DNA of 46,512 nt, taken from IMG/VR virus record IMGVR_UViG_3300020045_004406, positions 1 through 46,512 of that record; one strand, given 5' to 3'. Position numbers and translations under genes: made by a program. Under the pieces are notes generated by a model that was not told where the DNA came from, ran no database searches, and saw only the letters and a program-made list of their open reading frames with translations. Of the stretch, positions 1-46,512 are shown in pieces (position 1 is the stretch's first letter; each line of letters begins with the position of its first letter). The stretch is from a virus. Its lineage: Duplodnaviria; Caudoviricetes.

Positions 1-117
1 TTTAACAATTGAGAATTCGCACTTGCAGTCAATGCACTTCTTCTTTCCCTCACCATCAAGCGATGAAAGAAAGTAACTCCCGCACTCGGGGCATTTTGGC
101 TTAATTGTTGCGCTCAT
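1..117 (-). CDS. Small Zn-ribbon protein (3' end runs off the window)
   Basis: MSATIKPKCPECGS...CIDCKC read by hand; complete homolog at 43604-43744. Confidence 0.7.
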   Translation of the reverse strand, partial: MSATIKPKCPECGSYFLSSLDGEGKKKCIDCKCEFSIVK

Positions 118-126
118 TTTGTAATC

Positions 127-594
127 CTAAAATTGCAGCATTAAGGCCTTAATATCAAGCCGGTATTTTTTCGCCTTGGCCGGTAAAAATGTAGGCACCG
201 GAAGGCAGTATTTCTTTGCATCGGTCAGGTTAAATGACTTCTTGTTAATCTCATGCTGCATGGTGGTTATTGTAATCGCATCGCAATAGAAAAACTCATT
301 ATCGATGCAGAATAAAAACCCGCAGCGGATATTGCCGATATAAGTTTCAGACTCCTTTTTCAACAAAGCCTTTAGCTGCGTAAGCCCGTCAAACTCAACC
401 CGCGCTTTACGGTGCTTCGCCTCGGCGAATAGCAACACATGTCCGTCAAATATAATGCAATCGCACACGTTCTTAGATGTGAACCTACGCTGCGTCTCTT
501 CCCCCTGCCAGCCAGCATCCTTTAGCCTGGTATAGCTTAAGCCCTGCTTCTCGCAAGACTCCTTAATCAATGCCTCAAAGCCTTTACCGTCCAT
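127..594 (-). CDS. RecU-like PD-(D/E)xK Holliday junction resolvase
   Basis: GKGFE...CDCIIFDG...FAEAK nuclease motif pattern; nin-region position. Confidence 0.7.
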   Translation of the reverse strand: MDGKGFEALIKESCEKQGLSYTRLKDAGWQGEETQRRFTSKNVCDCIIFDGHVLLFAEAKHRKARVEFDGLTQLKALLKKESETYIGNIRCGFLFCIDNEFFYCDAITITTMQHEINKKSFNLTDAKKYCLPVPTFLPAKAKKYRLDIKALMLQF

Positions 595-931
595 ATTGCG
601 CTATCCCCTGAATAACTTTTAGCGGTATTTCGACCGGGTAATTTTCCACTAGCTTTAGCCATAATTCTGATTGCTCACCATACCGGTGGATAAACTCAAA
701 CTTGTCATTGTGGAATAGCTTGTGCTCATCAGGCGTCAGCGGGATAACGAACCAGTGGCCGATATGCACGCGCTCGTTGTTCACATAGGTTTTTCTGGAT
801 GATCCTACGCAATGATGAACCTCTACGCCGTGTGCGCCAGAAACGATGCTAGGCTGCTCTTTGCACCATGCCATGAATGCTTTTTCATCAGCGTGCGCGC
901 CTCGGCTTTGCTTGCTTGATTTACGCTGCAT
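584..931 (-). CDS. Ref/DUF968-like HNH-type protein
   Basis: EVHH...HWFVIPLTPDEH...IH pattern resembles the Ref/DUF968 family, but the usual Cys pairs are replaced. Confidence 0.55.
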   Translation of the reverse strand: MQRKSSKQSRGAHADEKAFMAWCKEQPSIVSGAHGVEVHHCVGSSRKTYVNNERVHIGHWFVIPLTPDEHKLFHNDKFEFIHRYGEQSELWLKLVENYPVEIPLKVIQGIAQYGR

Positions 932-1283
932 ATAGTTTTTTCTCTACGGCTTCAAGTATGTGCTGAACAAGATAGGCTTGAACCTCATCGTTTTTAAAGC
1001 TTGCCTTGTGGCCAATCTTTTCAAGTATGTAGCTAGATGCGTGTATAGCCTCATGCGCAATAACACTCATGGCATAGGTTTGGCAGTGCATTACAACGAC
1101 TAAATCGCCATCTTCTTTACGGTGACCGCATCTGGCAAAATACTCTCCGTGAAAAATATCCTCATAGCCTTTTGGAGGGGTTTTATTTCTGCCAAGGTAT
1201 ATGATTACTTTTGAGTGGAATACAGGGATTTTAACTACTACTTTTGTAACAACATCATCTTCGCCATTATTCGCAGAAACCAT
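921..1283 (-). CDS. Small HExxH-motif protein (zincin-like)
   Basis: VIAHEAIH followed by downstream DEVQAYL. Confidence 0.55.
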   Translation of the reverse strand: MVSANNGEDDVVTKVVVKIPVFHSKVIIYLGRNKTPPKGYEDIFHGEYFARCGHRKEDGDLVVVMHCQTYAMSVIAHEAIHASSYILEKIGHKASFKNDEVQAYLVQHILEAVEKKLYAA

Positions 1284-1432
1284 TACACCATTCCCCGCAT
1301 TGAATCCCAGAAGCCAGCAGACCAGCTACACATTTCCAGCAGGCTACCGAGACCGAAAGGATTAACGTCATCTCTCCCCTCCCTGTGAGCCTTTACGCCA
1401 AGGTCATAGATTGATTGCTGATAGGTTGTCAT
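1283..1432 (-). CDS. 49-aa Rmf/CrpP-like small protein (not in ORF track)
   Basis: Hand translation MTTYQQSIYDLGVKAHREGRDDVNPFGLGSLLEMCSWSAGFWDSMRGMV; start and stop overlap both neighbours. Confidence 0.55.
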   Translation of the reverse strand: MTTYQQSIYDLGVKAHREGRDDVNPFGLGSLLEMCSWSAGFWDSMRGMV

Positions 1433-1890
1433 TTGTTCTGCTCCCGCTGTAGCTTTTGGTATTCACCTTTTGATTCAAGCACACATCCATGAGTAGCGGC
1501 GAAATTCTGCAGCCATGTCAAAACTTCGAACATTTCGCCCTGCTTCCATTTCGCGCTGCTGGTGTAGTCTTTTTTCTTGCGCTTGGTTATCACACATTCA
1601 ACTTCATGTATCATCCAGTCGCGCGGATATTCCCTGTAGAACAATCCTTTGATTGACTTCTTAGTTCCGTCCATCATTCCTTCTGTGAATTGGGAGTAAT
1701 GGCATTTTGCAAGATGGCACCCGAAGTCAGTCAGCCAAAGATGAAACAGGGCATTCTGTCCTAGAGATCTATCCTGCCCAATTCTAGGAGATCCATAGGT
1801 TATGTATTTGTGCTCGCCGTAAAGCTTCTCTACGTTAGCCAAAAAAGCCTTTAGCGATGTATCGGAGTTGATTACCCATGATTCTCCCAT
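1429..1890 (-). CDS. NinB/YbcN-like recombination protein
   Basis: RSLGQNALFHLWL N-terminal motif; YTSS...EM...LQ.FA...G..L C-terminal motif. Confidence 0.65.
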   Translation of the reverse strand: MGESWVINSDTSLKAFLANVEKLYGEHKYITYGSPRIGQDRSLGQNALFHLWLTDFGCHLAKCHYSQFTEGMMDGTKKSIKGLFYREYPRDWMIHEVECVITKRKKKDYTSSAKWKQGEMFEVLTWLQNFAATHGCVLESKGEYQKLQREQNK

Positions 1891-2073
1891 TTACCATTCC
1901 CTGCCCGCTTTCTGATCGTTCCAGCACTCTGCCATATGTTCGTCGCTGTAGGTGTCGCCATCGCGTTTCTGAGCTACAGCATCCACCGCGTCTGCCTGAT
2001 TGTGCATAAAGCTATTGCGCATGTATCGGTAGGCGTATAGCTTTTCAAACTCTTCGCGTGTCATTTTGACCAC
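1891..2073 (-). CDS. Hypothetical phage protein
   Basis: Tiles the leftward operon; MTREEFEK...YSD...CW pattern. Confidence 0.6.
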   Translation of the reverse strand: MVKMTREEFEKLYAYRYMRNSFMHNQADAVDAVAQKRDGDTYSDEHMAECWNDQKAGREW

Positions 2074-2188
2074 CCAGCAACATATCTGCCATTATCCATT
2101 TGTTCCGATACGGCAAACTGAATTGCATCGCAAGGCCAAAACTGCATCCATATTGCAATAATTATCTGCAAAATTGCATCGTTTTTCA

Positions 2189-2815
2189 TTACTCGCCCTC
2201 TGGCTTTGGTGCTGCTGATAATAAAGCCCGCATCTTTGTGCGCGCATGGCCCAATGCGAAAGCATTAAAGCATTTACTGCCGTCGGCACCATCATTATCA
2301 AGAATATCCTGCGCGCATTTAGCTATTTCAGGTATAGATGCTGCTTGCGGTGGCAAATTCACCACTGTATCGCCAACTTTTACAGCAATAATGTCTCCAC
2401 ATGAATCGGGTTTCTTGTACCACAAGCCACTACAAGCCGCTTGGTACATTACAGGCTCTTGCTTAGGTGCTGGCATTGCCTGTACGTAGCAAATGGTCTG
2501 CTCTATCGACTTCATTACGCCATCATAAAAGCTGTAATTCGTGTTGAATTGTTCGCGAGCATCCAGATAATTTTTTGCAGCCAGATCTTTTCTTGCTTTG
2601 AGATTTTCAAGCAGTGATTTTAGAGGTTCACCCTGCACTTGCTGCGATGCCTTTGAAAACTCGCAAGGATGACCATCTTCGCAATTCGAACAACCGCATG
2701 AATTATCCTGCGATGCCTTGGCAAGTGCTGCGCGCTCAATAAACTGAGCAAAATCACGCTTTGATGCATTCGGATTCGCATCGATTATTTCGTCAATTTC
2801 ATTGATGGTTAGCAT
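2189..2815 (-). CDS. Hypothetical phage early protein (mosaic)
   Basis: Long ORF; likely start MLTINE overlapping the upstream stop. Confidence 0.6.
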   Translation of the reverse strand: MLTINEIDEIIDANPNASKRDFAQFIERAALAKASQDNSCGCSNCEDGHPCEFSKASQQVQGEPLKSLLENLKARKDLAAKNYLDAREQFNTNYSFYDGVMKSIEQTICYVQAMPAPKQEPVMYQAACSGLWYKKPDSCGDIIAVKVGDTVVNLPPQAASIPEIAKCAQDILDNDGADGSKCFNAFALGHARTKMRALLSAAPKPEGE

Positions 2816-3453
2816 GATGGCTTTACCTCGGATAATGACATGGCGCTTTCTATTACTTTTTCCGTATCGGTGATAACTTTCCACCAATAATGATTTTCAG
2901 GGCATTTAATCCGCTCAACATGATTTCTCATATTGGCAGTTGTTACTTTAAGGGCTTCAAATATTCTATCATCCTGTATTGGCATTGCTGGCACGGGGGA
3001 TTTAAATAGCGGCGTCCACCCGTGGCTTCGGTAAGCGATCATTGTTTGCTCATTGCGTGTGAAATCTTCGCGCTCACTAAACCATCCGTAAGGCTTCTGC
3101 TCCCGCGCCTCACGAATAGCCGAATCCATTAGCTTATACGCCTCGCCGAAATCACGGCAGACCATCAACAAATCAGGGCCGGTGAAATTGGTTCGTGTAT
3201 CGCCTGCTATTACAGCAAGCTCGCCTATTGACTCAGCCAAACATTGCCGCTCATGCGTAAGTCGCAGTGATTCAGCCTCTGCCGCCTCTAATTTCTGGCG
3301 GAGCAACTCATAATCTTCTGCTTTCACAACACTGCAATCAATTTGACTGGCAATATCTGGCGACTGAGTCAGATACGCCGGTAGATAATTACCAAAATCA
3401 TTTTCGTAGTACGCCGTGTAAAAAGGACAGTCATTCAATTCTAATTCACTCAT
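2809..3453 (-). CDS. Hypothetical early protein (Ea22/Eaa-like coiled coil)
   Basis: VVKAEDYELL.QKLEAAE coiled coil and QKPYGW...TPLF motif; GGAG RBS upstream. Confidence 0.55.
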   Translation of the reverse strand: MSELELNDCPFYTAYYENDFGNYLPAYLTQSPDIASQIDCSVVKAEDYELLRQKLEAAEAESLRLTHERQCLAESIGELAVIAGDTRTNFTGPDLLMVCRDFGEAYKLMDSAIREAREQKPYGWFSEREDFTRNEQTMIAYRSHGWTPLFKSPVPAMPIQDDRIFEALKVTTANMRNHVERIKCPENHYWWKVITDTEKVIESAMSLSEVKPSC

Positions 3454-3521
3454 TACAATCTCCCGTTAATTTAAGCCATTGTGAATCATTGGTTGTGCGG
3501 GTAAAGTGGTTTAACTGTTCT

Positions 3522-4511
3522 TTACTTAGAAAGTAAATTAATCAATTCTTTAAATGCAGTCGCAGCAGCTAAAGGAACTTGTCCGTTTCCAATGGCTTTA
3601 AGCTGGTCGTTAACGAAGTCCAGCCGAGAGGCCACCCCATCAACCACTCGCAGAATTTCGGGTTCAGTTTTCCACCAATCTGAGCTGTCAATGTTGGCGT
3701 GTTGCGCAGGAATTCGCTGGGCGAACATGTTTCTTTTGAGTTGTGCGCAGTCGGTGTAGGAAACTTTGCTACTTGCTGCTCCAGGTTCTTCACTGATCGC
3801 TTGCTGGTCGCCTCTGTTATCGGTGCCTGCATCGCACGGCATGATCTTGGAGTAGGCCAATTCTGCATATTGCTCACTTGATCGCGAAGGTTCGCCGGTT
3901 TCGATCTGCCAGGACGAGCTATTGTTGCCTCCCTGTGTAGCGCATCGGATGATTTCGGTGGTAACTTGTCCATAGTCGTTGGAGTGGCCCAGTATCCAGA
4001 TTCTATCTCTGACGTGATTCGCTCCGACTTCAGCCGCAGATAAACACGTCCATTCCGCATCATACCCTGACGCGGCCAAGTCTCCGAGTACAGTTCCAAG
4101 TCCTCGACTAGTGAGCATTGGGCTGTTTTCCACAAACACAAATCGTGGTCGTATATCGCCAATAATCCGAAGAAATTCTTTCCACATTCCGCTGCGCTCT
4201 CCTTCAATTCCGGCTCCTTTTCCTGCAACGGATATGTCTTGGCATGGAAACCCGCCAGATATAACGTCAACAATTCCCCGCCAAGGTTTCCCGTCAAAAG
4301 TTTGCACGTCAGACCAAATTGGGAAAGCTTCGAGAATTCCATCGTTTTGTCGTTGCGCCAAAACTTGTGCTGCGTAGGAATCACGTTCAACTGCGCATAC
4401 TGTCCGCCATCCGAGCAGCTTTCCACCAAGGATGCCACCTCCAGCCCCAGCGAAGAGTGCAAGCTCTCGCAGTGCTCCATCATTGCCTTGCTGAATATCC
4501 AACTCATTCAC
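3522..4511 (-). CDS. DNA cytosine-5 methyltransferase, catalytic (alpha-type) chain lacking motif IX
   Basis: Motifs I ALFAGAGGG, IV SGGFPCQ, VI VENS, VIII HVRDRIW, X LKAIGNGQVP; GTG at 4511 lies 7 nt after AGGAG. Confidence 0.9.
   Translation of the reverse strand: MNELDIQQGNDGALRELALFAGAGGGILGGKLLGWRTVCAVERDSYAAQVLAQRQNDGILEAFPIWSDVQTFDGKPWRGIVDVISGGFPCQDISVAGKGAGIEGERSGMWKEFLRIIGDIRPRFVFVENSPMLTSRGLGTVLGDLAASGYDAEWTCLSAAEVGANHVRDRIWILGHSNDYGQVTTEIIRCATQGGNNSSSWQIETGEPSRSSEQYAELAYSKIMPCDAGTDNRGDQQAISEEPGAASSKVSYTDCAQLKRNMFAQRIPAQHANIDSSDWWKTEPEILRVVDGVASRLDFVNDQLKAIGNGQVPLAAATAFKELINLLSK
3569..4507 (-). CDS. Overlapping alternative-frame MTase partner chain (motif IX plus TRD-like repeats)
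   Basis: 312-aa open frame nested in the MTase; WATPT/WPTPR/FPTPT repeats; C-terminal LNPKFCEWLMGWPLGWT resembles motif IX. Confidence 0.75.
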   Translation of the reverse strand: MSWIFSKAMMEHCESLHSSLGLEVASLVESCSDGGQYAQLNVIPTQHKFWRNDKTMEFSKLSQFGLTCKLLTGNLGGELLTLYLAGFHAKTYPLQEKEPELKESAAECGKNFFGLLAIYDHDLCLWKTAQCSLVEDLELYSETWPRQGMMRNGRVYLRLKSERITSEIESGYWATPTTMDKLPPKSSDALHREATIARPGRSKPANLRDQVSNMQNWPTPRSCRAMQAPITEATSKRSVKNLEQQVAKFPTPTAHNSKETCSPSEFLRNTPTLTAQIGGKLNPKFCEWLMGWPLGWTSLTTSLKPLETDKFL

Positions 4512-4616
4512 TTGCCCACTCCTGGCTAAAGCTATCTTGCTCAAAACCTTCAATTACCTGTATGCCGTGCTTATCCATGCAGGCTAGGAAGTATGCTGGG
4601 AATATGTTGTGCATGA

Positions 4617-4865
4617 TTAAATCTTCTCTACTTTTACGCCAAATTTTAAACGCCTGAAATTTCCAGTTTTATCCACTGTAGTTTCAATTAATTCCGCATC
4701 GTATGAATAACCGCCCCTTTTTGGCGATATGGCATCAGCGTAATCTGCCGCCAAATAAAACGCTTTATCTTCGGCCTGTTCTTGGCTTTCAGCTAAAATA
4801 ACTCTTGCTGCATCGTAACCAGACCAACAAGCACCAAGCCCATAAACAGCCAGATATTTTCTCAA
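4617..4865 (-). CDS. Hypothetical protein
   Basis: AGGAG RBS upstream of a TTG start; tiles the operon. Confidence 0.6.
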   Translation of the reverse strand: MRKYLAVYGLGACWSGYDAARVILAESQEQAEDKAFYLAADYADAISPKRGGYSYDAELIETTVDKTGNFRRLKFGVKVEKI

Positions 4866-4892
4866 TTTCTATCTCCTATCTGTGTTTATGTA

Positions 4893-5444
4893 TCACACCT
4901 GTTCGGCTTTTTCTTCTTCAACTTTTTCAACAACTCCAGTTTCAGCAGCCGGTGCAATTTGAATTGACATAAAAATAAAATCCTTAAAAGTCTTCCAAAA
5001 CTCAAGCGCTCTTTTACCATCCATTTCTAAAATTCTGCGGTCATCAAATTCAGACCATTCAGAAATTAAATGGCGCTCGCATCCAATTTGCAAATAATCA
5101 ACCGTGTAAACAACTGGATAAACTTCTGAAACAAAAATGCTTTTAATATGCTCACTGTTACCAGCGGCAAAACTCAGGTTGGCAAAACTCAGGTTGGCAG
5201 AACGCAGGTCGGCAGAACTCAGGTTGGCAAAACTCAGGTTGGCAGAACGCAGGTCGGCAGAACTCAGGTTGGCAAAACTCAGGTTGGCAGAACTCAGGTT
5301 GGCAGAACTCAGGTTGGCAGAACGCAGGTCGGCAGAACTCAGGTTGGCTTGCTCACCGCCATCCTCATAACGCAACCACATACCGTGCTTTTTTATAATT
5401 TCCGCTAATTGTTCTGTGGTGTAAGTTTTCATATTTAACTCCAT
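4893..5444 (-). CDS. Pentapeptide-repeat protein
   Basis: 12 A(N/D)L(S/R)(S/F) units, then a LQIGCERH...EW C-terminal domain. Confidence 0.9.
   Translation of the reverse strand: MELNMKTYTTEQLAEIIKKHGMWLRYEDGGEQANLSSADLRSANLSSANLSSANLSFANLSSADLRSANLSFANLSSADLRSANLSFANLSFAAGNSEHIKSIFVSEVYPVVYTVDYLQIGCERHLISEWSEFDDRRILEMDGKRALEFWKTFKDFIFMSIQIAPAAETGVVEKVEEEKAEQV
5166..5345. repeat. 12 x 15-bp tandem repeat (three unit variants)
   Basis: Units ggcaaaactcaggtt, ggcagaactcaggtt and ggcagaacgcaggtc counted directly. Confidence 0.95.
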
Positions 5445-5499
5445 TGTTTAGTGTTTATGTATTATCGACTTAATGGTGGGGATTGGCGAATTGGTTAAC

Positions 5500-5997
5500 T
5501 TAACTTTGCAATTCATTTATCTGATTTGATTTTACAAAATACTCTTTCGGTATGAAAAAATCACACGCATAACCGCTAACTTTAGTTGCCAACTCATCTG
5601 ACGCTAAAAGCTCATCAATATTCGTGTAATAAAATTTACCTTCTCTGCCTGACGCAGGATCGAGAATGCGTTGATAGAAAAATCCTTCTTGTTCTGCATT
5701 TTCAATGCACCACAATATTTGATGTGTTCCGCCCTTAATGTTCAAACTTGGCACAGTAACAAAATAGACGCCAGCCATGTCTGGTTTTGTTTTGTGGTTG
5801 CAAAGAACAATTGGCACACCCTTTGACTCCAAGTATTCATCTGGCCAAACCTTATCATCTCCCGCACCCCAATATTTATCGTGATACTCACTTATAATCA
5901 GATCAACAGGCTCACCCAAAACCATTGCCAAGCATGCAGAAACGCAAGTGTTATATGTAGGCTGCTGCTGGAACTCTATTTCATCGATAAATATCAT
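5500..5997 (-). CDS. Peptidase C39-like (papain-fold) protein
   Basis: QQ.....CVSACLAMVL, HQILW and ILDP give a Q-C-H-D arrangement; ATG at 5997 with GAGG RBS. Confidence 0.55.
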   Translation of the reverse strand: MIFIDEIEFQQQPTYNTCVSACLAMVLGEPVDLIISEYHDKYWGAGDDKVWPDEYLESKGVPIVLCNHKTKPDMAGVYFVTVPSLNIKGGTHQILWCIENAEQEGFFYQRILDPASGREGKFYYTNIDELLASDELATKVSGYACDFFIPKEYFVKSNQINELQS

Positions 5998-6049
5998 TTT
6001 GTATTCCTCTCCAGTCTTTCGTTGTCGGCTATCTCTGCAGATAGGTTGG

Positions 6050-6844
6050 TTAGTTAAGGCTAGAAATACCTTCAAAAAATATATCATCATACCTAGGGCG
6101 TGGTGATGGTGAAATTAGTTGATTATTGCTTATTTCATCAATCCTATATTTTGCTTTTTCAAAATAGCCTTTATCAATCTCTATTCCAATAAAATTCCTT
6201 CCAGCTCTTACGCAGGCAACCCCAGAGGTACCGCTTCCCATGCAATTATCCATAACGGTATCGCCTTCATTGCTATAGGTTTTAACCAAATATTCCATTA
6301 ATGCCAATGGCTTTTGTGTCGGGTGCAAATTTACTTTTTGCTTGTCGCTCGAGAAAAACTGAACGCTTCGCGGGTACCGGTCTGTAGAGTCATAATCAGT
6401 AACCTTTATTGCCTTTCCGTAGCACTCAGAATTAACGGTTTTTTTGGTTGCCGTTTTACGCTCATGCCCCTGGGTAAACTGAGGGTTGTAAGTGCATTGT
6501 TTTCGATAGAATACGCAAACAGACTCATGCGCTCTTAACGGTTGTTTTTTGGCATTTAAAAACCCAGTTGCGGAGCCTTTCTCCCAAACCCAGTCGTATT
6601 TAAACATTTTGGGTTGACTCATAATCAATGCGCTGGTAAATGGCTGCATTGAAGTAAGAACGATGGCTGCAGATTCCGTAGTTATGCGAATGTACTGCGC
6701 CCAAAGTTCTTTAAAATCAATTACTGAATCCCACTTGCACTGAGTGATACCGTAGGGCAAATCACACAGAATCATATCAACACTCGCATCGGGAATTAAT
6801 TTCATCAGCTCCAAGCAATCCCCTTGCATTAAATTTATAGCCAT
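6050..6844 (-). CDS. DNA N6-adenine/N4-cytosine methyltransferase (beta class)
   Basis: GDCLELM, CDLPYG, HPTQKP, DNCMGSGTSG, FIGIE. Confidence 0.92.
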   Translation of the reverse strand: MAINLMQGDCLELMKLIPDASVDMILCDLPYGITQCKWDSVIDFKELWAQYIRITTESAAIVLTSMQPFTSALIMSQPKMFKYDWVWEKGSATGFLNAKKQPLRAHESVCVFYRKQCTYNPQFTQGHERKTATKKTVNSECYGKAIKVTDYDSTDRYPRSVQFFSSDKQKVNLHPTQKPLALMEYLVKTYSNEGDTVMDNCMGSGTSGVACVRAGRNFIGIEIDKGYFEKAKYRIDEISNNQLISPSPRPRYDDIFFEGISSLN

Positions 6845-6891
6845 TTCAATCTCTCCAGTCGTTTCATATCTTCAATATCTGCCGGTGCGGA

Positions 6892-7089
6892 TTAACCTAG
6901 TGCAGAATCGATGCCAGCATTTATGACGCATTCGTACCCGTAAAATATCTTGTCGAAGTCTTTCAGCGCCTGCTCTGCTATCTTTTTCTTTTCTGCCTTG
7001 GTTAGATTTATCCAATCTGGATCTTCTTTGCATGCGTCATTGAATCCAACGATGCACCCTTGCAAGAACTCTGTTTTTATATCAGACAT
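6892..7089 (-). CDS. Hypothetical protein
   Basis: Start overlaps the helicase end. Confidence 0.6.
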   Translation of the reverse strand: MSDIKTEFLQGCIVGFNDACKEDPDWINLTKAEKKKIAEQALKDFDKIFYGYECVINAGIDSALG

Positions 7090-8572
7090 CGAATTGCCCC
7101 AACAAATGGTTTAGCGTTTCTTTACCATTCTCAAAATTCTTTGCTGCTGACTTTGCGCGCTTGATATTCAGGTGCTTGATGTAACCGGCCACTCTGTGAT
7201 CTGGTGAGGCTTCGTTCTTGGCGCCAGTCGGGAACATTCCAAATTTCTCCTTGTATTTGTGCTTTGCCCATCCGTCGGCGTAACCTTTCAATCTGGCGTG
7301 ATGAAGCAATCCAGAATAGAACCCTTGATCGATTTCTTTCACTTCCTGTAACTCACCGGCCACCACTTCCAGGTCACGCTTCTTGCGCTTTACTTCATGG
7401 CCACACACCAAACACTTACCAGCCGCCATAATTGCACTACAGCACTCGCAAACCTGAGGCTCTTTCTTTTCGTCCTTCTTGGCTTGGGCGTCTTCTTGGT
7501 ATTCCTTTTTTCCATCGTCTAGGCAATCAGGGACAATATCCTCGGCGAATCCATGGCGGCAAACGTTGCTAGCGTGATCCAGGTAAATAGCGTATTCCTT
7601 GCCATCGAAAATACGCATGATCCGGCCTACTCTCTGGACGTAGCGAATGAGCGATTTAGTCGGGTAACAGTCGATAATGCAGCGCGTGCTTGGTGAGTCG
7701 TATCCAGTATTAAGCAGACTTGAGCAAGAAAGTATCTTGAACTCACCAGCGTTATGCCGCCTGTAAATGTCTTGGCGCAATTCTGGCTCTGTGTAGGCGT
7801 CAATGTGTACCGATGGAACCCCTGCGCGCTCAAACTCAGCCACAAGTCCTCGTGAGTGGCTTATCGATGGGCAGAATGCGATTGTCTGTGCGTTCTCACC
7901 AAGCTTTAGCCAAGTTTTGATAACATCGCCTATCAGCTTTGGCTTTTCCATCTCAATGGCTAGCTGCGTAGGGTCGTAATCCTTTCCGCCAGTCTCGGTG
8001 CGCTTTAACTTAATGTGCTCAAGGTCTGGCTGCTCACCGGCGTAATACTTGACTGGGCAAAGGAATCCTTTTTCTAGCAGCTCCCGTGTGGTGATTGGAA
8101 CAACCAATGCGCTGTAATACTTACCTAGTCCTTTGCTGTACGGCGTGGCGCTTAGTCCGATGAATGGAACGGCACTATAGGCTTCCATCATCTTGGTTAA
8201 GCCTTCGTAATGCGTATGAGCCTCATCTACAATGGCAAAATCAAACTCCAGCATCATGCGGCGTCGGGTCAATGTTTGAATGCTGGCTACTTGTATAGGC
8301 GCGCGCGGGTCGGTCTTTGGATGATTGCCCTGAACCACTCCACACCACAACCCACAAGCCTCAAACTTTTCTATGGTCTGCTCTACAAGCTGGATGCGGT
8401 CACAAATGAACACGCCGCGCTTACCTTTCCGGTGAGCTTCCATCATCATGTGCGCAGCCACAATCGTCTTACCAAATGACACATTGGCACCTAGCATGAT
8501 GCGTTTGTGTCCGGCTCGCATGTATCCGCGTATCCCCTCAATTGCATCTATTTGGTGAGGTCTTAATTCCAT
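7082..8572 (-). CDS. SF2 (DExH) helicase with C-terminal Zn finger
   Basis: SFGKT, DEAH, GLSATP, TGYD, QRVGRIMR, YLDHASN, CECC...CLVC. Confidence 0.92.
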   Translation of the reverse strand: MELRPHQIDAIEGIRGYMRAGHKRIMLGANVSFGKTIVAAHMMMEAHRKGKRGVFICDRIQLVEQTIEKFEACGLWCGVVQGNHPKTDPRAPIQVASIQTLTRRRMMLEFDFAIVDEAHTHYEGLTKMMEAYSAVPFIGLSATPYSKGLGKYYSALVVPITTRELLEKGFLCPVKYYAGEQPDLEHIKLKRTETGGKDYDPTQLAIEMEKPKLIGDVIKTWLKLGENAQTIAFCPSISHSRGLVAEFERAGVPSVHIDAYTEPELRQDIYRRHNAGEFKILSCSSLLNTGYDSPSTRCIIDCYPTKSLIRYVQRVGRIMRIFDGKEYAIYLDHASNVCRHGFAEDIVPDCLDDGKKEYQEDAQAKKDEKKEPQVCECCSAIMAAGKCLVCGHEVKRKKRDLEVVAGELQEVKEIDQGFYSGLLHHARLKGYADGWAKHKYKEKFGMFPTGAKNEASPDHRVAGYIKHLNIKRAKSAAKNFENGKETLNHLLGQFDV

Positions 8573-9097
8573 GTTATTTACCTATTAATCTAGGTATTTA
8601 CTACTTACCTAGGTGGTGATTCTCGGAGTAAAGGTGAAAGAACCCCATACCCAAAAAATTGGGCTTGAGCCTTTCACCTTACGATTACCATGGCGGAGCC
8701 ATCCCATCGCTTGGTGGTCTGGTATAATTGACGCTAGCCAGACTTGCGCACCTTCCTCCCGTCAAGGAGTCATACCACTGTTTGCGCTTTCGAACTCAGT
8801 TGTCGCGTGGTTATCTTCATACGACGTAAGACGCTGCCGGTGAGTGAGCCATAAGGCGGACATATCTCTCAGCGAATGTTTTGTTGCTTTTGATGTAATC
8901 GCAGGCGCAACCGACGGACTAGGGCTATCGCAGCAATAAGCTGTAATTTTAGGCAGGCATTTAGGCTACCTTAGCATTTAGTTAGTCGCCTTTTTAGCGT
9001 TGTATGGTCAACGTTTTCCTCTCGACTGCGCCAACCCACTGCTAAGGTGAGAGGAAGGGCTTTCAACTGAATCTGGCGAAACAATCTAGGCGCAGGT
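8573..9097 (-). ncRNA. Putative large structured non-coding RNA or origin-associated leader upstream of the helicase
   Basis: No credible ORF; perfect stems 8590-96/8606-12, 8631-40/8671-80, 8717-22/8738-43, 9016-23/9049-56 and 9026-32/9089-95; promoter directly upstream. Confidence 0.55.
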
Positions 9098-9100
9098 ATT

Positions 9101-9128
9101 AGTATAATCAATATTTAGGATTAAGCAA
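9101..9128 (-). promoter_or_regulatory. Sigma70-like leftward promoter
   Basis: TTGCTT-N16-TATACT on the minus strand. Confidence 0.6.
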
Positions 9129-9261
9129 TAAACTCAGTGGATAAAACTAGCAGATTTGTGCTGCGCTCAACGCGATATTTTGCCTGCTTGTGATTATCCG
9201 CCATAACATCGATAAAGCTAGATGACTTTCCGCATCTCACCTCTGCTCGGTATTGGTACAT
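9121..9261 (-). CDS. 46-aa hypothetical protein (not in ORF track)
   Basis: MYQYRAEVRCGKSS...STEFIA with GAGGTG RBS. Confidence 0.55.
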   Translation of the reverse strand: MYQYRAEVRCGKSSSFIDVMADNHKQAKYRVERSTNLLVLSTEFIA

Positions 9262-9286
9262 AATTCACCTCATTTTGTATAATCAA

Positions 9287-9616
9287 TTAATCGGTGGTTG
9301 TAACAACATCATAGGTCAAAGCGGCAATATCAGGCTTGCATGGATAAAACTCGCCCTTAACTCCTTTGATAATATAATCACCTATATCTGCGTAATGCTT
9401 TGCCTCCTTGTTTGGGCCATCCTCCAGTGTGTAAATAAGCAAACCATCACGCTTTACAAGGCTTTCATATTGCTCCCATTTATCCATTGCCTCCATCGTT
9501 GTCAAATCTGGCTTACCATCCGTAAACGTTATCACCTCGAAAAGGTTTTCTCCTGTCCATATAACGGCATCAACTTCAACTGGTTTTTTTCTTAATCTTA
9601 ATTGCATAATATTCAC
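9287..9616 (-). CDS. Conserved phage protein (PGDYG-like)
   Basis: RKKPVEVDA...IGDYIIKGVKGEFYPCKPDI. Confidence 0.75.
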   Translation of the reverse strand: MNIMQLRLRKKPVEVDAVIWTGENLFEVITFTDGKPDLTTMEAMDKWEQYESLVKRDGLLIYTLEDGPNKEAKHYADIGDYIIKGVKGEFYPCKPDIAALTYDVVTTTD

Positions 9617-9638
9617 CTGTATTTATAGCGGGTAGGGG

Positions 9639-9896
9639 TTAAAGGTTGGGTATATGATTACCTGCATGATCTACCCACTGCTTAAGTTCTTGCGGGAATG
9701 GCAAGTGGATTATCTGACTAACGTGGGCGCACCCCTTGCTGGTCAATTTTGCTTCCCTATTTCTTTTGTCCCACTCAATAATACCAACCCGTTCAAATTT
9801 TTCTAAAGTCTCAGCAATGATTGGCTCAGCTATTCCAATATACCAATCTGGAATAGTGTAAATATCTAGCAATAATTTAATTTCGTAAGGCGTCAT
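9639..9896 (-). CDS. Small winged-helix-like hypothetical protein
   Basis: LEKFERVGII...KLTSKG wing motif; AGGAG RBS. Confidence 0.5.
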   Translation of the reverse strand: MTPYEIKLLLDIYTIPDWYIGIAEPIIAETLEKFERVGIIEWDKRNREAKLTSKGCAHVSQIIHLPFPQELKQWVDHAGNHIPNL

Positions 9897-10072
9897 AATT
9901 CCATACTCCTGTGGTTAGTGGGGGTTAAAGATCATCAACCGAAAGGCCTTCAATGCAAAGGCCGCCAGATTGGAATTTGCTGATTAATTCAATTGCCTCG
10001 CCGCCATCGGCATCTGCAAGCAATTTTAAAAACTCTTTCAATGTTAAGTTATTCATAATCTCTACCTCTTGT

Positions 10073-10345
10073 TTATAGCTGGTTAGTCTTTATTGTGTAT
10101 TGGATGCTCAACGCTTCAAACTGCGCAATCAAATTTCTAACCGGCGCGTAGTGATGCATGTCGTATGCAGAGATTTCAATAACTGGCATATTGCGCTTTG
10201 CTGATAGCCATGTATTCCATGCAACATGCGCGGAAATATAAACATAATCTCCGTTACCATCGCGATCAAGCCCAGTCTTTGAGTCCTCAGAAAACCATTT
10301 GTGAAATTGTTCTCGCCATTTTTCGATTTGATTTTGCTCTGTCAT
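10073..10345 (-). CDS. Hypothetical phage protein
   Basis: REQFHKW...GDY...AWNTW pattern. Confidence 0.6.
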   Translation of the reverse strand: MTEQNQIEKWREQFHKWFSEDSKTGLDRDGNGDYVYISAHVAWNTWLSAKRNMPVIEISAYDMHHYAPVRNLIAQFEALSIQYTIKTNQL

Positions 10346-10494
10346 ATATCACCCCAGCACGATAGATGCGGCTATTAGGCCGAAGGAAATTAATAAAAAT
10401 TCCCGAGACTGAATGTGGAAAAACTTGCTGTAAGCTAACGAATATCCCAAAACAGACCATCCAGCTATCGCCATAATGTCGGTTGCTAGTTCCA

Positions 10495-10722
10495 TTATTG
10501 GTGCTCCTTTGTCATCTCAAACATGTTGCAAGTAGCCATTTTTTTCACAGCAAAGCCTCCAATACCGCAGCGCAAATTTGATTCCTTTGTATACTGGTTT
10601 GAGCTGTACGCGCTTTTTATAACCTCTTTATCGCTTTTGAAGTGAATGCAGTTTGCGCATGTTTTTGGTATTGGCTTTTGTTCATACCCTTGCGCTAATT
10701 TTGCTTGTGATTGTTTACTCAT
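10495..10722 (-). CDS. Small four-Cys metal-binding protein
   Basis: CANCIHF...LRC...TC. Confidence 0.6.
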   Translation of the reverse strand: MSKQSQAKLAQGYEQKPIPKTCANCIHFKSDKEVIKSAYSSNQYTKESNLRCGIGGFAVKKMATCNMFEMTKEHQ

Positions 10723-10924
10723 AATCCGCCTCCACCTTAACGAAATCCCACAGCATCACGCATTCAGCTCCTGCCTTTTCGCACTCGGCTTTTACTGCCT
10801 GAATGTCGTGCATGCCTACGCCCATTGTTTGGGTGTCGCGGTAGTCAATAGCTGCGCCTATAGCCAACCCAATGCAGCCACCAGTAAAACACCATTTTAA
10901 TAAATCGATAATGTGCTTTTTCAC
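10715..10924 (-). CDS. Small membrane-anchored protein
   Basis: N-terminal hydrophobic segment; overlaps both neighbours. Confidence 0.55.
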   Translation of the reverse strand: MKKHIIDLLKWCFTGGCIGLAIGAAIDYRDTQTMGVGMHDIQAVKAECEKAGAECVMLWDFVKVEADYE

Positions 10925-11112
10925 TTTGCAACTCCCATTTCCACAGTAAGGTTTTCCAATGCAGCCTCAAGTATCTGGCCAATCTTAATCTCAGGCTTAC
11001 CAAGCTTCTTACGTTGCTTGTCTATCATCGCTTTTCTATTGGCAAGTAATGAAGCGGCGTAAGGTGATAGGTTTACCATCTTGCGTTCGGTTGGTTCTTT
11101 GGTGTGTGCCAT
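10921..11112 (-). CDS. Small basic regulator (ribbon-helix-helix-like), first gene of the leftward arm
   Basis: RKMVNLS strand followed by two helices; GGAGG RBS; next to divergent promoters. Confidence 0.5.
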   Translation of the reverse strand: MAHTKEPTERKMVNLSPYAASLLANRKAMIDKQRKKLGKPEIKIGQILEAALENLTVEMGVAK

Positions 11113-11232
11113 GTGGCCTCCGTTGGTTGTTTCGTTAAATATACCAGTAAAATATTTATTTACAAGTGGTTTACATTTATATTTTTCGTTGTTATATTGT
11201 AATCGTCAACAACGGATGCCATAGGAAATAAA
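11113..11232. promoter_or_regulatory. Back-to-back divergent promoters
   Basis: Rightward TTTACA(11170)-N17-TATATT(11193); leftward TTGTAA(11165)-N16-TATATT with extended TGn. Confidence 0.7.
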
Positions 11233-11982
11233 ATGAGCAATGAAATAGATAACCTTAAGTTTTGGAGTGCGGTATCAAAGACCGACACGGCAGCAACAAA
11301 AACCAGCAACCAAGGCGGGCGCGAACAAACCAGTATTAACGGCTATTGGATGGTAAAGCAGGCCACAGAGCAGTTTGGCATGGTTGGTATAGGTTGGGGC
11401 TGGGACGTTATGGAGGAGCGCTGGGACGATGGCGCAATGATCCCAATCAAACAAGATGATGGATCTACGCGCCTTGAGCAGTCAAAGACGCACACAATAA
11501 AACTAAAGCTTTGGTTTATTGTAGATGGTAAGCGAGGCGAGATCACCCAGTACGGACACACGCAAGCAATATATAAATCAAAGTGGGGCGTTAGTGACGA
11601 TGGCGAGGCGCCAAAAAAGTCATTGATGGATGCCATTAAAAAATCACTTTCAATGCTTGGCTTTAGTTCTGACATCTTCACCGGCATGTTTGATGATCGC
11701 GATTATGTTCAGCAGTTGGAAACAGAGCAAGCAATATCTAAGGCAGAAGACAAAGACGCGGAAATTGCAGCCAAACGAGCAGAAACCAGCGACTACGTTT
11801 TGCGCCACATTGAAACAATCAGAAGCTCTAAATCACAAAACGAAGTTAAGGGCATAGTTAAGGCGGCAACGCTACACCTGACCCGCCAAAAAATGATCTT
11901 ATCAATCGCTGATATTTGCGAGAAAGGTATTGCAGCAATATCTCGCGAGTCAGAGACAAAACTTAAGGAGCTTGCACAATGA
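11233..11982 (+). CDS. Rad52/Sak-like single-strand annealing protein
   Basis: FGMVGIGWG and DGEAPKKSLMDAIKKSLSMLGFSSDIF; context with Gp157 and SSB. Confidence 0.7.
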   Translation: MSNEIDNLKFWSAVSKTDTAATKTSNQGGREQTSINGYWMVKQATEQFGMVGIGWGWDVMEERWDDGAMIPIKQDDGSTRLEQSKTHTIKLKLWFIVDGKRGEITQYGHTQAIYKSKWGVSDDGEAPKKSLMDAIKKSLSMLGFSSDIFTGMFDDRDYVQQLETEQAISKAEDKDAEIAAKRAETSDYVLRHIETIRSSKSQNEVKGIVKAATLHLTRQKMILSIADICEKGIAAISRESETKLKELAQ

Positions 11983-12464
11983 CAGCGCTACACGAATTAA
12001 CCGGCCAGTTTTTAGAGCTGGCTAACAATGAAGATTTACCAGCAGAAGCGATACGCGACACGCTGGAGGCTATGGAGGGCGATATACGCACCAAGGCGGT
12101 ATCATTAGCTGACTGGGCGCTTGATATGGATGGCAATATTGAAAAGATAGACGCGGCCATTGAGAGACTGCAGGACAAGAAGAAATCAATCTCCAAGCGC
12201 AAAGATTCGCTTATCGAATACCTGCGCAATAACATGGAGGCAACCGGCATTAGCAAAATTCAGTGCCCCCTGTTTAGCATCACTCTGGTTGCCGGTCGCG
12301 AGTCAGTAGCAATATCAGACGAAAGCGCAATACCTGACGATTTTCTCAATGTAAAAACGGTAATTTCGCCAGACAAAACGGCAATTGCTAAAGCCTTAAA
12401 AGACGGTCAAGAAGTTGCGGGGGCATCTTTGCAGCGCGGCCAATCATCAATCAGAATCAAGTGA
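11979..12464 (+). CDS. Siphovirus Gp157-family protein
   Basis: DTLEAMEG...coiled coil...IPDDF...PDKTAIAKALKDGQEVAGA.L...SIRIK. Confidence 0.85.
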   Translation: MTALHELTGQFLELANNEDLPAEAIRDTLEAMEGDIRTKAVSLADWALDMDGNIEKIDAAIERLQDKKKSISKRKDSLIEYLRNNMEATGISKIQCPLFSITLVAGRESVAISDESAIPDDFLNVKTVISPDKTAIAKALKDGQEVAGASLQRGQSSIRIK

Positions 12465-12471
12465 GATAAAT

Positions 12472-12909
12472 ATGCACAGCGTACCATTCCGCCTAAACGA
12501 AAACGCCCAAGAATTCCAAGCTGGTGAATACACCGGCTTTGGTATCCGCACCGGGGTTAAATACCAGGATAAAACCAAGCAAGACCAGTGGACAAATTAC
12601 AAAGCCGCTATTTTTGCAAAGTCGACAGCACAGGTTGATTTTTACCGTGCAAATCTAATCAAAGGCGCGCTAGTTGTAGTCACTGCGGAGAAGCAAGAGG
12701 TAGAGCTATTCACCAAGCAATCAGGCGAGACCGTGGCGGCAATTAAGCTACTAAACGCTAATGTGGTAGCGGTTAAAACTGATCGCGCTCCAGATGCGGC
12801 GCAGCAGGCTTACAATCAGGCGGCATCACCAAAGCAAAAAATGGCCAATCAGGCAGCGCAACAAGCACCTGCGGGATTCGATGATTTTGACGATTTTATT
12901 CCATTTTGA
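12472..12909 (+). CDS. ssb: Single-stranded DNA-binding protein
   Basis: OB-fold-like core (LIKGALVVV), Q/A linker and acidic tail GFDDFDDFIPF; ATG at 12472. Confidence 0.88.
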   Translation: MHSVPFRLNENAQEFQAGEYTGFGIRTGVKYQDKTKQDQWTNYKAAIFAKSTAQVDFYRANLIKGALVVVTAEKQEVELFTKQSGETVAAIKLLNANVVAVKTDRAPDAAQQAYNQAASPKQKMANQAAQQAPAGFDDFDDFIPF

Positions 12910-13047
12910 TGATTAAGCGCTGCTGGCATTTTAAAACCATAACCGGAAAAGGCAGGACTATGATCCTGCTTGATCCGGCAGGGCATGACGAGGCGCTGCG
13001 CGAGTGCGTGGCGTCATTGGGCGATCAAATCGTAAAGGTATATTGAT

Positions 13048-13230
13048 ATGGCAAATATGAGCTATTGTAGGTTTCAAAACACAAACAAAGATTTTGGTGG
13101 GTGCCTATCCGCGCTGAATGATATTTACGAAATAGAATAGCTTTCGGATGATGAGCAAAAAGCGGCTCGCCAACTCTACGAAAAAGCAAGAAGCTATATT
13201 GACTCTTACCTTGCTGCAACCGGAGGTTAA
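13048..13230 (+). pseudogene. Small phage gene interrupted by an in-frame TAG
   Basis: MANMSYCRFQNT...EIE*LSDDEQKAARQL...GG*; TAG at 13138-13140. Confidence 0.6.
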
Positions 13231-13570
13231 ATCATGAAACGACTACAGGTAGGCGATGAGTGCTATGTGCGGGTTGTTGCTACCGGCAGTATTTACAAAA
13301 CGCGATACCAAAATGGGATCATTGGAATGGTAAAACGGGGTAAATTTTTCCGGCTGATATACCCAAACCAAGCAGTAAAGGATCTAGCCAAATGAAATAC
13401 CTAAAAATAATTGCGGCAATCGGCGGGTTAGTTTTGGCTTGTGCTGTCATTCTTGTTTTTGTGTTTTGGGTATACACGCCAAGTCTTTAACATAACTTTA
13501 CGATACATAACGGCACCTTACAATCGGTGCGATATTATGGGGTCATCAATAACCAAATGAGGTAACGAAA

Positions 13571-13762
13571 ATGAAAGCACACAATTGCCAAGCTAAATAC
13601 AGAATTTTCTGCTTCAAAACTAGAGAAGTAATTGCAGAATCTGAAACAAAAACAGGTGTTGAAAGTTATTTCAGTTCGGTTGGCAAGTATATGGAAACAA
13701 TGGACATTTGCCCAAACCCACAAGGCGGAAAAGATTATTTTGTTGTAGATCCAGACGCATAA
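13571..13762 (+). CDS. Hypothetical protein
   Basis: GAGG RBS; follows a promoter-like AT-rich gap. Confidence 0.6.
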   Translation: MKAHNCQAKYRIFCFKTREVIAESETKTGVESYFSSVGKYMETMDICPNPQGGKDYFVVDPDA

Positions 13763-13794
13763 TAATCCAATCAATAACTAATCGGAGCAATAAA

Positions 13795-14184
13795 ATGTCT
13801 TACTTCAAAGAATTCTGCGAGTCGATACACAAAACAAAGGCGGGATATGTGCCGGATTTGCTGGATTTAGTTGCGCAAGGTTTTGGTGATTTGTGCATGG
13901 CTGCGTTTATTGCAGATCAATTCACACCAGAAATGGGCGAATGGTATATGGGTGCAAGTGAATGGCATAAAAATAACGCCTATTCAAGCCATGAGTCATC
14001 ATGCCAAGACGCCATAGACGCATACAACCAAGGCATTGACGATGCGCGCGAAAAGGAAGTAAAAATTGAGCTTATCGACGATCACATGTGGATTGGCCTG
14101 CTTGATCCAGATTACAAATGGCAGCGCTTTAACCAAGCCGAAATCGACGCAGGTTTTAGCGGCACAGGCCGGGAGTTCTGCTGA
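13795..14184 (+). CDS. Hypothetical acidic protein
   Basis: ATG (MSYFKEF) after GGAG RBS. Confidence 0.6.
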   Translation: MSYFKEFCESIHKTKAGYVPDLLDLVAQGFGDLCMAAFIADQFTPEMGEWYMGASEWHKNNAYSSHESSCQDAIDAYNQGIDDAREKEVKIELIDDHMWIGLLDPDYKWQRFNQAEIDAGFSGTGREFC

Positions 14185-14326
14185 TGTGCAAAGTAACCAT
14201 AATCCCCATGGGAGCCACAGGAATTAAGCACCCTAACGACTGGTTCAGACTTTCAGTTATGGGAAACAAAATCTCACGCGAGGCCGAAGCGGCTAAGAAG
14301 AAACATTTACCAAGCAAGAGGGTTAA

Positions 14327-14701
14327 GTGATGAATTTATGGGATGGAAAAGGCGAATTTCCAGTGGTTGGTACGGTCGCTGAGTTTTATCATGATGAGAC
14401 CAATCGCAGTGAAAGAATCTGTGTTGATTCATGGAAAAATGGGGATAAGCTTGAGTGCTTGGCTATTAGAAAGGTTGGCATGGATAATCTACCAGTATTT
14501 TTTAACATGCGCGATCAAACCGCATCCTGCATTGTCCGTATGAGATATCGCCCAATCAAATCCGACCGAGAAAAGGCGATAGAGGCAGCAATGGAGGTCG
14601 CACTATCACAGGCTTATTTTGGCGACTCATTAAGTATATGCGAAAGATTTGCCGTTGGTCTTTACGAGACAGGATTGCTTCGCCTGCCAGAGGATAAATA
14701 A
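14327..14701 (+). CDS. Hypothetical phage protein
   Basis: WDG...P.VG and RPIKS.REKAI motifs common in phage ORFs. Confidence 0.65.
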   Translation: MMNLWDGKGEFPVVGTVAEFYHDETNRSERICVDSWKNGDKLECLAIRKVGMDNLPVFFNMRDQTASCIVRMRYRPIKSDREKAIEAAMEVALSQAYFGDSLSICERFAVGLYETGLLRLPEDK

Positions 14702-14902
14702 ATGGACACATTAACAGCGGGCTTGGTTTTCATGCTAGTTATTGTAGGATTTCTTATTGGTCTAATGCTGTCTGGATTCATCGGATGGCTTATTTGCGGA
14801 GCTTTAGACTGGTTTAAGCGCGAAGTGAAGCAAGAAGAATTCACATCGTTCAAAAGCGAGCATCAGGACTGGATAGCAAAGAGGATGAACAAATGCGATT
14901 AA
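14702..14902 (+). CDS. Small membrane protein
   Basis: Long hydrophobic N-terminal segment. Confidence 0.55.
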   Translation: MDTLTAGLVFMLVIVGFLIGLMLSGFIGWLICGALDWFKREVKQEEFTSFKSEHQDWIAKRMNKCD

Positions 14903-15053
14903 TTAAATGGCTAAAAGATTGGTGGAACCGTGACACATGCGAATCTGAATTCGACGAAGACTACGCAATCCAGCATGATCGGGTTAACGAGGGGTTTCCT
15001 CCGACTAACGATATATTAGATAACCTGCGCGCTGCCGGTCTGGCTGAGGGGGA

Positions 15054-15257
15054 GTGATGAAAATTTTCGACGAAGAAGGAATGTTTAAATTGCCTAAGAT
15101 TGAATCTGGAATGTTTGAGCTTACAAAAAAAGATATTTGTTACGATCCATCGCACAACATTCCTACTCATTTATATATTCCACCGGGACACGGCTATCGC
15201 CATAAGTGCCCACGATGCGGACATGTTTCGGTCGCCACAAATACTAATTGCTATTAA
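15054..15257 (+). CDS. Small Zn-binding protein
   Basis: C...SH...CPRCG. Confidence 0.6.
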   Translation: MMKIFDEEGMFKLPKIESGMFELTKKDICYDPSHNIPTHLYIPPGHGYRHKCPRCGHVSVATNTNCY

Positions 15258-15263
15258 TAAAAT

Positions 15264-15515
15264 TTGGTGAATATAATGACCCTATCCGAAGAGTGCCCAC
15301 ACCAAACAAACCAGTTCACTAGCTGCGGATCGGCGATTAAAGCCAAGGATCACGAAAGAGATGAAATAGAGCGATTGACCAGGGAATATTTGAAGCGAAA
15401 TAAGTTGCAATCAGTAGCAAGTGATCCGAACAAAATTCATGGAGCACCTGAAAATGCATTGGGGATTGATACTGGGGAGCATCGGAGAAAGTTAGGACTG
15501 AATAGTCCAATTTAA
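15264..15515 (+). CDS. Hypothetical protein
   Basis: Last ORF of the rightward arm, ending at the terminator. Confidence 0.55.
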   Translation: MVNIMTLSEECPHQTNQFTSCGSAIKAKDHERDEIERLTREYLKRNKLQSVASDPNKIHGAPENALGIDTGEHRRKLGLNSPI

Positions 15516-15543
15516 AAAGCCCCACTTAAGGGGCTTTATTTTT
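15514..15543. terminator. Bidirectional intrinsic terminator
   Basis: aaaaagcccc-acttaa-ggggctttatttt between convergent ORFs. Confidence 0.85.
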
Positions 15544-15730
15544 ACTCTTCCGACTTCTCTCTGGACTTCAACTGCTTATACAAATTGGGATCTTCTTCAA
15601 TCCTTATAAGCGACATGCCATGTGTTGCTAGCTCTTTCCCCATGTACCTCAATCCATAAACCTCCAAAGGATTGCGGGGAAAAAAATGAACAACCATGTC
15701 GTCATCAAGGTATGCGCATAATTTATGCAT
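15542..15730 (-). CDS. Hypothetical protein
   Basis: Follows the Gly-rich gene and ends at the terminator. Confidence 0.6.
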   Translation of the reverse strand: MHKLCAYLDDDMVVHFFPRNPLEVYGLRYMGKELATHGMSLIRIEEDPNLYKQLKSREKSEE

Positions 15731-15740
15731 GACTTACCCC

Positions 15741-16475
15741 TTACGCGTTGACGTTGGTAGGGTTTGCAGTTTGCGCGCCTGTGGTTGATGCACCAGTGTT
15801 GCCAACGATTACGTTGCTGTTGGTAGCCCGGGCAACTTGACCAGCCAATCCATTAACGCAAGCCAACAACTGGTTAACAGTAAACTCCTGTCGCTGGGCT
15901 TGTAGCTGCGCCTGTTGCTGGTTGGTGTTAACTGTGGTAGTTACGTTGTGACTGTTGTTTTGCTCGCGGTTAATCGCACGCTGTTCGCTCTCGCGCAATT
16001 GTGCAACAGTCAATTGCTGCTCAAGATCGCGGATTCTGTTTTGGTTCAAAACCTCAATTACGTTGCGTTCAGAATTAGCGATTGCAACTTGGATAGCTGT
16101 GCTTTGGCGATCAACATTTGTATCGACTGCGGCGATTGATTTCTCGAGCGCGAATTGATTGATGAGCAAAGTTTGGGTATTGTTATTGCCCTGAAGTGTT
16201 AAGTCACTCACCGCACCAGCCAAAGCCAGCTGAACCTGAGATTCGGCAAGCGGGATAGCGGCCTTAATGTCACCAAGGGTTTGCTGGTTCAATGATTCAT
16301 TAGTCACACAGTCACGACAATCTCGGCCATTGTCGTTATTACCAAAACCACCGAGACCGCCTCGTCCAAGTAGCGCACCAATAAGCAGCCCACCAATCAC
16401 ACCGCCACCACCAAAGTCGCCACCGCCCATACCAAAACCGCGACCGCCTACGATATCTTCGTTAAATGTAGCCAT
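15741..16475 (-). CDS. Gly-rich, hydrophobic N-terminus, coiled-coil and Q/N-rich protein
   Basis: GGRGFGMGGG...LLIGALLG, heptad region, QQQAQLQAQ, T/N-rich tail; AGGTG RBS. Confidence 0.75.
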   Translation of the reverse strand: MATFNEDIVGGRGFGMGGGDFGGGGVIGGLLIGALLGRGGLGGFGNNDNGRDCRDCVTNESLNQQTLGDIKAAIPLAESQVQLALAGAVSDLTLQGNNNTQTLLINQFALEKSIAAVDTNVDRQSTAIQVAIANSERNVIEVLNQNRIRDLEQQLTVAQLRESEQRAINREQNNSHNVTTTVNTNQQQAQLQAQRQEFTVNQLLACVNGLAGQVARATNSNVIVGNTGASTTGAQTANPTNVNA

Positions 16476-16483
16476 GATATAAT

Positions 16484-16562
16484 CACCTAAAGTTAAGTTG
16501 TTTGTGGGTAAAACCGTCTTCGCAAAACGATAGTATCCGCAAGCAAACTTAATTTTTAGGTG
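16484..16562. promoter_or_regulatory. Long inverted repeat spanning the divergent intergenic region
   Basis: cacctaaagttaagttgtttgtgggta pairs with tatccgcaagcaaacttaatttttaggtg. Confidence 0.7.
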
Positions 16563-16571
16563 GTGATCGAA

Positions 16572-16748
16572 ATGTCACTGTTGCATGTAACGAAGGACGG
16601 ATTTTGCGCGTATTGCGGCGCCAAACAGCAATTGTGTGAGGTTTGCCAAGGATTTTTTCATAGCAGAAACCGGCGCCACAAGATTTGCAGCGACCGATGC
16701 AGAACCAAAAAGGGGAGAGATAAAAAGCGGGTTACTGAGGTCGAGTAA
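16572..16748 (+). CDS. Small double Zn-finger basic protein (possible regulator)
   Basis: CAYC, CEVC...F, CSDRCR; AGGTGG RBS; antisense to the late operon. Confidence 0.65.
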   Translation: MSLLHVTKDGFCAYCGAKQQLCEVCQGFFHSRNRRHKICSDRCRTKKGRDKKRVTEVE

Positions 16749-17237
16749 CTATTTGGGCTGGCAATAATCCGGCTGTGATCTGGCGATAGCCTCAGCCTGA
16801 AGCGCATTATACCCAGCCGTTATTTCTTTGATTTGAGTCTTTAGGCGTAAAACAGTTCGTCCAGCGTCTTCTCCAAGTTCGGCGCCGGTTTCTTCAGATG
16901 CTCCGGCAACGGAGTTGGCACCGGACACTGGACAGGAGGCTTTGACGCGCACCCGAGGCCAGCAAGACTTATCAGCATAACAAGTGCGTAGCTTTTCCAG
17001 TTCTTCATCATCTTTCGCCCTCTGTTCAAAATATTGTTGTGCCCTTAATGTTGTTTCTGTCGCTAGCTTACGCTCTTTCGCTATCAGGTCTTCGCCAGCT
17101 TTGATTTGAGCGTCTTTAGCCTTAATCTCTATCGCCAATGCACCGTTAGCTTGAATCTGCTTGTAAAGGCCAAATGAGGCCAAGCCAAGTAGCGCAGTTA
17201 AAATACCAATCGCTATCAGTAAAGGTTTGCTAATCAT
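16749..17237 (-). CDS. rz: i-spanin (Rz-like)
   Basis: N-terminal TM helix, coiled coil, RVRVKASCP; contains a nested lipoprotein ORF. Confidence 0.85.
   Translation of the reverse strand: MISKPLLIAIGILTALLGLASFGLYKQIQANGALAIEIKAKDAQIKAGEDLIAKERKLATETTLRAQQYFEQRAKDDEELEKLRTCYADKSCWPRVRVKASCPVSGANSVAGASEETGAELGEDAGRTVLRLKTQIKEITAGYNALQAEAIARSQPDYCQPK
16841..17011 (-). CDS. rz1: o-spanin lipoprotein (Rz1-like), embedded
   Basis: Signal peptide with lipobox-like GLG-C and Pro-rich mature part, fully nested in Rz. Confidence 0.82.
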   Translation of the reverse strand: MMKNWKSYALVMLISLAGLGCASKPPVQCPVPTPLPEHLKKPAPNLEKTLDELFYA

Positions 17238-18454
17238 AATCCCACCGATGTTAGTCCTGCTGAAGTTAATCCGATGGACGTAATTCCTGCCGATGTTAGC
17301 CCAATATCAACTGATTCGTCAGAAATTTCCTGCACACCAAGAGAGCCCCACCCATCTGTAAAATTGCCGACATACGCCGTAAATTCTGTAACCCCTTCGT
17401 CAGCATCAAAAGTTCCATCGTTATTGACAACTACAGTCCCGGTGCCAACGATATCACCATAATCAATAATATCACCAGATTCTATATCTGGCGTTGATGT
17501 GATGCGATTATCAGCCGTTGTATTGGGAGTGCCAATAGTTACTCGACTGTACTCAGAATGGCTAGTAAGTAACATCACGCTCGACGTTGTGCGATTGCCT
17601 GCGGCATCTTTAATCTGCGCCCACGCTTTCAAAAGTGATGCAGTAGCAAGCCCGGTTAAATTATCCGTTTTCAGTGTCGCTGCGGTGATTGAAGTAGCCG
17701 CAGCATCGAATGTTGCGTCTGCTGGCTGTGACGCTCCCGATGCTGTGACGACGGTTGAACCGGTGCCGGATTCGTTGCTGGTGTAAGTAACAGAAGCCGT
17801 GGTTGATCCGGTTACGCTGTTAGTCGGACCAGTGCTAAATGTTGGCGGGGTTACATCGGGACCGGCAATCTCACCGGTAACCTGGAAATTTGATGTTTGG
17901 GTTCCTGTGCCGCCGCCAGATGCAATAAAGAATGCAGGTGCACCGGTGGAAAGCGCAAATGCAATTACTGATGGCTGTGTACCAACTATTGACCCGTTTT
18001 TCCTAAACGTGAATGTAGCAGTAGTCGTAACCCATGTTGCCTCAAGCGTGAGTACGTCGCCATCGGCAAAATAAGCGTCCGATTGCGCAGCAAGAATAGT
18101 GACAGGTACCTGGACGCCAGCGACAGTTCTAATAATCTTTAGATCGTTATTATTTGCCCCAACACGGGTGATAGTAAATCGCACGTTGTTACTTGCGTCA
18201 GTGTGCAGGATGTACATGTCGATGCGGGTTGTTGTATTGACGAATTCTACAGCAGTGCCGCCTGCCGCCTTGATTGTGATAGATAGAGACTGAGCCTTAT
18301 CGATTGCACCGTTGTATTTGATGAGATTGGTGGTGCTATTGGATATCTGTTTTAGAAATCCAAGGGCGTCAACCATGGTGTTGCTGCTGCTTTGCGACAA
18401 CCTTGCATCAGACAGAGGATTTTGATTGGGTGTAAACGTAATATTTACTGTCAT
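17234..18454 (-). CDS. Thr/Ser-rich beta-sandwich (lectin/Ig-like) putative virion protein
   Basis: Beta-rich sequence, DVTPPTF...DAAGN Ig-like signature, C-terminal GLTS repeats; TAATG coupling to the upstream gene. Confidence 0.55.
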   Translation of the reverse strand: MTVNITFTPNQNPLSDARLSQSSSNTMVDALGFLKQISNSTTNLIKYNGAIDKAQSLSITIKAAGGTAVEFVNTTTRIDMYILHTDASNNVRFTITRVGANNNDLKIIRTVAGVQVPVTILAAQSDAYFADGDVLTLEATWVTTTATFTFRKNGSIVGTQPSVIAFALSTGAPAFFIASGGGTGTQTSNFQVTGEIAGPDVTPPTFSTGPTNSVTGSTTASVTYTSNESGTGSTVVTASGASQPADATFDAAATSITAATLKTDNLTGLATASLLKAWAQIKDAAGNRTTSSVMLLTSHSEYSRVTIGTPNTTADNRITSTPDIESGDIIDYGDIVGTGTVVVNNDGTFDADEGVTEFTAYVGNFTDGWGSLGVQEISDESVDIGLTSAGITSIGLTSAGLTSVGL

Positions 18455-19308
18455 TAGCTTACACCCCAAAGATTAGTTGTTGAGATTTCAAAATTATCAA
18501 TATCCAAATAATCTGCTATGGAATTGACCGCATTGCGGGCACCGAACAAATAACCACGGTTAAAGCCCTGCCATACCTCCTCATTGTATAGCCCAAGCTC
18601 TAAATTGCGCATGAGCAATAAACCATCTTTCCATATCTCTAGCACACCATCAGCAGCAGCGCCGTAATAATTGGTGTTGTCTCCTGCGCCCAAATACGTA
18701 GCAGCTTTTACATGAACAATGAACTGGCGAGAAACCCCTTTATCAGCAACAACAATCCCATTTGGGCAAATCGCTTCATTTGCCCCGTTATAATCAATGA
18801 TGTTGACGTTTGCCGACGTAAACCCGTGGATTCTTGGTGCAATAAAACTACCGCCGTCACCGTTTGAATGAGGATTAAGCTCCAGGCTAAACAGCATTTC
18901 CCCGGGTGCGTTATATCCATCGTTTGCACTTGTGCCGTTGGTGTTAGACCACAGCATAATATGCCCTTTATTGTTGTCACTGCCACCGTCTGGCTGATGG
19001 TTATAATCTGGGGATACATACAAATCGTATTTAATCCACAATTCCTTGTATTTATTTGTACCAAGCGTGAATCTTTGTTCAGCCATATTTGCCGAAGCTG
19101 GATACGCTATTCTTAATTTTTGAGATACGACAGACGAGTTATCGGATGATCCCCACGCGAATCCATTGCCTGTTTTACTCAAGTCTCCAGACGAAAAATC
19201 ATCGAAGAAAATTGATTGTAGCGGTACTTTTGTGGGATCGGAATATCGCCTGCCATCCCATGCTGATGGCAAAGGCCAGCTTTTAGCAAGCACATTTTTG
19301 GCGGCCAT
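18454..19308 (-). CDS. Jelly-roll polysaccharide-lyase-like or ConA-like protein
   Basis: FFDDFSSG...ELWIKYDLY...K...DGVLEIWKDG...IDNFEIST pattern. Confidence 0.55.
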   Translation of the reverse strand: MAAKNVLAKSWPLPSAWDGRRYSDPTKVPLQSIFFDDFSSGDLSKTGNGFAWGSSDNSSVVSQKLRIAYPASANMAEQRFTLGTNKYKELWIKYDLYVSPDYNHQPDGGSDNNKGHIMLWSNTNGTSANDGYNAPGEMLFSLELNPHSNGDGGSFIAPRIHGFTSANVNIIDYNGANEAICPNGIVVADKGVSRQFIVHVKAATYLGAGDNTNYYGAAADGVLEIWKDGLLLMRNLELGLYNEEVWQGFNRGYLFGARNAVNSIADYLDIDNFEISTTNLWGVS

Positions 19309-19790
19309 TATTTAAGCTCCTGTGCGCGAGCGATGCAGAAATCAACGTCATGACCTTCAAATAGGTATTTTTCAGCGAGGCGACGGCGGGCAAGGCCTAG
19401 CATCACTTTGCCATCGTTTTTATTCCACCGAAGGAATTGAGCTGCTGCGCCTTCAAAGTCGCCAGAGTTGATCATTTTTAGCAGGGTGGATGATGATAGG
19501 GCGCCAGTGCCAATGTTATAGGCAAGGCACACAAGCGCATCGAATTGGCTTTGGTTTACTGGTATGCTTAACAAGCTGCCAACTCCAGCAGAAAACTTGT
19601 CAGCGCTTTTTTCCAAAGCTGCATCTGCCTGTTCCTGAGTCCAGATTAGGCCTTTAATTACCTCCTTGCCAGTATGCCCCCAGCCTATTGTCCAAGGGTT
19701 TCCATCTGCACTGCCAGGATCTGGATAAGCCTGCAATTTGCACGACTCGAAATACTTTTTAAGCCTAAGTCCGTTAGTTGATATTTTCAT
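19308..19790 (-). CDS. Endolysin, GH24 phage lysozyme
   Basis: FE...AYPD...WTIGWGHT, QFDALV.LAYNIG, WNK..GKV..GL.RRR.AE; start MKISTNG. Confidence 0.95.
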   Translation of the reverse strand: MKISTNGLRLKKYFESCKLQAYPDPGSADGNPWTIGWGHTGKEVIKGLIWTQEQADAALEKSADKFSAGVGSLLSIPVNQSQFDALVCLAYNIGTGALSSSTLLKMINSGDFEGAAAQFLRWNKNDGKVMLGLARRRLAEKYLFEGHDVDFCIARAQELK

Positions 19791-19977
19791 CTTTCTTTGC
19801 CTCAAGAAATTTCTGTACACCATTTCCGGCAATGTAGGCGGCTGCCGTAAGGCTGATCACAGTTACAAATTCACCGCCGCTTATTTTACCAAAAACAGTG
19901 AGCAGTATTGATGCATTGACACACCAGCAGGTAAGCAGAAATCGCCTGCCTCCGAGGTCATTAATCGTTTCGCGCAT
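19774..19977 (-). CDS. Holin-like two-TM protein
   Basis: GRRFLL followed by two hydrophobic helices and a charged tail; immediately upstream of the endolysin. Confidence 0.65.
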   Translation of the reverse strand: MRETINDLGGRRFLLTCWCVNASILLTVFGKISGGEFVTVISLTAAAYIAGNGVQKFLEAKKDENIN

Positions 19978-20236
19978 CTTCAATTTTCCTGCGAAGCAAT
20001 TCTATTTCAAGTTCATTTTTTCTCATAGTTACACGATGCTCTCGGTTTTGCCTGAGCTGTGTACAGATGTGCGCGAAGATCATAACAAGCGTGAGAATAA
20101 ATGCGGCAAAGGCAGAGGCTTTTACCATGTTTGCATCGACCCATCCCCATGCAGTTGCAAGCCATGTAGCTATTGATCCGCTAGCGGTTATTGTCGCTGC
20201 TTTTTGACTTAGGATTATTTCGGCGGCTTTGCTCAT
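19961..20236 (-). CDS. Holin/antiholin-like membrane protein
   Basis: Hydrophobic helices and a basic C-terminal tail in the lysis cassette. Confidence 0.6.
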   Translation of the reverse strand: MSKAAEIILSQKAATITASGSIATWLATAWGWVDANMVKASAFAAFILTLVMIFAHICTQLRQNREHRVTMRKNELEIELLRRKIEDARND

Positions 20237-20688
20237 TTAGATACCACGCCCACATTTTTATCCCCGCTATTAGTGCGGCGGAGAAAACGAGTGTGCCAAA
20301 TAGTATCTCCATGCAGCCCTATCCGCGAGATGAGTAGCGCCAGAATGACGCACTGATAAAGCACAACCAGTGAATTGAAATTCTGTAGGCTGGCTTCGGC
20401 AATATACAGCCTCCATCCAAAATAGTGCATTACAATGGATAACAGGGAGAGCGGTATTAAAAAATAGGTTATTCTTGATTTCAAACACCCATTTAAGCAT
20501 GCAAGTAATGCTATCACCAGAACATCACCAACGGCGCCCAGCATAAAGATTTGAGCGTCATTAGTTGTGATCAGTGATACAAAATTAAATGCATGAGCAA
20601 CAAGGCAATACATCAGAGACGGCAACCTGTCATTCCCGCGAATGAAAACAGATACAAGAGTAAATGAAATCAAGAAAAACTCATTCAT
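20233..20688 (-). CDS. Multi-pass (about 5 TM) membrane protein
   Basis: Repeated hydrophobic segments. Confidence 0.7.
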   Translation of the reverse strand: MNEFFLISFTLVSVFIRGNDRLPSLMYCLVAHAFNFVSLITTNDAQIFMLGAVGDVLVIALLACLNGCLKSRITYFLIPLSLLSIVMHYFGWRLYIAEASLQNFNSLVVLYQCVILALLISRIGLHGDTIWHTRFLRRTNSGDKNVGVVSK

Positions 20689-20690
20689 AG

Positions 20691-20849
20691 CTATTCGCTC
20701 GCTAGTTTTTCGTCGGCATCGGCATCAGTGTAGATTTCAATTTGATGCTGATCAACGATCACCAGCACCTTATTTTCGGTGACAGCATTTTGATCTGCTG
20801 TTCTGTTTCCTGTGCCGCCATCACGCGGACGTATAATAATTTGTGGCAT
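20691..20849 (-). CDS. 52-aa peptide (not in ORF track)
   Basis: MPQIIIRPRDGGTGNRTADQNAV...EKLASE; AGGAG RBS. Confidence 0.65.
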   Translation of the reverse strand: MPQIIIRPRDGGTGNRTADQNAVTENKVLVIVDQHQIEIYTDADADEKLASE

Positions 20850-20872
20850 TTTACTCTCCTGAAATTTTAAGT

Positions 20873-23443
20873 TTAATTGACTGACCTACAGTTCTCATAC
20901 CAGTTATTTCCGTCAGAGCTGATTGTAAGTGTGTCATTTAGCGTAGTTACAAAGTCAGTAGATATTTGTATGGTTGATCCGCGAGTGACAGTTAATGCCG
21001 CAGCAAATATCAATGTTACAGTGTTTCCAGAATGCCCCATAGGATCTATGGTTGTAATATTGGTTGTTCCTGTAACCCTAACAAAGCGCTGTCCTGTGGG
21101 GATCTTTATTGTTGCTGCACTGGCAACAGCTATTAAAGCGGGCTCATTAAACGACTCGCCAATAACTCCACTTAAGATATTGTCTCTATATTCACGCATG
21201 GCGCTAGTGCCTGCAAGCCGTATTGCGTACTCCTCAGCATTCAAAAGAAGGTTGCCGGTTACTGAGTGTGTTGACTGGGTTCCAGATGCTATGAACAAGC
21301 AGTATCTGGTGGTTCCGGTCAGCCCATAAACAGAATTGTTTCTAACAGTTAAGTCATCAGTAGTCGCCGAGTAAATACCATAATCATCAGTGGCAAATCC
21401 TCCCGTGGCCGGATTTCTTATTGTATTTGATGAGATCTCAACTCCGGTATTGGTTGATGAATAAATTGCAGTCTTATATGTGTCGTTAATATTATTTAGC
21501 GAAACCTTAACTCTTTCGCAGTTGGTAAAGGAAATACCATTTGATGTTTCGCAATGAGTGATTTGATTGCTGCTTATAGTTAAATCCTTAATATAGCGTA
21601 AATTAATCCCCAGTCCTACATTAACTCCATTGATATTATTGTTAGATATAACCACGTTTTCCGCATAAAGCGGAGTTCCGCCCGGCGTTACGTTGTAAAC
21701 AATAATTGCATCCCCGCCAAGATTGGCGCAATCAAATATGCTGTTATTGGAGATGTTGATATTTTTAACGCTTCCGCCGAATGATGTATAATACTGGACT
21801 TTAATTCCATTTCCATCCGCCGTCTTAATAACATTGCCGGTTATATTTAAGTCCCTTACTGCGGTGTCGACGTATATTCCGTGTTCGTTAATAATGTTGT
21901 GTATGTTGTTATTTGCTAAAATAACACGCTGGGAGCCTTCAGCAATAATAAAGCCCTGAGCGACTTCGTATATTTCATTTTCCGCACAAATAACCCCATT
22001 ACCTAAAATGGTTGCTCCTGTGCAGTTCCTTCTATTTATGTCTACGCCTAAAACTGAAGACCCTGGGCCTATTACTGTATTTCTGCAAAATATTACATTC
22101 TGAGCTTCGGTTAAAACCGAAAGCGGGGAGTACCAAAAGTTTTCAAATTTGTTATTGAATATGCATATATTTGATGCGCCGCCTGCCTTTATAGCAATCG
22201 CCCTTGAGGATGATGAATTTGTAAATGATGCCTCAGATTTTCCAACAAAGTTACCATTAAAAATATGGACATTATTTGACCCTGAGCAATCGAAAACCTC
22301 CCTCTGATCGCTTGTCTGCACTATTCTTGAACCGTTAAGATTAATGCGCCTATTTGATGAAACAATAACCTTGTCGCTAAAGTTGTATATTGATCCGCTG
22401 GCGCCATTCACCGAAGAAAAGGCATCTACTGCGCGCTGCCAAGCTTGGTAATCGTCATTAATGCCATTCCCATACGCTCCTGCGTGCTCAGGATTAAAGA
22501 TTGATGCGTTTATTCTTTTAAAATAAACCCCAGCGGTAGCGCTTGCAAAAGTTGCTGCGTTATCAGGAGTTACTACCCCCGATAACGCCAGTAACTGACC
22601 GCCTCCCTTGTCTGTTCCAGAGTTGTATTCTTTCAGGTAGTAAACCTGCCCAGCAACTGGAGCTGTGGCAGATAGGACGGCTACACTGTCTATATTAAAA
22701 CGTGGAGCCTTCAAATCAAGTGCTGACTGCTGAGCAGTAGATATCGGCTTATTTACATCGCTGGTATTGTCAACATTGTTTAATCCAAGATCTGTTTTGT
22801 GCTCAGACAATGTTCTTCTGCTGGCGGTATTGTCTGAATTTAGGCGAACATACCCAACTGATGCAGCGTCATCTATTGAGATTACCGAATTACCAGCATC
22901 AGTTGGCACAACACCGTTTTTTAACCGTGTTCCAGATTCGCCATCCCATACAGCAATAGCTCCATCAATAGATGGGGTTTCAGAAGACTCAATACTGTAA
23001 CTAGTAAGAACGAATACGCCATCCTCTGTTGGGAATTCCTCGCCAACACCATTACGATAATTTTGTACATCAGCGGGGTTATCAAAGTCTGCGGGAGCAG
23101 GAACAGTAGGGGAAAAATATATAATGCCATCATGTGACATTTTTGGTATATCAGCACCCCAAAGCAGAGAGCCCCCGCCAGACTGTCCATTAGGTGCAAA
23201 TGAATTTAGGTGAAATTGCTGGCGGTTTTCTACCTGATCGAAATCGAATGACGCAAAATCAGTAATGTCATCAATTGGAATTACCTTTGCCTTATCTCTT
23301 TCCGCAAGAGTCTGAGATTTCCACACACCAACACTCTCATCAAACACCAATACCTTATCAATTGGCTCGCTTTGAGCATTGGTTATAGCGTCTAAGACTG
23401 CTATTTCTTTTGTCTGTATTGGAAAGCTATTTATCTCGCCCAT
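20873..23443 (-). CDS. Tailspike / depolymerase with right-handed beta-helix
   Basis: GAYGNGINDD...AWQRA cap, many I.NN.I beta-helix rungs, LGLNNVDNTSD.NKPIS fibre motif. Confidence 0.85.
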   Translation of the reverse strand: MGEINSFPIQTKEIAVLDAITNAQSEPIDKVLVFDESVGVWKSQTLAERDKAKVIPIDDITDFASFDFDQVENRQQFHLNSFAPNGQSGGGSLLWGADIPKMSHDGIIYFSPTVPAPADFDNPADVQNYRNGVGEEFPTEDGVFVLTSYSIESSETPSIDGAIAVWDGESGTRLKNGVVPTDAGNSVISIDDAASVGYVRLNSDNTASRRTLSEHKTDLGLNNVDNTSDVNKPISTAQQSALDLKAPRFNIDSVAVLSATAPVAGQVYYLKEYNSGTDKGGGQLLALSGVVTPDNAATFASATAGVYFKRINASIFNPEHAGAYGNGINDDYQAWQRAVDAFSSVNGASGSIYNFSDKVIVSSNRRINLNGSRIVQTSDQREVFDCSGSNNVHIFNGNFVGKSEASFTNSSSSRAIAIKAGGASNICIFNNKFENFWYSPLSVLTEAQNVIFCRNTVIGPGSSVLGVDINRRNCTGATILGNGVICAENEIYEVAQGFIIAEGSQRVILANNNIHNIINEHGIYVDTAVRDLNITGNVIKTADGNGIKVQYYTSFGGSVKNINISNNSIFDCANLGGDAIIVYNVTPGGTPLYAENVVISNNNINGVNVGLGINLRYIKDLTISSNQITHCETSNGISFTNCERVKVSLNNINDTYKTAIYSSTNTGVEISSNTIRNPATGGFATDDYGIYSATTDDLTVRNNSVYGLTGTTRYCLFIASGTQSTHSVTGNLLLNAEEYAIRLAGTSAMREYRDNILSGVIGESFNEPALIAVASAATIKIPTGQRFVRVTGTTNITTIDPMGHSGNTVTLIFAAALTVTRGSTIQISTDFVTTLNDTLTISSDGNNWYENCRSVN

Positions 23444-23454
23444 GACTTTATTTC

Positions 23455-24480
23455 CTAAAGATCTAGCAATCTTGTTACTTTAATATACCCACACTGAACT
23501 CTGGTGGCGTTTGAAGGCGTAAGCGTCCCCTGCGCCCAAGTTATGCAGATTCCAGTTCCGGCACTATTATTTACCATTCCCTTAAACTTTAGTGAATTAT
23601 TTGATGATGTGCCGGGGTATACCAAAACGGATGTGCCTAGATACTTGTTATATGAGTCTGCCGTTGTTATCCCGCTCTCTACATGATCCCAAACTCCAGC
23701 AGTTGCAGGAAAACCGAAGGCATCTCCGTTTGTTTTAACTATCTCTGCATATATTCCATTTACACTACTACCCTCTGTAGTAAAGTGCATGTAAACCTCT
23801 ACCTCATACCACCCAGCAGATAATGCAGAGATAGATAGGTCAGGATCAATGCTCGTGACGTTTGTTACTTTGTCTATTGCTGCCGTCCTTAATGATGTGC
23901 TTACTTTTGGGTTTGTCTGGTATATCAATGGCACTAACGAATCTGCCAATTCCTGCCCATCAACATCAAGTGAAATCTGGTCTCCATCATCAGACCATGT
24001 AAAATAATCAGCATTGGATGTGAATGTAGATGCAACTGGGATAGGTATAACCTCCCACTCGCCAGGTGAAGAAATAGGATCACTTCCTAAATTGTTGTCG
24101 CCGACAGATCGATACCAATTACCATTGGAGCCTGTGACTATTTCGCCCTCATTATACGTTACAATTTCACTGTAAGGCCCAAACGGGACTATAGGGTTGT
24201 CCTGCCCAACATTATCGATAGGCCACCCAGACTGAACGATGTTTTGCGCACTTCTTAACTCAACACGATATAGCCCATCAAGAAATATAGGGGGAAACGT
24301 TCCGCTTGAATCCGCTATAACAGGGTTGGCGTTTGGCGTACCTCCAGCCTTAGTTGTGAATGTAGCCTTTGGAGTGGTAGACCCAGCCGCAAAGAAATAC
24401 AGCCTAGCCCCAGGAAGCGACCTGATATTTAAATCAAACACTCGCATCTGAGGATTAAAGAACCGCTCTAGTGATGGCAT
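23455..24480 (-). CDS. Tail protein with particle-binding N-terminal domain
   Basis: GARLYFFAAGSTTPK...NANPVIADSSG is typical of podovirus tailspike anchors. Confidence 0.7.
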   Translation of the reverse strand: MPSLERFFNPQMRVFDLNIRSLPGARLYFFAAGSTTPKATFTTKAGGTPNANPVIADSSGTFPPIFLDGLYRVELRSAQNIVQSGWPIDNVGQDNPIVPFGPYSEIVTYNEGEIVTGSNGNWYRSVGDNNLGSDPISSPGEWEVIPIPVASTFTSNADYFTWSDDGDQISLDVDGQELADSLVPLIYQTNPKVSTSLRTAAIDKVTNVTSIDPDLSISALSAGWYEVEVYMHFTTEGSSVNGIYAEIVKTNGDAFGFPATAGVWDHVESGITTADSYNKYLGTSVLVYPGTSSNNSLKFKGMVNNSAGTGICITWAQGTLTPSNATRVQCGYIKVTRLLDL

Positions 24481-26498
24481 TATTTTTCCTCAAGCTCTTC
24501 GGCTAATTGCTGAATTATTGCCGCATCATCTGCGGATGATTTATTTGCTACACCAGACAGCGCGCCTATTGCAGCGGCAGCATTATTTGAAGGAATATTT
24601 GCGCTTTGTGCAAGCCACTTAACAAAATTGGGATTGGACATTAATCTTGCTCCAGCCGTGTTCATTGCGATGCTTCCAGCAGTAAGCCCTAGAATTGTTG
24701 GGCTTGCACTCATTATGCCGGTAGCAAGACCTGTACCAGCAGCGATGCGAGATGCTGCCTGAGCCGTTCCGCTGTAGTTTGCTCCCTGCTTTGAAGACTG
24801 CTTAACAGTACTAGCAACCCGTGCAATCTTTGCAAGGTCATCACCATAGCTATCAAGCTTTTGGCTGCCCGAGAATAAAGCCTTTTTGGCAGATCCAAGC
24901 TTATCCCAATCAGTGACAAATTTATCAACAGAAAAAGCATCACCTTCGGCAGTTTGATTGCCAGATGTAGAGCGCCCCATTCTGCGGACTACATTAGACG
25001 CAACAACTTCCCACTCTTCAGGTTTTAGGCTGCGTTTTACTGCATTAATCGTTTGCGTTCCTTCACCACCCTTCGCTACTGCTTGGAATATTTTTTCAGG
25101 CTCGACTTTGGTTGATATTCTTTCAAGATAATCATCAATCCTATCGTGGCCGGTGCGCGTGTATTTATTTGCGCGCTCAAAAGCTTTTAGTGCGTCATCT
25201 CCCGAAGCAGATGCGGCGGTCTTAATATCTTGGGTCAATGCTCCGTACACACGCTTAAGCTCGGCGCGCGGGATGTCACTAACAAGCTCGTTGTTGCCAA
25301 TCTTTTGACCTATGGACGACCGAAGACTTTTAAGCGTAGAAAAATCAACCGTTGCTGACGGGTCATTGGCCATTTGATTTATCTTAACCAACTGCGCGTT
25401 ATCAAGCACATCGCCCCACTTGTCACCCCTAACAAGCTCCCCCAGAATAGCCTTTGTGTTATCAATTGAGACTTCCTGCGACTGGTCGATCATTGAGTCT
25501 GATTTATTCCATAAGACAGACGAAGTGGATCGAAATCGGTCAAGGAATCCGCCCTTTCCTTGAATGCCCTTTTTAATCTCAAGCCCTGCCGCCTCGGCGC
25601 CTTCTTTTGTGCTCAGTTCGTCAGCAATTGTGGCTAGTCTTTTTTGCATATTGGCCGCGATTGATTCTGATTTTCTCCTAAGCGCGCCGCCACCCATTAC
25701 ACTAGAGGATACCGTTTCAGCTGCTTGTAATGATGGTTTTCCGCTTGCCATACCAACTGTAGGAACCTCTCCGATAGATGCAAAATCATCAATAATTTTT
25801 GCACCACCACCAGACATAGGATTTCCAAATACTGATCTTAACGCCTCTTTTGCCAGTTGCGGAGCAAGAGCAACAGCAGCAGGAGCCGCAACAGCTCCAA
25901 TCATTGCGCCAGTATCGCCTCCGGCCTCTTGGCCAATAGCAGATCCGGCGCCAGACAATGCACCAAAACCAACATCCTGAGCCATTGTTGATGAACCCAT
26001 TTGACGCAATGCACCAGCACCTACAGATTCAGCAGATTGACCCATTGCTGGCAATGCCTGAGCACCAGCTCTTAAAGCACCCCCAATCGCAACAGAGGCT
26101 GGCACAGCTTCACCGGCAGAGCGCACAATATCACGCCCAAGACCTTGCTCCATGAAATTGCCTTGGGTGGCTGGAGCCAATGATTGAGTAAGCGAAGGTA
26201 CGCGCATATCAGAACCGGCAACCTCCATAGCAGCATTCACCGGAGTCATTGCGAAATCAACTATCCCAGCAGCACCACGATTTACGCCCGACATCATTTC
26301 CAGTGCTGCATTGCCATAGGCATTCAGTCCGCTAGCCGCCACCCCTCCAGCTTGTCTCAGAAGACCCTTTTCTTCAGGCTGCGAAACCTGATCAAATTCA
26401 CTATTGCGAATGGCAGCTGCGAACCTTTTTGCAGCGGCAACATCGCCAGCCTTGTCAGCGTTTCTAAGTGCCTGCTCTAAGCGCTCTTTCGTAGCCAT
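24480..26498 (-). CDS. DNA ejection / internal virion protein (large)
   Basis: AL.NADKAGD..AA..FA N-terminus, Ala/Gly-rich segments; P22-like gene order. Confidence 0.7.
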   Translation of the reverse strand: MATKERLEQALRNADKAGDVAAAKRFAAAIRNSEFDQVSQPEEKGLLRQAGGVAASGLNAYGNAALEMMSGVNRGAAGIVDFAMTPVNAAMEVAGSDMRVPSLTQSLAPATQGNFMEQGLGRDIVRSAGEAVPASVAIGGALRAGAQALPAMGQSAESVGAGALRQMGSSTMAQDVGFGALSGAGSAIGQEAGGDTGAMIGAVAAPAAVALAPQLAKEALRSVFGNPMSGGGAKIIDDFASIGEVPTVGMASGKPSLQAAETVSSSVMGGGALRRKSESIAANMQKRLATIADELSTKEGAEAAGLEIKKGIQGKGGFLDRFRSTSSVLWNKSDSMIDQSQEVSIDNTKAILGELVRGDKWGDVLDNAQLVKINQMANDPSATVDFSTLKSLRSSIGQKIGNNELVSDIPRAELKRVYGALTQDIKTAASASGDDALKAFERANKYTRTGHDRIDDYLERISTKVEPEKIFQAVAKGGEGTQTINAVKRSLKPEEWEVVASNVVRRMGRSTSGNQTAEGDAFSVDKFVTDWDKLGSAKKALFSGSQKLDSYGDDLAKIARVASTVKQSSKQGANYSGTAQAASRIAAGTGLATGIMSASPTILGLTAGSIAMNTAGARLMSNPNFVKWLAQSANIPSNNAAAAIGALSGVANKSSADDAAIIQQLAEELEEK

Positions 26499-27709
26499 TA
26501 GTATTTACTCAGTAAGTCATCAAGTGACGGCCCTGCGGTGTCTTGAGTTATTCCTGTAGTCATTGCTCCTTCTCCGGATCCGCCTTGTGTGCTTTGCTTC
26601 TGCATGCTCTTCCATGCTGATGCTAGACTTCTTCCTTCAGAATCCTTAAGACCGTCATTTTTAGCGATGAAATCAGCCTTAAACTCTGCATATTCTGCAC
26701 GCTTTTGATTTAGCCGAGACATTGCCTCAAGCCAATTCGACACGTATTCAGGGCTGGCTTTCTCTGTCGGGAATGGCGCCAAAACGATCTGAATGTCGCG
26801 GTCTGTTGCGGGCCCTGGTGGCAAATTCTTAATTGCTTCACTGTTAGAAATAGATAGCGCCTCTTTCTTGAGCGCGGTTATTTCGTCTTGATTGCCGGTT
26901 TGCTCTTTCAGGTACTCAGACCATGTAGATTTTAAGCCGCCACTAGCATTTGATGCGCGCAGGTTTTTAGCAAGATTAACGTATCTTCCAGATGCACTGG
27001 TTGCCTCTGAATACTCATCGCTAGCCTGCCCAAGCTGTTTCTCAGCAAACGCAGAAAGGCCTTTTGATTCTTTAACAAATCCAGCCCCACGACCAAATGC
27101 AGGGGCAGACTCTGGATCTTCCCTCAATAGCCGCTGATATTCGTCCCAATCTTGTTTGTTAGATGTGGCGTCGGCAGCCTTAGGCCCTTGTGACTTTTCC
27201 CACTCGAATTTTTCGCGAGCAAGCTTGTCGCTTTCGCTAATTCCTTCCTGTGCGCCAGATAGAGAGCGGCGCATAAGGAATAGACCGGTCATGGTGCGCT
27301 GTGGATCATCACGCATTCCAGCAATGAATCGGTCTAGTTGAGCGGTATCTTGTCCAGCTTCTTTTCTGTCTTCGGCGGTGTTGAGAGCAAACTGCATAGC
27401 AGAGCGAGGATCATCCTGCGCCAGCGTGTAAAGCATTTCGGTATCGTTTGCGAATTGCTGCATCCTGTCCCCAGCATTCAAAGGAATCCCAACAGCTTTT
27501 GCAAATGCTGAAAATTCACGCGGTTGAGTTGATGCCATTTCATACAATGGGGAATCTTTTCTTATATTGGGCAGCGCCTCGGCAATAAGCTGGCCCATGC
27601 GAATCTCTTTGCGCTTGGCTTCATCTCGCTCAAGTCGTTGCTGGCGAACATCAAGCGCGCCGACAATATCAGCCATCTGTGGGTTTGCGATTTGATCTAA
27701 AATACTCAT
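26498..27709 (-). CDS. DNA ejection protein (P22 gp20-like)
   Basis: LPPGPATDRDI motif; position in the operon. Confidence 0.65.
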   Translation of the reverse strand: MSILDQIANPQMADIVGALDVRQQRLERDEAKRKEIRMGQLIAEALPNIRKDSPLYEMASTQPREFSAFAKAVGIPLNAGDRMQQFANDTEMLYTLAQDDPRSAMQFALNTAEDRKEAGQDTAQLDRFIAGMRDDPQRTMTGLFLMRRSLSGAQEGISESDKLAREKFEWEKSQGPKAADATSNKQDWDEYQRLLREDPESAPAFGRGAGFVKESKGLSAFAEKQLGQASDEYSEATSASGRYVNLAKNLRASNASGGLKSTWSEYLKEQTGNQDEITALKKEALSISNSEAIKNLPPGPATDRDIQIVLAPFPTEKASPEYVSNWLEAMSRLNQKRAEYAEFKADFIAKNDGLKDSEGRSLASAWKSMQKQSTQGGSGEGAMTTGITQDTAGPSLDDLLSKY

Positions 27710-28716
27710 CCAAGTAACCCCGCACCTATTGCTTGTGTTATACCGCCCTGAATTGCGTTGGCTGTGCCGATAGTGCCTGCTGCATTGGCTGCACCTATAT
27801 TTGCCTGACCTTGCGCCACAGTCGATGCCTGACCGCCTGCGATGTTTGCCAATATAGCCGCAAGTTGTTGTGATCCAGCACTGTCCTGCATTCCTGATTG
27901 GTAGATTATATCAGTAATCGTGCTGATATCCTTTGATGCCATATCGCTTAGCGTAATACCTTGCTGACTAAGAAGGTCGGCTATTCCTGATGCTGCCTGC
28001 GATGCGTTCTGTGCAATCGCCTTGCCTGCATCCATTCGCAATCCGCCTTTATTTAGTCCGGCAGAGTATGCAGTATCAGCTAGGTCTCGGGTTAGGCTGG
28101 CCTTGATCTGGTCGCTCATGGTCTGCATGTTTGCGCCGCGATCCGCAACAGTACCTAGATTAGCGAATTGATTCTGGAAGTCCTGAGAAGCAATTCCCGC
28201 TGCATTTCTTTGTAACTCAGTTGCGACATTACCACCAAGCAGTCCGCCTCTTGCTGCCGCGCTTCTTTCGGTTGCGCGCTGCATTTGCTCCATCTGATAT
28301 TGAGCCGCAGGTGATTGCGTCATTGTTGCTTGGGCCGCTGCTGCTGCCGCAGGCCCATTAGCACCAGATAGATCGGCCTGTAACTTAGCTGCACCAGTGC
28401 CGCCTTGTGTGTAGGCGTTTGGTGATGTGATTTGGTTAATTGCTCCACCAAGAATTCCGCCAGCCTGAGCCGCGCCTTGATTGATGGACTGCTCAGCACC
28501 AATAAGTCCTGTTTGCGGGACTCCTGCTGTATTCATTGGCATCGATGGGTTTGCAGGCGCAGCAGTGCCCATAGTCGTTAGCGGGACTCCTGGCGCCGCC
28601 GGAGTGGCGGCTGGTATTTGCGCGCCCGGAAGACCGGAAGCAACAGCGGACTGCATCTGCATCGCCTGATTGGAAACTCCAGACTGAGGAATCATGTATT
28701 TAGTTGCGCTGACCAT
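27706..28716 (-). CDS. DNA ejection protein, gp7-like central and C-terminal part
   Basis: QYQ...ERSAAARGGLLGG...GIASQDFQNQFANL. Confidence 0.65.
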   Translation of the reverse strand: MVSATKYMIPQSGVSNQAMQMQSAVASGLPGAQIPAATPAAPGVPLTTMGTAAPANPSMPMNTAGVPQTGLIGAEQSINQGAAQAGGILGGAINQITSPNAYTQGGTGAAKLQADLSGANGPAAAAAAQATMTQSPAAQYQMEQMQRATERSAAARGGLLGGNVATELQRNAAGIASQDFQNQFANLGTVADRGANMQTMSDQIKASLTRDLADTAYSAGLNKGGLRMDAGKAIAQNASQAASGIADLLSQQGITLSDMASKDISTITDIIYQSGMQDSAGSQQLAAILANIAGGQASTVAQGQANIGAANAAGTIGTANAIQGGITQAIGAGLLG

Positions 28717-28724
28717 GGGTTACC

Positions 28725-29363
28725 TCAGAATAGTTTCTTTAAGAGTTTTTTTGGGCTTATTTTGTCATTAAGTTTTTTACTTAGCCCTAGTGGGTTTGTG
28801 AGCCTTTCTACGGGATCATAAAATTCTTTTTTGGTTGGGTCGCTTGTTATTCCGCCGCCTGTAAGTATCATATCTTTTGTGCTTTGCTTTCCAGCATCCA
28901 CCCCATTTTCTGGCTGAGCACCAATCCCAGATTGGTCTGTCGGGTAAATACTTCCTTGCTGTAATTCTGGAATTACAGCGCCTATCATGTGGTCGGTTCC
29001 GGGTACAATTTGTGGCTGATTCGTGAATCCCATATCAACCGGAAGCCCTAGAATTGCATTGTTTGCCTGCACTGCGCCTTGACCTAAAACAGTTTGCGCT
29101 TGCTGGTTTCCTTGAAGGTATGGCAATGCACGCCTAGGCGCTGCGGTCTTGTAATAATCGAGTGCAGCCTTAATTCCCATACCTGAATTTTTAGAGCTGC
29201 GATCAAATAGCGCCATAACGTCTTGGCGCGCCTGATTGGCAAGCGCGGATGATTGATCAAGGCCTTTTTTAACTCCAGATGCCTGCTTATCAGCAGCTCT
29301 GTTTGAGCTAACAGCTCCGGCAACAGCGCTAACAACTATTGCTCCGCCTACGAAATAAGACAT
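28725..29363 (-). CDS. DNA ejection protein, gp7-like N-terminal part
   Basis: Hydrophobic GGAIVVSAVAGAVSSNRAA.KQ leader and PYLQG motif. Confidence 0.6.
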   Translation of the reverse strand: MSYFVGGAIVVSAVAGAVSSNRAADKQASGVKKGLDQSSALANQARQDVMALFDRSSKNSGMGIKAALDYYKTAAPRRALPYLQGNQQAQTVLGQGAVQANNAILGLPVDMGFTNQPQIVPGTDHMIGAVIPELQQGSIYPTDQSGIGAQPENGVDAGKQSTKDMILTGGGITSDPTKKEFYDPVERLTNPLGLSKKLNDKISPKKLLKKLF

Positions 29364-29782
29364 TTTCTTCCCTCCTGCAGGATCAGGAATTGTTCATGAG
29401 TTTTTACAACAACTTTAGCCTCTGCCTCTTCGCGGGTGGTCGCATCAGATGGGTTTATAGCAATCCACAGCGTGTCTTCGTGCATAAGTAGTGCGCGCTT
29501 GCTTCCGGGCCTGCCAACAAATGTGCATGGGCCGACATATCTCTCAGTTCCATCATCGGTTGTGACTGTCACATCACCAAATGGAATAACTACAATATGC
29601 TCATCGACATGGATATGCCCAGTAACAGCCGCCCCTTTTGGCATAAATAGCTCCCGCGCAACAAGCCCTTTGGCAAAATAATGCACAGGGTTAAAATCAA
29701 TCTGTGGGAGCGATAATATTGCCTGTTCGGCTCGCAATATTTCCGCCCTGCGCTGTTCTTTTGTTTTATCAAGATCATTCAT
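29348..29782 (-). CDS. Cupin-fold phage protein
   Basis: HYFAKGLVARE.FMPKG..VTGHIH...H...PGSKRA...EDT.W. Confidence 0.7.
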   Translation of the reverse strand: MNDLDKTKEQRRAEILRAEQAILSLPQIDFNPVHYFAKGLVARELFMPKGAAVTGHIHVDEHIVVIPFGDVTVTTDDGTERYVGPCTFVGRPGSKRALLMHEDTLWIAINPSDATTREEAEAKVVVKTHEQFLILQEGRKCLIS

Positions 29783-30039
29783 ACAAGCACCCAGCCTTGC
29801 GATTTGTCGCCACCAATATTTTCTAGCTTTTTGATGTAAAGGATTGACCCTGCCGTACCCGCATCATTCATGTAAAGACGAGATTGGCCAGCTTCAACAG
29901 CTCCTTCAGGAGAGCCGGTGCCAATAATTACAGGGAGCCTCGAAACTGCCTCAAAGAACAATGACAGCTCTTGAGTAGCACGCCCCTGAGCATCAACAAC
30001 CTTGATTGACCTGCCCAAATTATCAACTTGCAATCTCAA
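29779..30039 (-). CDS. Small tail-associated protein
   Basis: GTGSPEGAVEA...LY motif; follows the hub gene. Confidence 0.6.
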   Translation of the reverse strand: MRLQVDNLGRSIKVVDAQGRATQELSLFFEAVSRLPVIIGTGSPEGAVEAGQSRLYMNDAGTAGSILYIKKLENIGGDKSQGWVLV

Positions 30040-31474
30040 TCTCCCCTTTCACAAATACCCGGTTGATTGGCTCGCTAATATCCCATCGAATGGTGATTGA
30101 TCGAGGAAATCTACCAAGGCAAGGCCAAGTGACCGGCGCTTGGTATTCCCCTATTTTGCCCATTTTACGCGATATTTCAGGCGAATAGTTAATGCCGCCA
30201 TCTTTCGATACGGACATTCTCACTATGGGATCTGAGCCTTGGCCATTTTGTGGAACAAAGCCAGATTGGCAGACCAATTGAACTTGATTTATTGAAAAAG
30301 GCTTACCTCCGTTATCAATTGGTGGGGTAGTGAAGTAACCTTGAATTTCGTCCTCATACTCATAGTAAACGCTCTTATCGTATGACCCGATTTTACCGGT
30401 GTAAGCGTCACCTACAACGATAGTAGAGAACGCGCCTACCATTGCATTGACTCGCCACGGTGATCTATCACCATCACGGTTCAAGGATTCTCTGCGGTGC
30501 CATAGATTGGTAGAGAAGTCATATACAACCGTACATACTCCCGGAACAGTGAACGAAACAAAACTATGGCCACGCTCTGCCCACTTGATCACATAGGCAG
30601 ACCTAATAGGCTCAATACCGCCACGGAAAATAATAGTGTCGATTGAGGCCGTAGAAATCTTTTGAGGCGGGCCGCCATCAGTAGCCCATATCCCAGGCTG
30701 CTCGTTAACGCCCGAGCCAATCCAAACGAGCATGTTATTGACTTCGACCACGCTCTTGGGCGCATCGCATCCCTTGTTGTAGGTGCCAGAATTAATTCGC
30801 TGATAGGGGAAGCCGGCGCCCCCAACGTTTTGGTATTGCTCGAACGTCTGCGATCCGAACATGAAAACTATGCCGCGCAATGCAGCTCCAACCACGAGAG
30901 GGTCTGGGTCTGACTCGGCACTAGTAAAGTCAAGCGCGTTATAGGCAAGCCCATCGCGAAGCTCGCATAAAAACCATTTATTGCTATTTTTCTTGGTGAA
31001 AATGAAGTAGCCATCAGAAAAGCAAACGCTGCTAACTGGGCCATCAAAATCGCTATCAGAAATTTGTTCGAACGTATCGGTATCAACATCATAAATATAA
31101 GCGTTATGCTGATCGTTATAATCAGGCGTGACAATGCACAACTGGTAACCATTATCAGACGTAAAAACCTGATCTTCTCCCTCTACCGTGTGTGACAAGT
31201 CAGTGAACACAAAATCAACAGGCTTGGTTAGCTCCCAAAGTGAGTCACCTTGTACAGAAAAAGGCCTGTCACCTACTGCATGCAGTCCACGGCAAAAATC
31301 ATTCACCCCAGCTTCACCAATCTCAGCAATACCGCTCACACCGAATAACGCCGCATCGGTAATAGTTTGAGACTCAGGAATGTGGGTGTAGAAGTTAACG
31401 CACTCGCGCACCGAAACGGCAGGAGACTCGTCCACATAGTAGCCAGATGCGATTGGTATAGTTGTGCGCGGCAT
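30023..31474 (-). CDS. Tail hub / DNA stabilisation protein (P22 gp10-like)
   Basis: DGYFIF, ALDF.SAESDPD, GHSF, S.DGG..YS, W..LG motifs. Confidence 0.85.
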   Translation of the reverse strand: MPRTTIPIASGYYVDESPAVSVRECVNFYTHIPESQTITDAALFGVSGIAEIGEAGVNDFCRGLHAVGDRPFSVQGDSLWELTKPVDFVFTDLSHTVEGEDQVFTSDNGYQLCIVTPDYNDQHNAYIYDVDTDTFEQISDSDFDGPVSSVCFSDGYFIFTKKNSNKWFLCELRDGLAYNALDFTSAESDPDPLVVGAALRGIVFMFGSQTFEQYQNVGGAGFPYQRINSGTYNKGCDAPKSVVEVNNMLVWIGSGVNEQPGIWATDGGPPQKISTASIDTIIFRGGIEPIRSAYVIKWAERGHSFVSFTVPGVCTVVYDFSTNLWHRRESLNRDGDRSPWRVNAMVGAFSTIVVGDAYTGKIGSYDKSVYYEYEDEIQGYFTTPPIDNGGKPFSINQVQLVCQSGFVPQNGQGSDPIVRMSVSKDGGINYSPEISRKMGKIGEYQAPVTWPCLGRFPRSITIRWDISEPINRVFVKGEIEIAS

Positions 31475-32466
31475 TAGTAGCGATCCGGATAGAATAGGAA
31501 GCTGGAGAACTCGTCATCAGTTCCTAATGCGTCCTCAACATATGTAGCAGCCTTCTGCTCAAGGATTGCCAGCTTATTGATATCAATGGCGTAAGTAACC
31601 CCCAGCTCAGCAGCTAGCTTGTTTTTCAATGGTAAGAACCACTCAGGAGGAACCAAGACATTCTCAGCCTGATCCTCAGGGATGTACTGAGGCTTGATAA
31701 AGGTAAACTTCACCACCTCATTACAGTTTTGTGCAACAGGCCACACGTTAAAATAACCAACAGATAACTGACGATCGTAATACCATGTGTTCATATTACC
31801 AACAGTGTTTTTTGACGGTTGGCCGTAGAAATCTTTTCTTGCCAGTTGGATTGTAGGCGTGTCGTCCTGCTCGCAATCCCACGCATAGCGCGCATCAAGT
31901 ATTCTGACAGGCTGATCAATAGCTGTTGTGTAGGTGTAGATAACAGCGCCCTCATTGATAAAGCTAGGCAATGGATTGGTTGTTTGGAACCAAAGCTCAT
32001 CAGCGTCCACTTGGGAAATGGTATCCCACCAGCGAGCTCCGTTAGGCAATTCAATACCAACGAAATCACCAACAGTCATACCGGTGACGGTTTCAACTCG
32101 AACTCGCCCATCTTCAAAAACTAATAGCGCGCCATCGTCCAGCTCAAGCAATACCTCACCGTTAAGATCGAATATCGCAGGACCTTCATTGGCAGCAGTA
32201 GTTTCTGTGCAAACGTAATTAGTGAATGCGTGATCGCCGGGGAATGAGTAGCGATTTTGATTCGGGTTTAATGGCAGGAAAGCCTCAGTCTCAGACCAAA
32301 GGTGAATCTGCTTTGTTTGAAGCCATGCAAGGATATCGTTTAGAGTAACGCGACCCTGCTCAAAATCAGTCTCATCAACCTGCAACGCAATGCCGGATAT
32401 ATTTGCAACACGAAGCGCATCACGTATTAAATCGCCAGCTGTTTTCGTGTATACGCCTGTGCTCAT
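31474..32466 (-). CDS. Head-tail adaptor (P22 gp4-like)
   Basis: TAGDLIRDAL...LND...W, WPV, VPPEW...L...LAAEL...Y; start MSTGVY. Confidence 0.7.
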   Translation of the reverse strand: MSTGVYTKTAGDLIRDALRVANISGIALQVDETDFEQGRVTLNDILAWLQTKQIHLWSETEAFLPLNPNQNRYSFPGDHAFTNYVCTETTAANEGPAIFDLNGEVLLELDDGALLVFEDGRVRVETVTGMTVGDFVGIELPNGARWWDTISQVDADELWFQTTNPLPSFINEGAVIYTYTTAIDQPVRILDARYAWDCEQDDTPTIQLARKDFYGQPSKNTVGNMNTWYYDRQLSVGYFNVWPVAQNCNEVVKFTFIKPQYIPEDQAENVLVPPEWFLPLKNKLAAELGVTYAIDINKLAILEQKAATYVEDALGTDDEFSSFLFYPDRY

Positions 32467-32696
32467 ATTACATCGCTCGCATCTATTGGTGGGTCTGCCA
32501 ATGGTGGGCCTGGTCTTGGTGGTCGAGCATCTTTGATTGTATTGTCGTCGCGGTGCGGGCGGATTATATCCTGTGGTTGCCTTGGCTCCCAAAAGTCAGC
32601 CCTTACGAGCCGACCATCCCATCGCATACGACATTCACTGCGCTTGCACTTGAAGCCAGAGATATCGCAAATCACATTGTGATCTTTGTAGTCCAT
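32463..32696 (-). CDS. Conserved small head-tail region protein
   Basis: ICDISGF...W.G.LV..D.WEPRQPQD. Confidence 0.7.
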   Translation of the reverse strand: MDYKDHNVICDISGFKCKRSECRMRWDGRLVRADFWEPRQPQDIIRPHRDDNTIKDARPPRPGPPLADPPIDASDVI

Positions 32697-32698
32697 GG

Positions 32699-33025
32699 CT
32701 AGTTATCAACTTGTGTGTAGCTCAGTGTAATCGTCGCGCCAGCTGTTATAGAGTTAATGTACAGCCTAATAGCAGTTGGGTGCGCATGATAATGGATTGT
32801 TTGGCCAGCTGTTTGGCTGGCTTGGGTTGCGGGATCATCAACGCTCCACAAAAATGGTGGAGTTTTGGTCTGGATATCGTCAAATGTTTGCTGTAGGTCA
32901 TAATTTACAGTGCCAGTGACATCAATCCGCAAAGCCGCATTAGCGCCGCGCCAATCAAGAGGGATAGGCGCGGTGCCAGAGGCCGCGATCAGTAACGTAT
33001 CGTTGTATACCTTTTGGAATTTCAT
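32699..33025 (-). CDS. Beta-rich putative virion protein
   Basis: V.GTVNY..QQT.DD...AIRL pattern; GAGG RBS. Confidence 0.6.
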   Translation of the reverse strand: MKFQKVYNDTLLIAASGTAPIPLDWRGANAALRIDVTGTVNYDLQQTFDDIQTKTPPFLWSVDDPATQASQTAGQTIHYHAHPTAIRLYINSITAGATITLSYTQVDN

Positions 33026-33046
33026 AGTAGCCTCTCAAGGTTAGTA

Positions 33047-33451
33047 TTAAGGCTGCTTGGTGATAATTCCGCGCTGTACAGTAACATGCCACGCAGTAAC
33101 GCCGGTTGCGCCAACGCCAGAGACGATAGTGACAAAGTCACCTTTCTTGATTGTCGCAGCAGCAATGATTAAAGACTTGTTCACTACGGCAGAGCCAGCA
33201 GCCGCAATACCGTCAGCCGCTACAGGGGCAACAGTGATAGATCCGCCGCCGTTATCGCCTTGGTATGAGAATGTATAGACCAACCCGGGCGCAGTTGCTG
33301 GGAGGGTAAACGTGGGTGTACCGCGCTTAACGATGTAGGTTTTGCCAGTATCAGCAGCAACCAAGGTTAAGCTGGTGTTTTGAATAACTGTTCTGTTGTT
33401 GTCTGCCTGAACACTGTCTGTGCCAGTTGGGAACCATGTAACTTTGCCCAT
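33047..33451 (-). CDS. Putative capsid decoration protein
   Basis: LVAADTGK...TFTLPA...GL.YTF pattern; directly after the capsid gene. Confidence 0.55.
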   Translation of the reverse strand: MGKVTWFPTGTDSVQADNNRTVIQNTSLTLVAADTGKTYIVKRGTPTFTLPATAPGLVYTFSYQGDNGGGSITVAPVAADGIAAAGSAVVNKSLIIAAATIKKGDFVTIVSGVGATGVTAWHVTVQRGIITKQP

Positions 33452-33481
33452 TTTTAATTCCTACCTATGACTTAGGATAAA

Positions 33482-33507
33482 AGGAAAAAGGGGGGTTTCT
33501 CCCCCCA
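33482..33507 (-). terminator. Intrinsic terminator after the major capsid gene
   Basis: Minus strand gggggg-agaaac-cccccc-tttttcctt. Confidence 0.8.
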
Positions 33508-33511
33508 ATTA

Positions 33512-34435
33512 TTAAGCGCCTGATGTACCGTAAAGGCCGCGAGGATCACTGTAACCAGTTGAATAACGCTCATAGCCTTTGAAGCGGACGTTGCCATTAG
33601 TAAATGACGTATCCTGATCAAACTCAAGCGCGTTACGCTGGTAGAACTTCAAGCCATCGTCAGCGTCAGTCTTTACGAACCAAGCGCGGGTGTTGGCATC
33701 CAAGAACGGAGAGTTCACAAAGCCACCAGAAACAGAACTCAAATCTTTAACAGCATTTGTAGCGTTGTTCGCGGTATCGTTTTGCAATGCCGACTTCATC
33801 ACGCGTTGGAACTCAAAAGTCAAATCGGTGTGGCCTATCAGCTTCATAGCGCGCAGCTTAATAACCAGACCGCGAGGATCTTTGGCGCGCATGATCAACT
33901 TCAGCATATCCTCCAAGGATGCCTCGGAGAAGTCAGCATCGATAGCCAAACGGTTTGAATAAGTGCCACCGCTTGGGCCATTGATGTGCGCTGTGTTGAT
34001 CATCGACAGGCCATCACCGCCAACCATCGCAGAAGTAGACGAAAACGCAGTATTAAACAATACGTGAGTGCGAACTTCTTTTGATACAGCAAAGGTGCGA
34101 GCAAGTGACTTGGCGCCAGACTTCAGCTGTCCGTATAACTCATCATCCATTGCTTCACGGGTAACAATGAAGCCCTTGGCATAAGGAACATGCACGTACT
34201 TCGGCGCAAAGCCCTGACGACGAGTATCGAAGGAGATATCATCGCCCTCTGCTTTCTCGGTCACCAAGCCCAAGCCTTCCATCTGCACATCAACCTCATA
34301 TGCTTTCTTGGATGTGTCGGTATCGTAAAGCTGAGTGTAAATAGGCTCGTAAGACTTGTAAGAATTACCGAAAACTTTTTTTACCCCTTCCTGCAAGAGG
34401 CGGGGGATACTACCTGTAGTAATAGTGCTGCTCAT
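33512..34435 (-). CDS. Major capsid protein (HK97 fold)
   Basis: KAEG..I.FD, YAKGF.VTREA.DD.LY, GGDG, AWF.KTD, ERYS.G.SDPRG.YG; followed by a terminator. Confidence 0.88.
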   Translation of the reverse strand: MSSTITTGSIPRLLQEGVKKVFGNSYKSYEPIYTQLYDTDTSKKAYEVDVQMEGLGLVTEKAEGDDISFDTRRQGFAPKYVHVPYAKGFIVTREAMDDELYGQLKSGAKSLARTFAVSKEVRTHVLFNTAFSSTSAMVGGDGLSMINTAHINGPSGGTYSNRLAIDADFSEASLEDMLKLIMRAKDPRGLVIKLRAMKLIGHTDLTFEFQRVMKSALQNDTANNATNAVKDLSSVSGGFVNSPFLDANTRAWFVKTDADDGLKFYQRNALEFDQDTSFTNGNVRFKGYERYSTGYSDPRGLYGTSGA

Positions 34436-34437
34436 GA

Positions 34438-34995
34438 TTAGACTCCCACTGCGCCAGCATTGTTAGTTGAAGCGTTAACTTTGACTCGGGCACGGTTACC
34501 AAGAACACCAGCCGAATCAGTCAGCAATGCAACAACGCGGAATGGAAGGGTGACAGTTGTTGCCTTACCTGTGGCGTTTACCGTCATATTGGAAATAGTC
34601 AACCCACCAGACAAGCTGGCAGCAGTGGCAACCAAGTCAACGTTAAGTCCAACATCAGCTACGAGTAATGGGCCGTTAGCAACATCAACTTCATACTCAG
34701 CATGGGGATCAACCTGAACCAACACGGAGCCAGCAGTAGCCGCAGGCAACCCTGTGTCTGTTAAGTTTTCAGTCGCGAAGTTTGGTACGATGCCGGAAAT
34801 AACTCCGGTTACTTGTTGAGTGGCGGCACCAGCATCTACCTGAGCCACACCTGTTGCGGCGGTTGCTGTACCACTAATGCGTACAACGTCACCAATTGAA
34901 AGACGAGTTGCGTGTGCGGCATCTACGTCGAATCTTTCCAGCTTACCATCGGGGCCGTAGTTGACGGAACCCACAAATCTGAATCCACCTGGCAT
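34438..34995 (-). CDS. Capsid cement / minor capsid protein
   Basis: GF..V, IGDVV, V.DP...YEV, ADVG.N motifs; AGGAGG RBS. Confidence 0.65.
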   Translation of the reverse strand: MPGGFRFVGSVNYGPDGKLERFDVDAAHATRLSIGDVVRISGTATAATGVAQVDAGAATQQVTGVISGIVPNFATENLTDTGLPAATAGSVLVQVDPHAEYEVDVANGPLLVADVGLNVDLVATAASLSGGLTISNMTVNATGKATTVTLPFRVVALLTDSAGVLGNRARVKVNASTNNAGAVGV

Positions 34996-35083
34996 GGCAG
35001 ACCTCCTATAAAAAATGAATGAAGAATAGTTGAATCTCTCCGTTCAAATTCCGGCAGGAAGCTGCCGCCTGAACTGGTAAATG

Positions 35084-35566
35084 CTATGCGAATGGATCGC
35101 TATTAACTCGAATCTTGTTGTCGTTGCCGCTCGGCACGTAAGTAGAAAGCCCTTCTGAGCTTGCTTCTTCTGTTTCACCTATGCTAGCACGATAGTTTTT
35201 CTCCCGCAATGCCTCGTCCTCATCGTAATAGATTTTGTCTATACACATTAGGTACATCCGGCGAGCGCCAGACATAGCGGAAATGTTTACACCCTGCTCA
35301 TCGGCAACGTGATCCCACCATGCTGCCTTAGCTGCCTCAATGCGGCCTTTTCCATCATCAGCAAACCAGTAGTATTTCTTGTCTGGCTTCATTAGCGCTG
35401 CCGGATACTGCAGGTTGAAGTCTCCAGTGTTCATTGGCACGCGAGGTGACCGGCCTTCGCCGTGCGCAACTTCTTCACGACTAAGCTGGGATAATGACGC
35501 ATCCACAGAGGCGGAAGCGGCAGACATGTCTGCTGATGATCTTTGGCGCTGATTGTGATTGCTCAT
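35084..35566 (-). CDS. Conserved head-module protein
   Basis: YYW..D..GRI..A....W..V...MYLM.I....Y.ED pattern. Confidence 0.65.
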   Translation of the reverse strand: MSNHNQRQRSSADMSAASASVDASLSQLSREEVAHGEGRSPRVPMNTGDFNLQYPAALMKPDKKYYWFADDGKGRIEAAKAAWWDHVADEQGVNISAMSGARRMYLMCIDKIYYDEDEALREKNYRASIGETEEASSEGLSTYVPSGNDNKIRVNSDPFA

Positions 35567-36345
35567 TATTTGTTACCTTTTCTGTCAAGTGCTACGGCTT
35601 TTAAGAACTCTTTCTCGCTATCAAATAGCCCAGAGTCCCACGCTTTTTGTTCTTCACGCGTAAGGTTTTTCATTGAAACCTCGGCATAATCATTGCGGGA
35701 AGCCGTAGATGATCGCGAGCTTTCTGCAATTTGCGATGGCTTGGTTGATTTTGATGAGAACTTCTTAGCGATGGCAATATCAACCAATTCCAGGGCTTCT
35801 GCTGGATCGCTTCCAGCGCTAATAGCAGCCTTGTATGTTCTCTGTGCTAGCGGAAGCCTTGCGTCAGCCGGATCATTGCACCAAGGATTTGCCGCCTCCC
35901 ACTCCACAACCTCAGCAGGTGCGGACTGCTTGACCGGCTCGTCATCTTTTGCCAGATCGTCAAGCTTATCAAGTTCAGCAAGCTGCTTATCAATGGCCTT
36001 AACGCCAGCCTTGTCAGCCTCTTCGATGTAATTGTCGCGCTTCGATAAAAGCTCTTCGCGCTGATTCTTTAGTGTGACCTGATGCAATAACTTCAGGTTC
36101 TTGATCTGATTTTCATGTTCTTTCTGTAACTTGGCGGTTTGTTTGATGCGCTCGCCACGCTCTTTGTAAACCTCTTCGCTCACCCAGTCTTCAGGGTTTT
36201 TTCCTGACTCAACCCAAGCTTCTTTGGTCATATAGCCGCGAGGTGCTGGCTTATCATCAACAACATCCACATGCTCGATAACCTCTTCGACTATCTCTGC
36301 ACCATCCTCAAAAACATCATCAATATTTTCTGCTGCATCTGTCAT
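35566..36345 (-). CDS. Scaffolding protein
   Basis: Acidic N-terminus, coiled coil, W...NPW, LT.EE...EFLK tail. Confidence 0.7.
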   Translation of the reverse strand: MTDAAENIDDVFEDGAEIVEEVIEHVDVVDDKPAPRGYMTKEAWVESGKNPEDWVSEEVYKERGERIKQTAKLQKEHENQIKNLKLLHQVTLKNQREELLSKRDNYIEEADKAGVKAIDKQLAELDKLDDLAKDDEPVKQSAPAEVVEWEAANPWCNDPADARLPLAQRTYKAAISAGSDPAEALELVDIAIAKKFSSKSTKPSQIAESSRSSTASRNDYAEVSMKNLTREEQKAWDSGLFDSEKEFLKAVALDRKGNK

Positions 36346-36356
36346 AGGAGTTTTCC

Positions 36357-36767
36357 TCAGTTAACCTTGCCGATAATCTGTGTATCAGGGATATAGCGCA
36401 TGTTCTTTACATCCTTAACACCAGATAGCTTACCCTCATAACGACGGTACTCAACCTTGTCGCCCACGTTGATACCCCATATTTGAGCTGGAGTTAAGGA
36501 GTAGAATTCATGTGACGGAGGGTAGTCATTTGGATTACAGCCGGGGAATCCACGAAACGCAGTATTACCTATTGCGCGGACATAGCCTTGATCGCATCCG
36601 TCCTGCTCGCGAGCCACATCTTTAGCCTGCAAAACAATACCGCCAGCGCTGGTCTCTTCGATCTTGATCATTTCAACTAACACATAGAACCCTAATGGCT
36701 CAATCTTCAAAATCTCTTCTGCTGCTGGATTACTTGGATCCATAAAGCTATTTTCTTCACAAAACAT
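36357..36767 (-). CDS. groES: GroES-like co-chaperonin
   Basis: IEPLG..VLV, EETSAGGIVL mobile loop, G.V.AIG, VGDKV...RY.G, D.QIIG.V. Confidence 0.85.
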   Translation of the reverse strand: MFCEENSFMDPSNPAAEEILKIEPLGFYVLVEMIKIEETSAGGIVLQAKDVAREQDGCDQGYVRAIGNTAFRGFPGCNPNDYPPSHEFYSLTPAQIWGINVGDKVEYRRYEGKLSGVKDVKNMRYIPDTQIIGKVN

Positions 36768-36795
36768 AATCACCTCTATGGTGTGGTTGGTAAAT

Positions 36796-37053
36796 CTATT
36801 CAGAATCAATTATTGGATTCCAACTTAAAAACTCTTTCAGAGCCTCAACATGGGCGCTTCGCTTAATTTCACAGATTGCTATCTGCTCTATCGTGGAGTG
36901 AATTACCGTTTTCGCCTGCGTCTCCAGCATTCCCAATTCTACCTCAAGCAAGAACTTACGTGTAACGCTGTTTTGTTTCCATAGTGCAAAGGCATCAGGC
37001 TCTACGGCAATGTTCTTTAGCTCTTCTTCGATATCAGCTATTCGCTTGTTCAT
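36796..37053 (-). CDS. Hypothetical head-module protein
   Basis: F..WKQ..VT..F motif; coupled to the portal stop. Confidence 0.65.
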   Translation of the reverse strand: MNKRIADIEEELKNIAVEPDAFALWKQNSVTRKFLLEVELGMLETQAKTVIHSTIEQIAICEIKRSAHVEALKEFLSWNPIIDSE

Positions 37054-39383
37054 TCATGATCCTCAGCCGGAAGCAATGCCTCTTCTGCGCGCTTAAGGCC
37101 TTCACTAGCAGCAGTATAGACGCTGATTTTGTTTGTGACCTGCTCAGTCTCGGCCTTCTCAAGCGTAAGGATTGTCTCTGCCTTGGTCTTTGTAACTTCC
37201 TCTAATAGCTTATCAATCTTCGCCATTTGCTCCTTGCTTGTGACAAGGAATTCTTGATCCTTACGATCTTCAGCGCGCTTCAATAGCTCGGTTTGCAGCG
37301 TGATCATTTGCAGCTGTTGTTGAGCCATTTGATTGGCCATATCCTGCTGCTGACGCATAGCCTCCATCTGAGCCTTATCTTCTGGCGACATTTCAGCTTC
37401 GTTCGGGAATATCTCGTCCAAGTTATCGGACCCGATTCGCTTATAGAAATTCTTAATGATTGGTATCGGGTTGCCGCCTGCTTGAATCACCATAGGAACC
37501 TGTGACATTTCTGCTTCAGATAACATCATACGCTGCATACGGCTAGACATTTCAGGATTAGCACCGCATGCAACACTAAGCCCATCGGTGTTGAAGTCTT
37601 CCGAGAACACAGCCTCATCATCACCAACAATTTCTTGGTACTCGCTGTCGTCCAAGTAATCACGGTTCAATGTGAATAGAATCTTGAACTCTTTCGACAT
37701 TGAGTTATTGATTAGTGACATATGGGCGGTGTGTTGGATAAGCGTCTCTTGGATCATCGCTAGTGCAGTTGTGGGCGCGGTGTTAGCGGTTAGCTGTCCG
37801 CCTGCATCAACGTTAGCTGCAAATCCCCTTGCGCCAGCCTCGATCTTCTCATTAAGCGAGAACAGAGTAGGGCTTGGCTCTTTGTATGGGAGCGGCATAA
37901 TTGAGTTTGCAAGCTGACCTAGTGGGACTTCAGTTTGGACGAACTCACCCATGCGCATGGTGAATGTACCGGGCTTCTTGCGGAAACCCTTAGCAACGAT
38001 ACCACCCTGAAGTGTTGCCAGTGTTCCAGCGTTTAACAGGTCGTTGGTTGACTTGTTAACAGCCAGTGCCGCCGACCCAATCAGCCAGTAATAACCAACA
38101 TCAAGATAAGTGCCATCAAATGACGGTATCAGTCCGTATTTGGTGATAATTGCTCGCGGATCAATGCGCACAATCTTGAAGCCGGTCATATCGTTGGCGT
38201 CAGGCAGTTTAGGCTCAATGCCATACTCTTTCGCGTCAGCCTCTATAAGCTCTGCGCGCTTCTTCTGTGCATCAATAATGGACATTGGCTTTAGGTTTTT
38301 TACAATCTGGTCGCCATTGCCAACGTAACGAACGATAACGCCATCAAAGTCATATCGAGCGACAATGCGAACCACATTCAGGCTTGCTACATGAACAGTA
38401 ACCACATAAGGCTCTGATATACCATCTTCATCCAGATCCAACCAGCAGTACTGCTCGTAGTATTTATCCGGGTTATCTTCTGTCTTCTCGGCATTGGCTT
38501 CTTCGTCAGATCCGGCTGTGCCTACATCTTTCTCGTGATAGGCATTTACTGAATCTTGGATGTCGCGCCATATCTCGCTCTTAACGCGCGATGCATATTC
38601 TGACTTACTGAATGCAAGGATGTGAGTGAATACCCCATCCTCTAAATTACGTGTCTTCTGGTTGACGTAGAAGTCAGGGTAACAAACTACATCAGAGAAG
38701 CAGCGACCGCGAGTCTCATCGTAGAAGGTTTTCTTGAATAATGACCCAACATTAGGCAGGGAGTACATCAGGCGAGTGTGATCATCACGCCACTCGTTCA
38801 TGCTGGTATTGATCTGCCAGTTCATCAACTCTGTCACACGATCTGCGCGCTCGTCTTTATTACGCAGGGTGCGCTTGCTCTCTTTGATCTTCTGATCATT
38901 GAGTTGTATCTGTTCTTGGATCTGCTTAACAGTTGCCTCAAGGTCAGATACATCCTGCCCCATTTCTTTGAGCTGTTCGATCTGCGCTATATGCCCCTCT
39001 ACGTCATTCTTTAGCTGGGCAGTTTGAGAGGCGCGCTTGTCAATCACATTGCGAATAGTTGCAGCGCCAACAATTGAAGCCTTAACCAGCTTTGGATCAC
39101 GCATTAGCTCTACAGTGGCACGATTGCCAAACTGATTGGCTGCCTCTGTGAGAATGGTTGATTTGAAGTTAGCAGAACCCTGCCATGGAGTGTCCTTGCC
39201 ATTGAACTCAGGCTTGCACAGCTCTATGCCCTTATCTACGCAGTCCATCCAGTCGCGCATAGAGTCACGATCTTTATGTGCGCGTTCGACAACCTGAATG
39301 GCGATGCGATCAAGCTTTTCTTTATCCATTCCATCGGCGATGTTTGTTTTGCCAATGTAGTCAACTAGGCTTTTTATACTCAT
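37050..39383 (-). CDS. Portal protein
   Basis: K..PWQGSAN, G..F.K..YD, LDLD.DGI.EPY.VT, PLPYKEPS.TL; Q-rich barrel tail. Confidence 0.88.
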   Translation of the reverse strand: MSIKSLVDYIGKTNIADGMDKEKLDRIAIQVVERAHKDRDSMRDWMDCVDKGIELCKPEFNGKDTPWQGSANFKSTILTEAANQFGNRATVELMRDPKLVKASIVGAATIRNVIDKRASQTAQLKNDVEGHIAQIEQLKEMGQDVSDLEATVKQIQEQIQLNDQKIKESKRTLRNKDERADRVTELMNWQINTSMNEWRDDHTRLMYSLPNVGSLFKKTFYDETRGRCFSDVVCYPDFYVNQKTRNLEDGVFTHILAFSKSEYASRVKSEIWRDIQDSVNAYHEKDVGTAGSDEEANAEKTEDNPDKYYEQYCWLDLDEDGISEPYVVTVHVASLNVVRIVARYDFDGVIVRYVGNGDQIVKNLKPMSIIDAQKKRAELIEADAKEYGIEPKLPDANDMTGFKIVRIDPRAIITKYGLIPSFDGTYLDVGYYWLIGSAALAVNKSTNDLLNAGTLATLQGGIVAKGFRKKPGTFTMRMGEFVQTEVPLGQLANSIMPLPYKEPSPTLFSLNEKIEAGARGFAANVDAGGQLTANTAPTTALAMIQETLIQHTAHMSLINNSMSKEFKILFTLNRDYLDDSEYQEIVGDDEAVFSEDFNTDGLSVACGANPEMSSRMQRMMLSEAEMSQVPMVIQAGGNPIPIIKNFYKRIGSDNLDEIFPNEAEMSPEDKAQMEAMRQQQDMANQMAQQQLQMITLQTELLKRAEDRKDQEFLVTSKEQMAKIDKLLEEVTKTKAETILTLEKAETEQVTNKISVYTAASEGLKRAEEALLPAEDHE

Positions 39384-39385
39384 TG

Positions 39386-39574
39386 TCAGACTTCCCAATA
39401 TTTTGATGTGCAGTAGAAGTTCTCGCCGGCATTATCAATTGCCAACAAATCTCCGGTTTCATCGCGATAAACACAAACAATCCCGCACCCCGGAACCTCT
39501 ACCCATCCAAATCCATCAATGTCGCAGAAATACTTTTCATATTCTTCGTAAGTAATTTCAAACATTAAGCCCAT
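39386..39574 (-). CDS. Small acidic hypothetical protein
   Basis: Lies between terL and portal. Confidence 0.5.
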   Translation of the reverse strand: MGLMFEITYEEYEKYFCDIDGFGWVEVPGCGIVCVYRDETGDLLAIDNAGENFYCTSKYWEV

Positions 39575-40995
39575 CCTCCAGTAGAGTGGGATTCTTCGTA
39601 GTCTTCAAATACACCTATGTCACATTTACGGATAGCGTGCCTGCGCATCATGTAGGCGTAACGTATGGCCGATAGAATATCATCTTTTATCTTGACAATC
39701 TTGCCATTCTCATCGCGGTGGTACTGCATGAACTCTTCAAATACATCGGCAAGGTGATCGAATATCTTGAATTGCCCTAGCTGAATTAGCTTGTATATCT
39801 CTATGATGGATTGCTCCACGCTATTTCCACCATCAGGCCATGTGGCGTGTTCGTGGCACATCTCCCAGCCTGCCTCTTCGTAATATGACTTCTGCGTCTT
39901 GCCAGTTCCCTTCTCTGTCTGGAATCCATCTGCTGGCCATGCGCTTGGCACATCTTTAGCCCATGACTTGACGCGCTCCCATGCCTCGAAAGGCTGCGTC
40001 TTGCTAGTCTTCATTGCGTGAGCCACATAGATACACCAGTCATCAGGATCTATCCATAGCTGCACGTGTGATTGCGGGTGATCCCATCCAAAGTCCATGC
40101 CGTTAATAACGAGCCAGTGATCAGGGCACTCGAATCGCTTGACCTTTGTTTTTTCCATATCAAGGTCGAATATCAATCCGGTGCCAAGCAATGGTAATCC
40201 CTTGGTGCGCATATCACGCTGCCAAGGTGGGTACATGCTCAACAGGGATTCTTTTGTCTCTTCGGTCAAATGCTTTGCGTCATCCCACGTAGCGCGCTGC
40301 ATGTATTGACTATCGCCGGGCGTGTCCATGAACGATATTACTAATTCAGTTCTGCCGTTCTCTGGAGTGAAGGTGAGAATGCCTCGCCCGCCTCGCCCCT
40401 TATCGCCCGTTGCGGTACGGGTTAATACTTGCGGGTATATCTGCCCGTCCTGTGGCTCTTCGTCGATGTGATACCAATCGACCGAGTCCCCCATCAAAGC
40501 ATGCTGTCCCTGAGTGTATGACCAGAACTGAATGCGGGTTATGCCACCAGAGATATGCTTAACCTTAACCTCACGAACTGCGCGAGGAGTGCCCATCATT
40601 GGTATAACGTCAACAATCAGGTCTTTGTGTATCAAGCCACCATCTATCACGCCATTACCATATGAACCAACCAAAGGCGCCTGCAATAGGTCTCGTATCT
40701 TCTCGCCTGAGTATCCAAGTATCCAGATTAACGGAGCGTGTTCGAACTTGTGACCTTGCCAATCATCAGGGTATTTACCTGTTGCATGTGCTGCATCAAT
40801 CAAGCATCCGGTATAGGTCTTGCCAACCCGGTTAGCAGCCATGAGCAAACAAGCCCTGTGCGAAGCAGTGCTTGCGATGAATTTACTTTGCCATGGGTAT
40901 AGCGATGCGAATATAGACGCAATCCGATTCTTCTGGTCGCGCCTATTCTTTTCTTCAAGCAGTAGGATTAACTCGATCTTTTCGTTTCGAGTCAT
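39565..40995 (-). CDS. terL: Terminase large subunit (P22 gp2-like)
   Basis: MAANRVGKT, IDEEP, LTFTPENG, GMDFGWDHP, DDILSAIRYA. Confidence 0.95.
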   Translation of the reverse strand: MTRNEKIELILLLEEKNRRDQKNRIASIFASLYPWQSKFIASTASHRACLLMAANRVGKTYTGCLIDAAHATGKYPDDWQGHKFEHAPLIWILGYSGEKIRDLLQAPLVGSYGNGVIDGGLIHKDLIVDVIPMMGTPRAVREVKVKHISGGITRIQFWSYTQGQHALMGDSVDWYHIDEEPQDGQIYPQVLTRTATGDKGRGGRGILTFTPENGRTELVISFMDTPGDSQYMQRATWDDAKHLTEETKESLLSMYPPWQRDMRTKGLPLLGTGLIFDLDMEKTKVKRFECPDHWLVINGMDFGWDHPQSHVQLWIDPDDWCIYVAHAMKTSKTQPFEAWERVKSWAKDVPSAWPADGFQTEKGTGKTQKSYYEEAGWEMCHEHATWPDGGNSVEQSIIEIYKLIQLGQFKIFDHLADVFEEFMQYHRDENGKIVKIKDDILSAIRYAYMMRRHAIRKCDIGVFEDYEESHSTGGWA

Positions 40996-41393
40996 GATTG
41001 GAATGATGCTATCTTGGCTGCCAACTCTTCATCGGTGAGCTGCTCAAAGCTGATGGTGGATTGAGTCTCGACCTTATCTGAGTATCCATGCTTACCAAGA
41101 AGGAGCTTAACAATATTGGAATTGAACTCGCCTTTTAGGCCATTTGATAGAGCTACTCGCTCCTGAGTTGCGTTAATATCGTGCAATATGTCCGCAAACT
41201 CTTGCTTATCTTGCTGTGCGGCCCACTCATAAAGTGTGCTTCTTGATCTATTCAGGTGAAGGCTAAGCCCTGCAACACTTGGTACCGCATCACCAAGCTC
41301 AGCGTATGTGATTAGGTATTCTCTTGCCTGTCTTGCTATTTCGTCACTGTAGTGTGAAGGCCTTCCGCCTGCGTGCTTTGGTTTGTCAGCCAT
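40992..41393 (-). CDS. terS: Terminase small subunit
   Basis: GGRPS.Y, PSVAGL...L..SRSTLYEW, L..GL.G.FN..I.KL.L..HGY.DK. Confidence 0.88.
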   Translation of the reverse strand: MADKPKHAGGRPSHYSDEIARQAREYLITYAELGDAVPSVAGLSLHLNRSRSTLYEWAAQQDKQEFADILHDINATQERVALSNGLKGEFNSNIVKLLLGKHGYSDKVETQSTISFEQLTDEELAAKIASFQS

Positions 41394-41443
41394 ACTGTTT
41401 GGCCTCTGTTAGTTAATGCTGTCTGCGCTATGCAGGTATGGTT

Positions 41444-41454
41444 AATTTTACCAC
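41444..41454 (-). promoter_or_regulatory. Candidate extended -10 promoter upstream of terS
   Basis: TGTGG-TAAAAT on the minus strand. Confidence 0.4.
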
Positions 41455-41455
41455 A

Positions 41456-41764
41456 TCACCATGAAAATTTGTAATCCACGAATATCTCAGTCTTATGAAA
41501 CTCACCCTCATTATTGAAAGGGTATCCGGTTAACCAGTTGCTGTGGTGGGATATGCCATAACTGATGCTTTCGTGCTCTATCCCTACCTCTATCCTGGCG
41601 CTGATTGGATCGTTAAAATGCAAGTAGACCTTTCTTCCTGATTCAATATCAGTAGTGTACTCAGTCTGATCTATTTTATAACCTGCCCCGATCTTCACGT
41701 AGTAATCGTAGTCAGCCATTGCGGTTGATGATGCGAGCATAAGGATTATTGCCAATATTTTCAT
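41456..41764 (-). CDS. Small exported beta-strand (outer-membrane-type) protein
   Basis: Signal peptide MKILAIILMLASSTAMA, amphipathic strands, HHSN, C-terminal DYKFSW; GGAG RBS. Confidence 0.65.
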   Translation of the reverse strand: MKILAIILMLASSTAMADYDYYVKIGAGYKIDQTEYTTDIESGRKVYLHFNDPISARIEVGIEHESISYGISHHSNWLTGYPFNNEGEFHKTEIFVDYKFSW

Positions 41765-41766
41765 TT

Positions 41767-41964
41767 TTAACTCCAAGTTGAAAAAGCCCGATCTACTCGG
41801 GCGAAGGTGCGGACTGATTTGGTGGTGGTGGCTGTGCAAACTGAAGGTGACTTATGAGTTTTCAGAAACTCAATAACTTCTGCTTTGCATTCTTCGTTAA
41901 TCATTGATTCTTCCATCGTCATCAGCAGCGCCATGTAGGCGCGCTCCTGTAGTAAGTTTTTCAA
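41767..41964 (-). CDS. Hypothetical protein
   Basis: Start overlaps the stop of 41961-42152; 3' end overlaps a terminator-like hairpin. Confidence 0.4.
   Translation of the reverse strand: MKNLLQERAYMALLMTMEESMINEECKAEVIEFLKTHKSPSVCTATTTKSVRTFARVDRAFSTWS
41781..41802 (-). terminator. Intrinsic terminator
   Basis: Minus strand gcccga-gtaga-tcgggc-ttttt. Confidence 0.65.
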
Positions 41965-42152
41965 AAAGTTGCCGTTAAAACTTCAAAAGGAACATCGAAT
42001 CCATTTCTTGAGTTTGAGTATCCGGCAATCTCATACACAGAAAAAGTTCGCTCATCAATTACCTTTTGCTTTTCTTCTGAAGCAATACTTTCATCACTTG
42101 CAACTTCTGATTTTATTTCTAATATTTTGCTTATCACTTCGTTATTAGTCAT
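41961..42152 (-). CDS. 63-aa acidic orphan protein
   Basis: GGAG RBS; first gene after promoter copy A. Confidence 0.7.
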   Translation of the reverse strand: MTNNEVISKILEIKSEVASDESIASEEKQKVIDERTFSVYEIAGYSNSRNGFDVPFEVLTATF

Positions 42153-42199
42153 TTTCTATCTCCAATCTAGCTACCGGCTAGTCAGTGGTTGCTGTATCG

Positions 42200-42247
42200 C
42201 TTCCATGTAAGTAATAATACTATATTTTTGAGTATTCGCAAGCATTA
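42200..42247 (-). promoter_or_regulatory. Promoter/operator copy A
   Basis: TTGCGA-N17-TATTAT; operator aatacta-N7-gagtatt at 42216-42236; near-repeat of 42634-42681. Confidence 0.8.
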
Positions 42248-42268
42248 TATCTAATAAACTTGCAATCT

Positions 42269-42442
42269 TTACACTTCCTTACGTTCGCAGTACTCCAGCC
42301 ATGCACCGCGAACCATTGAGCGGAATTTAATAGGGTTTGACTTGGCTGTGCGACCCATTGAGTTCTCACCCAATCCTAGAAAGCGCTCGCAGTCTTTCAG
42401 TGATCGCCAGCCAATTTGTTTTGCGTATTGAGATGGCGACAT
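42269..42442 (-). CDS. 57-aa HTH-like protein (not in ORF track)
   Basis: Hand translation MSPSQYAKQIGWRSLKDCERFLGLGENSMGRTAKSNPIKFRSMVRGAWLEYCERKEV; GAGG RBS. Confidence 0.6.
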   Translation of the reverse strand: MSPSQYAKQIGWRSLKDCERFLGLGENSMGRTAKSNPIKFRSMVRGAWLEYCERKEV

Positions 42443-42445
42443 TTT

Positions 42446-42598
42446 TTACCCTCTAACCACCCGCAATTCTTTTGTATCGATACCTTTTAGCGATGCCGAT
42501 TCCAAGGCTTGCATTGAGGCATCCAAGTCGCATGAGGCAAAGAATAAATCAGAGAAAACCACTTTTCCTGCTTTGTTTACTAATTTGATATTGAACAT
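42446..42598 (-). CDS. 50-aa orphan protein
   Basis: AGGA RBS before MFNIK; first gene after promoter copy B. Confidence 0.65.
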   Translation of the reverse strand: MFNIKLVNKAGKVVFSDLFFASCDLDASMQALESASLKGIDTKELRVVRG

Positions 42599-42633
42599 TT
42601 TTATAGTCCTAGCTTGCTGTCCGGCTTTATTGC

Positions 42634-42681
42634 CTTCCATGTGATACATAATACTCTATTTAAGAATATTAACAAGCATTA
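42634..42681 (-). promoter_or_regulatory. Promoter/operator copy B
   Basis: TTGTTA-N17-TATTAT; operator aatactc-N7-gaatatt at 42650-42670. Confidence 0.8.
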
Positions 42682-42860
42682 TGACGCAATTAGAAGCGTA
42701 AAGATAAGTTAAAGCCCGTTCAGGCAACATCTTGGGCGGCGATGCAATGCGGTTACAAGTCCTACCGTGCCCTACATGCTTATTTACCAGATTGCCGCAG
42801 CGAGGTGCTTGCACGGGTTTTGGTTAATCTGGATTACTGCGAACATGCGCGCTGGTTGTT

Positions 42861-42937
42861 TGGTCAGTGTGGCAGGACTCGAACCTGCAACCCCCGCGAT
42901 CCAAGCGCGGCCGTCTACCAATTGACATTACACACTG
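42861..42937 (-). tRNA. tRNA-Pro (anticodon UGG), CCA encoded
   Basis: Acceptor CAGTGTG/CACACTG, anticodon arm CCGCG-CTTGGAT-CGCGG, T arm GCAGG-TTCGAGT-CCTGC, 3' ACCA. Confidence 0.95.
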
Positions 42938-43064
42938 TTATGTGCCGCCCTTTCATGCGGCCTGCCAGTGACACCCTCAAAGCTTTCGCTCCAGCCCACC
43001 AGTCTTCGGCTCCAGCCTTTCAGCCCTCTACGCCTACTGCTCTGTTTGCCTTTCGGCGAATTAT

Positions 43065-43189
43065 CAGCCATTAAAAATCTGCCGCCCGGAACCAGCCTTT
43101 TCCCTCGCCCCAGGATTTGAACCTGAGATATGCCAAAGCGCTGTATTAGCCAATTATTGGAGTCGAACCAATCAGATTTTTAATGGCTG
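43065..43189 (-). ncRNA. Putative tRNA-like RNA closed by a perfect 17-bp inverted repeat
   Basis: cagccattaaaaatctg/cagatttttaatggctg enclosing two T-arms, TTGG-TTCGACT-CCAA and CAGG-TTCAAAT-CCTG. Confidence 0.6.
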
Positions 43190-43319
43190 CCCACTATTGC
43201 TAATGGGCAATGTTGCTTATGTGTGCCGTTTCCGATAGGCCAGCCACACATCTGACAACAATTTCATCTTACCACTTAATCGATTTAGCGTTAATATCTT
43301 TGCTTTTCTTTACGGTTAG

Positions 43320-43601
43320 TTAGACCATCAATCTGTCAGTTATAAATTGAATTGTCTCGCATCGTAATGCAAGGTTTTCTCGTATGCTTTCAAGTCGCGC
43401 TGATAGCTCACAACTGATTTGAGGCTTGCTGTTTAGCTGCTCAGACGGTGAAGCCGGATCATTGCATGTAACCATTGATAGTCGGCTAGCTAAAATAGCA
43501 ATAAGCGCATCCATATCGGCTAACTTAATTTCAATATTTTGAACCTTTTGCTCCACTTCGCTTACTGGTCTTACTGATTGAGCTGTTCCACAATTGTTCA
43601 T
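43320..43601 (-). CDS. Coiled-coil hypothetical protein
   Basis: Two heptad helices joined by a Pro/Ser linker. Confidence 0.65.
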   Translation of the reverse strand: MNNCGTAQSVRPVSEVEQKVQNIEIKLADMDALIAILASRLSMVTCNDPASPSEQLNSKPQISCELSARLESIRENLALRCETIQFITDRLMV

Positions 43602-43603
43602 AA

Positions 43604-43744
43604 CTATTTCTCTCTGTTGGTTGGTTTGGATTTAACACTGAATTCACATTTACAATCTATACACATCTTCTTCCCCTCACTATCAAGCGATGATAGAAAG
43701 TAACTCCCGCACTTGGGGCATTTTGGCTTAATTGTTGCGCTCAT
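43604..43744 (-). CDS. 46-aa Zn-ribbon protein
   Basis: CPKCGS...CIDC; homolog of 1-117. Confidence 0.7.
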   Translation of the reverse strand: MSATIKPKCPKCGSYFLSSLDSEGKKMCIDCKCEFSVKSKPTNREK

Positions 43745-43754
43745 TTTCGTGATC

Positions 43755-44222
43755 CTAAAATTGGAGCATCAAGGCCTTAATATCAAGCCTGTGTTTTTTG
43801 GCCTTAGCCGGTAAAAATGTAAGCACCGGTAGGCAGTATTTTTTTGCATCAGTAAGGTTAAATGACTTCTTGTTAATCTCATGCTGCATGGTTGTTATTG
43901 TAATCGCATCGCAATAGAAAAACTCATTGTCAATGCAGAATAAAAACCCGCAGCGGATATTGCCGATATAGGTTTCCGATTCCTTTTTTAGCAATGCCTT
44001 TAGCTGCGTAAGTCCATCAAACTCAACCCTCGCTTTGCGGTGCTTTGCCTCAGCGAATAGCAATACATGGCCATCGAATATAATGCAGTCGCACACGTTT
44101 TTAGATGTGAACCGGCGCTGCGTTTCTTCGCCTTGCCAGCCAGCGTCTTTTAATCGTGTATAGCTCAATCCCTGCTTTTCGCAAGACTCTTTAATCAGCG
44201 CCTCAAAGCCTTTACCGTCCAT
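43755..44222 (-). CDS. RecU-like resolvase, second allele
   Basis: 153 of 155 aa identical to 127-594. Confidence 0.7.
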   Translation of the reverse strand: MDGKGFEALIKESCEKQGLSYTRLKDAGWQGEETQRRFTSKNVCDCIIFDGHVLLFAEAKHRKARVEFDGLTQLKALLKKESETYIGNIRCGFLFCIDNEFFYCDAITITTMQHEINKKSFNLTDAKKYCLPVLTFLPAKAKKHRLDIKALMLQF

Positions 44223-44559
44223 AACTAACTATCCCCTGGATAACTTTCAGCGGTATCTCAACCGGGTAATTATCTACCAGTTTTAACCACAAATCTGACT
44301 GCTCGCCATACCGGTGGATAAACTCATATTTATCACTGTGGAATAGCTTGTGCTCATCTGGCGTTAGCGGGATAACAAACCAATGGCCGATATGCACGCG
44401 CTCGTTGTTAACATAGGTTTTTCTTGATGATCCGACACAATGATGAACCTCTACGCCATAAGCGCCGGAAACGATGCTAGGCTGCTCTTTGCACCATGCC
44501 ATGAATTCTTTTTCATCAGCGTGAGCGCCACGGCTTTGCGGTGTTGATTTACGCCTCAT
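44212..44559 (-). CDS. Ref/DUF968-like protein, second allele
   Basis: Same length as 584-931 from MRRKS. Confidence 0.55.
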   Translation of the reverse strand: MRRKSTPQSRGAHADEKEFMAWCKEQPSIVSGAYGVEVHHCVGSSRKTYVNNERVHIGHWFVIPLTPDEHKLFHSDKYEFIHRYGEQSDLWLKLVDNYPVEIPLKVIQGIVSYGR

Positions 44560-44662
44560 TGATAAACTCCATAGTAACGCAATCAAAAACCCAAATCTTT
44601 CCACCTGTGCACGTATCGCGAAGCATAGCAATTTGAACGGCTTTCTTTACACTTGCGCCCAT
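44549..44662 (-). pseudogene. C-terminal fragment of an HslV/proteasome-like Ntn-hydrolase phage protein
   Basis: MGASVKKAVQIAMLRDTCTGGKI matches the G....AV..A...D..TGG C-terminal pattern; 5' part replaced by foreign DNA. Confidence 0.5.
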
Positions 44663-45425
44663 AACCAAGCGCAAGGCCCTTCTTCTCAAGGATGTCGACC
44701 ACGACGTCATCCATGGCAAGGCGCTCACCCTTCTTGCGGTTGACGCCGCCCTCGCCGACCACGCCCGTCCCAAAGCGCTCCACCAGCGCCGCCCATACCC
44801 GTTCGAAGTCGTCTAGGGCGACTTCGGGGAAGTCCGCCTGCCCGTACCAGTCCCATAGGTAGCGCACGCCCGAGGTGTGGGTCCCTGCAGCGATGAATTG
44901 TTGGCCGTTGCCGAGGAACTCGACCATCGCCTTGCGGGGTTCGCCCTTGTCGTCCACCCCGCCATCGACAGGGAGCATGCGCTTGGGTAGCTCACCGGCC
45001 ACACGGAAGGCCAAGAGGCACTTACCCGAGTTGGCGCGGTAGCGCTTGGGGGGAAGGAGTAGTTCGTCCGCCAAGAAGTCGGCAATGGCCTGGGCCTTCT
45101 CGCGGTCGTCGACGTCGATGTCGAAGGCCCGGACGTTGCGGGTTTGCAGGCAGATACCGTAGTCAGGGTTCTTCGACCAATCGCCCACCTGTTTGGCCGT
45201 GACCTGTTTATCGGTCCAGCCGGGCAGCCCCGCGACGTGGCCCATGCCATTATAATGTGAGGGTGTCTTGCCAATGCCGGCGATTTTGCTGTGGGGCGAT
45301 ACCGTCGCCTGCGGATTGCTCACCACGGGGAGGAGGTCGGCCACCAGTCCCATGCGTGTGAACAAGTCCCACTCGTCAGTCGTCGCGCCCCAGCGTGGGC
45401 CGACGCCAGTATCTTTCTTCGCCAT
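44583..45425 (-). CDS. Prim-pol (AEP primase-polymerase) N-terminal domain, truncated at the junction
   Basis: GKTP, FDIDVDD, VEFLGNGQQFIAAGTH.SG.RY.W; GC-rich; the last ~23 aa come from the AT-richer DNA. Confidence 0.75.
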   Translation of the reverse strand: MAKKDTGVGPRWGATTDEWDLFTRMGLVADLLPVVSNPQATVSPHSKIAGIGKTPSHYNGMGHVAGLPGWTDKQVTAKQVGDWSKNPDYGICLQTRNVRAFDIDVDDREKAQAIADFLADELLLPPKRYRANSGKCLLAFRVAGELPKRMLPVDGGVDDKGEPRKAMVEFLGNGQQFIAAGTHTSGVRYLWDWYGQADFPEVALDDFERVWAALVERFGTGVVGEGGVNRKKGERLAMDDVVVDILEKKGLALGYGRKCKESRSNCYASRYVHRWKDLGF

Positions 45426-45470
45426 CTGTATTTTCTTTCTTCAGGGGGTTTTGTGGGAAGTCAAAATCGT

Positions 45471-45686
45471 TTAGGGCACCATGCGCAAAGTCGGGAGGCG
45501 TCCCTTGCTGGCCTTGCCAAGGGGCTTCGCCGCCGCCTCAAGCCGCTCGGCAAGTTTCAGGCTGGCGTTGCGGTGGCCCGAGGCCAGTTGGTAGAGGTAA
45601 CGGCGCGAGGTCTCCGCCCCTTTGGCAAGGAGCTCTTGCTCAAGGGGGGTCGCCGCCGCCATCCATTTGTTAAGGTTGGTCATCAC
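45471..45686 (-). CDS. Cro-like HTH protein
   Basis: LAKGAETSRRYLYQLASGHRNAS..LA..LE; upstream of prim-pol. Confidence 0.75.
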   Translation of the reverse strand: MMTNLNKWMAAATPLEQELLAKGAETSRRYLYQLASGHRNASLKLAERLEAAAKPLGKASKGRLPTLRMVP

Positions 45687-45690
45687 TTAC

Positions 45691-46149
45691 CTACCGTAAC
45701 TTCAACAGTTGGGTGTGGGTCATCACAAGGACCGGCGTACCTATGTTGAGAGGAGTTGTCGGGATCATGCCGGCGCGCAGGTAGGGGGCGAGGGAGGCGC
45801 GGGCCACCTGCGTCCATATGCAGGCGATGTCGGGGTTGGCGAGGTGCGCCCACATCAGTGCGCGGCGCAGCTTGACCGGTTGCATGGCGTCCTCGGACAT
45901 GGCTTGAAGGTATACGATACCATGCTCCTCCTTGGAGAAGAGGAACACGTCGGTCACGCGCTTGGCGTCGCCGTCTTCGTTGACGTAGCCGACGATCTGC
46001 AGCTTTTCGAAGGTCGCTTTGCATTGGGCGTAGCTGTCAGGGATGCCCGTCACCTTGGCTTTGACGAGGAGGTCGTAGACCGCAGGCCACCAGTTCTCTT
46101 GAAGGCGCTCGGGCATCAGGACGATATTGAGGGAAGCGTGTTTGGTCAC
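45691..46149 (-). CDS. Hypothetical protein (GC-rich segment)
   Basis: Tiles with 46146-46463; GC3-rich codons. Confidence 0.55.
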   Translation of the reverse strand: MTKHASLNIVLMPERLQENWWPAVYDLLVKAKVTGIPDSYAQCKATFEKLQIVGYVNEDGDAKRVTDVFLFSKEEHGIVYLQAMSEDAMQPVKLRRALMWAHLANPDIACIWTQVARASLAPYLRAGMIPTTPLNIGTPVLVMTHTQLLKLR

Positions 46150-46463
46150 AGGGTGGTGCTTTCTGTTGAATTGAGAAGGAGGGGCTTGTGGAAGCCGACT
46201 TCGGTCGTGATAAGGACGGCTTCCATGGGCAGCTTATCGGTGTATTCGACTTTGTTCTGTTGGAGTTTCATGGCGACTTTTGTCTTGGCCGCTTCAGCGG
46301 TGTGGGCAAATGCCCTGCGCGTCTTCGGCACGAATTTGCCACCCGAAGCTGTCGTGTAATAGACGACGAGCCACCAGCGTGGACCTTCCCGGGTGATGTC
46401 CTGTTGTCCTTCGGCGCGCTCACCTGTGATGGCGCGGCGCAGGGCCCCGGATTGAATGACCAC
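46146..46463 (-). CDS. Hypothetical protein (GC-rich segment)
   Basis: GTGA overlap with the downstream ORF. Confidence 0.5.
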   Translation of the reverse strand: MVIQSGALRRAITGERAEGQQDITREGPRWWLVVYYTTASGGKFVPKTRRAFAHTAEAAKTKVAMKLQQNKVEYTDKLPMEAVLITTEVGFHKPLLLNSTESTTL

Positions 46464-46512
46464 GGCACCGAAGACGTTGTGGCGGGGGAGGCCGACGATA
46501 AGCTTGAGAAGG

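Follow-up and report, generated by a model that had tools for sequence, protein, structure and literature searches.

The stretch of DNA analysed here (hereafter the window) comprises 46,512 nucleotides of a Caudoviricetes record in IMG/VR (IMGVR_UViG_3300020045_004406). On its minus strand, an SF2 DNA helicase of 496 amino acids is encoded at 7082..8572 (phrog_16, E 4e-88; ResIII and Helicase_C domains). Directly upstream, positions 8573-9128 contain no ORF longer than 76 aa in any of the six frames, which agrees with the long ORF-free stretch of the original prediction and leads us to reject a hidden or frameshifted initiator within the gap. The 46-aa ORF at 8971-9111 was rejected as an initiator as well, since its match to DUF2582 (18.6 bits) stays below the cut-off of 24.2 and it begins 5' of the putative transcription start. 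The gap had been described as a long one in a densely packed operon. The gap itself is real, but it is not unique, as gaps of 798 and 902 nt also occur in the same 43.6-kb unit (positions 1-43630) at a cut-off of 80 aa. The longest of these (41840-42741, 902 nt) adjoins a single tRNA gene at 42865-42936. Elsewhere in the unit, a gene for a GroES-like co-chaperonin lies amid the head genes (36357-36809), and a protein with tandem five-residue repeats is encoded at 4893-5444.

The five perfect stems reported earlier for the gap are all exact reverse complements at the positions given. Perfect stems of at least 6 bp are not enriched (10, compared to 9.1 in shuffled sequences, with 85 out of 200 shuffles reaching 10), while those of at least 8 bp are (3 compared to 0.5; 4 out of 200 shuffles reach 3). 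The minus strand of the gap folds better than 100 out of 100 shuffles (z = -2.34); for the plus strand, z is -1.94 and 5 out of 100 shuffles fold equally well. A putative sigma-70 promoter of the minus strand, TTGCTT followed by 16 nt and TATACT, is present at 9101..9128 as had been noted, but it is too weak for a consensus scan: in the region 8400-9400, on both strands, such a scan yields no promoter site (2.0 expected by chance) and no terminator site. In the locus of the closest helicase relative, L006, TTGACA stands at the matching place. Among 65 listed clusters of the conserved element described below, a sigma-70-like promoter lies within 100 nt upstream of the core in 20, mostly from the myovirus group, compared to 1.2% in shuffles, and a terminator-like run (loose pattern) precedes the element in 15 more.

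In line with the earlier reading, positions 1-43630 yielded neither a primase nor a polymerase nor an O-like initiator. This search comprised PHROGs profiles on 75 window ORFs, Pfam on 30, phrog_186 and phrog_47 over the record, and tblastn, which recovered no frameshifted initiator or primase in the unit. The unit had also been called apparently complete; its completeness is unproven, because CheckV rates the record as linear and 69% complete. Outside the unit, an N-terminal Prim-Pol fragment is found at 44583-45425, in a tail with a GC content of 53-62%. Positions 43631-46512 begin with an 88%-identical repeat of bases 1-926, followed by this high-GC tail, which carries the truncated Prim-Pol gene and an HTH gene. 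Positions 43631-46512 are probably a join of two strains plus a piece of a foreign phage. Based on the high-GC tail behind the diverged repeat of the left end, the truncated Prim-Pol gene is read as probably foreign, on a chimeric piece, and was rejected as the unit's own primase. GC skew cannot locate an origin, since it tracks gene direction both in the window and in phage YS35.

The original prediction described the gap as a structured non-coding region of about 520 nt. A conserved and covarying element is indeed present on the minus strand, but the conserved unit is confined to the 3' part of about 270 nt, 8874-8605. The 5' extension (8880..9095, minus strand), which lies outside the widespread core, may form a pseudoknot, in which the pairing of 9095-9089 with 9032-9026 crosses that of 9056-9049 with 9023-9016, as well as a long stem whose closing positions are near 8985 and 8915. 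On its own, it folds on par with shuffles (z = -0.19). These 5' 220 nt or so are found in a single relative, L006, where an analogous arrangement was judged by eye; the alignment of L006 to the window starts at 8873, and a pattern scan for the extension returned 12 loci, of which the contig of L006 is the sole relative.

The core is far more widespread. At least 155 carrier loci in at least 70 clusters were obtained from 551 candidate loci in viral, genome and metagenome collections by pattern scans filtered with a profile, a count that includes the same contigs fetched repeatedly. A loose pattern was discarded as a carrier finder, as it returned mostly noise (one carrier in 120 loci); a scan of a genome collection gave three carriers in 44 loci. 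In a blastn search with the gap, Pseudomonas phage ventosus was matched in a stretch that has no annotation and follows a promoter. In isolate phage records, one myovirus-type query gives 187 matches, 183 of which cover at least 80% of its length, and a small-phage query matches seven Vibrio phages. Cultured carriers include the Pakpunaviruses PAK_P1, PAK_P2, JG004 and PaP1 as well as Vibrio phage 1.064.O. Phages YS35 and ventosus have two copies each, both on one strand, and the copies of JG004 (at 21.6 and 54.7 of 93 kb) are distant from the record ends. No copy was found in the genomes of PS-1, Vibrio 1.233.A and HS1, PAK_P3 and ICP1 do not match the element model, and FelixO1 yields only a fragment (E 0.155). 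Two blastn queries (window 8580-8890 and the core of L048) find no match among 72,556 plasmids.

A comparison of the window and of 18 and 20 carrier loci with Rfam 15 gave no family at the gathering score or even at a weak E-value, and none of five carrier records matches RF02932 (Betaproteobacteria-1) or RF01718 (Polynucleobacter-1) at E 1. A literature search, to which most subscription journals were closed, produced no paper describing the element. A survey of IMG/VR reports 8,495 candidates of 29-151 nt (PMC10690425), and none of six motif words is present in six of its supplementary files. A fragment of the element may nevertheless already be catalogued in supplements of that survey or of PMC5737381. 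Annotated small RNAs of two phages were considered and set aside, as far as the consulted parts of their descriptions go: the one sRNA found for PAK_P4 (91948-92050; PMC5563952) lies between tRNA06 and tRNA07, i.e., inside the tRNA cluster, while the element is upstream of the cluster, and sRNA1 and sRNA2 belong to PAK_P3 (PMC4933390), which has no match to the model. A 13-nt 'sRNA' annotation in YS35 falls within one copy of the element and is uninformative. Judged from comparative evidence, the element is a real, uncatalogued family of ornate phage elements, predicted to act as RNA.

The predicted fold of the core, for which all coordinates refer to the minus strand, consists of two domains followed by further hairpins. 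Domain 1 (8832..8874) comprises helix P1 (8874-8870 with 8836-8832) and a variable hairpin, P2. P1 encloses two near-invariant motifs, GATATGTC (8866-8859) and, after P2, CACTCACC (8846-8839), both seen as invariant alignment columns; these unpaired motifs could be contact sites for RNA polymerase or for some other factor of the host. In one subfamily (L307, L308, L310, L326 and L327), they are replaced together with the linker that follows, hinting at a tertiary contact. Domain 2 (8746..8825) is a chain of pseudoknots formed by P3 (8825-8821 with 8806-8802), P4 (8811-8807 with 8778-8774) and P5 (8787-8783 with 8750-8746), and includes the hairpin P6 (8769-8756). A kissing loop (8717..8765) is predicted between the loop of P6 (8765-8760) and that of P7 (8733-8728), P7 (8743-8738 with 8722-8717) being the 6-bp stem noted before. 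The 10-bp stem noted before is part of a long hairpin, P8 (8631..8680), which is an exact stem in the window and has an equivalent, by eye, in 18 sequences of one alignment. The G-rich runs that had been pointed out on the minus strand are not free G-tracts but helix strands or part of a repeated tag.

Covariation among relatives supports six nested helices, the pseudoknot and the kissing loop. When mutual information was calculated on 36 sequences with no structure assumed, the top signals were canonical pairs of P5, P3, P7 and P6 and of the contact between the P6 and P7 loops, so that the kissing loop emerged unprompted. In an alignment of 24 window-like sequences, which leaves aside members with large insertions, myovirus-type members and those with variant motifs, 89.9% of the cells of 38 named pairs are paired, compared to 60.9% after shuffling and 32-45% in slid controls, and 32 of these 38 pairs show two-sided changes. 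The latter are seen in 6/6 pairs of P1, 3/3 of P2, 3/4 of P3, 5/5 of P5 (100% paired), 3/4 of P6, 6/6 of P7 (99.3% paired) and 5/5 of the kissing loop (93.3% paired); P4 is the weakest helix, being mostly invariant, with 1/5. The strands of the domain 1 duplex pair better within their own phage than across phages (6.69 compared to 3.39). This holds for 7/7 helices, and 0 of 20,000 permutations reach the observed value, a count that overstates the significance because the sequences are related. In 7/7 helices, the sense strand forms the longer helix than the antisense strand, and G-U pairs account for 82 of 940 pairs. Given these G-U pairs, which favour the minus strand of the window, and the enrichment of promoters upstream, the element likely acts as RNA. 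Four RNA data sets compared with a Pakpunavirus copy consist of contigs that carry no joints and no information on ends. A likeness to group I introns, RNase P and the hammerhead was dropped, as the helix order does not fit and Rfam has models for all three.

The most telling feature of the element is a twice-written tag that is specific for each phage and was absent from the original prediction. Reading 5' to 3', P7 is followed by Y1-GGCTCC-X1, the long hairpin, Y2-N-CACC-X2 and an AT-rich tract. In the window, the first copy (8685..8704, minus strand), the proposed guide, is composed of Y1 (8704-8701), the conserved GGCTCC and X1, GCCATGGTAA (8694-8685). The second copy (8605..8623, minus strand), the proposed DNA target, is composed of Y2 (8623-8620), the conserved TCACC and X2, ACCTAGGTAA (8614-8605). 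Behind it, the AT-rich tract (8573..8604, minus strand) reaches the helicase start and is a candidate unwinding region. The 50 nt behind the second tag are 70% AT, compared to 54% for the window, and the AT content is above the locus average in 28 out of 29 anchored rows; the tract may also merely be a translation leader.

The two copies were compared in tests anchored on the conserved flanks only, because an unanchored repeat search is weak (at least 11/12 matches in 14 of 43 sequences, compared to 0.9% of shuffles). The GGCTCC and CACC anchors are present in 26 of the 70 listed clusters and missing from the other 44. In these 26, X1 matches X2 at 7.5/10 positions when both come from one phage and at 3.3 when they come from different phages. 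Four clusters score 5 or less (L321, L503, L514 and L534); three of them appear, on inspection by eye, to be shifted by one base, and the mismatch count excludes all four. Y1 and Y2 agree similarly (2.84 of 4 within and 1.42 across phages; 25 rows), while the 3 nt directly before Y, taken as a control, barely do (0.92 and 0.70). For the myovirus type, X1 and X2 share 9.1 positions within and 5.6 across phages (10 rows), and by eye the three-part tag matches in both copies in 13 myovirus-type clusters. In some strains, the Pakpunavirus copy of the element near an RNA ligase gene (L551, L552, L553 and L229) contains X1 twice, with an AT-rich spacer that varies; the other copy of the element is at least 99% identical in 119 records.

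The mismatches between the copies mostly run in one direction. Over positions 1-12 in the small phages, G in the first copy faces A in the second 35 times and the reverse occurs once; over positions 3-12, the counts are 14 and 1 (p = 0.012 against the cross-phage share). This bias is partly compositional, as its cross-phage share is 0.64 in X and 0.79 in Y, and it is absent from the myovirus group (4 and 3). Such a bias would arise from pairing between an RNA of the first copy and the template DNA at the second copy, where rG-dT wobble would be tolerated. No complement of X2 was found on the same strand (5.7, compared to 5.8 for the tags of other phages; 11 rows), and X2 of the window has no second occurrence in the 43.6-kb unit at up to one mismatch. 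Since the two copies change together, the mismatches favour G-then-A, no same-strand complement was found and X2 of the window is unique, the template strand at X2 is the most probable partner for X1. Wobble cannot explain two of the mismatches in the tag of the window itself, whose X2 is also able to form a local hairpin (8612-8606 with 8596-8590).

The gene context across carriers does not bear out the RNA-plus-helicase module that had been proposed. Among 79 loci from the closest relatives of the helicase, only 6 have the element, 4 of these 6 being sequences used in the query, and the element is also present in myoviruses and in complete small phages that lack this helicase. It lies on the same strand and within 3.4 kb of this helicase in 9 of 70 listed clusters; for many of the clusters, the sequence is too short to judge this. 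In two cultured phages that encode this SF2 helicase and lack the RNA, an O/RepL-like gene occupies the slot directly upstream that the element holds in the window. The corresponding O/DnaD-like family, phrog_186, occurs in both of these phages and in 0 of 8 records with the RNA and this SF2 helicase, most of which are fragments. Taking all 20 RNA-bearing records together, phrog_186 is represented in 5.

Four complete carrier genomes have no match to phrog_16, phrog_186 or phrog_47, and in three of these four, no helicase, primase or polymerase was found in the 100 of 134 ORFs (at least 85 aa) that were scanned. Queries with helicases, primases, initiators and polymerases against the complete carriers by tblastn gave nothing. 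One carrier, G004, encodes a 117-aa protein (L567:3010-3363) that corresponds only to the C-terminal part of O-like initiators, with the DNA-binding half missing; in another, G008, an ORF (L572:1904-2353) likewise matches only this C-terminal part, weakly (E 5e-6). By contrast, a DnaD-like gene and a primase-helicase are encoded 7-8 kb upstream in Vibrio phage 1.064.O, Pakpunavirus-type myoviruses have two copies beside their own primase-helicase and polymerase, and L078 and L266 encode a full primase. The genes downstream of the element are entirely different in L045-type phages and in L266.

Helicase relatives without the element often carry other conserved ORF-free blocks of about 450-550 nt near the helicase, which belong to at least three unrelated families: B (L361:2060-2636, L411:6545-7000 and L379), C (L418:1070-1568, L419, L362-L364 and L415) and D (L424, L356, L349-L351 and L412). 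Further such blocks are found in L357, L360, L365 and L366 and in phage PS-1 (L003:3382-3994), whose 614-nt gap before the helicase does not match the element model. Eight such block loci have no Rfam match; the blocks may be further origin RNAs. In about 39 of the 79 helicase loci (L348-L426, by eye), the next gene encodes a protein of about 130 aa that looks like a stand-alone primase zinc finger (e.g., L355:3412-3807), and two such proteins that were scanned match only the N-terminal part of primase profiles.

The RNA-primed origin suggested by the original prediction survives as the best reading of the evidence, with origin function itself as a predicted role. We propose, with a probability of roughly 55%, that the element acts as a non-coding RNA with pseudoknots, and that pairing of its first tag copy with template DNA at the second copy would hold an R-loop open there and start replication without a DNA-binding initiator. 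Host RNA polymerase would transcribe the element from the upstream promoter, as the enrichment of promoters in relatives suggests, and the RNA would fold into P1-P7 with the pseudoknot chain and kissing loop indicated by covariation. P8 would loop out and bring Y1-X1 to the transcription bubble at Y2-X2, where pairing with the template strand would occur, consistent with the co-changing repeat and the G-then-A bias. By analogy to ColE1, the hybrid would extend into the AT-rich tract, the RNA end would prime the leading strand, and the displaced strand would take up the SF2 helicase of the phage or the host primosome. The covariation, the co-changing tag, the lack of phrog_186 in the eight records with the RNA and this SF2 helicase, its presence in both RNA-less phages with this helicase, and the complete carriers in which no replication enzymes were found argue for this origin. 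The presence of phrog_186 in 5 of 20 carriers, the full replisome of Pakpunaviruses, the low share of helicase relatives with the element (6/79) and the lack of a plasmid match argue against it.

The full replisome of some carriers would be less puzzling if the element were a cis-acting transcription RNA comparable to HK022 put. As an antiterminator or pause element, it would modify RNA polymerase where long operons begin, and the tag would serve to anchor or pause the complex. Its position directly behind a promoter (20 of 65 listed clusters) or a terminator-like run (15 more) is well suited to this, and the two myovirus copies lie on the same strand, one preceding the tRNA cluster and what is probably a small terminase gene, the other preceding replication genes. 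Nonetheless, we consider this explanation unlikely: it leaves unexplained why O-like genes are found in none of eight records with the RNA and this SF2 helicase and why three complete genomes show no replication enzymes, and the downstream genes differ entirely in L045-type phages and L266. Moreover, put is a short RNA of two hairpins.

An origin could also be of the conventional DNA type, with the tags acting as protein-bound iterons by an AT-rich tract and the folded RNA as cofactor or loader for a phage protein. Phage-specific direct repeats beside an AT-rich tract are the usual layout of iteron origins, the duplication of X1 in some Pakpunavirus strains is compatible with it, and a gene resembling winged-helix initiators is present in 5 of 20 carriers. 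This seems rather improbable to us, since neither the one-way G-then-A bias nor the fixed mismatches within a split tag are accounted for, and no candidate DNA-binding initiator was found in the window unit, G004 or G006. We regard as similarly improbable that the element is a stand-alone or catalytic large RNA, either similar to GOLLD and ROOL or a processing ribozyme, whose two tags would take turns in pairing with another RNA. The element does have chained pseudoknots and numerous invariant nucleotides that are unpaired, both typical of ribozymes, and one myovirus copy precedes a tRNA cluster, as is described for GOLLD and ROOL in the consulted part of PMC5737381. Yet the tag was found to have no complement on the same strand near the element, X2 of the window does not recur in the unit, and there is no Rfam match and no terminator behind the element in the window. 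Finally, a DNA-packaging element (a pac signal or packaging RNA) is very improbable. Several clusters do have terminase genes at a distance of 1-5 kb on the downstream side, encoded by the strand of the element, but the terminase of the window is 32 kb off and the JG004 copies are far from the record ends.

A broader and more tentative idea, to which we give less than even odds, is that of a widespread phage RNA acting as a reprogrammable initiator: a pseudoknotted scaffold with a split guide of about 14 nt would invade double-stranded DNA where the site matches and open it for replication without any DNA-binding protein of the phage, a change of guide would retarget it, and the three or more unrelated families of helicase-side blocks would perhaps represent more classes. 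If correct, the origin reading would amount to a new RNA fold with a guide readable from sequence, and it would offer an answer to how phages without recognisable replication enzymes begin copying. The origin reading is directly testable, as cultured Pakpunaviruses and Vibrio phage 1.064.O carry the element. Should it fail, an uncatalogued ornate RNA family with strong covariation still stands.

Compared to known systems, an iteron origin with an O-like initiator would have an adjacent winged-helix initiator gene, with the repeats within or next to it; no such gene was found in the window unit or in the eight records with the RNA and this SF2 helicase. The place of the element behind promoters fits a putative antiterminator of the HK022 put type, which would act in cis to suppress termination further down. 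R-loop origins of phage T4 consist of a promoter followed by an AT-rich tract and occur in several copies in a lytic phage with its own replisome. The element resembles them in this layout, in its multiple copies and in its coexistence with a complete replisome, as in the Pakpunaviruses. To our knowledge, T4 origins have neither a conserved folded RNA nor a self-matching tag.

Large ornate RNAs of bacteria and phages are known from replication regions (ARRPOF and PAGEV) and from the vicinity of phage tRNAs (GOLLD and ROOL), according to the consulted part of PMC5737381. The element is similarly large and ornate, but matches no Rfam 15 family. RNA-initiated replication without an initiator protein is known for ColE1 and MRB (marine RNA-based) plasmids (PMC3035462, PMC5043065, as far as consulted). 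The MRB origin of pB1067, a protein-free origin of about 500 bp from marine bacteria that encodes an RNA of 250-500 nt, is similar to the origin proposed here. In the consulted part of its description (PMC3035462), however, conservation is seen in the small antisense RNA I, of about 70 nt, whereas the long sense RNA is conserved in the element, which has no plasmid match.

The closest parallel is RNA II of ColE1, a non-coding RNA that the RNA polymerase of the host transcribes ahead of an origin needing no Rep protein. In the accounts consulted in part (PMC5043065, PMC4555960), this RNA of 550 nt stays hybridised in a persistent manner and is trimmed by RNase H so that Pol I can extend it; for the element, about 490 nt separate the putative start from X2 in the window, and the hybrid is predicted. 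The element differs in lacking sequence or Rfam similarity and a plasmid match, in having a core of about 270 nt with a pseudoknot chain and kissing loop, and in residing in phages. No counterpart of the antisense RNA I, which overlaps the 5' end in ColE1, was found in 8400-9400 of the window, where a consensus scan gave no promoter on either strand. By sequence comparison, the element is outside the ColE1 and MRB families. Its proposed anchor is likewise different, being a split tag of 14 nt that varies between phages. What triggers the hybrid is called speculative in these ColE1 accounts (PMC5043065, PMC4555960), and the tag would supply such a trigger. If the origin reading is true, RNA-initiated replication would extend from plasmids to small uncultured phages and lytic Pseudomonas myoviruses.
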